Virus record (IMG/VR): IMGVR_UViG_3300005532_000006
Location: 26,868-90,867 of that record
Source of the DNA: a virus
Reading direction: 5' to 3' (one strand)
DNA length: 64,000 nt
The notes beneath the pieces are model-generated. The model was not told the origin of the DNA and did no database searches. It saw only the letters and a program-made list of their open reading frames with translations. This document shows positions 1-64,000 of this stretch, in pieces (position 1 is the stretch's first letter; each line of letters opens with the position of its first letter). The position numbers and the translations under genes are program-made.

Positions 1-128
1 GTTGGGCAAGAAATGCGATACCCGGTAATAAGGCCGGGAATCAAATCACCGTTCTCATCCCTGATCTCAGTATCTCGCCCGATCAGAATGCTATCTTGCG
101 CCTTCGCCTTGATGCTCAACCTCATCAT
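1..128 (-). CDS. hypothetical protein, N-terminal part, runs off window
   Basis: ATG at 128 after GGAG RBS; open frame MMRLSIKAKAQDSILIG.. to window edge. Confidence 0.5.
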   Translation of the reverse strand, partial: MMRLSIKAKAQDSILIGRDTEIRDENGDLIPGLITGYRISCP

Positions 129-140
129 GGTAGCTCCGAT

Positions 141-740
141 TTACTGTGCAAACAGTACGGTGGAATTGGACCCGTCAGCGAGCTTGACCGGCTGCGTCGA
201 GCCGCCGTTCTTGAAGGTCGCGTTGGGCGTGTTCGTCGTCCACGTATTCTGAGCCGTGTGCGTGTAATCGGGCGCCGACGTGACGATCTTGACCTTCCCT
301 TGCAGGGTCAGCGAGCCGTCCTTCGTCATCGAATACATCGACCCCTGCTTATCGATCAGCATCAGTTCTCCAGCCTGTAGCTGCTTCACGGCGTCGGGGA
401 TTTTCTTGCGCGCATCCCAGGCGCGGGTGACGCCGAAGCCCTCGTTGGCCCCGAACTGCGGGAAGGCGTGGAAAATCTGGTCGCCCTGATCCGGCCCCAC
501 GGCGGGCGGGGCAAAGAAGCCGTAACCGTCGCCCACCCACGGCGCGTGCATCGGCGACCACCCGGTGACGACGCCCTCCGGCTGGATCGCGTACTTGGCC
601 GACCAGGTCTTCGGGTCGAACGCGTTGACGAGCGAGTGCCGGGCTGTCGGCTGCAAGCGGATCACCCGCTCGACCTCGTCGCGCACGAGGTCCTGGACGC
701 GGCGCACGATCGCCTCGAAGAAATGATCGAAGGCCGACAT
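141..740 (-). CDS. baseplate spike / gpV-like protein
   Basis: 199 aa; OB-fold-like N-terminus (TGWSPMHAPWVGDGYGFFAPP) plus beta-repeat C-terminus; follows hub gene. Confidence 0.7.
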   Translation of the reverse strand: MSAFDHFFEAIVRRVQDLVRDEVERVIRLQPTARHSLVNAFDPKTWSAKYAIQPEGVVTGWSPMHAPWVGDGYGFFAPPAVGPDQGDQIFHAFPQFGANEGFGVTRAWDARKKIPDAVKQLQAGELMLIDKQGSMYSMTKDGSLTLQGKVKIVTSAPDYTHTAQNTWTTNTPNATFKNGGSTQPVKLADGSNSTVLFAQ

Positions 741-1928
741 CTAGCTGCTCTCCGCCGACCCGACCGAGCCTTGGCTGTCCTTGTCGCGTGCCGTGACGTG
801 CATCGTGTAGCCCGACCGCACGTCGAACGAATGGGTGATCTCGTTGACGTGGTAGGGCTGGTCGAACGCCGTCCCGGTGCCGGACAGGGTGACGGTGAAC
901 TTTGGCGTCAGGCTCGGGTCGCCCGGCAGGTGGAAGGAAATTTCCTTCTCGAATTTCGACAGCTGGTCGGCCTTGTTGCGCGCGTGCTTCCCCGACTGCG
1001 ACTTGGTCATGCCGGGGATGTTGTGGTGGTAGGCCAGCGGCTTGTTCGAGTGCCGGCCGCGGTATTTGCTCAGCGAGGTGTGCGACTTGCCGGTCTTGGC
1101 GTGGAAGCTCTGAACCTTGCTGTCGATCCCTTTCGAGACCTGCAGGTCGCGCGTCAGGGTCAGCGACTCAACATTGGCCGAGGCCGGGCTGAACGAACCC
1201 GAAGTGCCTTGGCTGATCCGCGGCGGCGAGTAGTAGACCTTGAAGTCGCTGCCGGCGTCTGCGGCATCGGGTGGGGCCAGGGTGATGTTTTTGCCCTGCA
1301 CCGTGATGTCGAGCGCCTCGTGGTCGGCGATCCCGGTCAGCACATCCCATTCCGAGCGGTTCAGAAACAGCCGATGCTGGTCCTGGTTGTACGGGTCCCC
1401 CACGGCGTCGCCGCCATCGTCGCCCGCCCCCTGGATCGAGATGTTCAGCTCGGGATGGTTCTGCTGGATTTTGCCGATGATCTGCTGGTTCGAGACGGGG
1501 TTGCCCTCGAAACCCTCGTCCATCCGCGAGTCGATCAGCTGCCCGGCATAGTCGCGGCCGGTGATGACGAGCTTTGCCTCGTGGCCGGCGTGGCCGCCTT
1601 CGTGCTCGCCCCCGCCCTCGCCGGCGAGCGGCGTCAGGGTTTGCTTCTCGACCGGCCCGGTGATCAGCGAGGTCCACTGGCCGCCGCCGTCATTGCTGGC
1701 GTTCTGGGCCAACGAAATGGAGATTTCGATCTCTATCTCGGCCTGTTCCGACCACCATTTCCAGTCGAATGGCGCCTTGGCGTCGAACAGCGGCAACTCG
1801 ACGGTGAAATGGTCGCTCTTGTGGTTCGAGGTCTTGGTAACGTGGAACGACTCGAAGCGCAGCGGCGTGCCGTTCGCGGTGACCCGCCCCAGCGGTCGGC
1901 GGACCTGCGACTGGACGTTAGACGACAG
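741..1928 (-). CDS. baseplate hub / late control D-like protein (probable CTG start)
   Basis: ITGRDYAGQLID, SEWDVL..IAD and GDPSLTP motifs typical of gpD/gp44 hubs; frame stays open 44 codons upstream of the listed ORF to CTG at 1928 behind GGGAGG. Confidence 0.7.
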   Translation of the reverse strand: MSSNVQSQVRRPLGRVTANGTPLRFESFHVTKTSNHKSDHFTVELPLFDAKAPFDWKWWSEQAEIEIEISISLAQNASNDGGGQWTSLITGPVEKQTLTPLAGEGGGEHEGGHAGHEAKLVITGRDYAGQLIDSRMDEGFEGNPVSNQQIIGKIQQNHPELNISIQGAGDDGGDAVGDPYNQDQHRLFLNRSEWDVLTGIADHEALDITVQGKNITLAPPDAADAGSDFKVYYSPPRISQGTSGSFSPASANVESLTLTRDLQVSKGIDSKVQSFHAKTGKSHTSLSKYRGRHSNKPLAYHHNIPGMTKSQSGKHARNKADQLSKFEKEISFHLPGDPSLTPKFTVTLSGTGTAFDQPYHVNEITHSFDVRSGYTMHVTARDKDSQGSVGSAESS

Positions 1929-2148
1929 GCTGGCCTCCCGTGTCGAGCTTCGACGGGATCAGCAAAGTCACGGACCCCTGAATCCACGGGTCGGTCAGGC
2001 CGTTCAGCACCGCGATCCGATCCCATTGCGTCGCGTCGCCGAGTTCGTCGAGCGCGATGCGGAACAGGTTGCCGCCGATGACGCGGAGCGTCTTCTGCGG
2101 CGCCGGCGCGAGCACGCCGCCGTTGACGAGGGCGACCCCGGCCATCAC
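1918..2148 (-). CDS. LysM-like tail protein X
   Basis: GNLFRIALDELGDATQWDRIAVLNGLTDP; size and position of a P2 gpX-like protein. Confidence 0.7.
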   Translation of the reverse strand: MMAGVALVNGGVLAPAPQKTLRVIGGNLFRIALDELGDATQWDRIAVLNGLTDPWIQGSVTLLIPSKLDTGGQPVV

Positions 2149-2480
2149 ACGGCCCCGGCCTCAAGGTTGATCGCCATGCGGTTGAGGTAGGACTGCATGT
2201 CGATGAGGTCGGGCGCCTGATCGGCGGTGGACTGATAGGCAAGGAAGGCGGCGGCGTTGACCGCACCGTCCACGCCGGAGACGACCCCCGCGACGGTATC
2301 ACCGATCATCTGCGTCTCGGCCTGCGCCAGCGCGCTCTCGACATCGCCGATGCAGCTGTCGAGCGCGGCGATGACAGGCGCCATGCCGGCCTGGCTCTCG
2401 CCGACGAACGGGCCGTTGGCCTGAACCGTCTGGCGCAGCGTCGTCAGATCGGTGGCGAGCTGCGTCAGATCGATCGTCAT
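2145..2480 (-). CDS. hypothetical tail-associated protein
   Basis: helical ORF MTIDLTQL.., stop overlaps next start. Confidence 0.55.
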   Translation of the reverse strand: MTIDLTQLATDLTTLRQTVQANGPFVGESQAGMAPVIAALDSCIGDVESALAQAETQMIGDTVAGVVSGVDGAVNAAAFLAYQSTADQAPDLIDMQSYLNRMAINLEAGAV

Positions 2481-2600
2481 GGCTTGCTGCCGTTCCGCGA
2501 TGCGCTCAGCGGTCCCGATGCTGCTCGTAGTGATCGACCGCGACACTGACCAGCGCGATCAGCACCAGCTTCTGCATTTTGGCGGCTCCTTTTTTTGGGC

Positions 2601-3149
2601 CTATCCGTTCCACGTGATCGCCTGATTGGCCGGCTGCGCCGAGCCGAAGGAGGCGGAGAACGGCGACGGCATCGCGCTCGGCACGGTCATGTTGAGCTGT
2701 GTCGCCGAGTTCAGCGTGTTGGTCATGTCGCCGGCGACCAGGGTATCGAGGTCGCCCGTGCCGTTCTGATCGGCAGGCGACTGCGGATCGTCGATGACCT
2801 TGATGACCATCTCGAACGGCACCCGCGAGACGAATTCGAACTCCGGTTTGAAGTGCGCGATGACGACCGTATAGGAAAGCACATCCCACGACAGCGTGAC
2901 CGGGGTGCCGGTCTGCCGCATCTGGTCGATTTCCAACGCCGCCGCGACGGCGTCGCCGACATCGTCGGAATAGAGCGTGCCCTTCCAGTGGATGTCGTCG
3001 TCGCTCGGCCCCATCACGTCGACGATACGCACGCCGCCCGGCAATTGGTGGACGCCGAGCCGCTGCGCGCCGCCGAAGTTGATGTTCTTGTCGGGGACTG
3101 AGCCGCCGCGGGCCGTGAACTGCCCGATCTGGACGGGAAAAAGCTCCAT
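2601..3149 (-). CDS. tail tube initiator / gpU-like protein
   Basis: FGGAQRLGVHQLPGG..G..DDDIHWKG..GTPVTLSW; downstream of tape measure. Confidence 0.65.
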   Translation of the reverse strand: MELFPVQIGQFTARGGSVPDKNINFGGAQRLGVHQLPGGVRIVDVMGPSDDDIHWKGTLYSDDVGDAVAAALEIDQMRQTGTPVTLSWDVLSYTVVIAHFKPEFEFVSRVPFEMVIKVIDDPQSPADQNGTGDLDTLVAGDMTNTLNSATQLNMTVPSAMPSPFSASFGSAQPANQAITWNG

Positions 3150-3158
3150 GGCGGAGAA

Positions 3159-3338
3159 TTACCGCCGCGCGCGATCGACGATCGTCGTGCCCAAGCAAAG
3201 CATCGGCTGGACCTCGATCGACAGCGTCTTTGCGGCGTACTCGCAGTCCTGCTGCTGCGCGTAGTAGCGGATCAGATCGGCCTCGACGTGACCCGAACTC
3301 AGCCACACCGCGACGAGCGCCCACGCCATCGTATTCAT
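3159..3338 (-). CDS. small hypothetical exported protein (59 aa)
   Basis: ATG 3338 to TAA 3159; hydrophobic N-terminus MNTMAWALVAVWLS, two Cys. Confidence 0.4.
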   Translation of the reverse strand: MNTMAWALVAVWLSSGHVEADLIRYYAQQQDCEYAAKTLSIEVQPMLCLGTTIVDRARR

Positions 3339-3466
3339 GATCGGGGACCCTCTTGGGAAATCAGTTCGGCGACGGCCGCGCCGAACCGCCGGACGTGTCG
3401 GGCCGCGCGAAATCCAGCTTGTCAGGCACCATTGCGGCCACTACGCTTACTCCTATCGCGTAAAGT

Positions 3467-3739
3467 TTGGAGCAACAGCCCGTGACGCCGGAAGAGGGCA
3501 CTCCCTTTACTAAAGAGCAGTTGACTATAATGGCAGGTGCGCTTGAGAAATTGCCAGATCACGTGATGCTTGTGGTCGAGTTTTTGATGAAGTCACTATT
3601 GGACAAAAATATTTTATCGGAGGCAGACATCGCGGGATGGATCGAAAAGCTTGGCACATCGACTTATCCACCCGCAGTCACCGCCGTGGAAAAGCTCAAA
3701 GCTTTTTTAGTTCGGACTGGGTTTGACCGAACCGCCTGA
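3467..3739 (+). CDS. hypothetical protein (AT-rich moron)
   Basis: 90 aa ORF, low GC, antisense to the late operon. Confidence 0.55.
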   Translation: MEQQPVTPEEGTPFTKEQLTIMAGALEKLPDHVMLVVEFLMKSLLDKNILSEADIAGWIEKLGTSTYPPAVTAVEKLKAFLVRTGFDRTA

Positions 3740-6331
3740 GTAGTCAGGCCGGGCACCGCCAGCAGCCTTGCCGCCGCCGGACAAGGCTTGTGCGACACCC
3801 TTGGCGGCCAAGGCCGCGATCTGCGAGCCAAGTTGGCCCATGTTGATGTTGACGTTGCCGGTCAGGGTCGCGGTGCCTTGCAGCTGCACGGCCCGGCTCG
3901 CGGTCGCCTGGATGGCTGCGGCCGCGGCCTGAAGGGCCGCCACCGCTCCCGCTAGAGCGCCCGCCACGGCACCGGCGCCTGCGGGGTTGTGTCCCTCGCC
4001 CCCGGCCATGCCGCCGTGGACCCCGCCGACGGTGCCGAGCGCGTACGAAGCGCCTTCGGCTTCGTGAGCAGCCGTCCGAGCCACGGGCATCGTGTGTAAA
4101 TCGAGGCCCAGCGCCTTGCGCTCCGCAGGTGTGGGGACAAACCCGGGGATTTCTCCAGCCATCGTGCCAGCGCGCCGGATGAACGGCGGCATGGTCCGGT
4201 TGTGAGCATCCAAATTTAGCGGTGCTTTGTATCCAGGAAGCGCTTCGGCCAGTTCCGGAGTTAGCTCAGGATCAAGGCCAACAAGCGCCCGAACGTAGTC
4301 TGAAATCGTCTGCCACATCTCGGCCTGGCCGATCTTCTGCGAAGACCAGCCCTTTTTCCGCAATTGTGGCTCTATCTTGTTAAACTTCTCCCAGTCGATG
4401 CTATTCAAGTAGTCGTATGCAAGGAATCCAGCGCCCGCTGTGCCAAGTGCGGCACCGAACGCTCCAAAACGCCGTAGGACGCGACTTGCTTTCGAGACTG
4501 CTGCCCCAGCACCGGCGCCGGCTGCGGCCTTGGCGGGGCCGCCGGTTATAGTGCTCCCCGTTAACCGGCCCGCGGCCGCCGAGAGCTGGCCCGCCGCCAA
4601 GGAGAGCCTTCCGGCGGCACCAGTAAGAGCAGGGCCTGCCGTCAGTAGGCGATAAGCTGCCCATCCGCCGGCCAAGCCTATGCCCCCGATCCCGCCGATC
4701 TCTGTGGCGCGGGCAATGCTCGGATGTGCAGCGCGCTTCTCTGCAATCCAGCTCAGCGCATCCGTCGCCAGATTGACAACACCCAGATTGTCGGTGACTA
4801 AGCCAATCGTTGAGGCGAGCGAGTCGAGTTGTTGCCGGAATGCCTGAAGCGCCTGTTTCGGATCGGAGCGGTCATAGTCGGTGCCGACCTGGTTAACCAT
4901 TTCTGATGTCCGAACCATGTTCGGATATTGCGCCAGGAGTTCTTCGACGAACTGTACGGCCTTGCGATCGCTGAAAGCCATGTTCAACGCGCGCATCGCC
5001 TTCGCGCGCTCGTTGATGTCTCCGGCTTTGGCCTTCCCCCAATCTATGCCGAGGTTAGAAAGGGCCGGCAGGAGATCTTTGACGACCCATTTCAGCGGCT
5101 CGTTCATCTTGAGCAGTTCGTCTTTCCAAGCACCAGCCTCAATTTTCACGTGGCCGTGCTCTGAGCGCCATTTGTGCGGGTCAAGCAGGCCAAGCTTCGT
5201 TGCAAACTCCATGGATGCGACTGTCCCGCGGCCGAATGTCGAGCGCTGGAAAGTCTGTGCCATAGTGCCGACTTTTGAGCCGCTGCCCATCGCCATAAAC
5301 AGTTCGGGCAGATAGTGGGTGATAAAATCCGGGTCCATCATGTAAGCGGCGGACCCGGCTGTTGACGCGAACTGTGTGAACGCATTCGCGCCCATCTTGC
5401 CGCCGGACGCGATTACGGCACGCATTGCGCCCGTGATGAAGCTGTTGAGGCGTTCCGGGCTCGTATTAAAACCGAGCTGCTCGCCGGCGCGTATTGCGCT
5501 GTAGAACTGGCTGGCTCGCTCTCCGGTCGTGCCGGCGTTCTCTCCCATGCTGTTTGCCAGAACAGCGTTCCACTTGGCCGCTTCCGGAAGCCAGTGCATC
5601 AGCTCCGGCATCGGATCGCCGCCGTGAGACATGCTCATCATGATCGGATAGAGCTCGCGCTCCAGCGCCATGACCGAGGCTGCCGACATGTTCGGGACCT
5701 GCCGGGCCACCCGATAGGCGGCTTGGTTCATCAGGCCCAAGTTGGCTGCGGCGCCCGGACTCGTGCCGAGCATCTGCCGCGCAAGAAATCGTTGATGGCC
5801 GTATTCAACACTCGGTTCGAGGACGGTGCCGGCCATGCTGGCCATCATCTCGATGTCATTCACGGCGTAGAAGCCGCGGCGGGCAAGTTCCCACATGCTG
5901 GCATGTCCACCGCGCGGAGCATGCCCCCCTGAACCGATAGCGGGCGGCCTGCCGCTCGGCGGAACGCTGCCCCCAGTGCCACGCGGCGGCGCGCGGAGCG
6001 TCGAAAGCAATTTCGACAAAGCCGACGCTTCACTCCTGGCCGCCTTCAAATCGCCAGCCAATGTCTGGACACCGCTGGCTGCGCCGGAATTCAGCCGGAC
6101 TGTCCGAAGCGTCTCCCCAAGCTCCCTTGACGATTTTGCTGCTATCGCGGCAGTGCGCGACAACAGTTCCATATCCTTGGCCGCTCGGCCGACGCCGAGG
6201 GTACTAAAGGACTTACCGAACTCCTTCTCAAGCCGGCCGATCTTCTCAAACATTGCTCCGATTTCGCGGAGCCGCCGCGTGGCGCGGTCATTCAAAACAA
6301 GATCGGCTTCAACCAAAAAGCGAGCACCCAT
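3707..6331 (-). CDS. tail tape measure protein
   Basis: 874 aa Ala/Gly-rich helical protein in the canonical position. Confidence 0.8.
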   Translation of the reverse strand: MGARFLVEADLVLNDRATRRLREIGAMFEKIGRLEKEFGKSFSTLGVGRAAKDMELLSRTAAIAAKSSRELGETLRTVRLNSGAASGVQTLAGDLKAARSEASALSKLLSTLRAPPRGTGGSVPPSGRPPAIGSGGHAPRGGHASMWELARRGFYAVNDIEMMASMAGTVLEPSVEYGHQRFLARQMLGTSPGAAANLGLMNQAAYRVARQVPNMSAASVMALERELYPIMMSMSHGGDPMPELMHWLPEAAKWNAVLANSMGENAGTTGERASQFYSAIRAGEQLGFNTSPERLNSFITGAMRAVIASGGKMGANAFTQFASTAGSAAYMMDPDFITHYLPELFMAMGSGSKVGTMAQTFQRSTFGRGTVASMEFATKLGLLDPHKWRSEHGHVKIEAGAWKDELLKMNEPLKWVVKDLLPALSNLGIDWGKAKAGDINERAKAMRALNMAFSDRKAVQFVEELLAQYPNMVRTSEMVNQVGTDYDRSDPKQALQAFRQQLDSLASTIGLVTDNLGVVNLATDALSWIAEKRAAHPSIARATEIGGIGGIGLAGGWAAYRLLTAGPALTGAAGRLSLAAGQLSAAAGRLTGSTITGGPAKAAAGAGAGAAVSKASRVLRRFGAFGAALGTAGAGFLAYDYLNSIDWEKFNKIEPQLRKKGWSSQKIGQAEMWQTISDYVRALVGLDPELTPELAEALPGYKAPLNLDAHNRTMPPFIRRAGTMAGEIPGFVPTPAERKALGLDLHTMPVARTAAHEAEGASYALGTVGGVHGGMAGGEGHNPAGAGAVAGALAGAVAALQAAAAAIQATASRAVQLQGTATLTGNVNINMGQLGSQIAALAAKGVAQALSGGGKAAGGARPDYSGGSVKPSPN

Positions 6332-6778
6332 TTACTTGGCCCCCGTAAAGACGTGCTCGAATTTTCTTGCCATTTCTTGCTCGACCGGCTTTTGACTGAG
6401 CTTCATCGCCGGCTCCATTACCGGCCGCGGCGGTATTCCGCGCGACGTGCCTAGTTCCTGAAACAGGTCAATCAGATCATTGCTGCCAACTGAAAATTCG
6501 CGCTCGCCAGCGACCACAGACTCGACGCTGTCGCGGATCGCGCCGCTGCGCAGCAAAGGACTGGGCGAAGGCCAGCCGTGCCGCGCCTTGTCTTCCAAGG
6601 TCGAAGCCGCCAGCCCAGGCCAACCCGCGCCAGCGCCATTGCCGTACAAGCTTTGCGCCCGCTTTTTGACGATCTCGGCGCCCTCTTTGAGCATCCGCCG
6701 CTTGGCCTCCGGCATATGGCCGGCGCAGCGCTGGAGAAACTCGCCGAACTCGGCGAGGCTCTTGAAGGTGCGGGTCAT
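6332..6778 (-). CDS. HK97 gp10-like / virion morphogenesis protein
   Basis: WPGLAAST..K, PLLRSGAIRDS, FQELGTSRGIPPRP motifs. Confidence 0.75.
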   Translation of the reverse strand: MTRTFKSLAEFGEFLQRCAGHMPEAKRRMLKEGAEIVKKRAQSLYGNGAGAGWPGLAASTLEDKARHGWPSPSPLLRSGAIRDSVESVVAGEREFSVGSNDLIDLFQELGTSRGIPPRPVMEPAMKLSQKPVEQEMARKFEHVFTGAK

Positions 6779-6818
6779 CGGTGTCTACTTTTTGGTTTGC
6801 GGCGTAGATGGGGAGGGA

Positions 6819-7196
6819 GTGGTGCGCTACCTCGTTCTCATCGTGATCATTCTGATCTTCATTTTCCCGACCTCGCGCGAAGCCACGCTCGCGGTAATCG
6901 CGGGGCTGATGCACCAAGCAAGGGATCTTGGACAGTCGGGGTTGCCCGAGTGTGACAGTCCTCGGGCGCGCGAAGAAGTTGACGACACGATCTCCCGCGC
7001 TCCCCTAGGGAAGATCTACGGGATATCGGTTATTGAATACGACGCAGTTGAGACAGTTTCCCAATCAGCCTCTTTGGTGGAATGCAAGGCGACAGTTGTG
7101 CTCAACAACGACACGTCGCATCCCGCGACTTACAGCTTCACGCTCAAGGGCGATCAGCAGTTTGTGCGCTTCCGGATCATAGGATTGGGCGACTAA
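6819..7196 (+). CDS. hypothetical membrane-anchored protein
   Basis: GGAGG RBS, GTG start, N-terminal TM segment, LPECDS..C motif. Confidence 0.55.
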   Translation: MVRYLVLIVIILIFIFPTSREATLAVIAGLMHQARDLGQSGLPECDSPRAREEVDDTISRAPLGKIYGISVIEYDAVETVSQSASLVECKATVVLNNDTSHPATYSFTLKGDQQFVRFRIIGLGD

Positions 7197-7198
7197 CC

Positions 7199-7417
7199 AT
7201 GCAAACCATGAAGCAGCGGCGCGGCCACTTCAGGCGCCCAGTTATCCTGGCGCTTCTATCCATATTGCTCACGCTCAGCCCCATGGCAGACAGCGCCGCT
7301 CGCGGTCATCGCGGCGGCATCTACGGCTTCCGCTCCAGCCCGTGCAAAAGCTCATCGTGCTGGTCGAAGCACCCGAGCGGGTCGTGGACGCACCCGCTGA
7401 CGCGGCGGAGGCGGTAG
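7199..7417 (+). CDS. small basic exported protein
   Basis: signal-peptide-like N-terminus, Cys pair. Confidence 0.4.
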   Translation: MQTMKQRRGHFRRPVILALLSILLTLSPMADSAARGHRGGIYGFRSSPCKSSSCWSKHPSGSWTHPLTRRRR

Positions 7418-7419
7418 GA

Positions 7420-7764
7420 TCAGGCCATCGCCAGTTGGCGGTCGGTCTCCGGCTCCGCCTCCCGGTCCTCGAATTCGATTACCAGCCGCTTGCCGACTGC
7501 GAGGGCCGCACGGTCGAGCGTATCGATTGTTATGCCGGCACCGTTGGGGTCGAGAAGCCTGTCTACGGCGGTGCGGCTGGTGTGCATGCGGCGGGCCATC
7601 TCGGCCTTCGTGATGCCCGATAGCCGGATCCAGTCTGCCACCATGTAGGCGATCACCTTGCGCCACGCCTGATCGACCACGACTGCATCAATCCCCTCTT
7701 CGACGAGGAAATCGTCGAAATCGCTGCCGATATGAGGATTTGTCTTTCCAGTGTTTGCGGTCAT
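7420..7764 (-). CDS. XRE-family HTH antitoxin (HigA-like)
   Basis: NPHIGSDFDDFLVEEG..ITKAEMARRMHTSRTAVDRLLDP; ATGA overlap with toxin gene. Confidence 0.85.
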   Translation of the reverse strand: MTANTGKTNPHIGSDFDDFLVEEGIDAVVVDQAWRKVIAYMVADWIRLSGITKAEMARRMHTSRTAVDRLLDPNGAGITIDTLDRAALAVGKRLVIEFEDREAEPETDRQLAMA

Positions 7765-8120
7765 TTTGCTTTTTCCATTCGGCGTTTGCGCGCACGCGCC
7801 AGGTTGATGTCCGATTGAGGGGTTTTCTGCTGCTTCTTGATGAAGCCATGCAACAGCAGCATGCGACCCTCGTAGACGCTGAAGATCACCCGCGCGATGC
7901 GCGTCGGCAACTCGGTCCGCACCTCCCATAGCCCATTGCCCAGAGGCCGGCACAGCGGCAACCCGACTGGCCACCCGTACTCTGCCGCCTTGATGTCTCT
8001 CCCGATCGCAATCCGCTCATTCTCAGGCAAACCCTTGAGCCAATCCCTTACCGGCTCCGCTCCCGCCGCGGTCCTGTAGAACGAGACCGGGAGCTTTTTC
8101 CCTGACCCAGGCTGTACCAA
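7761..8120 (-). CDS. RelE/ParE-superfamily toxin (gp49/HigB-like)
   Basis: FYRTAAGAEPVRDWL..GLWEVRT..RVIF..LLHGFIKKQQKTP; start (TTG 8120) uncertain. Confidence 0.85.
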   Translation of the reverse strand: MVQPGSGKKLPVSFYRTAAGAEPVRDWLKGLPENERIAIGRDIKAAEYGWPVGLPLCRPLGNGLWEVRTELPTRIARVIFSVYEGRMLLLHGFIKKQQKTPQSDINLARARKRRMEKAK

Positions 8121-8127
8121 ATTTGGT
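8116..8127. promoter_or_regulatory. palindromic operator of the TA operon
   Basis: perfect palindrome ACCAAATTTGGT at the toxin 5' end. Confidence 0.5.
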
Positions 8128-8194
8128 GCGCCAGTGCCAGGGATTAAATCGCTCCGCCCAGATAAAGGTTCCGTTACCGGCGAGCTCTTCGTCC

Positions 8195-8398
8195 TCACTC
8201 GCTCGCTTTCCCTCGCGGCTTCGGCCGGTGCACCGGTATCTCGTCCCGCGACAGCCCGCGCTCGATAAGTTGGCGGATCGCTTCCGCCTCTGTGGGTATG
8301 CGGTGCGCGAACCGGAAATCCTCTATCGCCTTCGCCTGCTCCGTCGTCAGTGCGACGAGCTTCTTGACGGGGTAAATCACTGCTGAGTAGCGCGCCAT
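8195..8398 (-). CDS. ribbon-helix-helix (CopG/Arc-like) regulator
   Basis: KKLVALTTEQAKAIEDFRFAHRIPTEAEAIRQLIERGL; divergent from the 8534 operon. Confidence 0.7.
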   Translation of the reverse strand: MARYSAVIYPVKKLVALTTEQAKAIEDFRFAHRIPTEAEAIRQLIERGLSRDEIPVHRPKPRGKASE

Positions 8399-8418
8399 CG
8401 CCTGGCAAAAATAGTCGA

Positions 8419-8474
8419 TATTGACGCTATTGACAAGAGCGCCTATAGGCTATATGTTCAATGCGTTCAATAGC
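8419..8474 (+). promoter_or_regulatory. sigma70 promoter with operator repeats driving 8534-10800
   Basis: TTGACA(8430)-17-TATGTT(8453); tandem TATTGAC; inverted GCTATTGA/TCAATAGC; palindrome GCCTATAGGC at 8441. Confidence 0.7.
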
Positions 8475-8533
8475 GGCCCGACCGAGAGCTGGAACCTCCC
8501 GACCGGGCCTAACCCCAGCCAAGGAGATGGCCC

Positions 8534-8866
8534 ATGGCTACGGCTACTGCCACACTTACCACATCCTCTCTGCACAATCTGCCCGTTGGCGACATCGTCG
8601 ATGAACTCGGCGCACTGAAAGCCAGTATCGCGGACCTCGAAGCCCGCGAGAAGCGGCTGCGCGACGAGCTGGTCGCCCGCGGCGTCGGTGAGGCCGAGGG
8701 TGCGCTGTTCCGCGCCACCGTCTCCGAGGCGATCCGTTGGACGCTCGACAGTTCCTTGGTCAAGGAGCGGATGGGCCACGATTGGTGGAACCAACACTGC
8801 CGCACTGCCAGCGTGACGACGGTCAAGGTCTGCGCCCGCACCGGCTCCTTCAAGGCGGCGGCGTGA
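8534..8866 (+). CDS. hypothetical phage protein (coiled-coil N-terminus)
   Basis: AAGGAG RBS; 110 aa; first gene of the operon. Confidence 0.75.
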   Translation: MATATATLTTSSLHNLPVGDIVDELGALKASIADLEAREKRLRDELVARGVGEAEGALFRATVSEAIRWTLDSSLVKERMGHDWWNQHCRTASVTTVKVCARTGSFKAAA

Positions 8867-8867
8867 G

Positions 8868-9410
8868 ATGGCCGCGACCAATCCCGCTGCCGGCGTTCGC
8901 CGGCGCAAGCCGCGCGCACGCCTCTACCGGCGGATCGATCTGCGCCGCCGGCGGCGGCGCGTTCATCCCCCGACGATCACCGCGGAAGCCGCACTGCATC
9001 TGCTGATGGAAGAGGCGGATATCTTCGCAGTCGGCCGCAGCCGCTATCTCGTTGCGTGGATCGATGCCGACGTACTGGAAACCCTGATCGTCGCCGCGGG
9101 CGCCACCGAAGACCGCGAAGAGAACGGCGACGACGAGCCGGATAGCGATCGCGAGCCGGATGTGGACGACGAGCCATCGGTCGGAGCCGATGATCTCGAA
9201 AGCGATGGTCTCGACGACGAGGGCGGCGAACGGACCGACGAAGACGTGCTGCCTTCTCCAAGACCGCGGCCGCCCATCCTCGACGGCGGTCTCGTCGAAG
9301 TCAGCTACGACCCCGTGAACGGCCAGAAGGTTTTCACTGTCGTCCGCGCGTTGCGGGTCGATCTCGCCAGCCCCGAGCCGCCGCTCGTCGCACCGACAGG
9401 AGCACGCTAA
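8868..9410 (+). CDS. hypothetical protein with Arg-rich N-terminus and acidic tract
   Basis: 180 aa; coupled to both neighbours (TGAgATG, TAATG). Confidence 0.65.
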   Translation: MAATNPAAGVRRRKPRARLYRRIDLRRRRRRVHPPTITAEAALHLLMEEADIFAVGRSRYLVAWIDADVLETLIVAAGATEDREENGDDEPDSDREPDVDDEPSVGADDLESDGLDDEGGERTDEDVLPSPRPRPPILDGGLVEVSYDPVNGQKVFTVVRALRVDLASPEPPLVAPTGAR

Positions 9411-10057
9411 TGGCAAAGAGCACAAAAGCGAAGGATGAGGCACCAAGCGCGATCGTCGTGATCGAACCGCCGAAGTTCCAGCGGGCCGTGATCCGGATCG
9501 TGGGCACGTCGCCCTACGTGCAGAATAAATTCAGCCAGAAGGCGCGCGAGCAGATGGAGGCGAAACAGCGCGCCGGATCGCAGGCGACAAAGGGCCGCAA
9601 ACGCGAGCCCAAGGACTTCGACGCGGTCTACGAAGGGGCGCTGCACGTCAGCCGCGAGGGTTGGTACGGCATTCCGGCGCCCGCCTTCCGCAACGCGATG
9701 ATCTCCGCGTGCCGGGTCGTTGGATTTCGCATGACGCTCGCAAAGCTGAGCGTCTTCATTGAGGCCGATGGGTTCGACCGTGACGACGGTACTCCCCTGG
9801 TCAAGATCGAGGGTGCTCCAAGGCCCTTTCATATGACTGCCCGTAACGAGACGGGTGTAGCGGACGTTCGGGTGCGGCCGATCTGGGATGACTGGTCCGC
9901 CAATGTGCGGGTACGCTGGGACGCGGATCAGTTCTCCGCGACAGACATCATGAACCTGCTGGCGCGCGCCGGCATGCAGGTCGGCGTTGGCGAAGGTCGG
10001 CCGGACAGCAGAAACAGCAACGGCCTCGGTTGGGGCCTTTGGGAGGTGGCAGGATGA
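9410..10057 (+). CDS. stand-alone Cas7/RAMP-like protein
   Basis: RAMP-like motif order: IRIVGTSPY, YGIPAPAFRNAMISA, RVRPIWDDW, and C-terminal G-rich loop AGMQVGVGEGRP..GLGWGLWEV. Confidence 0.7.
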   Translation: MAKSTKAKDEAPSAIVVIEPPKFQRAVIRIVGTSPYVQNKFSQKAREQMEAKQRAGSQATKGRKREPKDFDAVYEGALHVSREGWYGIPAPAFRNAMISACRVVGFRMTLAKLSVFIEADGFDRDDGTPLVKIEGAPRPFHMTARNETGVADVRVRPIWDDWSANVRVRWDADQFSATDIMNLLARAGMQVGVGEGRPDSRNSNGLGWGLWEVAG

Positions 10058-10521
10058 GAACCAAATCGACAGTCGCCGGGGAACTTCTGGCGCTCGCGTC
10101 GCAGATCAACACCGGCGACAAATTGCAGGCGCAACAGGTAGTCGATTGGGCGCGCTCGCACCCGAAATCGGCGCTCTACGCTGCCCTGTGTCCGCTTGGC
10201 ACCGACGGGAAGTGGGATCTTGTCAAGGCCGCCGAAGAATATTTGTTGCATCAGGCCCGGCGGCTCATTGCGGTCCACATTGTGGACGAAGCGGGAGCGC
10301 GCAAGGTCGTATCACTCAGCGTTGACCGCGTCTCTGGCGGCGGCTATCGGCGCGTCAAAGACGTGCTGATGGATGTGGAACTGACCGCCGTCATGCTCAA
10401 GGACGCGCTGGCAGAACTTCAGAGGGTGCGGCTGAAGTACGAGACGGTTCAGGCTCTCGCCGGTGTGTGGCGCGAACTGGACCGGGTCAAAGAGCAGTAC
10501 CGCAACGAGGACGCTGCTTAG
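10054..10521 (+). CDS. accessory protein of the RAMP-repeat locus
   Basis: ATGA overlap with the RAMP gene; helical 155 aa; VVDWAR..P.SALY..AAEEYLLHQARRLI. Confidence 0.75.
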   Translation: MRTKSTVAGELLALASQINTGDKLQAQQVVDWARSHPKSALYAALCPLGTDGKWDLVKAAEEYLLHQARRLIAVHIVDEAGARKVVSLSVDRVSGGGYRRVKDVLMDVELTAVMLKDALAELQRVRLKYETVQALAGVWRELDRVKEQYRNEDAA

Positions 10522-10545
10522 GTTCAGGACAGTATCATGAGTTCG

Positions 10546-10774
10546 GGCACGGATGGGCTAGGCGCAGCTGGGCAAGGCCAGGCCCGGCACCGCAGGCGTG
10601 GCAAGGCACAGCGAGGGATGGCGGGGCATGGCGAGGCTGGGTTGGGCAACGCAACACACGGCAGGCATGGCGACGTGTGGCTAGGCCAGGCGAGGCATCG
10701 CGGGTCACGGCTCGGCACCGCAGGCGAGGCAACGGAACTGGCTTGGCGAGGCAGGGCAAACCATGGCAGGGCCA
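10546..10774 (+). ncRNA. 5-nt periodic (GGC-NN)n repeat array, putative guide RNA precursor
   Basis: about 43 pentamers, mostly GGC plus a variable dinucleotide; exact 14-bp junction CGGCACCGCAGGCG at 10585 and 10713, variant CACGGCAGGC at 10657; directly downstream of the RAMP operon. Confidence 0.75.
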
Positions 10775-10775
10775 A

Positions 10776-10799
10776 GGGGGCGGCTTTCGGGCCGCCTCT
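10776..10799 (+). terminator. GC hairpin closing the repeat array
   Basis: GGCGGCT-TTCG-GGCCGCC stem-loop; weak U tract. Confidence 0.6.
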
Positions 10800-10891
10800 C
10801 CGCGTTCTGTAGCATTCTATGGAACCGTAGTTGACAGCCTCCGTTGGCGTATCATATTGATACAGCCAGCTAGGGCTGTTGGCGCGGATGA

Positions 10892-11239
10892 ATGGCCGAT
10901 CCCATACCGTTCAAACGGCCCGTCAACTGGGCCAGGCTTCGCGCCGACCAAGCCGAAGCGATCGTCCGCGAGCGCGCCAAGACCGAGGTCAACGTCATCT
11001 TCGGCGATCATGCGTTCGACCGTATCGACGACCGCTCGATCCTCGCCGAAGACGCCTACTGGATTTTGCAGACTGGGTTTGTCGAGGGGCAGCCGGAGTA
11101 TGTGGGCGAAGGCGAGTGGAAGGTCATCATGGTTCGCCGCATGCCCGGATGCCGCGAGGCGGGTGTCGTCACAATCATTGTCTCAAGCAACGATGAGGTC
11201 TTCGTAAAAACCGTGGAATGGATGGATTGGCTCAGATGA
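10892..11239 (+). CDS. DUF4258-like putative toxin
   Basis: VIFGDHAFDRIDDRSI..IL.TG..GEWKV..VKTVEW. Confidence 0.7.
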   Translation: MADPIPFKRPVNWARLRADQAEAIVRERAKTEVNVIFGDHAFDRIDDRSILAEDAYWILQTGFVEGQPEYVGEGEWKVIMVRRMPGCREAGVVTIIVSSNDEVFVKTVEWMDWLR

Positions 11240-11715
11240 CCGACCAGATGACCGAACTGCACCATTACACGAACTGCGGCCTGGACTATGTCTACCTGCG
11301 CAACGGCTTTGTGGTGCGAGAGACGCGCCATGGCCGCGGGATCGCGATCCACGACGCCGCAGCGCTGCACGAGGCCATCGCGCGCGTCGTGATTACGCGA
11401 CCGCAGCGTTTGCGCGGCCAGGAAGTGCGCTTTCTGCGCTCGCTGCTCAAGCTTTCGCAGGATGGACTGGCTCGCATTCTGCGCACGAGGCGTGTTTCGG
11501 TGGCGCGTTGGGAAGCGCGGCCGAACCATCCCATACCGGGCGCCGCCGACTCGGCCCTGCGCTTGTTCTACGCGTTGAAGCTCGAGAAGCACGGTCTTGC
11601 CCAGCAGATTTGCGAAATCCTGGCCGAGCTGGACGATTTGGAGCATTCGTTGCATGTGATGAGCGACATCAGGCTGCGCGAAACCGAGCGCGGCTGGCAG
11701 CGAGAGGCAGCCTGA
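11236..11715 (+). CDS. MqsA-like / XRE HTH antitoxin
   Basis: HHYTNCGLDYVYLRNG N-terminus; GQEVRFLRSLLKLSQDGLARIL..VARWE HTH. Confidence 0.75.
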   Translation: MTDQMTELHHYTNCGLDYVYLRNGFVVRETRHGRGIAIHDAAALHEAIARVVITRPQRLRGQEVRFLRSLLKLSQDGLARILRTRRVSVARWEARPNHPIPGAADSALRLFYALKLEKHGLAQQICEILAELDDLEHSLHVMSDIRLRETERGWQREAA

Positions 11716-11883
11716 CGGCACGGGAATCTGGTCTTCAGCTATCGAATAACCCTTTCTCGCCGGCCAGCTTCTTGAAGGCGTGAATGAAGGCGAGGCGCCG
11801 CGCCCGCGACATCGTCATCGCAACGTCGTACGCGATCCCGTTCTTTATCAGGCAGGCAACCTCATAGAGGGCTGCCTGCCGGG

Positions 11884-12345
11884 TCAGTTTTTTGCGATCG
11901 CCTCGTCGCTGTCGGCATTGTCGATCTGGCTCTCAAGGTGCTCCCGCACGGCGCGGACTCCAGAGCGATCCACCATCTGGAACATGCTGCGGAGTTGGAC
12001 CCCGTTTCTCGGAAAGGGCACTTTGGCGCCGTCGATCTCGGCCACTCGCGCGGCCAGGACGAGCTGGACCATCCAGGATCCATTCTCAGTACGGGCACCC
12101 GCAAGTTCCAGCAGGTCCAATTCGTCGAGATAAGACAGCTCCCGCAGCCTCAGCCGTCGCCCCTTCTCGTCAATCAGCAGCCCGTCCGGCGTGATCTTAG
12201 GCCGCGGCGTCGGCGCTTCGGGCGCTACCGGCGCAACCGCAATCGGCTCCGGTTCCGGCGTTCCGCCGATCGGCTGCTGCACGACGGCGGGCGCCTCTGC
12301 GGCGGGGCCGGCATAGGCGATGGTCGGCCCGATGGCGTCGGACAT
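11884..12345 (-). CDS. tail assembly chaperone
   Basis: follows the tube gene; DEKGRRLRLREL; ends ..AKN-stop on slippery A AAA AAC. Confidence 0.75.
   Translation of the reverse strand: MSDAIGPTIAYAGPAAEAPAVVQQPIGGTPEPEPIAVAPVAPEAPTPRPKITPDGLLIDEKGRRLRLRELSYLDELDLLELAGARTENGSWMVQLVLAARVAEIDGAKVPFPRNGVQLRSMFQMVDRSGVRAVREHLESQIDNADSDEAIAKN
11887..11893 (-). other. -1 ribosomal frameshift site (chaperone G/GT)
   Basis: heptamer A-AAA-AAC before the stop; -1 frame open: LTRQAALYEVACLIKNGIAYDVAMTMSRARRLAF.. Confidence 0.7.
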
Positions 12346-12428
12346 GGTGGGTTCTCTTCTGTTGTGGAGGGGCGTTGTGCGCGGTCCTGCGCTCGGCGCA
12401 GACTGCTCGAAAGCTGGGGGAGGCGGCG

Positions 12429-12704
12429 ATGGCAGAGACACCGCAGCGCGGGTTATTCGCGCTCGGCTTCACCGTGATCGGCATGCAAGATTTCGCGGCC
12501 AAGCTGCTGCGGGCTGCGCTGAACGACGAGCCGCTTGACGAGGCCGCGCTGGCCGCGATCCAGGCGAGCTGCATCCGCGATTTGAAAGACGCGTATCCGG
12601 TTGGTCTGACGATCGAGGACGAGGCCGCAATCATCGGGCAGGCGATCCAGAACCTCGAAGAGCACATGCGCCTCGCAATCCAGCGAGCGCGGCAACGGGA
12701 CTGA
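12429..12704 (+). CDS. hypothetical protein (moron)
   Basis: GGAGG RBS; 91 aa helical ORF antisense to the late operon. Confidence 0.55.
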   Translation: MAETPQRGLFALGFTVIGMQDFAAKLLRAALNDEPLDEAALAAIQASCIRDLKDAYPVGLTIEDEAAIIGQAIQNLEEHMRLAIQRARQRD

Positions 12705-12787
12705 GCGCAGGCTTCCGTCCAAGCCGATCACGCTCACCTGTCGGGCATCGACAATAAGCATCGCCTGATCCACCGAACGATGATCGC

Positions 12788-13234
12788 CTACGACAGCTGC
12801 GTCCGGGTCGATGCTCGGCCCTGGACCCGCATCTTGATCATGTCGTCGGCCTTCACGTCGCCGATGTCTTCGCAGGTCAACATGAGGCCGCTGAACAGGA
12901 AAACGTGCACCGCGCCAGTGTCGGCGTCGATGATCGTCTCGGTGATCGTGCCGGCGTTGATCGCGCCGCCCTGGTAGTAGGTCGATTCCAGGTTGGCGAA
13001 GAACGTATCGACGCCGGCGTTCTGGCGGTCGAGTTCGAAGTCGAGTTCCCAGCCGGCGATGATCGGCACGAACTTCGGCGGCCCGTTGATCGGCCGCGAC
13101 ACGCGATGGTCGTAGAGGCCGCGGCGCCGGAACGACTGCGTGATGTCGAGGCTGAGGAGCCCGGCGTCGGTGACGATGTTGAACGATACGTCGCGGCCGG
13201 TATTGACCTGGTTGATGCCACCAAGCTGCGCCAT
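12788..13234 (-). CDS. tail tube protein
   Basis: 148 aa after the sheath; GWELDFELDR..GTITETI. Confidence 0.8.
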   Translation of the reverse strand: MAQLGGINQVNTGRDVSFNIVTDAGLLSLDITQSFRRRGLYDHRVSRPINGPPKFVPIIAGWELDFELDRQNAGVDTFFANLESTYYQGGAINAGTITETIIDADTGAVHVFLFSGLMLTCEDIGDVKADDMIKMRVQGRASTRTQLS

Positions 13235-13311
13235 GGCGGTGTGCTCCCGTCAAAAGAAAAGCGGCGCCGGTTGAGGCGCCGCCACGTGTGAAGAGGGAAA
13301 AGGGGAGCGGG

Positions 13312-15216
13312 CTAGCTCCGGGCGAAGGCCGGCGGCGTCTGCGAGACGTTGACCTGGACGGTCTGGCCGCCCATCAGGTTGACGACGAACCAGCGGATGA
13401 CCGCGAGATACTGGACCCGCACCGCGGCGATTTCGTAGCCGAGCGCGGCCATGTTCGGCGGCGTCGTGGTGTCGTCGATCTCCACCGACCAGGGCGGCAC
13501 GCCGATGCCGTTGGCGCTGTCGGCGTTGCCGATCATGCCCTCCTGCCACATGTCGTTGAAGAAGTCGTCCATGACGGCCTTCGCCGCCTTGCGCTGGTCC
13601 GGCGTCTGCAGCAGGCCGATGTTCTTGCCCGCCCACAGCCCGATCGAGCGGGCGATGAAGTCCGTCATCATCGCGTAGTTGTCGCCGTTGATCGCGGCGT
13701 TCGACGACGTGTTGATGCCGTTGTTGGCGGCCCAGTACTGGCCGCCCGGCGGGTTGTTGCAGATGAGGTCGAGCCGGTAGGAGTAGAGCGCGTCCTTGTC
13801 GGCGTCCGACCAGACGCCGCCGGTCAGCGTCTTCTGCGACCCGATGATGCCGTTGATGATCTTGTTCAGGGTCGAGTTCTGTGGCGCCTGCTGAGCCCGC
13901 ATCGCGGCCATGAACGTAGCCGGGGCCAGGACCCGCTCCGTCTGGTTCGTCGTGTCGTACCAGTAGAGCCAGTCGCCGAAAGTGACGCGCAGCGCATAGT
14001 TGTCGACGCCGGCCGTCGCCAGTTCGGTGGCGGCGTTGGTCAAGGTATCGGCGCTCGGGGTCGAAGTCTCGACGAGGATGCCCTCGGACTGGCCGAACGC
14101 GGCGAAATTGGTCCAGTAGGTCGAGACCGAGGCGTCCACCGGGCAGGCGATGCCGACGCCCTGCGCGCGCAGCGCGTAGAGCCCCTTGCGCGGCACCACA
14201 TCGACGCCGAGGAGCGTCGCGTCGGTGATGCCGGACCAGCCGTCGGTGCCGCCCGTCATCGGGACGGTCGTGGCGGCGTTCGGGGCGGCGGCGGCGCCCG
14301 TTCCGGCGGAGGCGACGCACAATTGCGACGGGCCGCGCAGCGCCGAGTTGCCGTTGTTGACGGCATTGGCGATGTTCGCCCACAGAAGGTTGCCGGTGCC
14401 GGTGAGGTTGTCGAACTTCTCGGCGACGAAGCCGGGCCGCGCCAGGACCAGCGCGGTCGAGCCGGCGAGGGTGCCCGGCTGCAATGAGGCGAGCAGGCCG
14501 TTGCCGACGGTGCCGGTGTAGAGCGCCGTCAGGGTGAGCTTCACGGTCGCCGCGGTCGAGGTGCCGGCGGTGAAGGTCGTCGTCGGGCTGGAGCCGCCGA
14601 CCGAGGGCGTGATCGAGGTCCATCCCGTGCCCGGAGCGGTGCCGCCGGGGCAGTAGACCGAGATGACCGCGCCGGCGACCGAGAAGGCGAAACCCGCGGC
14701 TTGCAGCTGCGTATTGGCGCTGAGCAGCGCCGCCAGCGAGGCGGCCACCGCCGAGGCCGTAGGCGGACCCGCGGGGACGGTGTAGCTGACGACGATCGGC
14801 GAACCGGCGGTCGGAGTGAAGGTCAGGGTCGGGATGTCGCCGGCCTTGACGGTGCCGGCGATCGTCTCGGTCGCGAAGGTCTCGCTCGTCGAGTACGTGC
14901 CGGTCGCCGCCGTGTCGGTGCCGTCGCTGACGCGCACGTTCTTGAAGCTCGACACGTAGTTCTCGACCGCGACCGCGACCGCGCTGGAGAGGTCGAACTT
15001 GCGGTTGGTGACCGGTCCGAACGTGGCGACCTGCTCGTCGTTGCCGCCCACCACCATCGGGATGTTGACCGGACCCCATGAGGCGGCGCCGATGTAGCCG
15101 AGGATGTTGACCGGAACCCCGGTGACCGGCGGCGTCGGGGTTTGAATCTGAACCACCGCCTTCGGTGCGCCGAGCGCGAGGACGTTGGTGGTGCCGGCTT
15201 GCACGATCTGCGTCAT
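13312..15216 (-). CDS. contractile tail sheath protein
   Basis: 634 aa; GAASWGPVN.P, MTGGTDG, VQYLAVIRWFVVNL. Confidence 0.9.
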   Translation of the reverse strand: MTQIVQAGTTNVLALGAPKAVVQIQTPTPPVTGVPVNILGYIGAASWGPVNIPMVVGGNDEQVATFGPVTNRKFDLSSAVAVAVENYVSSFKNVRVSDGTDTAATGTYSTSETFATETIAGTVKAGDIPTLTFTPTAGSPIVVSYTVPAGPPTASAVAASLAALLSANTQLQAAGFAFSVAGAVISVYCPGGTAPGTGWTSITPSVGGSSPTTTFTAGTSTAATVKLTLTALYTGTVGNGLLASLQPGTLAGSTALVLARPGFVAEKFDNLTGTGNLLWANIANAVNNGNSALRGPSQLCVASAGTGAAAAPNAATTVPMTGGTDGWSGITDATLLGVDVVPRKGLYALRAQGVGIACPVDASVSTYWTNFAAFGQSEGILVETSTPSADTLTNAATELATAGVDNYALRVTFGDWLYWYDTTNQTERVLAPATFMAAMRAQQAPQNSTLNKIINGIIGSQKTLTGGVWSDADKDALYSYRLDLICNNPPGGQYWAANNGINTSSNAAINGDNYAMMTDFIARSIGLWAGKNIGLLQTPDQRKAAKAVMDDFFNDMWQEGMIGNADSANGIGVPPWSVEIDDTTTPPNMAALGYEIAAVRVQYLAVIRWFVVNLMGGQTVQVNVSQTPPAFARS

Positions 15217-15292
15217 CGGGCGAGTTCCTTCAAAGGGACGGCGGCGCTATCCAGCGGCGCGCGGCGCTTGCCCAAGGCGCTTTCCGGGCAAC

Positions 15293-15313
15293 AAAAAGCC
15301 CCCTCGCGGGGGC
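15293..15313 (-). terminator. intrinsic terminator upstream of the sheath gene
   Basis: GCCCCC-GCGA-GGGGGC-TTTTT on the minus strand. Confidence 0.65.
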
Positions 15314-15340
15314 GCGGTTCACGTGGTGGAGGGTGCGGTT

Positions 15341-15679
15341 CTACGCCGGTTCGGCGGCTCCCTCAGGAGCGCTATCGCGGCGGCGAGATGGTGCCGCCGG
15401 CGTCGCATGGGGCGCAGCAGCGATGGCGCGCGCGAGCCGCACAGGGTGGCCCTCCGGCAGCGCCGCGAGCGCGGGATGGCCGTCTGACAGATGCGGCAGT
15501 ACCGCATCGTGGTCGTCGGGCAACTGCATGTTGTGGCCGTGCGCCGCGTGCTCGCTGTCGCGGATGTCGGCGAGCCGCTCCGGGTGCGCGACGATGTCGC
15601 CCTTCTTGTACTCGACAAGCTCCCCGGTGATGGGGCACTTGCGCGAGAACGGCACGCGCACGATGAACGAATTCGTCAT
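15341..15679 (-). CDS. hypothetical phage protein
   Basis: MTNSFIVRVPF..YKKGD; in the late operon. Confidence 0.6.
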   Translation of the reverse strand: MTNSFIVRVPFSRKCPITGELVEYKKGDIVAHPERLADIRDSEHAAHGHNMQLPDDHDAVLPHLSDGHPALAALPEGHPVRLARAIAAAPHATPAAPSRRRDSAPEGAAEPA

Positions 15680-15696
15680 GGAGAGCTTCTCCTCAG

Positions 15697-16032
15697 TTAC
15701 GCCGCCACCCGGCAAGGGATGTGCGAGTAGGCCGACAGGACGCGGGGCGGTGTGTCGGTGGTCGTGACCGTCACCCGGAACAGGTAGATCACCCCGTCAA
15801 GGCAGTTGCCGACATCCTGGCTGACCGTCGTGATGCCGTTGGCTGTGGCGTGGTTCGCGCTGCCGATCAGACGCGAGGCCGGCGCGTTGTCGGTCGCGGT
15901 GCCGAACGGCGTGGCCAGAAGCTCGACATCGACCGAGGCGATCGTCGAGACGCCGAGCATTGCGGTTACGTCGAAGGTGAAGGTATCGACGTCGCCCGGC
16001 TCGATCGGAGAGAAGTCGTTGCCGACAAACAT
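15697..16032 (-). CDS. hypothetical beta-sandwich virion protein
   Basis: GAGGAG RBS; PGDVDTFTFDVT..GVIYLFRVTVTT. Confidence 0.6.
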   Translation of the reverse strand: MFVGNDFSPIEPGDVDTFTFDVTAMLGVSTIASVDVELLATPFGTATDNAPASRLIGSANHATANGITTVSQDVGNCLDGVIYLFRVTVTTTDTPPRVLSAYSHIPCRVAA

Positions 16033-16046
16033 GCGCGGCCCCTCCT

Positions 16047-16283
16047 CTACTGCGCGAGCAGTCCGCCGATAGCGCCGCCGACGGCGAGGCCGCCGGTCAC
16101 GATGTTGCCGCTGAACAGCCCGGAACCGCTGATCACGGTCGTCCCTTGCGGCTGCGCCACCTGGCAGAACGACAGGCCGCCGTCGTGGCACTTCGCCATG
16201 ACCTCTCCGGTAACCGGGTCTTTGACGGTGTAGGTGCAGCCGGCGAGGGCGAGGAAGCCCGCGAGAGCAAGAGCGTGTTGCAA
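16047..16283 (-). CDS. small lipoprotein
   Basis: lipobox LAGC after a hydrophobic segment; GGAGG RBS, TTG start. Confidence 0.6.
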   Translation of the reverse strand: MQHALALAGFLALAGCTYTVKDPVTGEVMAKCHDGGLSFCQVAQPQGTTVISGSGLFSGNIVTGGLAVGGAIGGLLAQ

Positions 16284-16294
16284 GTTGCCTCCCG

Positions 16295-16399
16295 CTACCG
16301 CGGCGCACCCAGCAGCCAGAACAGGATCAGCCCTTCGACGACGGCGCTGAAGACGCCCGCGGCAAAGCCGGCCATCACGCCGTCGATGAACTTGCGCAT
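16295..16399 (-). CDS. small membrane peptide (34 aa)
   Basis: MRKFIDGVMAGFAAGVFSAVVEGLILFWLL. Confidence 0.35.
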   Translation of the reverse strand: MRKFIDGVMAGFAAGVFSAVVEGLILFWLLGAPR

Positions 16400-18204
16400 C
16401 GGACCGCCCGTGTTGGGCCGGGCGCGACGACGCGCCGGCCGCTTGCTGGCACGGCCACCGTTCGGCCTGCTCCGATCGCCTTCAGGGTCCGGTTGGCATT
16501 CGCCTGAACCGCCGAGGCGAGGACGCCGAGAATGCCGGCGATGCCCATCGCCGCGACGCCGGTCAGCGGCACAGCATTGGTCGGCACCTGCACGGTGATC
16601 GTGCCAGCCGCGCCGAAAGCCGCTTCGCGTACCAGCGAGGCGACGACGCTGTCGATGATCGACGAAACCGACGCCGTAGCACTCGCCGAGCCGAGTGACC
16701 CATTCCACGAGGCCGAGGCTGCCCCCGCGGTGCCCATAGCCGCGGTTCCAGCGATAGGAATCTGTTCTGCCCTTGCCACTCCCCCGGCAGCGCCAGACGC
16801 GCTTACAGAGCCTCCTACGGCCTCTGGCGAGCCTTCTACCGATCCGGCTCCCGTCGCAGCGGTCGCTGCCGGCAGGGTGAAGGCGTTCGCGAAGCCGAGG
16901 GTTCCCGCTGCCGTCGAGACGCTCGCGCCGGTCAGATCTACTGACGCCGAGCCGCCGGCATCCACATTCAGAACGCCAACGGCGGCCGAAGCCGTGGCCG
17001 CCGGGAGCGTGACAGACTCGGCAGGACCGAATATTCCGCTCGCGCCCAATCCGGTTGCGCCCGATAAGCTATTGCTTGCCGCATCGGAGAGCGAACCCAC
17101 CGCACCCGCCCCGGATTGTCCGGCCAGAGCATTGGCGGCAGATTCGCTCAGCGTACCTGCCGCGCCCGACCCGGCAACGGCTGAGAGGCTGTGCTGGTCG
17201 GCGTCGGCGATGGCCCCAAATGCCCCGGAACCCGCGGCGCTATTGAGTGCTACGGACCCGGCCGTTACGACCGACCCGGCGGCACTGGACCCGCTCGCGC
17301 CCGCGAAGCTGGCGATCTCGGAGAGGCTAAGAGGTTGCGCCGCGGCCGACGCCGACACGGTACCAAGATTGATCAAGACCGACGGGACGAGGCCGCCTAC
17401 CGCACCTGCCGCCGCTACCCCGGTCAGCGGAAAGCTGATAAGCGAGGGTGCCGCAGCACCTAAGATCGACGAAACAACGTCGTCCGGGAATATCAGAAAC
17501 CGGGTCGGGTCCCGCGAGAGTTCTTGCGCGGCCGAGGCCGGGATAGCAACATTGTAGAGAGCGGCAAGCGCCATGGCGTAATCGCCGTCGCCAGCCGACG
17601 AGCCGCCGATGTACATCGTGCCGGCGGTATAGGCGATCGTTCCCGCGACCGCTGTGCCGCTCGATACGGGCGCGCCCTTGTTGTACCAGTTGACCGCGCC
17701 GCCCATCGTCAGGGTGACGACCATCGAGACCACATCGCCGTTCGACGGATTCGGTCCGGAAGTAAAGGCTTCGAATGCCGAACCGTTGTTGTATCCCAGC
17801 TGAATATCCGGGGTGCCATCGTAGATGGTCAACGCGGTAAAGGGAGACGCGTTGGTCGGGTTCGGGTCGAGGCCGAAGATGCGAAAATTGCTGAAGCTCC
17901 GGGCCAGGATGCGGCCAGAGTACAGCAGTGTTCCCTGCGTCGTGACCTGCCACGTCGGCAGGGCGGCCAGAGACCAGTAACCCGTTCCGGCGCTGTTGGC
18001 TTCGACGCCCTCCGGCCCGAGGCTCCGGGATACGGTTCCTGTTGGCGTCAGGTAGACGCCGGACACAAGATCGATAATCTTGTTCCCGACCGGGAAGAAG
18101 CACGCAACCAGCCCCTTCGTAAGCGGGTTGCTCCAGTCGATCTTCGGGACCCCAGGCCGCATCCCTCCGGCGCGGCGCGATTTGAGGGCCAGCGGCGCGA
18201 ACAT
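16375..18204 (-). CDS. fibre-like protein with LamG/ConA-like domain and Ala/Gly/Ser repeats
   Basis: IDWSNPLTKGL N-terminus, lectin-like beta domain, repeated L.G.AA.GA.G units. Confidence 0.6.
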   Translation of the reverse strand: MFAPLALKSRRAGGMRPGVPKIDWSNPLTKGLVACFFPVGNKIIDLVSGVYLTPTGTVSRSLGPEGVEANSAGTGYWSLAALPTWQVTTQGTLLYSGRILARSFSNFRIFGLDPNPTNASPFTALTIYDGTPDIQLGYNNGSAFEAFTSGPNPSNGDVVSMVVTLTMGGAVNWYNKGAPVSSGTAVAGTIAYTAGTMYIGGSSAGDGDYAMALAALYNVAIPASAAQELSRDPTRFLIFPDDVVSSILGAAAPSLISFPLTGVAAAGAVGGLVPSVLINLGTVSASAAAQPLSLSEIASFAGASGSSAAGSVVTAGSVALNSAAGSGAFGAIADADQHSLSAVAGSGAAGTLSESAANALAGQSGAGAVGSLSDAASNSLSGATGLGASGIFGPAESVTLPAATASAAVGVLNVDAGGSASVDLTGASVSTAAGTLGFANAFTLPAATAATGAGSVEGSPEAVGGSVSASGAAGGVARAEQIPIAGTAAMGTAGAASASWNGSLGSASATASVSSIIDSVVASLVREAAFGAAGTITVQVPTNAVPLTGVAAMGIAGILGVLASAVQANANRTLKAIGAGRTVAVPASGRRVVAPGPTRAVRCASSSTA

Positions 18205-18211
18205 CGCTGGC

Positions 18212-18709
18212 CTAGTTGTTCAGGTTGACGTTCTCGGTGATGAACTTCATCACGTTGTTACCCGCAGTACCGGAGAACGTGAGCCCGGTGAAGTTGCCCA
18301 AGATCCACAGGAAGTTCCGCGGCGGCAGCAGGATCGCCGAGACGGATCCCATCATCTTCGTCAAGGCGGTGCCGCTCTCGATCGGGATGATCGCGGCCGG
18401 AGCCCAGGGCGGCGTGTAAGCAGCCTGGACGCCGGCGGTCAGCTGGCCGTCGCCGTAGGTCGTGCCGTCTTCCTGGAGCGGGGCAATCCATAGCGCGATA
18501 TAGGCACCGGCCGATGGCGTGGACGATGCGATCGTGATTTCGACCGACGCGTCGGCGAACATATCAAGGTTCGCGCCGTTCGCGATGGCCGCTCCAGAAG
18601 ACAGCACCACGTCGCCCGAAGGCAGGCTGGTCAGATCGGCGGCGCCGAAACCGCTGGTCCAGGTCAGGCCAGCGCCGTTCCCTGCTGTCCATGCGGTTCG
18701 ATTCGCCAT
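18212..18709 (-). CDS. hypothetical virion protein
   Basis: 165 aa beta-rich ORF in the late operon. Confidence 0.65.
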   Translation of the reverse strand: MANRTAWTAGNGAGLTWTSGFGAADLTSLPSGDVVLSSGAAIANGANLDMFADASVEITIASSTPSAGAYIALWIAPLQEDGTTYGDGQLTAGVQAAYTPPWAPAAIIPIESGTALTKMMGSVSAILLPPRNFLWILGNFTGLTFSGTAGNNVMKFITENVNLNN

Positions 18710-18712
18710 GAC

Positions 18713-19237
18713 TTAGGCCCCGTAAGTTCCCAGAGGGATGAGTCCAGCCGCTTCCAGGTCCATGATCGTGATCGGGTCCGCGTAGCCGTTAGCGACGCGC
18801 CACAGCACTGTCGTGTCCGCCATCGCGAGCAATGCCGTGACGTCGGCCGCAACAATCCCGCTGGCGCTATCCGCGGCGAGCGCGTTCAGAAAGTTCTCGA
18901 CCGCGGTACCAGTGGCCGGGTTCGACATCTGAAACGAGGTTATGCTCGGGGTCGAGAGCAGCGTCAGAAGCTCTTTTGCCGCGACCAGCGACTGCGGCTG
19001 CTGCCCGGTCCCGGCGACATAGGTCTGCAACCCCGTCAGTTTGCCCTGGAGGGCGAGATAGGCGATGACCGATCCGATCGGCACATCGACCTTCGATCCG
19101 GCCACGACCCATCCGTTAATGGCATCGGCCTTCTGCTGGTTCGTCATCGAACCAATGAGCGCTGTACCGGTGACCCCGGAAGGTGGCTGCGTCGATGAGT
19201 TCCACGCAGTCTTGAGGGCCGTGTAATCGCGCGGCAT
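18713..19237 (-). CDS. hypothetical phage protein
   Basis: TAATG coupling; MPRDYTALK.. Confidence 0.65.
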   Translation of the reverse strand: MPRDYTALKTAWNSSTQPPSGVTGTALIGSMTNQQKADAINGWVVAGSKVDVPIGSVIAYLALQGKLTGLQTYVAGTGQQPQSLVAAKELLTLLSTPSITSFQMSNPATGTAVENFLNALAADSASGIVAADVTALLAMADTTVLWRVANGYADPITIMDLEAAGLIPLGTYGA

Positions 19238-19902
19238 TAGTTGATCCGCAAGATCGCGCTTGACGAATTGTTGGTCGGCAGCACCAGGGTCAGGGTGCCG
19301 GCGGTGACCTTCTGCTCGCCGCCGAAGTCGCCGACATACACCGCGCGGCCCGCAGCGCCCGCTCGCGTCGAATTGTTGTAGAACATGCAGCCCTGGACAT
19401 CGAGGGTCGCCGAGGCCCAGGACGGGTTCGTGCTCCACGACCAGAACGCCGTGGTTCCCGAAGTCGCCGGGGTGGTGTTGGCGGTCAGCGTCTGGCCGCC
19501 GGCCGTGTATCCGGCACCGGTTGCCTCGTCAGAATTGCCGGTGATGTTCGAATAGTTCGTGGAGGCGGCGCCGTACGTGCCGGCACAGCCGTTCTTGATC
19601 AGCGCGACATTGAACGTGTCGCCGGCGCAGGTCAGCGTCGTGCCGCTGTTGGTCGCGGTCGCGGCCTGCGACAGGGTGAGGGTCGTCGAGGTCGGGAGGT
19701 CGGCGATGAACGTGTTCGCCGGGATGCCCGTGCCGGAAATCGCCATGCCGCGGCAGAGATTGGCCGGCGACGACAGCGACGTTACCCCGGTGCTCGTGTT
19801 CGTCGTGTTGCCCGTCGGGGTTTGCGACCCGGTAAAGCAGTGCATGCCTTGGGCAAGTTCCTGCTTGAAGCTGGTCGGGAAAGCGGTGGTCGTTCCGGCC
19901 AT
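19237..19902 (-). CDS. virion structural protein
   Basis: TSFKQELAQG.H, GDTFNVAL, GAGYTAGGQTL, DFGG motifs seen in phage structural proteins. Confidence 0.7.
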   Translation of the reverse strand: MAGTTTAFPTSFKQELAQGMHCFTGSQTPTGNTTNTSTGVTSLSSPANLCRGMAISGTGIPANTFIADLPTSTTLTLSQAATATNSGTTLTCAGDTFNVALIKNGCAGTYGAASTNYSNITGNSDEATGAGYTAGGQTLTANTTPATSGTTAFWSWSTNPSWASATLDVQGCMFYNNSTRAGAAGRAVYVGDFGGEQKVTAGTLTLVLPTNNSSSAILRIN

Positions 19903-20472
19903 TTACGCCTCCGCCGCAGAGGGATGGGCGCCCGGATGGCGCGCCGCCTTGAAGGCGAGGACGCTTGGGTGCCGTGGATCGTGGTCCGGGTTCGGAACGG
20001 CCCTACCGTCGGCAGCGATGTTGTGCCCGTTGGCGTGCCAGTCGCGCTCGATATCGACGACGGAGGAAAAGTCCATCAGCAATCGATCGCGCAGCATCGC
20101 CCGCACCTCTTCCTTGTCGAAGTGCGCGAACAGATCAGGATGAAGCTTGGCCTCATCCACGACAGCCTCAACGCACGCATCGACGTCGATGTGGTCGTGC
20201 ACCGCCGCGTGCGGCGCACCGTCGAGCCGGGCATGACCGTGCTCTGCCACTGCGGCGCGCTCTTTGTCCTGCACGGTTTGGTGATGGCTCTTCAGCACCT
20301 TGTAGAGATTGCGCTCCAGGTCGTCCCGGGCCTCGCGGATCTCGATCGCCTTGGCCAACGCGCTCTTCTCGTCGACCTCGATCAGGTGGTTGGCGATCAT
20401 CCAAGCCGTCATCCGCGCCCATTTTTCGGGCGGGTGCGGGCCGTAATCCGTGGTCAGGACGCCGACTTGCAT
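19903..20472 (-). CDS. hypothetical phage protein
   Basis: 189 aa; TDYGPHPPEKWA. Confidence 0.7.
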   Translation of the reverse strand: MQVGVLTTDYGPHPPEKWARMTAWMIANHLIEVDEKSALAKAIEIREARDDLERNLYKVLKSHHQTVQDKERAAVAEHGHARLDGAPHAAVHDHIDVDACVEAVVDEAKLHPDLFAHFDKEEVRAMLRDRLLMDFSSVVDIERDWHANGHNIAADGRAVPNPDHDPRHPSVLAFKAARHPGAHPSAAEA

Positions 20473-20481
20473 GGTCTGGCC

Positions 20482-21387
20482 TCAATTGGTGAAGGTGATC
20501 GAGGGTGCCGTACCGAGGGTGCTGTTGCCCATCTCGGTCTGGCTTTCCATGACGATGATCTCCGCCGCCGCTATCGTTTGCGTCGTGGCGTAGTCGCACT
20601 CGACCCCGATGATGCGGCGATAAAGGTTCGCCTTTTCCGGATCGTCGAGCCAGTGGTCGGCGCCCATCGTGATGCGCATGCCGGAGCCGTCGGCGAGGGT
20701 CACCCACTCGATGCAGCCGGCGGTGAATTGCGCACTCAGTGCCTGCCGGAGCGGGATGCCGATCTGGTCGCGCAAGGCGGGGGTCGGGGTCCACACGTGC
20801 AGGTCGACCATCTGCGCCTGGCGCGAGATTTCGCGGATCGCGGTGCCGGTCACGCCGATGCGGCCGATGATCGAAAACGCGGCCGGGATCGTGATGACCT
20901 CTCCCACTGCGGACGCGGGAGTGGCGGCGTTGATGAGAGCCGCGAGGGAAGCGGCGATGGTGTTCAGCGTATCGGATGGGGTCGTCTGGTAGACGAAGCC
21001 CTGATAGGCGGTGCCGAACCCGACGATGGCGGCGACGTTCTGAACAGCGCCGTTCGCTCCCGGCGCCGCGCCGCCGATGGTCAGCGTATCGCCCGCGACG
21101 GTGATCGTCAGCGTCGCGGTTGGGCGCGACAGTTCCTGCCACTTGGCTGGGTTGCGGGTGAGGTTCCGGAACCCGTTCGGGACTGGGTAGATCGAGATCA
21201 GCGCCTGTGGGTTGGCGGCGCTGTAGCTGGCGGCGATGCCGTTGAGGGTCGCTTCCGTGGGCCAGCCGTTGCCGATCGCAATCAGGGTGTTCGGCACGAC
21301 CGTCGAAAGACCGCCGCCGCTGGGGATGCCCAATGCCGTCAGCGCGATCGATTTGAGCGCGTTGCAGACATCGACGAGGTCTGCCAT
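20482..21387 (-). CDS. tail terminator / neck protein
   Basis: 301 aa; GWP, REISRQ..VWTPTPALRD; follows head-closure genes. Confidence 0.6.
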   Translation of the reverse strand: MADLVDVCNALKSIALTALGIPSGGGLSTVVPNTLIAIGNGWPTEATLNGIAASYSAANPQALISIYPVPNGFRNLTRNPAKWQELSRPTATLTITVAGDTLTIGGAAPGANGAVQNVAAIVGFGTAYQGFVYQTTPSDTLNTIAASLAALINAATPASAVGEVITIPAAFSIIGRIGVTGTAIREISRQAQMVDLHVWTPTPALRDQIGIPLRQALSAQFTAGCIEWVTLADGSGMRITMGADHWLDDPEKANLYRRIIGVECDYATTQTIAAAEIIVMESQTEMGNSTLGTAPSITFTN

Positions 21388-21402
21388 GCGCGCTCCGTCA
21401 CG

Positions 21403-21765
21403 TTACGCGGTCAGCAGCTCGGCCCGAATGTCGTAGCCGAGGGCGGTCCAGTAAGGCGCCTCGATCTGGTAGCGCAGCCCCTGATCGTCGGTCACGACAT
21501 CAGTTTGTCGAAGCGACCCGAGGGGAAGCGCAGGGGTGACCGGAAGAAAGATTTTCCACAGGGTGCGGCCCTCGGCATCCGAGGGGACGCGCGCATCGGG
21601 TCGGGTACCGTGCCGGTCGAACTGGATGCTCGCCGGGATGTTGCTGGCGATGACCGTCTCGTTGGCCTCTTCGAGGCCGAGATAGCCGGCGTCGCCCGAG
21701 GTCGTGGCAAGCGCCGGCCGGGTGATCGTGACGGTGCGGTCGTAGAGCGCCTGCGGGTCGGCCAC
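21403..21765 (-). CDS. head closure (stopper) protein
   Basis: RTVTITRP..DVVTDDQGLRYQI. Confidence 0.65.
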   Translation of the reverse strand: MADPQALYDRTVTITRPALATTSGDAGYLGLEEANETVIASNIPASIQFDRHGTRPDARVPSDAEGRTLWKIFLPVTPALPLGSLRQTDVVTDDQGLRYQIEAPYWTALGYDIRAELLTA

Positions 21766-22227
21766 TTATTCGACCTCGTCGATCTCGGCCTGGGTTTCCG
21801 GTCCTACGGGTGCCACCGGGAGAAAATCGTCCGTCATGCCGATGTTGAAGTTCGGCGGCACGCGATCGCTGTCCTGCGTCTGCTGCGCCTTGTCGGAAAT
21901 GCTGATGCCGCCGGCGTACGGCATGCCGCCCCCGCGGGCTGCCGCGAGGTTCTTGTATTCGGCGGCCATGGCGCGGTAGGCCTTTGCGCGCTGGCTGTAG
22001 GCGATTTTCGTTTGCCCCGCCGACTGATCGGCAAGCGAGGAGAATTTTGCGGCCACTTGGGAGCAGGCCATCGCGGCGGCGCCGTACACCGTCGGCACCT
22101 GCGTCAGATCGAATGCGATCTCTTCATCCTGCAGCAGCGGATTTGTCGAGTTGGTGTCGCCGATCAGCAGGCGCACTTGGTCTTTCTGCGACGAACCGAC
22201 CCCAACCGCATTGTAGGACCAAGTCAT
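21766..22227 (-). CDS. head-tail adaptor
   Basis: DQVRLLIGDT..LLQDEEI motif. Confidence 0.7.
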   Translation of the reverse strand: MTWSYNAVGVGSSQKDQVRLLIGDTNSTNPLLQDEEIAFDLTQVPTVYGAAAMACSQVAAKFSSLADQSAGQTKIAYSQRAKAYRAMAAEYKNLAAARGGGMPYAGGISISDKAQQTQDSDRVPPNFNIGMTDDFLPVAPVGPETQAEIDEVE

Positions 22228-24696
22228 CTACTGAAAATTCCCGATGACGCAAAGCTGGCCGGCCGCGCCATTGCCGCCGGCACCACCGGTCGCGCTGTAG
22301 CCGCCGGCTCCGCCGCCGCCGCCGTAATTCCCGCCAACACCGCCGTTGCCGCCGGTCGCCGAGTTCTGCACGCCGCCGCCGCCGCCGCCGCCGCCGCCGG
22401 GGCTGATCGCCGTTGTGCCGCCGACACCATTGCCGCCAGCGCCACCGGTGCCGCCGGTCACCGCAGCCGTCGAGCCGCCGCCACCGCCGCCGCCCGATCC
22501 GTGCGAACCAGAACCGCCCGCGGTTGGGGAAGCGCCGCCGGTTCCGCCAGTGCCGCCCGCAGTGCTGTCCTGCGCCGCGCCGCCAGCCTGACCGTTGATG
22601 CCGCTGCCGGCCGTCCCGACGCTACCGCCATCGGATGCGCCGCCGCCAGCGCCGCCTTGATTGGAGCCGGATTGGGCACCGCCGGCCGCGCCCGCGCCAT
22701 GCGGACCGCCAGCACCGCCAGCACCGGCCGCGGCATAGCCGACCTGATCGTTGGTCCCGCCCGATCCGCCATTGTGGCCGGTCGTTCCGGTGCCGCCGGA
22801 ACCGCCAGATCCCGCAGCGCCTGCCGCTGTCCCGCCGCCGCCGCCATTGGCGACAACGACGGTGCTGTCCCATGTCGTTGCGCCGCCAGCCGTCCCGTTC
22901 CCGGACGGGGCTCCCCCAGCCCCGCCGCTGCCGATGACGATGGCCTTGCTGGTGCCTGAGGCATACGCGAGCGACGCGGCGCGGTACTCGCCGCCGCCGC
23001 CCGGCCCGCCGATAGAAACGCCGCCGTTCGAGCCGGCTCCGCCGCCGCCGCCGCCAATCGCCTCGACGGTGATGTTCGAGCCGTCGCTGTTCTTGTTGAA
23101 CGTCGCCGAGGAGGTAAAGCACACCGTCTGGCGCGTGTAGCCGAGGAAAGGACCGCCGCCGCCGAACAGGGAGATCATGCCGCCGCTCGACAGCGGGGTG
23201 CCGCCGCTTGCGAACTCGACCGCGCCCATCGCCGTTGGGCTGCTGCGCGTCGTGCCGAAGAAATCGACGCTCGGTGCCGCGAACCCGCCCGCTGCGCCAA
23301 TCGCCGGCGATCCTGCCTGAAGATGGAAATTCGCCACGCTGGTGAAGCCGGGGCTGGTCAGCTTCGGGTCGCCGGTAATGTCGTTCGCGCCCGTGACCGC
23401 TGCGCCCGCCCCCTGGAAACGGTCGTTGTAATTGCCGCCGAGAGTGCCGGTCCCGAGCGAACCTATCGTGTAATTGTCGGTAGTGTTCTTCGAATAAAGG
23501 ATATTCGCGAAGTAGCGGGCCGAGTTGTTGTTGCTGTCCACTTCGCCGTTGGCCGAGCACGGCGCGGCGCAGCCGGATTGCAGCGCGCCCGTCCCGTTCG
23601 GCGACTGCTGGTTCTCATAGACCGTATTGTAGACGAGATCGCAGGCGGCGGGCGCGCCGGATACCGCCGTCACGTTGATGCAGTGCGCCCCGTCGCCGGA
23701 GTTTCCGGTCAGGATGTTGTTCATGATCAGGACCGACCCGGTATAGGTCGAGGTCCCGCCGATGATGATGCCGTTGCCATCCGAACGATGGCCGGTCTGC
23801 GTCTCGGTGACCTGCTCGTTGTTGTTGTACGACCAGTTGCCGACGACGCAGATGTGATAGAGGTTGCCCGACGTATCGTCCGGGCAGGTCATGCCGGGAC
23901 TGCTGTCGAGCGCCAAGGGGAGAGATGAAATCCCGGAGCCGCCTGCCGGCGAATAGTAGGCGTTGTCGTGCGCCGCGTTGTAGGCGTAGATCAGGTAGTC
24001 CTGCGGCGCGCCACCACCGTTGGACGCTCCCTCGATGCCCGAGGAGCCGTGAAAGTAGACCTCGACCCCTTCAACCGTGATGTGGTGCCCGTAGGCGCCA
24101 ACGGCGTTGCCGTTGCAGATGAAGGCCGAGGGGTTGGCGACGCACGCCGCGAGATTGTCGGCATAGCCGCCGCCGAGGATCGTATTCGCCTGATCGTCGC
24201 CGCCGTAGATTTTCCAGCAGCTCGACACGCAGGTCGGGCCGTGCAGCGGGTTGCCGAGGATCGAGATATAATTCACGCCCTCGACTTCTATGCCGTAGAA
24301 GAGGACGTGGTTGTTGCTGGCGCTCGGGCCGTTGAGGCGGGAAATCGTGACGACGTTGCCGCCGGCACAGCCATCGGCGGCGCGTACGGAAAGCTTGATC
24401 GGGTTGCCGGATGTCCCGCTTGGCGAGCCTGAGCTGCCGCCGAAATGCACGACGCGCTGATCCGAAGCCCCGCCGGTCTGGCCGTTTTCGAACGTCCCGT
24501 CATACGTCGCGGTGTCATCGACGCACACCGTATCGCCCGCGACCGCGGCCGAGATGCCTTTCCAGATGTGTTGGAACGGGCTTCCGGAGGTGCCGGGGTT
24601 GCTGTCGGAGCCGGTCTGCTGGACGTGGTAGACCGTCGCCCAGGCCGGGCTCGACACCAGCGCGAAGAGCGCGGCGGCGAGAACGATGCGCCGCAT
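22228..24696 (-). CDS. parallel beta-helix (pectin lyase-like) protein with signal peptide and Gly-rich C-terminus
   Basis: MRRIVLAAALFALVSSPAWA; TVYHVQQTGSDSNPGT..PFQHI..A.AGDTV; Asn ladders; poly-Gly tail. Confidence 0.7.
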   Translation of the reverse strand: MRRIVLAAALFALVSSPAWATVYHVQQTGSDSNPGTSGSPFQHIWKGISAAVAGDTVCVDDTATYDGTFENGQTGGASDQRVVHFGGSSGSPSGTSGNPIKLSVRAADGCAGGNVVTISRLNGPSASNNHVLFYGIEVEGVNYISILGNPLHGPTCVSSCWKIYGGDDQANTILGGGYADNLAACVANPSAFICNGNAVGAYGHHITVEGVEVYFHGSSGIEGASNGGGAPQDYLIYAYNAAHDNAYYSPAGGSGISSLPLALDSSPGMTCPDDTSGNLYHICVVGNWSYNNNEQVTETQTGHRSDGNGIIIGGTSTYTGSVLIMNNILTGNSGDGAHCINVTAVSGAPAACDLVYNTVYENQQSPNGTGALQSGCAAPCSANGEVDSNNNSARYFANILYSKNTTDNYTIGSLGTGTLGGNYNDRFQGAGAAVTGANDITGDPKLTSPGFTSVANFHLQAGSPAIGAAGGFAAPSVDFFGTTRSSPTAMGAVEFASGGTPLSSGGMISLFGGGGPFLGYTRQTVCFTSSATFNKNSDGSNITVEAIGGGGGGAGSNGGVSIGGPGGGGEYRAASLAYASGTSKAIVIGSGGAGGAPSGNGTAGGATTWDSTVVVANGGGGGTAAGAAGSGGSGGTGTTGHNGGSGGTNDQVGYAAAGAGGAGGPHGAGAAGGAQSGSNQGGAGGGASDGGSVGTAGSGINGQAGGAAQDSTAGGTGGTGGASPTAGGSGSHGSGGGGGGGSTAAVTGGTGGAGGNGVGGTTAISPGGGGGGGGGVQNSATGGNGGVGGNYGGGGGAGGYSATGGAGGNGAAGQLCVIGNFQ

Positions 24697-25409
24697 CAGT
24701 TGACCGTCCAGGAGCCGGTCAGGGCGCCGATCTGGTAGTGCGTTGCGTCGCGGCCGGTGAGGCAAACCCGGTCACCCAGGGCACCGGCGCTGACCATCGT
24801 ACCGGTGCCGGCAGTTCCGTAGCCGGAGTGGTCGGTCTTTTCGTACGCATCGCTGCCGCCGAGCGCGGCCAAAGTGATGGCGGTTGAAACCCCGGTGTCG
24901 TTGTAGACGCAATATTCGGCGGCGGCCGCCGGGGTCGGCAGGGTGATCGTGCAGGCCCCGGTGCAGACGAAATACGCGGCGGTGCCCGAGAGGGTGTGAG
25001 CGCCGGAGCCGGCCGAGAGAGTCGGAGCGCTGCCGCCTCCGGCCGGCGCGGCCCAGGTTCCGTCGGCGCGCAGGTAATTCGTGGTGCCGCCGCCCGAGGC
25101 TGGGACAAGGCCCTGGAGAGAAGATGAGAACTGGTTCAGGGCTGCGGTGAGCACCGCCGCGGTCAACGATCCGCCAAGGCCGACGGCTTGGCCGGCGATC
25201 GTCAGCGAGTTCGCAAGACCGCCAAAGCTTCCGGCGTTGTTGTATTGAATCTGGCCGTTGGTGCCGCCCGGCGGGGTCGATCCGCCACCGCCGCCGCTGC
25301 TGCCACCGCCAATGTCGGCCCAAGCCGTTCCGGCCAATAGGCCGAGCGTGAACGCTCCTGCTGCAGCGCGTCTCGCGATGGCGGCGATCCGTGTTCCGAG
25401 CGGCGTCAT
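24696..25409 (-). CDS. fibre-like protein with signal-peptide-like N-terminus
   Basis: ..LGLLAGTAWA-D; PGGTNGQIQYNNAGSFGG and GLVPASGGGTTNYLRADGTW fibre motifs. Confidence 0.65.
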   Translation of the reverse strand: MTPLGTRIAAIARRAAAGAFTLGLLAGTAWADIGGGSSGGGGGSTPPGGTNGQIQYNNAGSFGGLANSLTIAGQAVGLGGSLTAAVLTAALNQFSSSLQGLVPASGGGTTNYLRADGTWAAPAGGGSAPTLSAGSGAHTLSGTAAYFVCTGACTITLPTPAAAAEYCVYNDTGVSTAITLAALGGSDAYEKTDHSGYGTAGTGTMVSAGALGDRVCLTGRDATHYQIGALTGSWTVN

Positions 25410-25414
25410 CGGGA

Positions 25415-25825
25415 TCACCAGGAGTGCGCGCCGACGAAGCTGCCGGCCGTCCCAAAAACGCGAATCCGCCCGGTATGCGGCATCCCGGCCATATCCATCC
25501 ATGAGCCGATGCCGTTCAGACCCAAGGGCAAGATCGTGCATTTTCCGGGGGTACAGTTCGTTCCCGTGTCTGTTCCGTCATCCAGCGTCACGTAGTAGGC
25601 GACGCTCGACGAGACGACGATGAGGTAACCGAGCCGGTGGCCACCAGCGGCTGGGATTGTCGTCAGCAACGTCAGCCCGGAAAGCGATGGCGGGTTGACG
25701 CTGTAGTCCGAGCCGTTGATGCCGGACGCGTATTCCGGTTGCACGGCCGCCGCATTCGCGACAGATGCAACCAGCAATATCGAGGCGAGGACCAGGAGAA
25801 GGCGAGACAGCCAGGCGCGCATCAT
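25415..25825 (-). CDS. hypothetical protein with signal peptide
   Basis: MMRAWLSRLLLVLASILLVASVANA-A. Confidence 0.6.
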   Translation of the reverse strand: MMRAWLSRLLLVLASILLVASVANAAAVQPEYASGINGSDYSVNPPSLSGLTLLTTIPAAGGHRLGYLIVVSSSVAYYVTLDDGTDTGTNCTPGKCTILPLGLNGIGSWMDMAGMPHTGRIRVFGTAGSFVGAHSW

Positions 25826-25899
25826 CGCCCTCCACGCAGGAACAGCACGAACAGGATGAGAAGGCCGCCGGCGACCAGAGCGGTCGCGAGGGCCTCCAT
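25822..25899 (-). CDS. 25-aa membrane peptide
   Basis: MEALATALVAGGLLILFVLFLRGGR; ATGA overlap with the next gene. Confidence 0.4.
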   Translation of the reverse strand: MEALATALVAGGLLILFVLFLRGGR

Positions 25900-25917
25900 C
25901 AGTGCAATCAGGACCGT

Positions 25918-26460
25918 CTAGTCCGAAGCTACGACGTACCAGCCGTTGAGGGTCACATCGTTCGCCGCCGCCGTCCCGGTCTGGCCGGTGACCTTGAGCG
26001 TAATGGCCGACGTATCGGTTTCGGTGCCGCTCTGGTTGACGACGCCGCCATGCGTGGCTCCGGTGATCAGCTGGCCGCTGATGACCTGCGAGTTGGCGCC
26101 GGCTTTGGCGATGACCATTTCGAGGGCCCAGCCGACATTGGCGCCGGTCTGCGCGCCGGTCGAAACGACCTCCGACCCGAAATACAGCTTCGCGGTCTTC
26201 GAGTGCGCGTTGTTGGCGAGCATGCCCCACGCGTAGATGTAGAGCATGCGGCCGACGACATCGAGGGAATTGGCCGGCAGCGAGAAGCTGTCGAGCGTGT
26301 CTTCGGTCGTGTCGTTGCCATTGCCGAGGCCGGCCGCGGACAGCTTCGAATAGATGTTGCCGGATGCGCCGAACGTCGCGCCGGACTTGCCGAACTGGAA
26401 CAGGCTTCCGGCAGGAACGAGGATCTTGCCCTTGAAGCGCTGGATGAAGCCATTAGCCAT
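25918..26460 (-). CDS. putative head decoration/fibre protein
   Basis: 180 aa beta-rich protein near the capsid gene. Confidence 0.6.
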   Translation of the reverse strand: MANGFIQRFKGKILVPAGSLFQFGKSGATFGASGNIYSKLSAAGLGNGNDTTEDTLDSFSLPANSLDVVGRMLYIYAWGMLANNAHSKTAKLYFGSEVVSTGAQTGANVGWALEMVIAKAGANSQVISGQLITGATHGGVVNQSGTETDTSAITLKVTGQTGTAAANDVTLNGWYVVASD

Positions 26461-26516
26461 GGGTGATGTTCCTTCTCAGGGACGGCCGGCGTCATCCCGA
26501 CGCGGGCATTGTAATT

Positions 26517-26873
26517 TCAGCCGGCCGCCAGCGCCTGCGCCGCTTCGCGCGTCATCGGCTCGGCGGTGATCCGCCAGCCTTCGACCACACCGAATTCGCC
26601 CTTGCCGAGCGACACGACGAACTTCCGCGCCGGGCCTCGGTTCTCTGCCGGATCGGGATCCCGCGGGAATGGCGCGATATAGCGGTTGTTGACCAGCGCC
26701 CGCAGGTTCGACGCCGGAATAGCGAGCAGCGTCTCGCGCGGCAGGCGGTCGCCCTTGCGGAAGGTTTGGGCGCCGACCGTGAAGGGCCGGAAGACTTGCG
26801 CGCCGCCCATCTCTGCGGCATCGACGATGCCGATCAGGCGCGGGGGCGAAAACGGGACGCGGGCGGCTTCCAT
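26517..26873 (-). CDS. hypothetical phage protein
   Basis: VFRPFTVG..KGD..NLRALVNNRYI; start uncertain. Confidence 0.55.
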   Translation of the reverse strand: MEAARVPFSPPRLIGIVDAAEMGGAQVFRPFTVGAQTFRKGDRLPRETLLAIPASNLRALVNNRYIAPFPRDPDPAENRGPARKFVVSLGKGEFGVVEGWRITAEPMTREAAQALAAG

Positions 26874-26939
26874 TTTTTGGACTTCCTCTGATCGAAAGAT
26901 GGTGGGCGGGGCCGATTGGTCCCGGCCGCACTGGTGGCT

Positions 26940-26959
26940 CCCCCCGCCGGAGCGGGGGG
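26940..26959. terminator. hairpin downstream of the capsid gene
   Basis: CCCCCCGC-CGGA-GCGGGGGG; no clear U tract. Confidence 0.45.
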
Positions 26960-26983
26960 CCGTCACTCAGGGGTTCGCGGCGG

Positions 26984-27979
26984 CTACTGGACGATGCCGC
27001 TGAAGAAGTAGCCGAGGTCGCTCCCGACCACCTGCATGTCGAAGGACATTTCGCCCTCGATGCGCACGGTGTTGTTGCCGCGCCACGGCATCGGGATTTC
27101 CAGGATGCGGACGCCCATGTTGTTGAGGCCGGTGTAGCCTTCCCACGGGAAGATGTAGCCGGCCGAGGCGACCATCAGGCCCGGCGCATCGGCGCGGTGG
27201 CAGAGCAATGCGCTCTTGCCCATCGTGAAGCTGTAGGACCCGGCGATGCCTTCCGATGCGGTGTTGTAGACCGCCTTCGAGACCAGCACCTCCTCCACGT
27301 CGAACGCCGCGGCGAGCAGCTGCGGGGTGATCGACTTGGCGTCCGCCTGCATCGTGTACTTGATGCGGTCGACGACGAGCGGGTGCTTGCGCAGCGCCGC
27401 ATACACCGGATAGGACAGCACGAGGATGTTGGCCTCGTGGCCGGTGTTCTGCAGGATCGTGCTCTGGCCGACTTCGACATCGGTGAACGGATCGCCGCCG
27501 GCATCGTCGTTCCAGAAGGCCGGGGTCGTGGTGCCCGGCGTGCCGCCGGCGGTGCCGGTGTTGTCCGTGCCCCAGACGCCGGTCGTCATGTACTTCGCCA
27601 TGAAGAACCGCTCGCGGCGGATCAGCAGGCGCTGCATGACAAACTTCGTGGCGGCGACATCGATGTCGAGCGCCGGATCGGCGTTGCGGCGGGTCTGGTC
27701 GCCGATGTCCTTGTGGAACGCCCACACGGAGGCCGAATAGCTATTGGTCGAAAGCGTGAAGCCGCCGCCGGCCGACTCCTCGGCGTCGGCGCGCAACTGC
27801 GCTTCGTCACGGAAGTAATCGTCCTTCGAGAAGACGAAATACTTGTCGGACTGATGCACGACCGGCACGGTCGGGAACACCTTGTCGGCGACGTAGTGGG
27901 CCTCGTCCTGGAGGTACGCGACCGAGATGTCGGTCAGGGCCGCGTTGACATGGACGTCCGAGTTTGAAGGTTGCGGCAT
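26984..27979 (-). CDS. major capsid protein
   Basis: 331 aa; DVHVNAALTDISVAY..ADKVFPTVPV..DLGYFF. Confidence 0.9.
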   Translation of the reverse strand: MPQPSNSDVHVNAALTDISVAYLQDEAHYVADKVFPTVPVVHQSDKYFVFSKDDYFRDEAQLRADAEESAGGGFTLSTNSYSASVWAFHKDIGDQTRRNADPALDIDVAATKFVMQRLLIRRERFFMAKYMTTGVWGTDNTGTAGGTPGTTTPAFWNDDAGGDPFTDVEVGQSTILQNTGHEANILVLSYPVYAALRKHPLVVDRIKYTMQADAKSITPQLLAAAFDVEEVLVSKAVYNTASEGIAGSYSFTMGKSALLCHRADAPGLMVASAGYIFPWEGYTGLNNMGVRILEIPMPWRGNNTVRIEGEMSFDMQVVGSDLGYFFSGIVQ

Positions 27980-28182
27980 AGTGCCATCTCCATCAATGGG
28001 ATCGCGCGCCTCTCGGCGGGCTTTTCCGCAGGGTTTACGTGGACAGCAGCCGCACGCGGCCCGCGATCCTTCGGAGACGAAGGGGCGGCGGTCTCACGAC
28101 CCTGCGGCGGTGGGCCTTGCCCAAGGGCCAGACGGGGCAAGGCCGGCACCCGAGGGCACCGGCCTATGGAGTGAGCGGCCGA

Positions 28183-28560
28183 TCAGGTCACGGTGCCGAT
28201 CGGGCGCAGGAACACGGTCACGATCTGGCCGGCCTGGGTGGCGGCTTCGAGAGCGCTCGCGACGCGATGGTTGGTCGAGGTGGCGGCGATCAACCTTCCC
28301 GACGTATCGGTCATCAGCTGTGCGCCCGCCGAGAACGCGGCGCCGGCGACAGCCTTGCAGATACCGTAGAGCGCAACGTCGGCGACTTGGCCGGAGGTTG
28401 GCTTGTTCTGCAGCACGCCATAGATGTCTTCGCCGCCGGCGCTGGCCAAATTGACTTGGCGCGCGCCGGTCAGCTTGACGGCGTAGAACTGGTTGCTGGA
28501 AAGATCGGCGGCCGCAGTGGTCTGCGCGCCGTCCGCAAGGAATGGGCCTTCTGTAGCCAT
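28183..28560 (-). CDS. capsid cement/decoration protein (DUF2190-like)
   Basis: AAADL..FYAVKL..GVLQNKP..G.A.V. Confidence 0.75.
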   Translation of the reverse strand: MATEGPFLADGAQTTAAADLSSNQFYAVKLTGARQVNLASAGGEDIYGVLQNKPTSGQVADVALYGICKAVAGAAFSAGAQLMTDTSGRLIAATSTNHRVASALEAATQAGQIVTVFLRPIGTVT

Positions 28561-28658
28561 GGGGCATACTCCGTCTGTGGGACAGCCGGCGCCTCTCGGC
28601 GCGGGCGAAAAGAAGGGCGCCTGACGCTCTCCCTTCGGGTGCGGGCGATGACGGCCTC

Positions 28659-30134
28659 TTAGGCGCCGCGCTTGCCCTGCGTGGCCGCCTTGTAGGCGTA
28701 CCAGAGGTCACGGTGCTCCGGCATGGTCGCGATCTTGGCGATCGCCTTCGCCTTGCTGAGCTTCCCATCGGACTTCTGCAGTTCGGCGACGACCGCACCG
28801 ACCTTGCCGACCGGGTCATCGACCGAGACCGATCCGCGGGCACCGAACTCCTTGAACACCTCGCCGGCCTTCACCTGCGCGGCAAGCGCCTCAAGCTGCT
28901 TCTGGATTTCGGCATAGGCTTCCGGCGCGGCCTTGTGCAACGCGATCATGTGCGGCACGAGGTCATTACCGAGGCCCATGTCCGACGCGCGCTTTGCGAA
29001 TTCGGTCGCCACCGCCTCGTCAGCGAGCTTCTGCACCTGTTCGGCTGCCGCCTTGCCGGCCTCAAGCGCCTTCCGGACGCTCTCCGGCAGCGAGGCGATC
29101 CGCTTCTCGGTCTTCTCGGCGATCGGGTGCGCCTTGATGAACTCGTCCCGCTCCGACGCGGACTTGTTGACGAACGCCACCTTCTCGGTGACGGTCATGT
29201 CCTGGTCAGGATGGTTCATGTAGTCGCGATGCGCGACCGGCATTTCGAGTGACGCATGGAGCGCCTTCTCGATGCTCTCTTTCTCCCTGGCGGCCATCTC
29301 GCGGGCGGCCTTTTCGTCGTCCATATCCTTGCGGGCCTTGGCGAGTGCCGCCTCGGTCTCCGCAAGCTTCTTCTCCAGATCGGTCATGCGATCCTCCTGC
29401 TTGTGCACGGCGCCTTGCGGGTTGATCGTGTAGCCATCCGCCACTAGCGCCGCTGCGGCCATGGCCGTCTCTATGCCCTCGGGCACGATGCCCTGGACGT
29501 GTTCCTGGAATTGCCCGAACGTCTCGTCGAGCGCCGCCTGTTTGTCGGTCAGCTCGTCGTCGCACATGATCGAGTTCACCGACTCGCGCAGGGAGCCGAC
29601 CGCCTCGCAGATTTCCTGAAGCATGCCGCAGGCGTATTCCCGGGCCTCGACTGCGGCCTGGACCGTATCGAAGTCGTGACCATCCTTGGCGACACCGAAG
29701 ACGGCGAAGAATTTCTCCAGCACCGCCGGCAGCGCCCGCTTTTTGACGTTCCAATCGTCGGGCAGCATGCTGGTCGCGCCCAACGCGCGGGCCCGGGCGA
29801 TGATGTGTCGCCGGATCGCTTCGTGAGAATTGTTCCTGCCGCGGCCGACCGCGTGAATGGCTCGCTCAAGGTCCGCTCGGTTGGCGATCGGGTAGGAGCC
29901 GTCCTTCATTGCGACGCCGCTGCGGGCGTACTCGCGCCGCTGCTGTGCCGTGAAGGTGCGCTTGATGACGGGGTCTGCTTCGCCGGCCGCGTCGATCTTG
30001 GCGAGCGCGGCGTCGATCTGAATATCCATGGTTTTTTCATCCCGCTTCATCAGCACGACCTTGACGCCTTCGCCGGCCCCGCGATCGACAGACGACACCT
30101 CGGTGATTCGGAGATTGCGCAAGATCTTCGCCAT
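28659..30134 (-). CDS. capsid scaffolding protein with protease-type N-terminal strand
   Basis: LRNLRITEVSSVDRGAG N-terminus; AMKDGSYPIANRADLERAI insert; coiled-coil C-terminus. Confidence 0.7.
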   Translation of the reverse strand: MAKILRNLRITEVSSVDRGAGEGVKVVLMKRDEKTMDIQIDAALAKIDAAGEADPVIKRTFTAQQRREYARSGVAMKDGSYPIANRADLERAIHAVGRGRNNSHEAIRRHIIARARALGATSMLPDDWNVKKRALPAVLEKFFAVFGVAKDGHDFDTVQAAVEAREYACGMLQEICEAVGSLRESVNSIMCDDELTDKQAALDETFGQFQEHVQGIVPEGIETAMAAAALVADGYTINPQGAVHKQEDRMTDLEKKLAETEAALAKARKDMDDEKAAREMAAREKESIEKALHASLEMPVAHRDYMNHPDQDMTVTEKVAFVNKSASERDEFIKAHPIAEKTEKRIASLPESVRKALEAGKAAAEQVQKLADEAVATEFAKRASDMGLGNDLVPHMIALHKAAPEAYAEIQKQLEALAAQVKAGEVFKEFGARGSVSVDDPVGKVGAVVAELQKSDGKLSKAKAIAKIATMPEHRDLWYAYKAATQGKRGA

Positions 30135-30171
30135 CGCGATCACCCGGAAAAGGTTGTTCTGGACGTGAAGA

Positions 30172-30501
30172 TCAGTCGGCCGCGGCCGGCTCGATCGTCT
30201 TTGCCTCTGCCTTTGCAGCGGCCTTCTTCGGTGCCGCCGCAGCTGCGCGCGCATCAAGCCATTGACCCAGTTCGTCGCCGAAGCGCGCCAAGAGCGCACC
30301 CATCAGGCTGTAGCCGGTCACCTTCTTCCCGGCCGGGTCAACATCCGGAAGCGGTGGCGAGAAGGACAACCCGTTGCCGTCGGGGTAGGCCGCGACGAAC
30401 TCGCCGGTGACGACGTATCCCGGCGTCAGGTTGGTCGGGTTCTGCTCCGCCTGGTGGCGGACGATGCGTCCGTCCGGGGTCTGTATCTCAAAAAACCGCA
30501 T
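30172..30501 (-). CDS. hypothetical protein
   Basis: AAGGAG RBS; 109 aa. Confidence 0.65.
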   Translation of the reverse strand: MRFFEIQTPDGRIVRHQAEQNPTNLTPGYVVTGEFVAAYPDGNGLSFSPPLPDVDPAGKKVTGYSLMGALLARFGDELGQWLDARAAAAAPKKAAAKAEAKTIEPAAAD

Positions 30502-30516
30502 GATGGTCTCCTTGCA

Positions 30517-31110
30517 TTACCGCGGCTCATTGCGCAGCGCGTGATGGCGCAGCGCCTCGCGGATCGCGTCCTCGACTTCGCCGACCGGGATCTTCCGATT
30601 GCCGACAACAGCGGTGTCGTCAGACAGAAAAATCACCTCGATGCCGGCGCCCCAGGCTTCCTTGACCACCTGGTCAAAGAGGCGCGGAATGCCGATCGGC
30701 CTGGCTGCCTGTTTCAGGTCCTCGTCGAGCTCGTCGTTCGGCGGCAAGCCGTCATCTGCTGCGGTGGATTGCGGCCCGCTTGCTTTTCGGCCCTGCCGCT
30801 GGGATTTCGGTAGCCGCGCCAGGATCGCGCCGCCATCGGCCCGCCAGACCAGCGGCAAGTTCCGACACGGCGGCGGCGCATTGTCGAACAGCGCCAAAGG
30901 AACTGTGACGGCGGTGGGGGTTGGATTGCCGATCGTGCCGTCCCGACTGAAACGAACCCAACCTGCGTGCTCACCATCGCCGAGCTGCACTCTTATCCCC
31001 CCGGCACCAGCCAATGGAGGCGTACAATCCGATCCGATGCGGAATCGGGCCGTCTTCGGGGCGACCGTGAGCGTCACGCCATCGGCGCTGGGCAGATCCT
31101 GCCAGCTCAT
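30517..31110 (-). CDS. hypothetical protein
   Basis: 197 aa ORF filling the gap in the head operon. Confidence 0.5.
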   Translation of the reverse strand: MSWQDLPSADGVTLTVAPKTARFRIGSDCTPPLAGAGGIRVQLGDGEHAGWVRFSRDGTIGNPTPTAVTVPLALFDNAPPPCRNLPLVWRADGGAILARLPKSQRQGRKASGPQSTAADDGLPPNDELDEDLKQAARPIGIPRLFDQVVKEAWGAGIEVIFLSDDTAVVGNRKIPVGEVEDAIREALRHHALRNEPR

Positions 31111-31139
31111 TTCGTTTCCATTCGAGTTGCTTGCGGTGC

Positions 31140-32255
31140 TCAGGCTTCCTGCGAAACGGCCATGCCGCCAATCGAGAACTCAGGGCGCTCGCCTTGCTTG
31201 TGGGCGGCCCAGACGCCGGGGTCATCGACCTTGAAGCCGATCCACCAGCCTTCGATCTGGCGGCCCGCCTCGTCTTTCACGACGATGCCGAGAGCGTCCT
31301 GCTTTTCCTTCGTAAAGACCATCGACTCGATCATGCGGCCGACGCCCACCTTCTCGTGCATGTCGCCCTGAGCGCGGCTGTACAGCACGAACTCGTAGGC
31401 CGCCTTTTCAAGCTCGGCCGGTTCGATCACGTCCTGCTGCTTGTCGACCACAAGCTCGCCGTTCTTGGTGACGACCGAGGCCCAACCGAAGATCAGCTGC
31501 TGCTCCGGCTCGGCCTTCCGCACCTCGAACGGAAGGCGCCAACCCGCATCGCGCTTCACCGCGTTGTTCATGGGGGTCAGGTCGAGGTAGTGCACCTCGG
31601 CCGCGTCATGCCCATCGACGTAGTCCGCCGCCAGACGATGATGCCCATCGGCGATATAGTCTCGGTCGTTCCAGCGGATGACCATTGGCTTGGTCTTGCC
31701 CCGCATGGCGCCGCGGCGCATGCGCTCGACCTTTTCGGGATCGACCCGGTTCTGGATCGCGTGGAGCGACTTCAGGTCTACGTGACGCGTCGGGTGCGCG
31801 CCGGGGTTCGTGACAGCGCCAAGGAAGCGCGGAATCTGGTCATGCCGCAGCGAGCCGAGCGCGTTTGCATCGTACGGGAAGGGCGTATGCGCCATCCCGT
31901 CTTCGAAGGGCTTGAGCGCGCGGTCTGCCGCCTTTGCGGTCTTTGCCTGCCAATGCCGGCAATGGCCGTCGGGCCTGATCAAGCCCATAACCAACGTGCA
32001 GCGGCCGGGTGCGCGGAACATTGAGCATGCGGAACACTGATGGCCGCCTACTGGATGCTCCACGTAGCCGGCGTGCTCTTTCGTCTCGGTAGCGAGCTTT
32101 TGCGTCACCTCAGTCGGCTCGTTCGAACCGCCGGTGATGGCGCTGAACAGCCGATAACGGCGGCGCCGGGTGCTGTTGCCGACGGCCGTCGTGGCATGGA
32201 CATCGCCGACCGTGGGCGCATCCTTCCGGATCTCGTTGAAGAGGCGAGCCTTCAT
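31140..32255 (-). CDS. XkdF-like prohead protease fused to HiPIP-like and ParB-like domains
   Basis: C-terminal QQLIFGWASV..VDKQQD..ELEKAAYEF..DMH..GWWIGFKV..FSIGG; CxxC-x8-C-x12-CxxW; IADGHHRLAA. Confidence 0.8.
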   Translation of the reverse strand: MKARLFNEIRKDAPTVGDVHATTAVGNSTRRRRYRLFSAITGGSNEPTEVTQKLATETKEHAGYVEHPVGGHQCSACSMFRAPGRCTLVMGLIRPDGHCRHWQAKTAKAADRALKPFEDGMAHTPFPYDANALGSLRHDQIPRFLGAVTNPGAHPTRHVDLKSLHAIQNRVDPEKVERMRRGAMRGKTKPMVIRWNDRDYIADGHHRLAADYVDGHDAAEVHYLDLTPMNNAVKRDAGWRLPFEVRKAEPEQQLIFGWASVVTKNGELVVDKQQDVIEPAELEKAAYEFVLYSRAQGDMHEKVGVGRMIESMVFTKEKQDALGIVVKDEAGRQIEGWWIGFKVDDPGVWAAHKQGERPEFSIGGMAVSQEA

Positions 32256-32342
32256 GCTTGAGCCTCTCCCAACATCTCGTCAGCCCCTCCGGCCGTAGCA
32301 TCTCGGCTTTGGCGGGGCGGGAAATCGCCCCCAAGCCGGTTG

Positions 32343-32618
32343 TCAGCCGATCGGTCGCAGCTTGTTCAAGGTCTCCGGGCCGGCCGCCACGAGTGCCGCT
32401 TTGCGAGCCTGCGGCACGCCAGCGTGCAGTACAGCCAGATTGTCGGGCCTCACCTCGAGGCGGAACGGAAGATCGCTGGGCACATCTTCAACGCGGATCG
32501 ATACCGCTCCTCCCGCAGCCATCACCAAGCGATGAAGCAGCGCCGCCATGATGTTTTCGGCGGTGATCTGCTGTTGCGCCGTCACCGGCGTGCGCTTATC
32601 GCGATCAGGCAGAATCAC
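32343..32618 (-). CDS. hypothetical protein
   Basis: GTGA overlap with the upstream gene. Confidence 0.55.
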   Translation of the reverse strand: MILPDRDKRTPVTAQQQITAENIMAALLHRLVMAAGGAVSIRVEDVPSDLPFRLEVRPDNLAVLHAGVPQARKAALVAAGPETLNKLRPIG

Positions 32619-33169
32619 TTGGCGGCTCCACGCGTCATCGCTGCCGCATAGGCCATTCTGGCTCGGTCCACCGCCGGATCTTCGTCGCCCTGCAGGGCGG
32701 GGTGGCGCAGGAGGTTGCCTAGAGCCTCGGCCGCGTCGAGATAGGCCGGGAGGCTCTCAATCGCCGACCGGGCGCGCCTTGCCTTGTCGCTGCCGTCAAG
32801 TGCGGCGATTGCTGTCGTCTCGTCGCGATAGCCGATCACCAAGACCGGTCCGTTCGGCTCGCCGTTGAACTCTTCGATGCGCCAACTCGATTTTTCGGCC
32901 GTGGTCAGTGTGGCGCGGGTGACATAGACCGGCTCGGACAGGACGATCGGGAGGTTCTCCTCGCCACCGATCCGGCGCCAATGGAAGCCGCCGAAGCCGC
33001 CGCCGAGGATGATCTCGCCGATGATATGCCGCGGATCGGCCAAGCCGGTGTTGCCCAGCTCGCGCTGCTCGGCCGCCAGCGCCGAAGCGGTCGTGTCGTA
33101 GACCTGGGTTCCGCCGTCTTCCGAGTTCACCGTGACGGTGATGTCCATATCGGGCTGCTCGCCGGTCAT
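32615..33169 (-). CDS. hypothetical protein
   Basis: ATGA overlap with portal; 184 aa. Confidence 0.6.
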   Translation of the reverse strand: MTGEQPDMDITVTVNSEDGGTQVYDTTASALAAEQRELGNTGLADPRHIIGEIILGGGFGGFHWRRIGGEENLPIVLSEPVYVTRATLTTAEKSSWRIEEFNGEPNGPVLVIGYRDETTAIAALDGSDKARRARSAIESLPAYLDAAEALGNLLRHPALQGDEDPAVDRARMAYAAAMTRGAAK

Positions 33170-34725
33170 GTCACGGTCACCGAGGCGATCGGCTTGCGCC
33201 CTTTTCGCTTGCGTTGCGCCTCTCGCAGCGCCATGCGGACCAGTGCTTTTGCGGTGTTGCGCGCCGGCGAGTCATCGGCGGGATCGTCATCGTCGGTCAG
33301 GCCGCTGGCGCCGTTGCCGTCGCCCCGCCGCGCCTCCCCTTCGCGATCCGCGGCGTCGCGCTCGGCGCCCAGTTCGTCCTCCTCTTCGGAGACTTCCGGG
33401 AGTCCTGCGGCGCCGCGAAGGTACTGCCGCGTCTCGGGGTCGTCGAAGAGGTGCACGCCCGCCCTTGATAGGTTGAGAACAAAATTGCCGATCGCGTCGA
33501 TGTCGATCCGATCCGGCATGTCCGGGCTGATTTGCGGCAGCAGGTCGGGATCGAAGCGGTTCAGCTCCCAAAGCCGCGGCAGACCGTGCTGGTTGAGCAC
33601 TGCCGCCATGCTGTCGAGCCAGCCCTCGATGCCGGCGTAAAACATGTCGACCTTGGAGATCGCGAGATTTTGCGTTCCCCGCGCTTGGTGGCCGAGATCG
33701 ATGAAGTCGGCCAGCACCGTCTTCAGGATGTTGAGACTGTGCCGGGTGACGATCTCGTGCGACCGCACGCCTGACTGCGTTCCTTGCGGCGTCAGCAGTT
33801 CAAGCGTGTACCGCGGCACGTTGCTGGGTCCGTCCGCCCCCTCGTACGTGTCGGAGGGCATCATGACGCCCATCTGCTCGTCGACCCGGATGTTGGTCAC
33901 GAGCTTTTTATAGGCGGCCACCTGCGCCGTGGCGGTAGCGTCACCGGTCGCGGCCGCCTCAAGGAGGGCGCTCGGCACCTTGACCACCGGGAGGCCGGCG
34001 AAACGCTCCATCAGGATCGCCTCCATCTCCTCCATGCGCTTTACCAGGTAGTAGCTGCGATACGCAGTCCTGAGAATGCTACGCCCTTCAGGGTTGTTCT
34101 TGTGGCTCGACGGCCGGAACAGCAGGAACTTCTCGATCGGCAAATCGATCAGCCGCCCCACCCACGGCTGTTGCGTCACGCCCTTTATTTGGCCGTTGGC
34201 ATCGAAGAACCACTTGAGGATCGTGTCCTGGGAGCGGATCGGCAAGCGGCGCCAGCCGATCTTGCCGTCGTTGTATTTGCTCGACGCATCGGCACCGTCC
34301 TTCGGCTTGCGGCCGAGGCGGCGTTTGTAGACGACCTCGTTTATGGCGTAGCCGTAGCCGAGCATCGACAGCGCCTCGACGACGAAGCCGGGCCACGTGT
34401 GCGACATGTCGTCCATCAGGCCATGGACAAACTCGGCCGCCTCTTCCGCTTCCGGTGTGTCGGCCGCAGGAATGACCCGCCAGTCGACCCTGCGCATCGT
34501 CTGCATGATCGCGAACATCACCGCGCCCACGGTGGCGGAGTTGTCCATCATCTCGCGATAGGCGCGGGCGGCGAGCCGGCCTTGCAGGTCGGGAAGAAAT
34601 TCCTCGCGGACCCAACCGGAAAACTGCCGCAGACCGTAGGAGCCGACGTCCTTGAACGTCATTCCATGGTCGAATACCGGCAGCTGCCAGCCGCCCGACC
34701 CATCCGTGTACGGATCAGTCGCCAT
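33166..34725 (-). CDS. portal protein (DUF935 / Mu gp29-like)
   Basis: YREMMDN, GYAINEVVYK, NNPEGRSILR, ERFAGLPV. Confidence 0.9.
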   Translation of the reverse strand: MATDPYTDGSGGWQLPVFDHGMTFKDVGSYGLRQFSGWVREEFLPDLQGRLAARAYREMMDNSATVGAVMFAIMQTMRRVDWRVIPAADTPEAEEAAEFVHGLMDDMSHTWPGFVVEALSMLGYGYAINEVVYKRRLGRKPKDGADASSKYNDGKIGWRRLPIRSQDTILKWFFDANGQIKGVTQQPWVGRLIDLPIEKFLLFRPSSHKNNPEGRSILRTAYRSYYLVKRMEEMEAILMERFAGLPVVKVPSALLEAAATGDATATAQVAAYKKLVTNIRVDEQMGVMMPSDTYEGADGPSNVPRYTLELLTPQGTQSGVRSHEIVTRHSLNILKTVLADFIDLGHQARGTQNLAISKVDMFYAGIEGWLDSMAAVLNQHGLPRLWELNRFDPDLLPQISPDMPDRIDIDAIGNFVLNLSRAGVHLFDDPETRQYLRGAAGLPEVSEEEDELGAERDAADREGEARRGDGNGASGLTDDDDPADDSPARNTAKALVRMALREAQRKRKGRKPIASVTVT

Positions 34726-34745
34726 GCCAGCCTCTGCCTATCCGG

Positions 34746-36113
34746 TCATCGCCGCGGCGCCGTCATCACGATCGGTATCGCGCGGCCATGATCCTGCTGC
34801 GGCCCCAGGGCGAGGTCGGTCAACGCCCAGATCAGCGCGTCCGCTCGGTTGGGTGACCGCGCGCCCTGGTAGCCGAACACCGAGAAATTGAGCAGTTCGT
34901 CTTCGAGCTCGGGGAACTGGCCGGCATGCCGCACCTTGTCGCCGATCCAGGCGCCGTCCTGCTCGTGACCGTAAAGAGCCGAAACCGGCTCGGCGCGTGC
35001 CGCCTTGCCGCGCGACGCCGTGACCACCTTTACGGGGATCGCGGCGTTGGCGGCCTTGATGACAAACCGGACCATCGCCCCGCCGAAGTTCGTCTCGGCG
35101 ACGACGCGATCCGCCTTCCACTTGTCGAACATGAACGCAACCCGCCGGCCCCAGCCTTCCGGGGGAAGATTGCAGGTCGCGTCCTCCAGCAGATATGCCG
35201 TGCCGTCCATCGCGAGGCCGGCCGCGACGATGCCGACGGCGTCGGATCGGGTTTCCTCGTTGCCTTCGGTCCCGGAGGGATCGACCGCGATGATGACCCG
35301 GCGCAATGTGGTTGGCACGTCGGCACTATCGCAGCGCGCATGCTCCAGCGTTTCCACTGTCCATAACGCGCCGTCGATGTCGGAGACGTATTGCCCGAGA
35401 AAGAACCGCTTGCGTTGCCGCTCCGGCAGGCTGCGATACACCCGGAGGGTTTGTTCCGGCAGGTTGTCGGCGTTGTCTTCGGGGTTAATCGTGCCGTACC
35501 GGTAGAGTGCCCTGTCGGCTTCCGACAATCGGGTTCGGCTGATCGGGTCGATCCCGTCGATCCATAGCTGATATGTCCAGTGGCGCGTGCCGGCCGGGTT
35601 CAGGTCGTAATATGCGCGCAGCGGCAGTCCGATGTTCTGCGCCAGACGGGTCTGGGCCACGAGCACCGAGCTGTACGGTATCTGCGAGCACTCGTTGAAG
35701 TAGATGCCGGCAAATTCCTGACCGAGGATTTTCTCGACTCGGTCCTTCTCGTCGAGACCGCCGAACCAGATTTGCGACCCGTTGTCGATCTCGACAAAGC
35801 CGTCTTGACGATGATCCCTGATCTCCAGATCGGGAAAGCACAACCTGGTCACCTTCGGCAGCGTGTCTAACCATATCGAAGACCGAACCGCATTGCCGCG
35901 CAACCTGACGATGGCGTGCCGCGATCCCGCGGCTCGAACCGCGCGGATCAGGATCGACCGCACGATTAGGAAGGTTTTCCCGGATCGGCCGCCGCCGTAG
36001 ATCAGCGTGTGAAGTTGCGGTCCGCTGAGAAGATTGCGCAGCTCGCGCTGCTTTTGGGTCAGCCTAAAGGTCGGCGTCTTCGGGGCTGATGCGGATGACG
36101 ATCGGCCGGCCAT
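34746..36113 (-). CDS. terL: terminase large subunit
   Basis: Walker A YGGGRSGKT, YFNEC, DLNP; nuclease IAVDP..SPNRADA. Confidence 0.95.
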   Translation of the reverse strand: MAGRSSSASAPKTPTFRLTQKQRELRNLLSGPQLHTLIYGGGRSGKTFLIVRSILIRAVRAAGSRHAIVRLRGNAVRSSIWLDTLPKVTRLCFPDLEIRDHRQDGFVEIDNGSQIWFGGLDEKDRVEKILGQEFAGIYFNECSQIPYSSVLVAQTRLAQNIGLPLRAYYDLNPAGTRHWTYQLWIDGIDPISRTRLSEADRALYRYGTINPEDNADNLPEQTLRVYRSLPERQRKRFFLGQYVSDIDGALWTVETLEHARCDSADVPTTLRRVIIAVDPSGTEGNEETRSDAVGIVAAGLAMDGTAYLLEDATCNLPPEGWGRRVAFMFDKWKADRVVAETNFGGAMVRFVIKAANAAIPVKVVTASRGKAARAEPVSALYGHEQDGAWIGDKVRHAGQFPELEDELLNFSVFGYQGARSPNRADALIWALTDLALGPQQDHGRAIPIVMTAPRR

Positions 36114-36417
36114 CCTTGCCCGTGTGTTCGTTGAGGGTGGTTTCCTTCCAGCCGGCGCGGGTCTTGAGCCAGAATATCTGCGCCGTCACCCGCGCCCGCG
36201 GATCCTTGCCTGCCGTCGCCTCCTGATAGAGACCCTCGGCAACTTTGGCCGTCGCTACCGTGGTGCCGGTGTCGAGCTCGTCGCGGCACGCGCTGCGCAA
36301 TGTCTTCGGTGCGACGCCGAGCACGCGCGCGATATCGTCTTGCGGGATGCCGTAAGCCGCCATCGCCTGCACCTGCCGGCGCTCGGCGGCGTCCGGCACC
36401 CATTTCTGCCGCGCCAT
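36064..36417 (-). CDS. terS: terminase small subunit
   Basis: HTH GIPQDDIARVLGVAPKTLR; AQIFWLKTRAGWKE..EHTGKDGRPI. Confidence 0.85.
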   Translation of the reverse strand: MARQKWVPDAAERRQVQAMAAYGIPQDDIARVLGVAPKTLRSACRDELDTGTTVATAKVAEGLYQEATAGKDPRARVTAQIFWLKTRAGWKETTLNEHTGKDGRPIVIRISPEDADL

Positions 36418-36539
36418 CCCGTGCTCCCGCGCCCTTGCAACCCTCGTGCGGGGCGCCGCGCCGAAGCTCTGCGTCCCTCGCAATGCGGCTCCAGGACCGC
36501 CCTAGAGCTTCGATCCTTGCTTTGGCGCGATGGCGAGCT

Positions 36540-37088
36540 TCACGCGATCGATCCCCGGCACGTGCGGCCCTCGGCCTGCAGGCGTTGGATCAAATCGACC
36601 TGATCGGCCTCGCTGGCACAGTCGACCACGACGACGTAGCCCTCGGGCGTGGCGTCTACCGCGGCGTCGCCGCCGGCGCCGAGGCCGCCGAGGCCGTTCA
36701 ATTCGGTCGCAGAGAAACCCGTGAGGGAGAGATCGAAGCCGTCCTCGCCGAGCCGCCCGAGTTCGATCGCCAGAAGCTCGTCGTTCCAGCTTGCGTTCAG
36801 CGCCAGCTTGTTGTCGGCGATGACGTAGGCTCGCCGTTGCGCCTCTGTCAGATACTTGAGTTCGATCGTCGGGACTTCCTCGATCCCGATCTTCTGCGCC
36901 GCCAGCACACGACCGTGACCGGCGATGATGCCGCCGTCTGCATCGACGAGGACCGGATTGGTAAATCCGAACTCCTTTATCGACGCGGCGATCTGGCCGA
37001 TCTGGGCGGGGCTGTGCTCGCGGCTATTGTTCGCGTAGGGGATCAGCGATGCGACGGCGCGCATCACGATCTTGTCGGCGATGTTCAT
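36540..37088 (-). CDS. ParB/Srx N-terminal domain protein
   Basis: LIPYANNSREH..SIKEFGFTNP..IIAGHGR..IADNK; no methylase domain attached. Confidence 0.85.
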   Translation of the reverse strand: MNIADKIVMRAVASLIPYANNSREHSPAQIGQIAASIKEFGFTNPVLVDADGGIIAGHGRVLAAQKIGIEEVPTIELKYLTEAQRRAYVIADNKLALNASWNDELLAIELGRLGEDGFDLSLTGFSATELNGLGGLGAGGDAAVDATPEGYVVVVDCASEADQVDLIQRLQAEGRTCRGSIA

Positions 37089-37331
37089 CCTGCCGCAGGC
37101 CCTGTTTTATAGCCGGTAGATTTGCGAAAGATCAGCAGTTGCCGGCGAACTCGCCGTGCAATTCCGGCCGGATCAGTTCATTGATCAGCGCCAGCGCGGC
37201 GTTGCCGCCGTCGGCGACGCTCAGGATGCGCTCGGCCTTGTCGGTGACGAGATGGACGCCCAGGGCGCAGGCGTTCCAGCCGAGATATTTAGGATACTCC
37301 GCGATCCCCGAGGCGCGCTGTCCGTCCACGC

Positions 37332-37559
37332 TCAATCCCCCGCGCACGTCTTCCGCAGCCGCCGCTGCCTCAGCATTGAAGCGAGCCGCTCGATGCTCGC
37401 CCCGAGATCGGGGCAGCCGGCCTCGCGCAGGATTTCGTCGGCGATAATGCGCTGGTGGCGCGGGTCGCCGGCGCACACGCGGTGCGCCTTTTCGGCCGCG
37501 AGCATGCCGGCCAGGTCGGCGAGGTCGGTCGCCGGACCCGCCCTGACGAACGCTGCCAT
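37332..37559 (-). CDS. hypothetical protein
   Basis: 75 aa, GAGGG RBS. Confidence 0.45.
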   Translation of the reverse strand: MAAFVRAGPATDLADLAGMLAAEKAHRVCAGDPRHQRIIADEILREAGCPDLGASIERLASMLRQRRLRKTCAGD

Positions 37560-37602
37560 GCGGCTTTCCCCTCTGGCGGTTCGAGATGCCCGTAACGCGG
37601 CG

Positions 37603-37818
37603 TCAAGCGCTGCGCTGATCGTAGGCGTCGAGGTGGCGCGACACGATCCCGGCCCATGGCTCGCGCATCGCTTCCAGCCGCACGAGATGGGCGGGAGAGA
37701 TCGTGCCGCCGCTCAGCTGGTGGCGGCGGATGATGTCCTCGATCAGTTCGTCGACGAGCTGCGCCGACGTGGCGGCTTTGGCGACGGGCCGCGTGAGGCT
37801 CGCCGGCAGCGCTTTCAT
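37603..37818 (-). CDS. hypothetical protein
   Basis: ATGA coupling; MKALPASL.. Confidence 0.45.
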   Translation of the reverse strand: MKALPASLTRPVAKAATSAQLVDELIEDIIRRHQLSGGTISPAHLVRLEAMREPWAGIVSRHLDAYDQRSA

Positions 37819-38062
37819 GGTTGCGGCCCCCTGCGCTGCGCGGCTAGGCGCGCGCGACTTCTGGCTCGGCGCCGCCCTCGCCGCAGGCTTCGACGAAGGC
37901 GCGTCTGGCGCGCTCGACCTCCGCATGGGAAGCGGCGGTATCCTCTTCGCGGCAGCGCAGGATCGCCAGGCGCAGCCGTTCCCACGCCTCGTTTTCGCTG
38001 AGTTCCATGCCGAACCTCGCGCTGCTTCCCCGCGCTTTGCACGCGAACGACAGCGCGGCCGA

Positions 38063-38248
38063 TCACTCCCGCCGCGGCTCGACCTCGGCGGCGGCGTTCT
38101 TGATGTAGCGGACATCGCCGAAGGCGCCGACGATGTAGGCTGGGCGATCCGGGTGTGTGACGAGGTATTCGCCGCCGGAGAGCGCCAGCACGTGGCTGCC
38201 GGCCGGCGCGGCGCGCACGACCTCCGACCGACTCGGCATCGCGTTCAT
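38063..38248 (-). CDS. hypothetical protein
   Basis: 61 aa; coupled on both sides. Confidence 0.5.
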   Translation of the reverse strand: MNAMPSRSEVVRAAPAGSHVLALSGGEYLVTHPDRPAYIVGAFGDVRYIKNAAAEVEPRRE

Positions 38249-38373
38249 CGGCGCTTCTCCGGCAGGTTGATCAGCGTCAGCGCGACGATGCAGGCGAGCA
38301 GCGCCAGCATCAGCATGCCGATCGCGATGCCGACATGCGGCTCGAACACGATTCGCGGCATGTCATCGCTCAT
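38245..38373 (-). CDS. small membrane protein (42 aa)
   Basis: single TM helix; ATGA overlaps on both sides. Confidence 0.45.
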   Translation of the reverse strand: MSDDMPRIVFEPHVGIAIGMLMLALLACIVALTLINLPEKRR

Positions 38374-39131
38374 GCGCCACCTGCCCGCAGCATGATCCGG
38401 CGCACCTGTTCGGCGCGCCACTCGCTCTTGCCCCGCGGCGTCTTGATCCCGCGCGCCGTCAGCGCCGCCGCCAGTTCGTCCAGCGAGCGGCAGCCGGCTT
38501 TTTGCGCCGCGGCGATGTACGGCATGATGTCAGACGCCGTGGCCTCGGCCTTCGCCGCCGCAGCCCGGCTCGCAGCACGCGCCGAGGCGCGGTTGCCCTG
38601 CGGCGGGTTGGTGTTGCCGAGCCGCGTGATTGCCCGGCCTGACCGCCGCGATAGCCACGTGCCGTGCTCGGCGATGTGGCGTCGCACGACAGCGAGCGCC
38701 GCTTTGGTGCGCTCCGATGTGCGCTCGCGCTCGTCCTGCGCCACCGCCGCGAGGATGCGGATCGTCAGCTTGGTGGCGTGCGGGTTGTCGCACGCCACGA
38801 ACTCGACCTCGCTCTCCATCAAGTTGGCGAGGAACGCGAAGTTGCGCGACAGGCGGTCGAGCTTGGCGATGATGAGAACCGCCCGGCGGGCGCGGCAGGC
38901 GGCCAGCGCCGCCGCCAGTTGCGGCCGGTCGTTGCGCTTGCCGCTCTCGACCTCGCGGTATTCGGCGACGAGCTTGCCGCCGGTCCCGGCGAGATAGCGT
39001 TCTATCGCTGCCCGCTGCGCTTCCAGGCCCAGCCCGGAGGCGCCCTGTGCGTCGGTCGAGACGCGGACATAAGAAACATGGGGTCTGACGGCAGGCTCGC
39101 CAGAGGCCTCCGCAGGGCGTTTGCGGGCCAT
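38370..39131 (-). CDS. small serine recombinase (resolvase/invertase family)
   Basis: YVRVST..Q..GLEAQ; ESG..RPQL; AKLDRLSR; C-terminal L..RGIKTPRG..W. Confidence 0.9.
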   Translation of the reverse strand: MARKRPAEASGEPAVRPHVSYVRVSTDAQGASGLGLEAQRAAIERYLAGTGGKLVAEYREVESGKRNDRPQLAAALAACRARRAVLIIAKLDRLSRNFAFLANLMESEVEFVACDNPHATKLTIRILAAVAQDERERTSERTKAALAVVRRHIAEHGTWLSRRSGRAITRLGNTNPPQGNRASARAASRAAAAKAEATASDIMPYIAAAQKAGCRSLDELAAALTARGIKTPRGKSEWRAEQVRRIMLRAGGA

Positions 39132-39545
39132 TCTGGCGTCCTCACAATCCGCAACGCCGCACTACGTCTCGCTACGCTCGTATGATGGATTGTGACGCGG
39201 CGCCCGCCGCCATCGAAGAGGGGCACGCCCGCGCAAACGTCGCCGCTCGGCTCCTCGCCGGAGGGGGGAAGCGGCGGGGGCCGGCGCATCGCTCGCGCGA
39301 GCGTGTTCGGATGTCGGGTTACGCTGGTGCGGCAGGGGTCGTTTCGGCCGCCGCCGACGCGTGCTCGCCGCGGCGGATCGTGTCGCGGCAGGTCCGGCAG
39401 AATTTCGGCTTGCCGAAATGCCCGAGGCGGCGGTGCAGTTCGGCCAGCTCGCGGCGTTCCTGTTCGCGCTGCGCAGCGGCAGCGGCGAGCGCGCCTCGAT
39501 CGGGTTCGTCTTCGAGACCCTCGGGCATGGGTAGCGGCCGGCGCA

Positions 39546-40061
39546 TCAACGGCCGGCCATCAATCGGCTGCGCGGCGCCGGCGCCACAAACCGGCAGATG
39601 GCTGCATCGATCAGCGATACTTCCCGCTCCGCGGCCGGAGGCTCGGGGCCATCGTAGCCCTCAAGGAAGACCCCGGTACGAAACACGGTGCGGATCGGCC
39701 ACGGGCAGTGCTTTCGCAGCTTTGAGAGGTAAATATCGATGGTCTTGATGTTGGCGCCCCCACAGGGATCGCGCCAATAGAGGTCGCGGTGCAGCGTTTC
39801 ACGGGAAACGACTTTGCCCCTGGCTTTGACCAGCGCTTCGAATACGCGCCATTCCATCGCCGGGATGCGGTGCCAGCGCCCGTCTCTCCACAGACGGCGG
39901 AGCTGCCAATCTATCGGGACGGCGGGTGTCCGGGCCGGCGCAGCCGAGGCGCCCTCAAGACGCTCCGCTGCCGCCTTGGCTATTTCGATGATCTCGCGGT
40001 GCTGGCTCGGCCAGCGCAGGATGTAGGGGATGCGCCGGAGCCGCTCGACGAGATCGTCCAT
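39546..40061 (-). CDS. OmpR/PhoB-type winged-helix protein without receiver domain
   Basis: EWRVFEALVKARGKVVSRETL..KTIDIYLSKLRK..IRTVFRTG. Confidence 0.8.
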   Translation of the reverse strand: MDDLVERLRRIPYILRWPSQHREIIEIAKAAAERLEGASAAPARTPAVPIDWQLRRLWRDGRWHRIPAMEWRVFEALVKARGKVVSRETLHRDLYWRDPCGGANIKTIDIYLSKLRKHCPWPIRTVFRTGVFLEGYDGPEPPAAEREVSLIDAAICRFVAPAPRSRLMAGR

Positions 40062-40076
40062 GCTTCTCTTGAGCAG

Positions 40077-41069
40077 TCAGCCCTCTGGCGGGCGCCAGGC
40101 CCTGATGCGCGGCCGGCGCCCGTCGTCCTCGAGATGGAAGAACTCGACCAGCGCACCGAGGCCTCGGATGAGCCGCGCCCGGAAGATGTCGTTCATCTGC
40201 CAGGCGCCGGCGCCGTCTTTGGGCCAACCGGGCGGAATTTCGTCGATGACGACGTGATCGACCGCCATCACGCAGACGCCCATCGCCTTGCGCGCTTCCC
40301 ACAAGCGCGCGGCGATGCCGGTGCGCCGCTTCTCGCGCTCGGCGGTGTCCTGATAGTCCTCGGTGCCGACGATCGAGACGACGATTTTGGAGAGATGGCT
40401 CGGGATGCGCCGCCGCTGAATGCCGGTGCGGCCGACGCCTTCAAGCTCGCGCACGTCCTCCGGCGACAGGGCCTCGGCCACGTCCTGGCGCAACCCGCCC
40501 CAGAAGGCGCAGTGCAGTCCTGCGTAATAGAGCCCGGCCTGATGCAGCGCGTAGGCGCGGCGGGCGACGGGATCGTCGTCGGCGTCCGCCGGTTCCGGAA
40601 TGCCGGGATCGCCGGCCCGCGCGAGGTCGCCGCGCGCGTAGAGGACGCCGAGGGGATAGGAGAGGCGCTGGTCCTTGCTCGACCCCTGTGCGGTCGTGAT
40701 GAGAGCGGACAGCTCGTTGAGTCGGTTTTTGACCCGGTTGCGTTCCGCCGGATGGAGGGTGCTGTCGCTGAGCCGGTAGGTGAGGACGGCGAATTCGTTC
40801 AGTGCCGCTAGGAGCCGTTCGCCGATGTCGGGGCGGCCCGTGAGCTGGCGCTGCGCCACCGTATAGGCTGTGCCGGGGTCCTTGGTGTTCCAGTCCCGGA
40901 AATTGCTCGACTTGGCCTTGCCGGAGGCGCTCCGCTTCAAGTCCGGGTCGCGGTGCCGGCCGGGGCGCTTTTTTGCCAAGCCGACCCCCGCCGCCAGAAA
41001 CGGAAAAACCGCCTCGGCCTCGGGCCGGGCGGCTACACGAATTCCAATTTCTATTTGTCCCGATACCAC
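40077..41069 (-). CDS. putative late transcription regulator (DUF6456-like C-terminus)
   Basis: PLGVLYARG; EARKAMG..VDHVVID..RGLGALVEFF; upstream of the terminase module; start uncertain. Confidence 0.45.
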   Translation of the reverse strand: MVSGQIEIGIRVAARPEAEAVFPFLAAGVGLAKKRPGRHRDPDLKRSASGKAKSSNFRDWNTKDPGTAYTVAQRQLTGRPDIGERLLAALNEFAVLTYRLSDSTLHPAERNRVKNRLNELSALITTAQGSSKDQRLSYPLGVLYARGDLARAGDPGIPEPADADDDPVARRAYALHQAGLYYAGLHCAFWGGLRQDVAEALSPEDVRELEGVGRTGIQRRRIPSHLSKIVVSIVGTEDYQDTAEREKRRTGIAARLWEARKAMGVCVMAVDHVVIDEIPPGWPKDGAGAWQMNDIFRARLIRGLGALVEFFHLEDDGRRPRIRAWRPPEG

Positions 41070-41158
41070 AGCGGCGTCCCCTCGTCAAGCTCGCGCCGCG
41101 CCGTAGACCGCAGCAGCTTGATGTGTCGGGGAGGCCTCCGGGATTGCCAAGAACGCTG

Positions 41159-41197
41159 AGCGCCATCTGGTGGCGCTGAGCGCCATCCGGTGGCGCT
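41159..41197. repeat. two tandem 19-bp palindromes
   Basis: AGCGCCA-TCTGG-TGGCGCT and AGCGCCA-TCCGG-TGGCGCT, 20-bp period. Confidence 0.8.
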
Positions 41198-41498
41198 AGA
41201 CCAGACCGTCGCCGCCGTGATTTGAGGCGCGCCGGATCGCGTCGCGGCCGTCGGCACACCGGACGAACCGGACGCCCATCCGCTGCAGCGCCTCCCGGAT
41301 CGCGAGGCAGTGGTTGATATGCACCGGCTCGCCCGCCTCGAAATTGCGGATCGTATTGACGCCGACATGCGCCTCGCGCGCCAAGTCTTCCTGGGTGACG
41401 TCGACCAGGGCGCGCGCCGCGATACAAAGGCGACGATCTACAAACACTTGGAGTATATAGTAAATCGCTTCGCCGACAGACAATCGTCGGTCGAGCAC
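41196..41498 (-). CDS. XRE-family HTH regulator
   Basis: AARALVDVTQEDLAREAHVGVNTIRNFEAG; start uncertain. Confidence 0.8.
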   Translation of the reverse strand: MLDRRLSVGEAIYYILQVFVDRRLCIAARALVDVTQEDLAREAHVGVNTIRNFEAGEPVHINHCLAIREALQRMGVRFVRCADGRDAIRRASNHGGDGLV

Positions 41499-41514
41499 CT
41501 TGGGGGCGGCGCCG

Positions 41515-41877
41515 ATGGCTCGGGTGCTGTGCGTGGACGACGATCCGCTGGTCCTGGATATCGTCGTGCTGACGCTGCGTGAACTCGGTCATGACGCCGT
41601 CGGCGCCGCATCGGCCGCCGAAGCGCGGGCGTCGCTCGCCGCAGCACCATTCGATTTGGTGCTGACCGACTGCGCGATGCCGGGCGGCCCGACCGAACAG
41701 GGCGAGGCGCTGGCGGATTACGCTGCGGCGCGGGGTATCGCGGCGGTGCTGATGAGCGGCAACCCGGCATGGCTGCGCTCGCTCGCTGCTGGCGATCTCT
41801 CCCGATACCCGATCCTGCGAAAGCCGTTCCGCCAGGCCGACCTGGCAGCGATCATCGAGGAGGCGCTGCGGCGGTAG
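41515..41877 (+). CDS. single-domain response regulator (CheY-like receiver)
   Basis: VLCVDDD, DLVLTDCAMPG, LMSG, LRKPF. Confidence 0.9.
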   Translation: MARVLCVDDDPLVLDIVVLTLRELGHDAVGAASAAEARASLAAAPFDLVLTDCAMPGGPTEQGEALADYAAARGIAAVLMSGNPAWLRSLAAGDLSRYPILRKPFRQADLAAIIEEALRR

Positions 41878-42115
41878 CCCCGCTTTTGCGCGGCCGTCCC
41901 CGCCGCGGCCGCTCCGCCGCCACCCCGAGCGCGGCGAGCCACGTCATGCGCTGCTGCGGGGTCATGACCTCCCACGCCGTCAGCACGGCGCGCACGCGCC
42001 CCTGGGGACGCGCGCCGTCAAGCTCCCGATAGACGATCGAGGGGGCGGCATCGAGCATCGCCGCCAGCGTCATCGGCGGCAGCCCGGCCGCCTCGGCTCT
42101 CTCTCTCAGGCTCAT
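41852..42115 (-). CDS. small putative regulator with AT-hook-like tail
   Basis: HTH-like LAAMLDAAPSIVYREL; RPRRGRPRK. Confidence 0.55.
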   Translation of the reverse strand: MSLRERAEAAGLPPMTLAAMLDAAPSIVYRELDGARPQGRVRAVLTAWEVMTPQQRMTWLAALGVAAERPRRGRPRKSGATAAAPPR

Positions 42116-42121
42116 GCGGGG

Positions 42122-42186
42122 AGCTTATAAATTTTTCTCCCGTTGGTCAATATTTATCTTGACTCGTCCGCGCGCGGTGCTAATAT
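42122..42186. promoter_or_regulatory. back-to-back sigma70 promoters
   Basis: minus: TTGACC(42150)-17-TAAGCT, with ATG 42115 at +1 (leaderless); plus: TTGACT(42159)-16-TAATAT with a TGn extension. Confidence 0.65.
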
Positions 42187-42243
42187 CCGTCGCGTCAACG
42201 GATGTGCCCCGGCGCTGCGGCGGATGGGGCCTAGGAGGACACA

Positions 42244-42729
42244 ATGGATCGCACTACCATCGCCCTCGCCCGCTCCATTCCGCGCCCGGCGCGGGTGGCT
42301 CAGGGCTGCTCCCAGATCCGTCAGATGGCGGAGTTGATCGCTCAGCGCCGCAGCGAGCGCGCGGCGCGGGCCAAGGCCGCGCGCACCGCCAACAGGCACG
42401 GCATGGGCCGGCGGGTGTGGAAGGAGCGCATCCACGCGCTCCAGGCTATCATCGACGCCCGTCCCGATCTGCGGCGGGATGCGCGCCGGGCCGCCGGGCT
42501 CTTGGCGCACGACAGCCGCCCGGTTGTCGTGTCGGCGTCGGTATACCGCCGCGGCCGGCGCGCCTATACCCCGACCGAGCTCGGCTCCGGGTACGATTTC
42601 CGCTGGCGCGGTCAGTGGAAAACTGCGCCGGGGAGCTACATCCCGTCCGACCGGCGCGTCGCGGTGCCGGCGGGCTGGCTGGCGCTGCGCCTCCTGCGCG
42701 AGGCCGAGCGGATGGAGGCGGCGCAATGA
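42244..42729 (+). CDS. hypothetical protein
   Basis: AGGAGG RBS; 161 aa, basic. Confidence 0.7.
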   Translation: MDRTTIALARSIPRPARVAQGCSQIRQMAELIAQRRSERAARAKAARTANRHGMGRRVWKERIHALQAIIDARPDLRRDARRAAGLLAHDSRPVVVSASVYRRGRRAYTPTELGSGYDFRWRGQWKTAPGSYIPSDRRVAVPAGWLALRLLREAERMEAAQ

Positions 42730-43883
42730 GCCGCCTCGATACCGCCATCGCGGCGGCGGCCGGACGAATCGCCGCGCCGCCGGCGCCTATCGACGTGCGG
42801 GAAATCCTCTACCGCGGGGTGCGCATCGTCGCGCACTACCGCGGCAAGCGGCCCCTCGGCTACGGCCCCGTGCGGGAGTTCCGCTCGCGGCGGCAGGCGG
42901 CGCTGGCGGTGCTGCTCGCGCGGCCGAAGGTGCGCACCTTGCCGGGCGGCATCGCCGTTCGCCGGCGAGGGCGGTGGGGCCGGCCGGTCTGGGCATGCGA
43001 TGGCGACTGGTCCGCATCCAGCTACAGCGAGATCGCGCGGGCGGCCGCGATACCGTATTGGCTCGACCGCGCGGCGACAGGGGGTATCGCGGTACCGGAC
43101 GCGCTGCACAACCTCGTGCGGCGCCGCCGCCGCGAGATCGAGACGCTGCGCAAGGAGCGGGCGGCGCGCAAAGCCGTCGCCCCGCGCCAGCGCAGGGCCA
43201 GCGGCCGTTACCGCGGCGTGCCAGTCACGGCGCGTCTGTGCCCAGACGGGCGCGTCGAGTGGGCATGCGGAGAGGCCGCCGCCAAAACCGCGCGCAAAGC
43301 GGTGCGCCTGATACTGGCGGCCCGCCGCGTGACCCGCGACATCGATGGGGTGACGCTCAGGCGCGTCGTTTCGCTCGACGGCGGCCCGCGGATCGTCGGC
43401 TGGATGGGGCCCGGGAACCCCACCACGCTGCCGTTTGCCGAGGCGGCGCGGCGGGCGCGGGCCATCGCGCCCGATCCGCAGGCGCCGCGCAACCTCGGCT
43501 GGCGAGTGTGGTACTGGTCCGGCCAGCGCCTCGTCTCGCCGCAGCAGCGGACGGCCTGGCCGGAGGACGGCATCCTGCGGGCGGAAAATTGGTCCGACGC
43601 CGCGGCGGTGCGCGGCGAGGCCGGCATTCATGCGCGCCGGCTGCCGCGCGACTGGCGGCTGGCAGATCCGTTCTACGACCCCGAGCTCGCCACGTACGGC
43701 ATCAGCCGCAACTCGGTGGTCGGCGTCGTCGAGGGCTGGGGCCGCATGCTGTACGGCTCCGAGGGCTGGCGCGCCGAGTATGCGCGCATCCTCGCGGTGC
43801 GGGCGCCGAGCACGGAAATCGGCCTTGAGATCGAGCGGGCCTACCCCTCGATCGAGGTCTACTACGACGATCGGGAGGCGTGA
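42726..43883 (+). CDS. hypothetical protein, C-terminal GWRxW..GIHA..GWRAE domain
   Basis: ATGA overlap, GGAGG RBS; 385 aa. Confidence 0.65.
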   Translation: MSRLDTAIAAAAGRIAAPPAPIDVREILYRGVRIVAHYRGKRPLGYGPVREFRSRRQAALAVLLARPKVRTLPGGIAVRRRGRWGRPVWACDGDWSASSYSEIARAAAIPYWLDRAATGGIAVPDALHNLVRRRRREIETLRKERAARKAVAPRQRRASGRYRGVPVTARLCPDGRVEWACGEAAAKTARKAVRLILAARRVTRDIDGVTLRRVVSLDGGPRIVGWMGPGNPTTLPFAEAARRARAIAPDPQAPRNLGWRVWYWSGQRLVSPQQRTAWPEDGILRAENWSDAAAVRGEAGIHARRLPRDWRLADPFYDPELATYGISRNSVVGVVEGWGRMLYGSEGWRAEYARILAVRAPSTEIGLEIERAYPSIEVYYDDREA

Positions 43884-43886
43884 GAG

Positions 43887-44024
43887 ATGAAGATCGGGAT
43901 CCCAGAGCAACAGGTGATCGAGGTGCCGGCGCCGGTGGCGGTGCCGGCGATCCCGCCGGCCCGCAAGGAGCCGCGCCGCGCGCCCGCCAGGGAGCCGGCC
44001 CGCAAGGAGCCGGTGCCGGCATGA
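43887..44024 (+). CDS. 45-aa Pro-rich peptide
   Basis: MKIGIPEQQVIEVPAPVAVP..EPVPA; stop overlaps the next ATG. Confidence 0.55.
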   Translation: MKIGIPEQQVIEVPAPVAVPAIPPARKEPRRAPAREPARKEPVPA

Positions 44025-44476
44025 CCGACAAGCGCATCCGGATCGTCGCCGGGGCGCCGCTCAAGGCGGCGCTACGCGCGACGGCCGGCGAGGAATACCC
44101 GACCGGCCGGGTCAACTCCATCGCCGAGCGTTATCTCGACATTGTCGAGGAGGCGCGCCCCGCCTTCGCGCGCGCCGAGTGGTGCGCGGTCTGCGACGCC
44201 AACAACGGCGCCGGCTCGTTCGACGAGCTGGAGATCGCCGGGGCGCCGGAATGGATGGTGCTCGCGGCCAACGTCGCCGATACCCCCGGCCTCGGAGCCA
44301 AGTGGGATATCGACCAGCGCGATCTGGTGCGGCGGCTCGACGGGCTGCCGCGCGCCGGCAAGATCGCCGTGCTCGAAACCGCGCAGCGCTTCTGGGCGCT
44401 GACGGAATTGCCGACGGAGGAGGCGCTCGACCTCGCCACCAGCCACCCGGCGACGTGGCCGGAGATTGATCGGTGA
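44021..44476 (+). CDS. hypothetical protein
   Basis: AAGGAG RBS; MTDKRIRI..EWCAVCDANNG. Confidence 0.65.
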   Translation: MTDKRIRIVAGAPLKAALRATAGEEYPTGRVNSIAERYLDIVEEARPAFARAEWCAVCDANNGAGSFDELEIAGAPEWMVLAANVADTPGLGAKWDIDQRDLVRRLDGLPRAGKIAVLETAQRFWALTELPTEEALDLATSHPATWPEIDR

Positions 44477-44709
44477 GACGCCCCGGCCGCGCCGCGCGCC
44501 GGACCCTGATGCGCGCGCTGCTGGCGCGCGACAACGGCCGCTGCCGGCTCTGCGGCCGTGCGGTCGCGCCGGGAGCGCCGGCGCCGGAGGACCGCGCGAC
44601 GATCGGCCATATCTGGCCGCACGCGCTCGGCGGCGAGGCGAGCCTCGCCAACACGCGGATTGAGTGCGCGGCGTGCAACGAGGTGCACGGCCTGCTGCCC
44701 CGATGGTAA
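44473..44709 (+). CDS. HNH endonuclease-like protein
   Basis: RDNGRCRLCG..TIGHIWPHALGG..NTRIECAACNEVH. Confidence 0.8.
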   Translation: MRRPGRAARRTLMRALLARDNGRCRLCGRAVAPGAPAPEDRATIGHIWPHALGGEASLANTRIECAACNEVHGLLPRW

Positions 44710-45758
44710 GCGGCATCATCCCCTCGCCGCGGCTGCGGCTTGAGGAATGGGGCCGGGCGATCCCCGGCCTCTGGCACGCGGTCGAAGCGCAGCGCGCCGA
44801 ACGGCGGCCGGACAGCGTCGAGTGGCCGGCGCCGGTGTTCCTGCCGCTGGAGCGCGCCGGTGCCGCGACCCTGGCGGCCATCCTCGCCGCGGGGCAGCGC
44901 CCGCCGGACGGTCCCGCCGAGCTGTCGGCGCCGGCCTGCACGACGCAGTGCCTCGCCGCCTGGCGCATGACACAGGGCATCTACCGCATCGACCCGACGC
45001 TGTACGAGGCGCTGATCGCGACGCCGATCGCCGGCGACATTCCGGCCGACGTGCTGCTCTACCTGCCGGAGTGGTGCGTCTATATCGAGACGCCCGGCAT
45101 GACGGCACCCGCCGCGGATCGCGAGCCGCTGCCGGTGGCGGGGCTGTGGTACTGGCTCGATAGCGGCCCCGGCCGCGAGATGGCGCTGTGCATCGGCATC
45201 GATCTCGGGCGGCGGCCGCCGATCCCGGTGCAGCATGTCCCGCTGATCGGCACGCTCGACGCGGCGCTCAATGCGACCGTGCGGGAATGGGCCGATGCGG
45301 TCGAGCGCGGCAACGCGGCGCGGCCGCCGCCACCCGGCTACCGGGAGGCGGCCCGCGCTTGGCTGCCGGCCGCACTGTCGCTCGTGCTGTATCTGTGCAG
45401 CCGCGCGGCCGACATCGACGGCCGGCCCGGCAACCCGGCCGCGACGCGGACGCGACGCGGCGAGCGGCTGTTCCCGGCCAGCGGGCCGCGGCGCTGGGAG
45501 GTCGGCGTCAGGCTCGGCGCCGCGCTGCGGGCCGCCTGGGACGCCGCCGCGGAAAGCAGCGGCTCGGACGCAACCGGCGCCCGCCGCCCGGTGCGCCCGC
45601 ACGTGCGCGGCGCGCACTGGCACACCTACCTGCGCGGGCCGCGCAAGGACGTGCCGGCGGACAGCCGCCCGCGCGAGCTGCGCTGGCTGCCGCCGATCCC
45701 GGTCGCGGTCGAGGATTACGATGCGCTCCCGGCGGTGGTTCGGCCGGTAAAACCATGA
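44703..45758 (+). CDS. AcrVA2/FinQ-family-like protein
   Basis: AAWRMTQGIYRID, LPEWCVYIE, LVLYLCS, RPHVRGAHWHTY..G, RWLPPIPV. Confidence 0.7.
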   Translation: MVSGIIPSPRLRLEEWGRAIPGLWHAVEAQRAERRPDSVEWPAPVFLPLERAGAATLAAILAAGQRPPDGPAELSAPACTTQCLAAWRMTQGIYRIDPTLYEALIATPIAGDIPADVLLYLPEWCVYIETPGMTAPAADREPLPVAGLWYWLDSGPGREMALCIGIDLGRRPPIPVQHVPLIGTLDAALNATVREWADAVERGNAARPPPPGYREAARAWLPAALSLVLYLCSRAADIDGRPGNPAATRTRRGERLFPASGPRRWEVGVRLGAALRAAWDAAAESSGSDATGARRPVRPHVRGAHWHTYLRGPRKDVPADSRPRELRWLPPIPVAVEDYDALPAVVRPVKP

Positions 45759-45836
45759 GACCCGCATCCTTCCCGGCGCCGCAGCGGGGTCAGGGCCTCC
45801 GACGCTACCGGGGCAATCCGCCGGCACTGCGGCCAC

Positions 45837-46550
45837 TCACGCGATGAGCACCGCGATCGTCAATTCGACGCTGCCGCGGTGCGGCGCCAGCGCCGCTTCC
45901 AGCGCGGCGGTAGCGGCGAGGCCGAGGCGATCCACCAGCTGCGCCTGTAACCACAATCCATAGAACGCGGCCCGCTTCGTCGCGCCGGCGGCGATTGCGT
46001 CATCGACCGCGGCGATGGCCCGCTCGACCCGCCGCAGATCGAATATCGTCCAGCCGGAAACGTCGTAATCGGGGACGTGCAGGTAGAGGCCGGGCGCGCC
46101 GCAGGTCGCCAGCTGCGCCCGCGGCCACAGCCGCGGTTTCGGATCGCTCGTCAGCACGCCGGTCATCGGCGCGTCGCCGCCGGCCCGGCCGATCTCGCCG
46201 AGGACATGGCGCCACCGCGGTCGGCCCTCGATCTCCTGCGCGATCGTCGGCCACCAGCCGCGATCCCCCACCACGAGACAGCCGCGGTGCGTGCGTTTCG
46301 GATCGCCGTAGAACCAGGCGCAGGCGCGGCAGGCATGCGTGCCCCACCGCGCGAACTCGCCGTGGCCGCTGAAGGTGTCGTTGTCGATCCCGGCGACGCC
46401 GCGGCGCGGCGCGAACGGCACGCCCTCGGCAATCTCGGCGCCGCAGGTGCAGCAGCGGCCGGCCGCCGGCTCGAATTGATATTGCGACCCCGTCTTGCCT
46501 TCGGGCGACCGGCTACCAAAGCCACGCCACATCAGCTCTGCGGCGGTCAA
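45837..46550 (-). CDS. csf1: Csf1 (type IV Cas8-like large subunit)
   Basis: two CxxC (CCTCG, CRAC), TFS, DPKPRLW; GGAGG RBS with TTG start; in operon with Csf2/Csf3. Confidence 0.7.
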   Translation of the reverse strand: MTAAELMWRGFGSRSPEGKTGSQYQFEPAAGRCCTCGAEIAEGVPFAPRRGVAGIDNDTFSGHGEFARWGTHACRACAWFYGDPKRTHRGCLVVGDRGWWPTIAQEIEGRPRWRHVLGEIGRAGGDAPMTGVLTSDPKPRLWPRAQLATCGAPGLYLHVPDYDVSGWTIFDLRRVERAIAAVDDAIAAGATKRAAFYGLWLQAQLVDRLGLAATAALEAALAPHRGSVELTIAVLIA

Positions 46551-46633
46551 CGGCCCTTGCCTCCCTCGCCACCCCCACCGCCGCTACCGCCGCCACCGCC
46601 GCCGCCCTGTCGAGGCCCGCTCGATCGCGCCAT
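46547..46633 (-). CDS. 28-aa glycine-rich peptide
   Basis: GGAGG RBS; MARSSGPRQGGGGGGGSGGGGGEGGKGR; TGA overlaps the csf1 start. Confidence 0.55.
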   Translation of the reverse strand: MARSSGPRQGGGGGGGSGGGGGEGGKGR

Positions 46634-46647
46634 TCTTTCGTCCTCCG

Positions 46648-47427
46648 TTACGACCACCGGCTCATCTCGGGAAAAATCTCGATCAGCCGCATCCACACAT
46701 CCGGCCACATATGGCGCAACTCGGCCCAGCGTCCATAACGCGTCGAGGTGTCACCGAGCAGTGTGCCTGTGCGCCTTCGTTCCGGGCTGGTTTCGCCCTC
46801 CCGCAGATAAATCTCGCTGAGCGGCAGATTGTGCGCCAGTGCGTAGGCCATAACGTCTGCGCCAGTCCACCACGCCAAGGGGCAGGCGATCACTGCGCCG
46901 TCGCGGCGCGTCCGGATCGGCCCATAGCGCCGCATCGACATTGCTCGGGGCCGGCTCTCATCCGCGCGCAGACCGAGCAGCGTCACGGGGTAGCCGCGCT
47001 CTCGTATTGCCGCTGCCGGCTCGGTGATCAGGATGCGTTTCCAGTCGCTGCCGGCCCAATGCCATTCGCCCGGCAGCTGCTCCGGTCCGCTGTAGCCGAG
47101 ACCGCCGATCAACTTGAGCATCTCGACGATCGACCGCTCCGGATAGACGGTCTCGATCCGCCAACTGCGCTGCCGTAGCGCCTCGATCACTGCCAGCGCG
47201 GCGGGATGCTCGGCTCCGCTATCGATAAAAAATCCCTCTACGTCATTGCCAAATTCGTGGCGCGCGATGTCACTCAGCACCAGCGAATCCTTGCCGCCGG
47301 AGATCATCAGAGCCGGACGACCCAGCCGGGCCGCCTCGCGCAGCAGGCGTCTGGTTTCGGCGAGGCGCCGCCCATATGCCACGCTCTGCGCATGCGCGAG
47401 ATAGCCCGCTCGCGTCAATGCGTCCAT
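46648..47427 (-). CDS. CysH/PAPS-reductase-like protein of type IV-B loci
   Basis: PP-loop ISGGKDS, DSGAEHP, LGLRADESRPR, PLAWWT..DV.AY. Confidence 0.9.
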   Translation of the reverse strand: MDALTRAGYLAHAQSVAYGRRLAETRRLLREAARLGRPALMISGGKDSLVLSDIARHEFGNDVEGFFIDSGAEHPAALAVIEALRQRSWRIETVYPERSIVEMLKLIGGLGYSGPEQLPGEWHWAGSDWKRILITEPAAAIRERGYPVTLLGLRADESRPRAMSMRRYGPIRTRRDGAVIACPLAWWTGADVMAYALAHNLPLSEIYLREGETSPERRRTGTLLGDTSTRYGRWAELRHMWPDVWMRLIEIFPEMSRWS

Positions 47428-47428
47428 A

Positions 47429-48214
47429 TCAGCCCTGCCGCAGTGCCGTGCGCACCGCCGCCATCGACGCGGGATGCCAGTAGGGCGGCGTCCAGCCGAG
47501 GCGCGGCGACAGGCGTTCGGGTGCCACGGCAAGGCCTTTGGCGGCGAGATAGGCCACCGGGACGTTGCGGTGATCAAGAATATAGTCGGCGTCGATTTCC
47601 GGCGCCGGCTCGATCTGCCACGACAGCACACGGCCGCGCCCGTGCGCGCCTTTGCGGCCGACATGCCAGACGCGGTCGAGCAGCATCGTCACCGCATTGC
47701 GGTCGCCGATGCACCAGCCCTCGACGGCCGCCGTGACGGTGACCGCCAACGGCATGCGCACGTCCTTGTAGCGCCCCGCTTTTGTCGGCGCGGTCTGCCG
47801 CACGGCCAGATCGGCCCGCTCGCTCGGGTAGCGCGAGTGCAGATACGCGCTGCCCCGGGAAGCTGCACCGATCGGGCGCAGATCGCTCGCCAGCCACAGC
47901 GGATCGCCCGCCGGAGATGCCCACGCCAATGCCAGCGGCAGCGGGATAACGTAGCGCTCGATGCCGTCGTCCACGACCGAGGCCCACAGCGAAAGACAGG
48001 CCGCACTCAGGAGGCCGTCGAGATGCAGCGCCCCATCCAGCGGAGCGATGTAGCCGCTGGCGAGCGTCCCGACGATGTGGAGCGGTTCTGCCGGCAGGTG
48101 CTGCCAGCGCCGCCACAACCCGCGCCAGCAGCGTTTCCCGTCACCGTATTCGCGCTCCCGGCACGCGGTCGGGAACCGCTCCACCGGCAGGTCAAGAATA
48201 GGTGCGGGGGTCAT
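47429..48214 (-). CDS. csf3: Csf3 (Cas5-like RAMP)
   Basis: LHLDGLL, IPLPL, AGRYK..RMP, WCIGD, G-rich loop HVGRKGAHGRGRV, PPYWHP. Confidence 0.8.
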   Translation of the reverse strand: MTPAPILDLPVERFPTACREREYGDGKRCWRGLWRRWQHLPAEPLHIVGTLASGYIAPLDGALHLDGLLSAACLSLWASVVDDGIERYVIPLPLALAWASPAGDPLWLASDLRPIGAASRGSAYLHSRYPSERADLAVRQTAPTKAGRYKDVRMPLAVTVTAAVEGWCIGDRNAVTMLLDRVWHVGRKGAHGRGRVLSWQIEPAPEIDADYILDHRNVPVAYLAAKGLAVAPERLSPRLGWTPPYWHPASMAAVRTALRQG

Positions 48215-49059
48215 GCCGCGACGGCGCAGAGCGTCTTGTCGGTCCCGAGCGATCCCGACAGGATGCCCTCGCGCATCGCGGCGCGATGCTCGTCGATATG
48301 CGCATCGTAGGCAGCGGGTTCCGGGGCGGGACCGAGCCATCCCAGCCGGCATCGGCCACGGCCCTGCCGCGCCTGGCCGCCGATGTAGCCGTCCTATTGC
48401 GCGAGGCCGCGCCCGGCCGCGGCGGCCGTCGCCGGTGGTGACCAGTCGTCGAGCATCAGTTCGACGGCGATGCGAACGCCCGCCGCCAGCACCTCGTACG
48501 TGTAGAGCATCTGGTTGCCGTGCGACTCGCCGCCGGTACCGCGCGTGCGGGTCTCCTCGCCGATCATGTCATAGGCGCTCGCGGTGCGCGCCTGACCTGC
48601 GAGTTCCGGAAACAGCGCCTCGATCGGCGCGAGGTATTCCTCGGCGACGATCCACGCGGCGAGGCGCAGCCGCGAGCGCGGGATGATGAACGTATCGACG
48701 GCACCCCCGAGCAGGTCGAGCGAAGGGTAGAGCCGCTTGACCATATGCCCGAGCGCGGTTTCGTCGCCGGGGGCGCGGCCCGATCCCATGTTGCCGCCGG
48801 AGTAGAGGAGGTTGAGCACCGGACGCGGCACGACACCGGAGCCGATGGCGAGTGTCGTAAGTAGGTGATCGGCCAGCGGCGTACGCAACAGCACCGAGCG
48901 CAGCGCGTTCTCGCTGACGTGCGGCGTGTAGACGAGGCGGCCGTTGCGGTGCGCCGGCTGGGTCATGAACAACCGCACGTTGGTCGTGTTGTCGATGCCG
49001 GTGCGGGTGTCGAAATGCGCCACCGGCGTCAGGGTTTCGAGCACAAAACGGTAGCGCAT
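48211..49059 (-). pseudogene. csf2: Csf2 (Cas7-like backbone) interrupted by an in-frame TAG at 48394-48396
   Basis: ETLTPVAH, PHVSENALRSVLLR, LYSGG, PSLDLLGG, QMLYTYE; after TAG the frame continues DGYIGGQARQGRG.. to a TGA overlapping the csf3 ATG. Confidence 0.8.
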
Positions 49060-49514
49060 CAGGCCGCCTCCCCCATTGGATCGCTTGCCGCGACTATCGG
49101 CTCCGCCAGGTCGAATACATCGATCGGATCGGCGAGCGGCACCGTCTGTCCGGCAGATGCCGATGCCGCCGTCGCAATGCGGCCGCGCCGCGCCAGGTGG
49201 CGGGCGATCATGACGCAGCTCTGCGAGCGCTCCGCCAGCGCCCGCAGCACCTCGGGATCGTCGTCCTGCGGCGCGATCAGCGCCAGCACCGCGTCGTCCC
49301 ACTGGCTCGGGCCGATCGTCCACTGCATCGTCCGCGCGGAGAGGTCCCAGCAGCGCCGCACGGTATGGCTGCGCTCGGCGGCAAGCCGCAGCCGCGCCTC
49401 CAGGACGCCGTAGCGCCGCGCGCCGCCGAACAGGCCCTCCCCGCCGTGCATGCGGATCATCAGGCCAACCAGCGCGACCGCTCGTCGCTCAGCCGGCGTT
49501 AGATCATCGATCAT
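49059..49514 (-). CDS. Cas11-like small subunit
   Basis: 151 aa helical protein directly upstream of csf2 (TGATG); call is positional. Confidence 0.55.
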
Positions 49515-49531
49515 GGCTATCCGTGCCTCCC

Positions 49532-50628
<1,097 letters not shown>

Positions 50629-50629
<1 letters not shown>

Positions 50630-51081
50630 CAGTCGGCCACGTTCCTGATTTCGGCGGGGCTGTATTCGCGCTGCGCCGGACGGCGGTATTTGCCGGCAGG
50701 GATCGCGTGCGCGGTATGCTCCTCGTGGACGAGCGGCGACCACGGCCGCTTCGGTATGACGACGCCGGCGACCTCGTCAATGTCGGCGAGCGCGAACTTG
50801 ACGCGGCCCTGCCGTTCTGTCGTCACCGTCACCGAGGTCTCGTCGCGCTCGACGATGACACCGCCGACGGGGCCGGAGAAGTCGCCGGCGACATCGAGGT
50901 ATTGCTCACCGTCATCCGTCCGCAGCAGTACCGCGCCCTCGGTTTTGATCGCGTGCGCATGGCCCGTCACCTCGCCGTAGGCCAGCACGACTCGGCCGCG
51001 GTCGCGCGGCTGTTTCGCCGCCTTCTTTGGGATGGCCTCAACAGCCACAAGAAAAACATCGCCTTGTCGGTACATCGTCAT
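50629..51081 (-). CDS. conserved partner of DUF6745-like proteins
   Basis: YRQGDV..LAYGEVTGHAH..HEEH..QREYSP. Confidence 0.75.
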
Positions 51082-51094
51082 GCTCTCCTCTGCC

Positions 51095-51367
51095 TCAGGC
51101 GTTGATGCCGTCGCGGATCCGCTTCGCCGGCTTGAATGACACCGCCCGCGATGCCGCGATGTCGATGGCTTCCCCGGTGCGCGGATTGCGGCCCTTCTTC
51201 GCCGGTCGGTCCTTGACCCCGAAGATGCCGAGCGGCGTCGTCACCGTGTCGCCGGCCTTGAGTTGCGTCTGCAGCGTTTCCGACAGCGCCGCCAGCACCT
51301 CGCCGGTCATCTGCTGCGAGCAGACCGCCTTCTCGGCGACGCGCTTGATCAGTTCGGACTGGTTCAT
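51095..51367 (-). CDS. HU-family DNA-binding protein
   Basis: MNQSELIKRVA..G.F.V..RPAKKGRNPRTGEAIDI.A..FKP. Confidence 0.9.
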   Translation of the reverse strand: MNQSELIKRVAEKAVCSQQMTGEVLAALSETLQTQLKAGDTVTTPLGIFGVKDRPAKKGRNPRTGEAIDIAASRAVSFKPAKRIRDGINA

Positions 51368-51684
51368 CGTGCTCTTCCTTCCCCTGGTTCTCCCGCTGTT
51401 GACCCGGCGGGCCGGGCGTTGCATCGGCTGAAGTAATCGGGCGGCAGCGATCCGGCTGGCGTCGTCATCCGCTTCCGAGCATGGCGCTCGAACTGCGCCC
51501 GCGATGTGCGGCTGAGGCTACCGATCGGTCCGCCGCAGCTGCGGCAACGCGGGCCGCCATCTCGACGGCCGCCGCATCCGGCCGGCCCAAGTTCGACCCA
51601 GCACTGCGCGCCGCGGTCGCACTCGATGGGCCTGACCTGCTCCCGCAGCGGACGGGCCGCGTCGATGACCGATTGCGGGGTCAC
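51364..51684 (-). CDS. hypothetical Cys-rich protein
   Basis: GTGA/ATGA coupling on both sides. Confidence 0.45.
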   Translation of the reverse strand: MTPQSVIDAARPLREQVRPIECDRGAQCWVELGPAGCGGRRDGGPRCRSCGGPIGSLSRTSRAQFERHARKRMTTPAGSLPPDYFSRCNARPAGSTAGEPGEGRAR

Positions 51685-51947
51685 GCGGGCACCAATGTCA
51701 GGCCCGCGACTTGCTCGCCACGCGCCAACCGATGCCAGCGTTCCGCCGGCATAATCATTCGCTCGCTGAACCACTCGCCTTTCGGATCGCAGGGGCTCAC
51801 CCGCACGTCTCGGCCGATCCCGAGGTACACGCGCCGAAAGGCGTACACGTCCGCGTGCCACTCCCAGCGCTCGCCCTCGGTAAGGCTCGAATAGCTGACA
51901 TCGAGGCACTTCTTCCGGGTGTCGGCGTACGGGTGCGGGACGCTCAT
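51681..51947 (-). CDS. hypothetical protein
   Basis: ATGA overlap with the initiator gene. Confidence 0.5.
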   Translation of the reverse strand: MSVPHPYADTRKKCLDVSYSSLTEGERWEWHADVYAFRRVYLGIGRDVRVSPCDPKGEWFSERMIMPAERWHRLARGEQVAGLTLVPA

Positions 51948-52738
51948 GCGACCCCCCACATTCGGCGGAGTTCCTCAGGAAGCTCGGGCGGCGGCCCTTT
52001 CGGCCCGCTGCTGCGGGCGGCGGCCTTTTCGGCCAAGCTGACGACCTCCGCAGGCTCATCGAGCCAGCGTTCCTCGGCCAGCCACTTCGCGGGGTTGCAC
52101 CACTGCCGGTCTGGCGGTTTGGTGTCGCCGTAGCGCTTGGCTGACGCGGCGAGCGCTGCCGGAGACGCTCTCTGCGAGGCCAAGACGTAGGCTGCCCTCG
52201 CGGCCGCCTTGCCGACCTTGTGAGGGTAGGCCTCCCAAAATCCGCTAAAACCCCCGTCTCGCGCGCGCGTCTCATGCGAAGCATGAGATGAAGGTGGATG
52301 GTGGATGGTGGATGGTGGGATTTCCGATAACCCATTGTTTTCGGCTGAAGTGGGCAATTCCTGCGGCGTTTCTGAGGCCGCAGGACTGCCGCAGGACTGC
52401 CGCAGGACTGCCGCAGGATCGGCGCAGGGGCGCCGAAAGCGCATCCGCGATCGCGCCCTTTGCAGCTCCTCAGCGCACCGTTTGATGTAGATGCGGCGTC
52501 CGTCCTGTTCGATCTTTCCCTTCTCGACTAGGGCCGCGAGAACGCGACGCAACTGTCGCCAATGGCAGCAGCAGCGCAGCGCCAGTTCGCGCTCGTCCAT
52601 GTCGAGCCAGTCGTCATCGCTGGCGTGCGAATAGATCAGATTGATGATCGTATCGTAGATGCCGCGCTCTTCCGGTTTGAGGCCAGCCACGCCATCGAGC
52701 CAATCGCCGGGATGCCAATCGAACCGTCGCGGTTTCAC
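51944..52738 (-). CDS. phage replication initiator (DUF1376/YdaU-like)
   Basis: FDWHPGDWLDGV..L..EERGIY; C-terminal FW.AYP.KVGK..NPAKWLAEERWLDE. Confidence 0.8.
   Translation of the reverse strand: MKPRRFDWHPGDWLDGVAGLKPEERGIYDTIINLIYSHASDDDWLDMDERELALRCCCHWRQLRRVLAALVEKGKIEQDGRRIYIKRCAEELQRARSRMRFRRPCADPAAVLRQSCGSPAASETPQELPTSAENNGLSEIPPSTIHHPPSSHASHETRARDGGFSGFWEAYPHKVGKAAARAAYVLASQRASPAALAASAKRYGDTKPPDRQWCNPAKWLAEERWLDEPAEVVSLAEKAAARSSGPKGPPPELPEELRRMWGVA
52293..52430. repeat. putative replication origin: iterons inside the initiator gene
   Basis: 11-bp GCCGCAGGACT x3 plus 2 degenerate copies (52377-52430); 7-bp GGTGGAT x3-4 (52293-52320). Confidence 0.7.
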
Positions 52739-52821
52739 CGCTCCTCTCCCCGAAGGAATGTTCCACCTTGGTACGCGCCCGCCACTCCCTTCCCCGGCGC
52801 CGGGCCCGTCGCGGATGCGGC

Positions 52822-53190
52822 TCATTCCGCCGCCTCCCGCATCTCCACCGTCTCCGGCAGCGCCGCCACGAAATCCCCGAACGCCACAAGCCGATGCACC
52901 GGCATCCGGCCGCACAGCTTGAGGAGCCGTCGCGCGTCTTCACTGAGCGGAAGTGGTTCGATGAACGCCTCCGCTGGCGTGATTCCGACGGCATGGGCGA
53001 AGCGGAGGAGCTGGCCCGCGGTCATCCGCTCGTCGCCGGCCTCGACCTTTTGCCAGAAGCTAGGCGAGCAGCCGGCGTTTTCGGCGGCGTCGGCGATCGT
53101 CATGCCGCGCAGCAGCCGCCAGCGCCTCAGGTTGCGCCCGATCGCGCGGTCGATGTCGCCGATGTGCGGGTTGCCGCGGCGGCCGGTCAT
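52822..53190 (-). CDS. XRE-family HTH regulator
   Basis: IGRNLRRWRLLRGMT..A..G.S..QKVEAG. Confidence 0.8.
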   Translation of the reverse strand: MTGRRGNPHIGDIDRAIGRNLRRWRLLRGMTIADAAENAGCSPSFWQKVEAGDERMTAGQLLRFAHAVGITPAEAFIEPLPLSEDARRLLKLCGRMPVHRLVAFGDFVAALPETVEMREAAE

Positions 53191-55820
53191 GCCGCTTCGT
53201 CCTGGTCGGGCGCCTCTAACAGCGCGAACAGGGTCGGCGTCTCAGCCTCGGCCTCGGCGGCCTTGAGGTGGGCGATGCCATCGCGCCAGTAATCCTCGGC
53301 GAGCTCGATCCCGATTCCCTTGCGGCCGAGCTTCACCGCGCAGTAGGGCACGCTCATGATGCCGCCGAACGGGTCCAGTACGGTCTCGCCCGGCATCGAT
53401 AACTGGACGATCAGGCGCTCGACGATATCGAGCTGGAGCGCGCAAAGATGTAGCTCCCTGCCCTTCGCATACTGCAATGCGTTCAAGGTCCGCATGCGGG
53501 TGACATCGGTCCACACGTCCGGATGCCACGAGTGCGGCGGCAGCAGCATGAAGGTGGAGGGCAAGAGGCCTTCGTGATCGAGTTCTTCGGCTACCGCGAC
53601 ATGGCTGGCGAAGTCGTAGAGCGCATCGGCCGAACGGTTGCGCCACATCCGGTAGAGCTGCCGGTGCAACTCCTCCCGCTTGACCCCGCCGCCGATCAGC
53701 GCCGCAAGCTCAGCCGAGGAGATCAGCCGGTCACCCGATGAGCGGGCATAGCCGTGCGCATCCATTTGCCAGCGCGCCCGGCTGTAGCCGGTGCCGGGAA
53801 CGGGGTGCCGCCAGTTGCTGTCCGGATCGAACGGCGCCGGAACGCCATGGTCGTCGCACAGGGGCTTTTCCTTGACGACCGGCACGTCGGCGTAGCCATC
53901 CGACAGGTCGCTCGGCGGCTTGCGGAACAGCAGCACGTATTCGGGCACGCCGCAGCCCATGCGGCTGCCGTCCTTGCACTGTTCGGTCCACCCCAGCCGG
54001 TAGGTCTGGTTGTTCTCGCGCACGACATCGGTCGTGATCGTCTTCATGCCGAGAAAGGCGAACCCGTGCCGGCGATAGTGGAAGATCGCCTCGGCGTGGA
54101 ACGGGTTCAGGGTTTGGAACCCGAGGCCGGAGAGGCCGCCCGGCACGATGCGGTCCTTGACGTGCACCGCCATGACCCGGCCGGGCCGCAATACCCGCAG
54201 CAACTCCGGCGACAGGAAATCCATCTGCCGCCAGAAATGGTCGTTGTCGTCGGTGTGCCCGAAATCGCGGAAGCTCGGGGTATACTCGTATTGGGTCGCG
54301 AAGGGGACCGAAGTCACGATGAGGTCGACGCTGTCGCTCGCCACCCGCCGGGCTTCGTCGACGCAATCGTTGTTGATCGCGGTCCAGCGCTGTCCACTCG
54401 CCTCTTTCCGCTCGACCTCCATCGACCGGGACATAGCGCGCGACAACGCGGCGCCAGTCAGACCGTACTCCTGGACGATGCGGCGCATCATCCCGACGAG
54501 TTCGTCGTGGCGCGCCCACTTAGCTTCGAGGCTGCGGCGGATTTCCCGCTCGGCCTCAGTGTAGATCAGGTCGATGCGGACCGGCTTCGTTTGCAGGAAG
54601 CGCTTGATCCTGTGCACTGCTTGCACGAAGTCGTGGAACTTGAATCCGATGCCGAGGAAGATCGCCCAGGCGCAGTGGCGCTGGAAATTGCATCCCGCAC
54701 CCGCGAGAGATGGTTTAGCCGCAAGCTCTGCAATCCGGCCGTCGGAGAAGTCGATGACCCGCCGCTCCCTCTCGTCGAGGTCCTGGCTGCCGTAGATCGT
54801 CACCGCTTCTGGGATCGCCGCTTCGATCGCGCGGCGTTCGGCTTCCAGGTCGTGCCAGATCAGCCGGTGCGCGCCGGGGTCGAGCGCGCGTAGTTCGAGG
54901 AGCTTTTCGATGCGCGCATTAAGGCTGTCGCGCTTCTCGGCCGAGGCCTGCTGCACGCCGATCGCGGCGTTCCGCAAGAGGCGCAGCTGGCCGTCCCGCT
55001 CGGCGCCGGCCGCTTTGTGATCGCTTGGCAATTCGTGCCAGTGGACCTTAAGCGGCGGCAGGTCGTAGTCTTCGTCGGAATAACCGAGATCGCTTGGCCG
55101 GTCGACGAACAGCGCCCAAGAAGCAACCCACAGCCAGAATTCTTGTTGCTTGTGAGGGTAGAGCGTCAGCCGGTCGGCCCGCTCGCTGTCGCGCTTGAAA
55201 AACCTGGTCTTTGCCTGCCCGATGTCCATAACACCGAGGAACCCGGCATAGGCCAGCAGTTCGATGTATTCGTTCGGGCTCGGGGTAGCGGTAGCGACAA
55301 AGCGGTAGCTGCCGCTCCCTTCGAACAGCCCCATCAAGGTGCGGAAGGTGAGCGACCCGCCAAACCCCCGAAGTACAGCGGCTTCGTCCAGACTGACGGC
55401 GGTGAACCGCCGCGGATCGAGACGACCGTCGCGCACGCTCTCGTAGTTGGTCAGGTAGAGCCAGTGATCGCCGTCGCACTCCTCGTTGCGGCGGATGAAC
55501 TTCGGCTCGACCCCGATGAGGCCAGCGTCGCGTCGAAACTCCTGGCGCACCCCGAGGGGGCACACGATGAGGCAGTCACCGCCCTCGCGCTCGTGCACAA
55601 GGCGCAAAATCTCCAACTGCGTGACGCTCTTTCCGAGGCCGAAGCTGGCAAACAGCGCCGCGCGGCCGAGCCGGCAGGCCCAGATCACCATGTCGCGCTG
55701 GTGCGGCTTCAGCGCCGGCGACACCTCTTCAGGCCGCACGGCAAAGCCGCGCACAGGCGCCACGGCCGCCTTCGCCGCGAGGAATTCGCGGTAGGGATCG
55801 GGCGCGGCCTGGTCAAACAT
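53187..55820 (-). CDS. SNF2-like helicase / DNA amino-methyltransferase fusion
   Basis: GLGKS, LDEAA, TATPSPN, QAVHRIKRF; IVTSVPF and VLDPFGGIMS methyltransferase motifs. Confidence 0.85.
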   Translation of the reverse strand: MFDQAAPDPYREFLAAKAAVAPVRGFAVRPEEVSPALKPHQRDMVIWACRLGRAALFASFGLGKSVTQLEILRLVHEREGGDCLIVCPLGVRQEFRRDAGLIGVEPKFIRRNEECDGDHWLYLTNYESVRDGRLDPRRFTAVSLDEAAVLRGFGGSLTFRTLMGLFEGSGSYRFVATATPSPNEYIELLAYAGFLGVMDIGQAKTRFFKRDSERADRLTLYPHKQQEFWLWVASWALFVDRPSDLGYSDEDYDLPPLKVHWHELPSDHKAAGAERDGQLRLLRNAAIGVQQASAEKRDSLNARIEKLLELRALDPGAHRLIWHDLEAERRAIEAAIPEAVTIYGSQDLDERERRVIDFSDGRIAELAAKPSLAGAGCNFQRHCAWAIFLGIGFKFHDFVQAVHRIKRFLQTKPVRIDLIYTEAEREIRRSLEAKWARHDELVGMMRRIVQEYGLTGAALSRAMSRSMEVERKEASGQRWTAINNDCVDEARRVASDSVDLIVTSVPFATQYEYTPSFRDFGHTDDNDHFWRQMDFLSPELLRVLRPGRVMAVHVKDRIVPGGLSGLGFQTLNPFHAEAIFHYRRHGFAFLGMKTITTDVVRENNQTYRLGWTEQCKDGSRMGCGVPEYVLLFRKPPSDLSDGYADVPVVKEKPLCDDHGVPAPFDPDSNWRHPVPGTGYSRARWQMDAHGYARSSGDRLISSAELAALIGGGVKREELHRQLYRMWRNRSADALYDFASHVAVAEELDHEGLLPSTFMLLPPHSWHPDVWTDVTRMRTLNALQYAKGRELHLCALQLDIVERLIVQLSMPGETVLDPFGGIMSVPYCAVKLGRKGIGIELAEDYWRDGIAHLKAAEAEAETPTLFALLEAPDQDEAA

Positions 55821-56961
55821 GACGCCGCACCTTTGTGAGATACTGCCGGTAGCCTATCCGGTAGCCTTGCGCCTGCACGCGCGAAATGCCGAACTCGGCG
55901 GCGATTTCCTCATTGCTCGCGCCATCCACCAAACGGCGCCGGATAAGCCGGTTGTCTGGTCGCGGCTGAGCCGGAAACCTGCGGATCTCTGGCCGCTTTG
56001 CGGCTGCGGGTGGCGGCTCTGGATCATCAGCAGTCCGGCGGTAGAGGTTGAGGAGCTTCGCCAGCGCCTCGTACTTCTGGAACCGGATGTCGTGCCGCAG
56101 TTCCGCCCGCAGGCTCTCAAACTCCGCACGAAGCAGCGGCACTATGGCGGGCGCTGAGGGTTGTGCCTTCACGGTGCGGGTGCTCGCGGGCTTGCGGCCT
56201 GCCTGCAGCCCGTGGGTGAGGAAGAACACGGTCTTGTCGCGAGCGCCCTCGGCCCAGCAGGCACCGCAGGTGCCGCAGTAGGCTGTCTCGCCGGTCTGCG
56301 CCGGACAGACGAAGCCCTCGCCCGAGCGGTCGTCGGTGCTGGCGATCGTCACCGCCCGGAATACACCCGGCTCCGTGTGCGACTGCCGGATCGCAAATCG
56401 GCTCGGCTGCGCGGCTACGAGATCATGAACCGCATCGCCGATTTCGGTGCCGGGGCGCCAGGCGGTGAAACCGAAGACGTGAAGCGCCGGATAGAGGTCG
56501 AGCCATCGGCGCCAAGCTTTTACGTACTCGACCGCGTAGAAATCGCCGAGGATATGGAGGCGGACGGCGAAGCCCTGCGGATGTTGCCGCTGCAGCATCG
56601 CCATCTCGCGCGACAGCCCGTCAACCAATTCCTGCCCGTGGCGCAGGCGGCGCGACCAATGCATCGCATTGCCGAAGCAGCTGCGCCAGTGGTGGCAGGA
56701 GCTCGGGCACGTCGCCCGCTCCTCCAGGGTCAGCGCGAAAATCGGGAAGCCGGTCCACGGGCCCTTGGTGATGTGGTCCCCGAGCTTGCGATGATTGCCG
56801 CCCGAGACGAGGAGCCGCGGCGCCTCCTTGGCATTGACGACCGTTGTTGGGAAGAGCGTGCGCGCGTGGACGACGGCCGGGTGTCCGTCCTTCAGTGCCT
56901 TCGCGGCGCCCAGCGGTGGTGCCGTGTTTTCCCGGAAGCGTCGGTAAGGTTCGACGCTCAT
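55813..56961 (-). CDS. GP88-like Fe-S / radical-SAM-related protein
   Basis: TCPSSC.....CFG, VRLHILGDFY, CPAQ..CGTCGACW. Confidence 0.65.
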   Translation of the reverse strand: MSVEPYRRFRENTAPPLGAAKALKDGHPAVVHARTLFPTTVVNAKEAPRLLVSGGNHRKLGDHITKGPWTGFPIFALTLEERATCPSSCHHWRSCFGNAMHWSRRLRHGQELVDGLSREMAMLQRQHPQGFAVRLHILGDFYAVEYVKAWRRWLDLYPALHVFGFTAWRPGTEIGDAVHDLVAAQPSRFAIRQSHTEPGVFRAVTIASTDDRSGEGFVCPAQTGETAYCGTCGACWAEGARDKTVFFLTHGLQAGRKPASTRTVKAQPSAPAIVPLLRAEFESLRAELRHDIRFQKYEALAKLLNLYRRTADDPEPPPAAAKRPEIRRFPAQPRPDNRLIRRRLVDGASNEEIAAEFGISRVQAQGYRIGYRQYLTKVRRHV

Positions 56962-57158
56962 GCCGGCGGCCTCTGCATGGCCTCGTACACCGCAGCGGCG
57001 TCGCGCATATCGGCGATCAGTGCGTGCATCGAGGCGAGCGGCAGATGCGCCGACACGATCGGCAGGCCGGCGCGGTCGTACAGCACCAGCGCGACGGCGC
57101 AGCTGTCGCATTCGAGGGCGCGGATGGTAATCGCCTGCGGCACGTCGGACAGGTTCAT
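56958..57158 (-). CDS. hypothetical protein
   Basis: ATGA coupling on both sides. Confidence 0.5.
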   Translation of the reverse strand: MNLSDVPQAITIRALECDSCAVALVLYDRAGLPIVSAHLPLASMHALIADMRDAAAVYEAMQRPPA

Positions 57159-57661
57159 GCCGCCGCTCCACCGAAAAAGAGCGGCCCGGCGGAGCGGGCG
57201 ATCTTGTCGCGGAAGAACGTCGCCTCGGCCCACAGAAAGACGGCGATCGCGTCCGCCTCATTGTCGTCGGCCGGCTCAAACCCAAGTTGGCGGCAGCGAT
57301 CGATCATCGCCTGTTTTTTGGCGGCGCCGTTGTCGACGAGGAATTTTTTGACCTGCGACGGCTGCACCCGGGCGATGCGCGGGATGTTGCGGCGGGCGCA
57401 CTCCATGACGGTGATGCACGCCATTCCCATCAGGCGCTCGGCGGTGCCGAGGGATGTATGCTTGCCCGTTAGGATTGGAGCTTCCTGGACGATGATCTCG
57501 GGCTGCAGCCGATCAAGCGCGCCGCCGAGCCAGCGCTGGTAATTGAGAAAGAAACCGCCCGCGGCGCCCTCAATGCGTACTGAGCCGGAGACAGGTCGCG
57601 CGCCGGGATCGCCGTGGGCGAAGCCCAAGCGGGTTGCAAGATCGAGGGCAAGCATGCGCAC
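57155..57661 (-). CDS. RuvC-like Holliday junction resolvase
   Basis: LALDLATRLG, IVQE, VKKF..G.A.K, DDNEADA. Confidence 0.8.
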   Translation of the reverse strand: MRMLALDLATRLGFAHGDPGARPVSGSVRIEGAAGGFFLNYQRWLGGALDRLQPEIIVQEAPILTGKHTSLGTAERLMGMACITVMECARRNIPRIARVQPSQVKKFLVDNGAAKKQAMIDRCRQLGFEPADDNEADAIAVFLWAEATFFRDKIARSAGPLFFGGAAA

Positions 57662-57670
57662 GACCGCGAC

Positions 57671-58540
57671 TCAGCCTAGCGAGGCTTCGGCTTCCGCCGT
57701 CGGTTCCGGCGCGCGGTCGGCGATGCCGATGCTGCGCCCGATCGAGTAGTCGTCGGCGAACGGCGCCTCGCCCTCGTAGAGATCGGCGTGCGTCAACTCG
57801 CTGGAGAAGCCGTCGGCATACCCGGCCTGCAGCGCCTCGTTGACGAAGGGCGCGTCGCGGCCGCGCTTCTGGGCGGCCGCCGCAAGCCAATCCGAACTCC
57901 ACTGCTGGCGCTCGACCGTGCCCAACGGATGCGGGTTCGCCTCGGCGGCGTCGCCCCGCAGTCCAGCGACGTAGCCCTCGCGCTGCGCCGCCGCCTGGAC
58001 CATCGCCTCGCCAGCGAGCGGCAGTTCCGGCTCGTCCCGGCCGAGCGGCAGCCCCGGCTGGTCGGCCTCGATTTTGGCCGGCGCGCGCTCCCCGAAATAC
58101 CGTTCAGGGTCGGAGACGACGATCATGATGCGCTGGCCCTGCGCATCGACGAGGGCGTGCCGGATCGCGGCGTCGACCGCGGCGAAGGTCAGCTTCGCCT
58201 CGATGCCCTTCGGCTTGAAGGCGACCTGCTCGAGTTGGACTCCGATCGTGACCCGGCTGTCGGCGGCGATGATATCGACTGCGCGGCGCACGATGGTCCG
58301 GCAGAGATCGTCGATGCGGTTGCCGAAGAGGCGCTGTTCGCCCTCCGACATCGCCTTGAACTGTTTCGGCTGGTGACGGACGAATTCCAGCACCTCGTCG
58401 CGCATGTCGCCGGAGAGGGTGCGCAATGCCGGCCGGAAGCGGTCGATGATGCGGTCGAGCGCGGCGTCCACCGGCCGCTCGGCCTCGGCGTCACCGTCCA
58501 CGCTGTTGATTTCTATGGTGTCGCTTGCGATATCTGCCAC
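57671..58540 (-). CDS. hypothetical protein with Rmf-like C-terminal motif
   Basis: QREGYVAGLRG..NPH..RQQWSSDW. Confidence 0.6.
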   Translation of the reverse strand: MADIASDTIEINSVDGDAEAERPVDAALDRIIDRFRPALRTLSGDMRDEVLEFVRHQPKQFKAMSEGEQRLFGNRIDDLCRTIVRRAVDIIAADSRVTIGVQLEQVAFKPKGIEAKLTFAAVDAAIRHALVDAQGQRIMIVVSDPERYFGERAPAKIEADQPGLPLGRDEPELPLAGEAMVQAAAQREGYVAGLRGDAAEANPHPLGTVERQQWSSDWLAAAAQKRGRDAPFVNEALQAGYADGFSSELTHADLYEGEAPFADDYSIGRSIGIADRAPEPTAEAEASLG

Positions 58541-58608
58541 GTGACTGATCCCCCTGATGGATCTGTTGCGCCTCTGCCGGCCCGCTAGCGACGGGCCGGC
58601 TTTTTTCT

Positions 58609-59034
58609 CTAGCCGGCAATACCGGTCTGTTGCCGCAGCGCCTCCTCGGCGAGCGCGATGGCCTTGTCGCAGAGATCCACGACCTCGGCCTGCGTGCGGC
58701 CGGGCTGGTCGTTCCACGCGGTCAGATAGGGGGTCGGAATCTCACCGGGCGGCACCGTGATGCCGGTCGCTTGGAGGAAACGCCAAAGGGCGAACCCCTC
58801 CCTAGGCTGGACGCTCTTGATGGCCAATACCGCGCCGACCAGACAGTAGCGGTACGACGTCATCCGCCGTGGGAACGGCAGCAACTGCCAGCGCCTGAGC
58901 TTGATGCAGGCGTAGTTCTGGCACCACCCCTCCGCCAGCTTGGCGCGCGCCTCCCGCAGCACCTCGACGGCATCGGCGAGGTAGCGCAGCTCTGAATCAA
59001 TCCCGTCGAACGGCATCGTCTTTTCCTCCCTCAC
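58609..59034 (-). CDS. DUF6197-like protein
   Basis: GWCQ..YCLVGA..WNDQPGRTQAEV. Confidence 0.65.
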   Translation of the reverse strand: MREEKTMPFDGIDSELRYLADAVEVLREARAKLAEGWCQNYACIKLRRWQLLPFPRRMTSYRYCLVGAVLAIKSVQPREGFALWRFLQATGITVPPGEIPTPYLTAWNDQPGRTQAEVVDLCDKAIALAEEALRQQTGIAG

Positions 59035-59115
59035 GCGGCATGACGCGGCGCGCCAGCCGCACCAGAGCCGCCGCCGTTGCCGCGAGCGCCATCGCCAGCG
59101 CCCGGCGTATGCTGT

Positions 59116-59421
59116 TCATCCGTTGCCACCTTGATCCCCCCGTCGAAGGCACTTGCGCAGGTCGGCGATCTCGGCCTCGATCTCGTCGAAGCGGCAGTGG
59201 ATTTCCGGTGTCGTCGGCAGCCCGAGCAACTGATCGAAGGCAGCGCCGAACTGCATGCTGGCCTGGGCCAAGCGCTCAATCGTCCAGTGTCGACCGGCGC
59301 GGAGATATTTCGCCATCCGCACCGACACGCCGAACCGGCGCGCAATGATCTTGTCCCGGTTTGGCGCCGGGATGAGCCGCGTGAGCGCCAATCCTGCGCG
59401 CTGGCCGTAGTCACTGGTCAT
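59116..59421 (-). CDS. putative HTH regulator (cII-like position)
   Basis: KIIARRFGVSVRMAKYLRAG. Confidence 0.5.
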   Translation of the reverse strand: MTSDYGQRAGLALTRLIPAPNRDKIIARRFGVSVRMAKYLRAGRHWTIERLAQASMQFGAAFDQLLGLPTTPEIHCRFDEIEAEIADLRKCLRRGDQGGNG

Positions 59422-60081
59422 CGCTCCGGGGCAATGTCTTTGCCCTTCTTTGCCCTCCTCGCCGCTCGCCATTCGTCACCGCCGATGCCAGTTTCCGCAG
59501 CGGCATGGCAATGATCGCGAACACAACGAACGGAGGTGAGACGACGGCTTGGCAGAGCATCGGCGCCCTGATCCGGCGCGTGACGCTGCGGTTTGATCGC
59601 GAGCTTCAGGAGGCGCTCGCCACCAGAACCGGCAGAAACGGCGCGCGGACACCCGCAACTGCCACGAAGCAGTGTCCGCGCTCTCCGGCGGCCCTCGCTC
59701 CCGGCCTTTCCCAAGGAACAGGTTGCGAGACCGGAGATGACGATCGGCTCGGGGAGGGCAGCGGCTGCCGCACGCGGCGAGCCGGACCGCCCTCCCCGGA
59801 CACGCCCGGCGCTCGAAAGCGGCCCGGCGATCGGTGAAATCGCTCTTGCTGTTGTCCTGGCGGGCCAGGTGGTGCTGCCGGGCTGCGCGCCGCCTCTCGG
59901 AACGGAAAGGAGGTGATGGCGTTGGCGGCACGGCCCGGAGCGCGGCATTTCCCCCGGCGGCATCCCCCGAGCCGCCGATGCCGCCTCCGGGCCGATCCCG
60001 TCGATATGCCTCGGTGCCGCCGTCATCGCACCGCCAGCCCGATCGCGAGCGCGAGCCACAGCAGCAGGATCGGCGTTGCGT

Positions 60082-60408
60082 TCATGATGCCCGCCGCACC
60101 GTCTTGGGCAGCACACCGGCGGCAGCAAAAGCGCACGCCAATTTGGCAAAAGGTCCGTGGACCGGCGGCGGCCAGTCGAGCCACCACATGCCGTCCCGAT
60201 CCCGGCGCAGTTCCGGTGAGCCGGGCATGCCGAAGCAGCTGGCGATCCCGCCGCTGCTTGCGGTTTTTGGTATTCCGCAGAACCCGCAGCGGTCCGAATC
60301 ATACCGCCAGTCGTGCTCGCCGGCGGCGCAGCGCGCGCCCTGCTCCTGCTCGCGGCGGATTTCCTTGATCCGCTCGGTCAGGTCGCTGTCGGCGATTCGT
60401 TCCCCCAT
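60082..60408 (-). CDS. hypothetical Zn-binding protein
   Basis: C....HDW.....CGFCG; GGAG RBS. Confidence 0.45.
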   Translation of the reverse strand: MGERIADSDLTERIKEIRREQEQGARCAAGEHDWRYDSDRCGFCGIPKTASSGGIASCFGMPGSPELRRDRDGMWWLDWPPPVHGPFAKLACAFAAAGVLPKTVRRAS

Positions 60409-60419
60409 CGCGCCCGCTC

Positions 60420-60635
60420 CTACTCGGCGGCAGCAGCCATGGCCGGACTGACGGGGCCGCCGCCACGGAGCGGCACGTGCGGCGCCGGCGCGCGTCCGTC
60501 GCGGCGCGCGTCGAAGAGCTTGACGGCGCCGCGGGCGCAGTCCTCGCAGATGCCGGCGCGGTTGCCCGCCGGATCGGTGACGAGAGGCCCCGTCGCCTCG
60601 AGCGGCCGCCCGCAGAAGTGGCAGCAAGGGATCAT
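60420..60635 (-). CDS. ClpX C4-type zinc-finger-like protein
   Basis: CHFCGR..LV..AGICEDC. Confidence 0.6.
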   Translation of the reverse strand: MIPCCHFCGRPLEATGPLVTDPAGNRAGICEDCARGAVKLFDARRDGRAPAPHVPLRGGGPVSPAMAAAAE

Positions 60636-60723
60636 CGGCGCCCCGTCATGCCGAACCGAATGAGCCGGCCGACGATCAGGCCGAACGGGATCGAGAAGGC
60701 GATCCAGGCGAGGATGGCGATCG

Positions 60724-60909
60724 TCATCGGATCGCCCTCGCGCGCACGCCCGCTTCCAGCACCATCGCGACGATCTGCCGGGCGAGGTCGATCTCGCTGT
60801 CGAGATCAAGTCCGGCCGGCTCGATCAAATCCAGCGCGTGACGGAACAGGACGTTATCGGGATCGGGCTCCGTGAGCGCGATCGGAGCGTGGGAGATGGC
60901 GGCCGCCAT
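60724..60909 (-). CDS. hypothetical protein
   Basis: TGATG coupled to cro. Confidence 0.5.
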   Translation of the reverse strand: MAAAISHAPIALTEPDPDNVLFRHALDLIEPAGLDLDSEIDLARQIVAMVLEAGVRARAIR

Positions 60910-61151
60910 CAGGCGGCCTCGTCTTCGGCCCGAAGAAGCCGAGGGTCTTTGAATTCCCCGGTCTCTGCGTATCGCGCCATCTGCTCGCGAGCGCGCTTCA
61001 CTGTCGAGCGGCGGCATTCGCGACCCTCGCGGATCTCAAACACAAAGGTCGGATCGCCCAGGGCATCGCGACCGAAGGCGGTCGGCGTCATCCGATGGGT
61101 GTAGAGAAACGCCTCGACTTCGGCGATCAGCGGGTGGGGAGGCAGGTCCAT
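60909..61151 (-). CDS. cro: Cro-like repressor
   Basis: MTPTAFGRDALGDPTFVFEIREGRE; divergent from cI. Confidence 0.75.
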   Translation of the reverse strand: MDLPPHPLIAEVEAFLYTHRMTPTAFGRDALGDPTFVFEIREGRECRRSTVKRAREQMARYAETGEFKDPRLLRAEDEAA

Positions 61152-61160
61152 GAGGGTAGG

Positions 61161-61218
61161 AACATAATAGGTGCGTTCCTATCCGTCAAGCGGGACGTTC
61201 CTATTGGCAATTTCCTAT
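61161..61218 (-). promoter_or_regulatory. PR-like promoter with OR operators
   Basis: TTGACG(61189)-17-TATGTT on the minus strand; ATAGG-N6-CCTAT at 61167-61182, degenerate copies at 61189 and 61203. Confidence 0.8.
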
Positions 61219-61242
61219 TCGGTCCCTGACAATTTGAACCGA

Positions 61243-61935
61243 ATGGACCTTGATCCTCCCCGGCTGCGTCTCCTGGAGTTGATCGGAGACCGCGAGACAG
61301 ATTTGGCGACCGTCTCTCGCGAGATCGGAAAAAATCACGCCTACCTTCAGCAGTATATCAAGAGAGGGACGCCCAGAGAGCTGCCAGAGGGGGCCCGCGA
61401 GGCGCTGGCGAAGTTCTTTCGCGTTGAACCCGACGAGTTCCGCGCCAACACGGCGAAGCGCGACCTGAAAGCAGTTAAAAGCGCAGGCGGCGATCTAATG
61501 ATGATCGGCGGTCAGGAGTTCGCTCTGCTGCCCGTATTTGATCTGCGGCTTTCTGCCGGACCCGGCGCTTGGTTCGACGAAGAAGACAGCGAGCCGCTTT
61601 ATTGGGAGCCGTATCGGCATCAGTGGCTTCGGTCGATATCCAGCGCGGCACCAAGCGAGCTGATCATCGCTCGGGTCGAGGGCGACTCCATGGAAAGCAC
61701 GCTTCACAACGGCGACCAGGTATTGATCGACCGGACGCGACGGCGAGTGAACCGCGACGGTATCTACGGCATCCGGCGCGATGATGATTTGCAGGTAAAG
61801 CGTATCGCCGTCGATCCCCGCAACGGCCTGCTGACGATCATCAGCGACAACCCGCAATATCCGCGGTGGGAGGGCGTCAATCCTGACTCTGTCGCGGTCA
61901 TCGGCCGCGTGATCTGGCTCGGCAGACAGGTCTGA
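61243..61935 (+). CDS. cI: CI-like repressor with S24 peptidase domain
   Basis: N-terminal HTH; SAG cleavage site; VEGDSM; VKR. Confidence 0.9.
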   Translation: MDLDPPRLRLLELIGDRETDLATVSREIGKNHAYLQQYIKRGTPRELPEGAREALAKFFRVEPDEFRANTAKRDLKAVKSAGGDLMMIGGQEFALLPVFDLRLSAGPGAWFDEEDSEPLYWEPYRHQWLRSISSAAPSELIIARVEGDSMESTLHNGDQVLIDRTRRRVNRDGIYGIRRDDDLQVKRIAVDPRNGLLTIISDNPQYPRWEGVNPDSVAVIGRVIWLGRQV

Positions 61936-61953
61936 AGAAGGGGGGCATCGATC

Positions 61954-62673
61954 GTGCTGGACGGCCCTTTCTTTATCGTTACCGCCTTCCTTCTTGCTCT
62001 GTATTTACCTGCAAGCGCGGCGACCACGCCGCCCTCGGGTTGGTCCATTACTGCGGACACGTCATGCGAACAACTCGTCGAGCACATCGACAGCGCCGAC
62101 GCCGATGATGTCACCGCTGGGTTCCTTGCGGTGTGGGGCGTCATGCAAAAGATCGACAGGGAGCGGGCGGCGCGGAACCTCGGCAACGTCATGCTGCAAT
62201 GCCATACGCATCCATCATGGACCCTGAGGCAGGCCATAACGGCGGCAGATGATGCACAGCCAGCCGAACAAGCCGGCGCCGCGCCACCGATGCCTAAAGC
62301 AGAAGAGGCACCGATATCGGTCAACCCGGCGGATATCGCCGTGGCTCCGGGCAAGTACGTCGGCAAGTTCATCGAAGTCGGCAAGTTGGTCTGCTACTAC
62401 GCCGGGACTGACGATTACCGATGCACGGCCACTACCCCGCCGATCATGGCGATATTTGCGAAGTCTCTCACCTCCGATGAAGGACAAAAGATCATCACGG
62501 AAGAGTGCGACACCCTCGAAAAGGCATTCAGCGCCACAAACTGCAAGGTCTTTCTCCGCTTGCGTTTTACTGCGGAAGACGTGTCTGACGATATTGTCTC
62601 CGGCTATCAGCGTCGCACTCTCATAACAGTCGAAAGTGCCGAGATCCGTTGGCCTAGCGCACGGCGGCGATAG
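61954..62673 (+). CDS. hypothetical exported protein
   Basis: signal peptide, several Cys; probably co-transcribed with cI. Confidence 0.6.
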   Translation: MLDGPFFIVTAFLLALYLPASAATTPPSGWSITADTSCEQLVEHIDSADADDVTAGFLAVWGVMQKIDRERAARNLGNVMLQCHTHPSWTLRQAITAADDAQPAEQAGAAPPMPKAEEAPISVNPADIAVAPGKYVGKFIEVGKLVCYYAGTDDYRCTATTPPIMAIFAKSLTSDEGQKIITEECDTLEKAFSATNCKVFLRLRFTAEDVSDDIVSGYQRRTLITVESAEIRWPSARRR

Positions 62674-62677
62674 CCCC

Positions 62678-62926
62678 ATGAAAGCCATCCTGCTCTCGCT
62701 GCTGATCCTGCTGACGGTGAGCGGCGGCATCGCGCGAGCTTTCGAAGGCAACTGCGGCTACTACACGAACCGCAGCGGCCACGTGGTGCCGCGGCCGTGC
62801 GGCGACTGGCATACGCAGCAGCCGCCTCCCGGCGCCACCGCACGCTGCCGCGACGGCACCTACAGCTTTTCGGAGCACCGGCGCGGGACCTGCTCGCGCC
62901 ACGGCGGCGTCGCCGGTTACCGGTAA
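62678..62926 (+). CDS. DUF3761-like exported protein
   Basis: signal peptide; ATARCRDGTYSFSEHRRGTCSRHGGV. Confidence 0.8.
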   Translation: MKAILLSLLILLTVSGGIARAFEGNCGYYTNRSGHVVPRPCGDWHTQQPPPGATARCRDGTYSFSEHRRGTCSRHGGVAGYR

Positions 62927-63017
62927 CAGCGAACGGCTCGCGCGATGATCTGATCATCGGGAATTTATACCGCGGGAACTTAAAGCGGCGGGCCGCAGCG
63001 ATCGCCTTGCGCGGGTG

Positions 63018-63061
63018 ATAGGAAAATACCTATTGACGGGTAGGATTGTCCCTATTATCTT
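63018..63061 (+). promoter_or_regulatory. PL-like promoter with OL operators
   Basis: ATAGG-AAAATA-CCTAT at 63018, GTAGG-ATTGTC-CCTAT at 63040; TTGACG(63033)-17-TATCTT. Confidence 0.8.
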
Positions 63062-63091
63062 CCTCCCATCCTCAGCGATGGGAGCGCCCCG

Positions 63092-63454
63092 ATGCCGCTA
63101 CCGACTGCCGACGATCCATTCACGCGTATCGAGGCCGGCGAGGCGAAGCCCAACATCCACCAGCCAATAGCAAGGCCCGATCTTCCCCCTCTGGCCGAGT
63201 GTCCGAACGAGGATCTCGCGGAGGGGCTTCGGAGGCGCGGATATCGCGTCATATCCGACGATGACGCTGCCGCCGCGATCGCGGCGGCGCGCGCGTTCCT
63301 GATCGACCAGCTCCCCGGCCGCATTGTCGGCAAGCTCTGCGACGCGCTCGATAAGGACGAGCGCCGGCTCCTCTACGCCGCCGTTGCCCTCTACGGGAGC
63401 CGAGAGCGTGGCGTCGCCATCGAGCGACTGCGCCTGCGGATGGAGGCCGCGTGA
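63092..63454 (+). CDS. hypothetical early protein
   Basis: GGAG RBS; first gene after PL. Confidence 0.6.
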   Translation: MPLPTADDPFTRIEAGEAKPNIHQPIARPDLPPLAECPNEDLAEGLRRRGYRVISDDDAAAAIAAARAFLIDQLPGRIVGKLCDALDKDERRLLYAAVALYGSRERGVAIERLRLRMEAA

Positions 63455-64000
63455 TGGCCGCCCCCCTCACCGCCGAACAACTCGCGCTGATCGAGCGCGT
63501 CCATCTCGACGAGGGCACGCACGCCAATTTCGAGGCCGGCGTCTGCGCGATGGAGCTGGTCAGCTACCTCGCCGGCGAGCCGTTCTCCGACCATCCGCAA
63601 TGCGTCTGTCCGGTGCTCGGCGCCTTCGTGCGGTCGTGGAACGACGCGCTGCCGGACGACGAGCGCGACGCGCTGCTGAAGCCGCTTCTGCCGAGGCTGA
63701 TCGGCACGCGCGGCAGTGATGCTCTTGCCGAACGCCGCGCCCTGATGGCTGCCGATTGGCTGGTGCGCGTGCATACGCCAGCGTGGCTACGGCTCGCGAA
63801 GCTCAATGCCCAAGCCGACGCGCTGGCTAACCTGCCCGAAATCACGTCGATGGCGCAGATACCGTCCATCCGCGGGCCGATTGAGGCGGCGCAGCGTGAC
63901 GCGGCCGCCGCCTGGGACGCCGCCAGGACCGCCGCCAGGACCGCCGCCTGGGACGCCGCCTGGGACGCCGCCGGGGACGCCGCCTGGGACGCCGCCAGGG
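63454..64000 (+). CDS. hypothetical protein with AAWD/AART repeats, runs off window
   Basis: CAMELVSYLAGEPFSDHPQCVCPVL..WND; 12-bp repeats from 63904. Confidence 0.7.
   Translation, partial: MAAPLTAEQLALIERVHLDEGTHANFEAGVCAMELVSYLAGEPFSDHPQCVCPVLGAFVRSWNDALPDDERDALLKPLLPRLIGTRGSDALAERRALMAADWLVRVHTPAWLRLAKLNAQADALANLPEITSMAQIPSIRGPIEAAQRDAAAAWDAARTAARTAAWDAAWDAAGDAAWDAAR

Follow-up and report, generated by a model that had tools for sequence, protein, structure and literature searches.

The cassette at positions 45837 to 49514 of the window, the 64,000-nucleotide stretch of virus record IMGVR_UViG_3300005532_000006 that was analysed, is a genuine CRISPR-Cas effector module of subtype IV-B carried as an accessory by a tailed phage. 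The best explanation of the locus, considered probable, is an array-less IV-B cassette at the distal end of the replication operon of the phage with a recent loss of csf2. Rather than an active system expressed early, this copy most likely represents a dispensable conflict gene that lost its function very recently. Alone among the widespread CRISPR-Cas subtypes, IV-B has no known function, with no experiment tying any IV-B cassette to one (PMC13676074, Sept 2026). Cassettes of this type are known from plasmids and viruses, and phage-borne IV-B has already been published.

Six minus-strand open reading frames fill the interval exactly, in the order cas11-csf2-csf3-cysH-csf1 with a short open reading frame before csf1 (Table 1), and the frames of all six were backed by GC3 frame analysis. 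As the preliminary description had it, the genes are tightly coupled and co-oriented with the replication genes. The start of csf2 overlaps the end of cas11 (TGATG), the start of csf3 overlaps the true csf2 stop (ATGA), the cysH-like gene begins 1 nt past the csf3 stop, and the TGA of the short open reading frame overlaps the TTG start codon of csf1. The cassette forms the 3' (distal) end of the phage replication operon, directly downstream of co-oriented genes for a DUF6745 protein, an HU-like DNA-binding protein, a replication initiator (DUF1376/phrog_9327), a regulator and a helicase-methylase fusion (53187–55820), the last being a phage replication-type protein. No consensus promoter or terminator was found between the replication genes and the cassette. 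The virus record comprises 90,867 bp (90.9 kb) and is approximately 83% complete by CheckV; the same proteins also occur on a 146-kb contig. The carrier is a bacterial tailed phage with a G+C content of approximately 66% and with sheath, major head, portal, terminase, serine recombinase and tRNA cluster genes.

Table 1. Positions in the window of the cassette genes and of the premature stop codon, with the evidence for each.
Feature	Position	Strand	Evidence
csf1 (Cas8-like large subunit), 237 aa, four-Cys zinc finger, without C-terminal tail	45837..46550	-	PADLOC Csf1_0_IV 3.3e-7
28-codon Gly-rich ORF bridging cysH and csf1	46547..46633	-	GGAGGA 8 nt upstream
CysH-like (CasCysH) PP-loop enzyme, 259 aa	46648..47427	-	PF01507 2.2e-17
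csf3 (Cas5), 261 aa	47429..48214	-	PADLOC Csf3_0_IV 3e-29; TIGR03116 7.7e-15 (score under the curated cut-off of 140 bits)
csf2 (Cas7 backbone), 282 codons, amber-interrupted	48211..49059	-	PADLOC typeIV_Cas7 5e-16
premature TAG, codon 222 of csf2, replacing near-invariant Trp222 (TGG)	48394..48396	-	alignment to homologues
cas11 (type IV-B small subunit), 151 aa	49059..49514	-	profile and AF2 fold

The cas11, csf2, csf3, CysH-like and csf1 genes proposed in the preliminary description were each confirmed by HMM, profile or fold, and in the search with type IV profiles that it recommended Csf3, Csf2 and Csf1 all matched PADLOC type IV models. When a Csf2 profile (A1) was compared with the PDB, the sole match was the Csf2 of 7JHY, with an E-value of 2.5e-8. 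The csf2 read-through frame is covered to 99% by more than 338 homologues about 280 aa long. A profile of 12 Cas11 orthologues (A2) gave the Cas11 of 7JHY as its top PDB match (E 3e-3), followed by Cas11c. Foldseek alone gave no significant placement of the Cas11 AF2 model (pLDDT 78.6); comparison of the model with 7jhy_g (VIA) gave a Z score of 11.1 and an rmsd of 2.6 Å over 113 aa, the next best match having a Z score of 3.9. The cas11 gene adjoins csf2 in all relatives. The Csf1 sequence profile reached an E-value of 0.44 at best against the PDB, and the AF2 model of the protein (pLDDT 90.8) matched the type IV-A Csf1 structures 7xg1_A (E 2.4e-5, probability 1.0) and 8rc3_G (E 6.4e-4); the conserved cysteines are C33, C36, C74 and C77. 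The CysH-like protein, of the PAPS-reductase fold, retains the SGGKDS PP-loop and LGLRADES motifs and has no C-terminal catalytic cysteine, its single cysteine not being part of a C-terminal ECGLH-type motif. The same combination of a retained PP-loop and an absent C-terminal cysteine has been described for CasCysH (PMC8175902). Subtype IV-A was rejected, with csf4/dinG, cas6 and an array all absent and Cas11 present; Cas11 is found in IV-B and IV-C and is absent in IV-A.

Among the closest known systems is the IV-B system on the megaplasmid of Mycobacterium sp. JS623 (PDB 7JHY; PMC7937560), which shares Csf1, Cas11, Csf2, Csf3 and the CysH-like protein; its complex was matched specifically by the Csf2 profile and by the fold of Cas11. 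Both systems are devoid of an array, Cas6, a helicase and adaptation genes. The two differ in their carrier, which is a phage here and a plasmid in JS623, and in their gene order, which is csf1-cas11-csf2-csf3 in JS623; only the phage copy has a nonsense codon in csf2. The sequence divergence from plasmid IV-B systems is such that a tblastn search with Csf2 gave no match in 72,556 plasmids. Viral genomes carrying a IV-B effector with a CysH-like gene have likewise been reported, from Fuxiviridae of Bathyarchaeia (PMC10848311) and from prophages (PMC7038947), the former report also citing type IV systems in prophages and some lytic phages, and a role in counter-defence or mobile-element conflicts has been proposed for them (PMC10848311, PMC7038947).

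The preliminary description had hinted that csf2 would need repair. The break is an in-frame TAG, and a frameshift was ruled out. Tryptophan occupies codon 222 in 13/13 aligned Csf2 homologues, and the stop lies one codon ahead of a conserved glycine-rich DGYIGGQxRQGRG loop. Reassignment of TAG was also ruled out, because TAG terminates 20 of the 70 confident genes of this genome, often with further stops after it. None of the 29 tRNAs identified by ARAGORN, and none in the relaxed-threshold list, has a CUA anticodon, which rules out an amber suppressor encoded in the phage tRNA cluster. With TAG serving as an ordinary stop and no suppressor tRNA detected, we infer that the csf2 stop is not suppressed and that the cassette has probably been disabled recently. 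The ratio of post-stop to pre-stop identity was 0.84, compared to 0.91 ± 0.085 among intact pairs, so that the part beyond the stop is within the expected divergence and is not unusually diverged, indicating that the stop event is recent.

It is unlikely, though the best placed of the alternatives, that the TAG is no real defect and the cassette is fully functional, the codon being an error of sequencing or consensus, belonging to a minority allele, or being read through or suppressed in the host. Such a reading is consistent with a single-base change from TGG, after which 61 conserved codons continue in frame with every invariant motif residue kept, and with the normal divergence of this region. 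Set against it are the frequent and genuine use of TAG as a stop in this genome, the lack of a CUA-anticodon tRNA in the phage cluster and the recurrence of the truncated 221-aa product, which is listed from two contigs and from NCBI, IMG, Logan and ENA. These sources may share the same reads, but the recurrence argues against a one-off assembly slip. The intact state of the 3' part of csf2 and of all the other genes in the cassette weighs against a broken allele and would also agree with a working gene affected by an error or by host-dependent suppression.

By homology with the Mycobacterium complex, an intact cassette would assemble a Csf2 filament and a Cas11 minor filament on approximately 55–60 nt of RNA, capped by Csf3 and Csf1. 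Since the CysH-like enzyme has no redox cysteine, it is expected to cleave ATP at its alpha phosphate, and the most likely outcome at the complex would be adenylation or some other modification of a nucleic acid or small molecule. Through the change of TGG to TAG at Trp222, Csf2 would lose its last 61 residues, glycine-rich loop included, and ribosomes would stop short of the ATGA junction by which csf3 is coupled. As the backbone and the coupling of csf3 would both be lost, the cassette is most likely a very recent loss-of-function allele, and a truncated Csf2 probably leaves this copy unable to form any filament.

The IV-B lineage to which the cassette belongs is large, mostly uncultured and phage-borne, with 788 clusters at 50% identity. 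Csf2 gave no tblastn match in 50,697 GenBank phage records, and nothing useful came from BLASTN searches of phages and plasmids with the locus. A scan of metagenomes with single-sequence patterns gave no loci, while the same type of scan with an alignment (A4) gave 18, and a scan of genome contigs gave matches on at least two small MAG contigs. Within this analysis, the lineage of the window was seen only in metagenomic viral contigs. Sister phage-borne IV-B clades (L007–L021, L028 and L030) share the five orthologous proteins, with Csf2 42–58% identical, and have no array at any locus, as in the window. Their genes are mostly in the order csf1-cas11-csf2-csf3-cysH, whereas the subclade of the window (L003, L022–L025) has csf1 last. 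In several sister loci Csf1 has a disordered tail whose last residues are QLGLF or RLF; this tail is missing from the window subclade. In another sister clade Cas11 is inserted into Csf2.

The position of the cassette varies among its relatives, where it was found between a minor head protein and a protease (L015), between tail genes and an endolysin (L017), or between a methylase/HNH gene and an integrase (L024), indicating that the early-operon position is not a family trait. Early lytic expression, as put forward in the preliminary description, is therefore consistent with the orientation and placement of this copy directly after the replication genes, but the early timing is not conserved, relatives having the cassette in late or lysogeny-side positions. 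The size of the phage-borne lineage, its absence at the BLAST level from the sets of cultured phages and plasmids and its changing positions lead us to argue for an accessory module that is complete in itself and under selection in phage conflicts, yet dispensable. Taken alone the locus adds little, being a further IV-B cassette without an array and probably a dead one; its value is in its context, as the lineage offers many natural variants for experiments, namely Csf1 proteins with tails, fusions of Cas11 within Csf2 and a csf2 null that arose naturally.

It is improbable that the cassette is active, is expressed early in lytic growth and works as an RNA sponge against CRISPR by sequestering crRNAs or small RNAs of the host. 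Its location just behind the co-oriented replication genes, with no intervening consensus promoter or terminator, would suit this role, and the solved IV-B complex binds heterogeneous RNA (PMC7937560). However, csf2 is truncated ahead of the glycine-rich loop, the timing implied by the operon is not shared by relatives, and the strictly linked CysH-like enzyme would be left without a role. An Acr role for such a complex is deemed unlikely in the IV-B survey itself (PMC7038947), which is also the source given by Zhou et al. (PMC7937560) for the statement that IV-B co-occurs negatively with other CRISPR systems. Nothing in this analysis specifically favours the crRNA-sponge hypothesis, which was published in PMC7038947 and PMC7937560.

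A long shot is that the phage-borne IV-B lineage is no RNA sponge but works at the replication fork, the copy in the window being a null allele of such a system. The QLGLF of the sister-clade Csf1 tails is the pentapeptide of the sliding-clamp-binding motif of E. coli Pol II. On this reading, the CysH-like enzyme, with its predicted cleavage of ATP, would be delivered by an RNA-scaffolded Csf filament to DNA under replication or to RNA primers, either those of the phage or those of a competitor. The window subclade has lost the Csf1 tail, and its cassette here lies inside a replication operon.

The absence of an array, cas6 or dinG that had been noted in the window was borne out across the whole record. 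A k-mer scan of all 90,867 bp (of a record approximately 83% complete) detected no CRISPR-like repeats, and none were detected in 19 related loci (L003–L021), each covered up to approximately 8 kb from the match. Searches of the record limited to the models TIGR03117, TIGR01877 and PF01867 gave no csf4/dinG, cas6 or cas1, and Rfam gave no matches in the window. Two features reported in the preliminary description were not upheld: the array at approximately 10.5 kb is a degenerate GGC-rich tract with irregular spacing, whose neighbouring open reading frames have no PADLOC or Pfam match, and the second Cas7-like system (9410–10521) likewise has none. An apparent 60-nt repeat in L010 was also rejected as an array, being the coding sequence of a pentapeptide-repeat protein. 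A guided system using borrowed crRNAs, with its array and perhaps cas6 located in the host or in phage sequence outside the record, is very improbable, given the lack of repeats and of cas6 or cas1 described above and the failure of the Mycobacterium complex to load co-expressed crRNAs (PMC7937560), even though the record is incomplete, a 146-kb contig has the same proteins, Csf3 and Csf1 are conserved and bind crRNA handles in other class 1 systems, and an archaeal virus IV-B has been reported with a mini-array (PMC10848311), in contrast to the bacterial tailed phage described here.

Fold z-scores of +0.29 and +1.35 gave no support for structured RNA in the spacer between cysH and csf1 or in the sequence downstream of csf1. 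The peptide gene listed in the preliminary description does exist as an open reading frame with a Shine-Dalgarno site, and it contains a 9-nt repeat, but it is missing from the closest relatives (L003 and L025) and is not conserved. It may serve as a translational coupler between cysH and csf1.

Six minus-strand ORFs running from 49514 to 45837 were joined by overlaps or tiny gaps, the TGA of a 28-codon ORF overlapping the TTG start of csf1. The upstream genes, co-oriented with the cassette, encoded a DUF6745 protein, an HU-like protein, a DUF1376/replication-initiation protein, an HTH regulator and a helicase-methylase fusion, and a plus-strand gene downstream of csf1 converged at 45758. No sigma-70 or terminator consensus was found on the cassette strand between 53.5 and 45.5 kb. 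The coordinates, gene list and replication-operon placement proposed in the preliminary description were confirmed by the ORF positions and upstream genes, and the search with type IV profiles that it had suggested matched Csf1, Csf2 and Csf3 (PADLOC).

Features of the cassette, the phage record and related loci (window coordinates unless a locus is named; C1, full record; P, homologous proteins)
Feature	Coordinates	Strand	Remark
cas11-like	49514..49059	minus	TGATG common to cas11-like and csf2
csf2	49059..48211	minus	
In-frame TAG in csf2	48394-48396	minus	frame then open for 61 codons
csf3	48214..47429	minus	ATGA overlap with csf2 stop
cysH-like	47427..46648	minus	
28-codon Gly-rich ORF	46633..46547	minus	GGAGGA Shine-Dalgarno site
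csf1	46550..45837	minus	
DUF6745 protein gene	49532-50743	minus	directly upstream of cas11
9-nt tandem units	50254-50444		21 units
364-aa gene	44664-45758	plus	L024: 17255-18313
198-aa gene	43880-44476	plus	L024: 13991-14437
29-tRNA cluster	C1:4582-9104	minus	17.8-22.3 kb before window; ARAGORN, default settings
Tail-bearing Csf1 loci	L007:357-1178, L010:6864-7655, L012:6843-7640, L014:6831-7625, L015:6843-7643, L017:6907-7665, L018:1737-2474		
Tail-bearing Csf1 proteins	P0125, P0127, P0128, P0147		
Cas11-in-Cas7 fusions	L006:3252-4718; P0173-P0260		~440-520 aa
Pentapeptide-repeat gene	L010:5725-6102	minus	

Csf3 matched the models Csf3_0_IV (3e-29) and TIGR03116 (7.7e-15), Csf2 matched typeIV_Cas7 (5e-16), and Csf1, which has four conserved cysteines, matched Csf1_0_IV (3.3e-7). 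The sole PDB match of a 14-orthologue Csf2 profile was Csf2 of the solved type IV-B complex (7JHY), with E 2.5e-8. Foldseek of the Csf1 AlphaFold model (pLDDT 90.8) gave significant matches only to type IV-A Csf1 (7xg1_A, 2.4e-5; 8rc3_G, 6.4e-4). The 151-aa product of the first gene had no match in the HMM libraries. The best match of its orthologue profile was 7JHY Cas11 (E 3e-3), followed by Cas11c, its model (pLDDT 78.6) superposed on 7jhy_g with Z 11.1 and an rmsd of 2.6 Å over 113 residues (next-best chain, Z 3.9), and its homologue lay directly upstream of csf2 in every relative with that position available; by these three lines the gene is cas11. The CysH-like protein matched PF01507 (2e-17), kept the SGGKDS PP-loop and lacked the C-terminal catalytic cysteine, which is the signature of CasCysH (PMC8175902). 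The locus shows every feature that defines subtype IV-B, with approximately 83% of the genome covered.

A k-mer scan of all 90,867 bp for spaced repeats returned coding tandem repeats only, Rfam gave no match within the window, and models of csf4/dinG, cas6 and cas1 gave none in the record, so the earlier account of a cassette without array, cas6 or dinG held across the record. That account had also named a second Cas7-like system (9410-10521), which had no PADLOC or Pfam support, and its 10.5-kb array was not CRISPR-like. None of the 19 related loci scanned (L003-L021) contained CRISPR-like repeats. The sole candidate, in L010, was rejected as an array; it is a pentapeptide-repeat gene with 15-nt periodicity and at least 16 copies, approximately 0.8 kb upstream of csf1.

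The virus is a tailed phage, encoding a major head protein, portal, large terminase and tail sheath, together with a serine recombinase and a ParB-like protein. The window covers bases 26868-90867 of a 90,867-bp IMG/VR record that is classed as linear and approximately 83% complete (CheckV). The cassette proteins are also recorded on a 146,364-bp contig, so part of the genome lies beyond the sequence in which absences were scored. As G+C was 62–75%, reading frames were picked by third-position G+C.

The csf2 gene was interrupted by an in-frame TAG, after which the frame ended at a TGA overlapping the csf3 start. The TAG stands where Trp occurs in 13 of 13 aligned homologues (approximately 280 aa each), a single base change from TGG, and lies one codon ahead of the invariant DGYIGGQxRQGRG sequence, the RAMP glycine-rich loop, which aligns also to 7JHY Csf2. 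A one-off assembly slip is unlikely, because entries for the exact 221-aa product exist for two contigs and in NCBI, IMG, Logan and ENA, sources that may share reads. Recoding was rejected, since TAG ends 20 of 70 confident genes of this genome and ARAGORN returned no CUA-anticodon tRNA even at a relaxed threshold. The post/pre-stop identity ratio was 0.84, compared to 0.91 ± 0.085 among intact pairs; the codons after the stop are therefore not more diverged than expected and the mutation, if real, is recent. It would remove the C-terminal fifth of the backbone subunit and abolish translational coupling into csf3.

More than 338 Csf2 homologues came from a word-indexed search. When 1.84 billion representatives were searched in full with an HMM, 788 clusters passed E<=1e-3, of which 303 reached <=1e-10 and 99 reached <=1e-30. 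Related IMG/VR loci numbered 13 by Csf2 profile (one also by Csf3) and three more distant by Csf3 alone, in addition to 18 metagenome loci and at least two small MAG contigs; G+C was 42–69% where computed. With tblastn this Csf2 lineage had no match in 50,697 GenBank phages or 72,556 plasmids. The canonical order, csf1-cas11-csf2-csf3-cysH, is kept in most relatives, while csf1 has moved to the end in the window and in the relatives closest to it (L003/L009, L022-L025). Identity to these was 63–69% for Csf1/2/3 and approximately 30% for the CysH-like protein (46648-47427 versus L003:1924-2652), which suggests from sequence comparison that the cysH-like gene has been replaced or is evolving much faster. 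The cassette is flanked by a minor head protein and head protease in L015, by tail genes and endolysin in L017, and by an HNH gene/methylase and tyrosine integrase in L024. Because its position differs in this way, the cassette behaves as a mobile accessory unit, and early-operon placement is not a family property.

The closest relative, L024, has an intact cas11 (4696-5211), followed within 4759-6578 by a 1.3-kb insert with a 276-aa ORF of no assigned family and then, directly before csf2, by a repeat of the final 40 cas11 codons. This arrangement looks like an insertion with duplicated target.

The solved IV-B complex contains RNA of approximately 55–60 nt and heterogeneous sequence, and co-expressed crRNAs were not loaded (PMC7937560). 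The CysH-like partner has been proposed as an ATP alpha-hydrolase, AMPylating enzyme or signal producer (PMC8175902, PMC13676074), and the biological function of IV-B was still called unclear as of September 2026 (PMC13676074). By homology, Csf2 would polymerise on RNA, accompanied by a minor filament of Cas11. The best reading of the locus is an RNA-scaffolded complex that would position its PP-loop enzyme on a substrate, either nucleic acid or small molecule, in conflicts of phage with host or of phage with phage, the copy in the window being a fresh null allele. Sequestration of host crRNAs or small RNAs, a published hypothesis (PMC7038947, PMC7937560) that the preliminary description raised as a possibility, is not favoured because the gene for the backbone subunit is broken, relatives do not share a conserved timing of expression and the strictly linked CysH-like enzyme is left without a role.

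Type IV systems have been published in prophages and some lytic phages, with type IV-B in prophages and in an archaeal virus family (PMC7038947, PMC10848311), so the locus is a further member of a known group. It is characterised by csf1 in last place, a Csf1 without the tail, the replication-operon position and a natural csf2 nonsense allele.

Sister-clade Csf1 proteins carry a K/E/P/A-rich tail of 30–45 residues terminating in QLGLF, QLGLL or RLF/RLL, and the tail is absent from the window's subclade (approximately 20 sequences, ending ...IAAVIA). The QLGLF end matches the beta sliding-clamp binding motif, QLxLF. In a large sister clade a Cas11-like domain is inserted after the first Csf2 strand, giving a Cas11-in-Cas7 fusion; hhalign placed the Cas11 profile at residues ~70-205 (E 2e-13 and 6e-19) and the Cas7 match began at approximately residue 220.

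The 9-nt units of the DUF6745 gene encode ADW/ARD tripeptide repeats. The record ends in a 12/36-nt tandem repeat (63906-64000), which probably stopped the assembly. A 351-codon minus-strand ORF (741-1796) is terminated by TAG and its frame continues in the ORF at 141-740 with equally high third-position G+C; these are probably two adjacent genes. The 364-aa gene converging on csf1 belongs to family phrog_6160 (preliminary label, AcrVA2-like). Together with its 198-aa neighbour it recurs a few kb from the L024 cassette in opposite orientation (70% and 55% identity, respectively), and the pair may form a conserved accessory neighbourhood.
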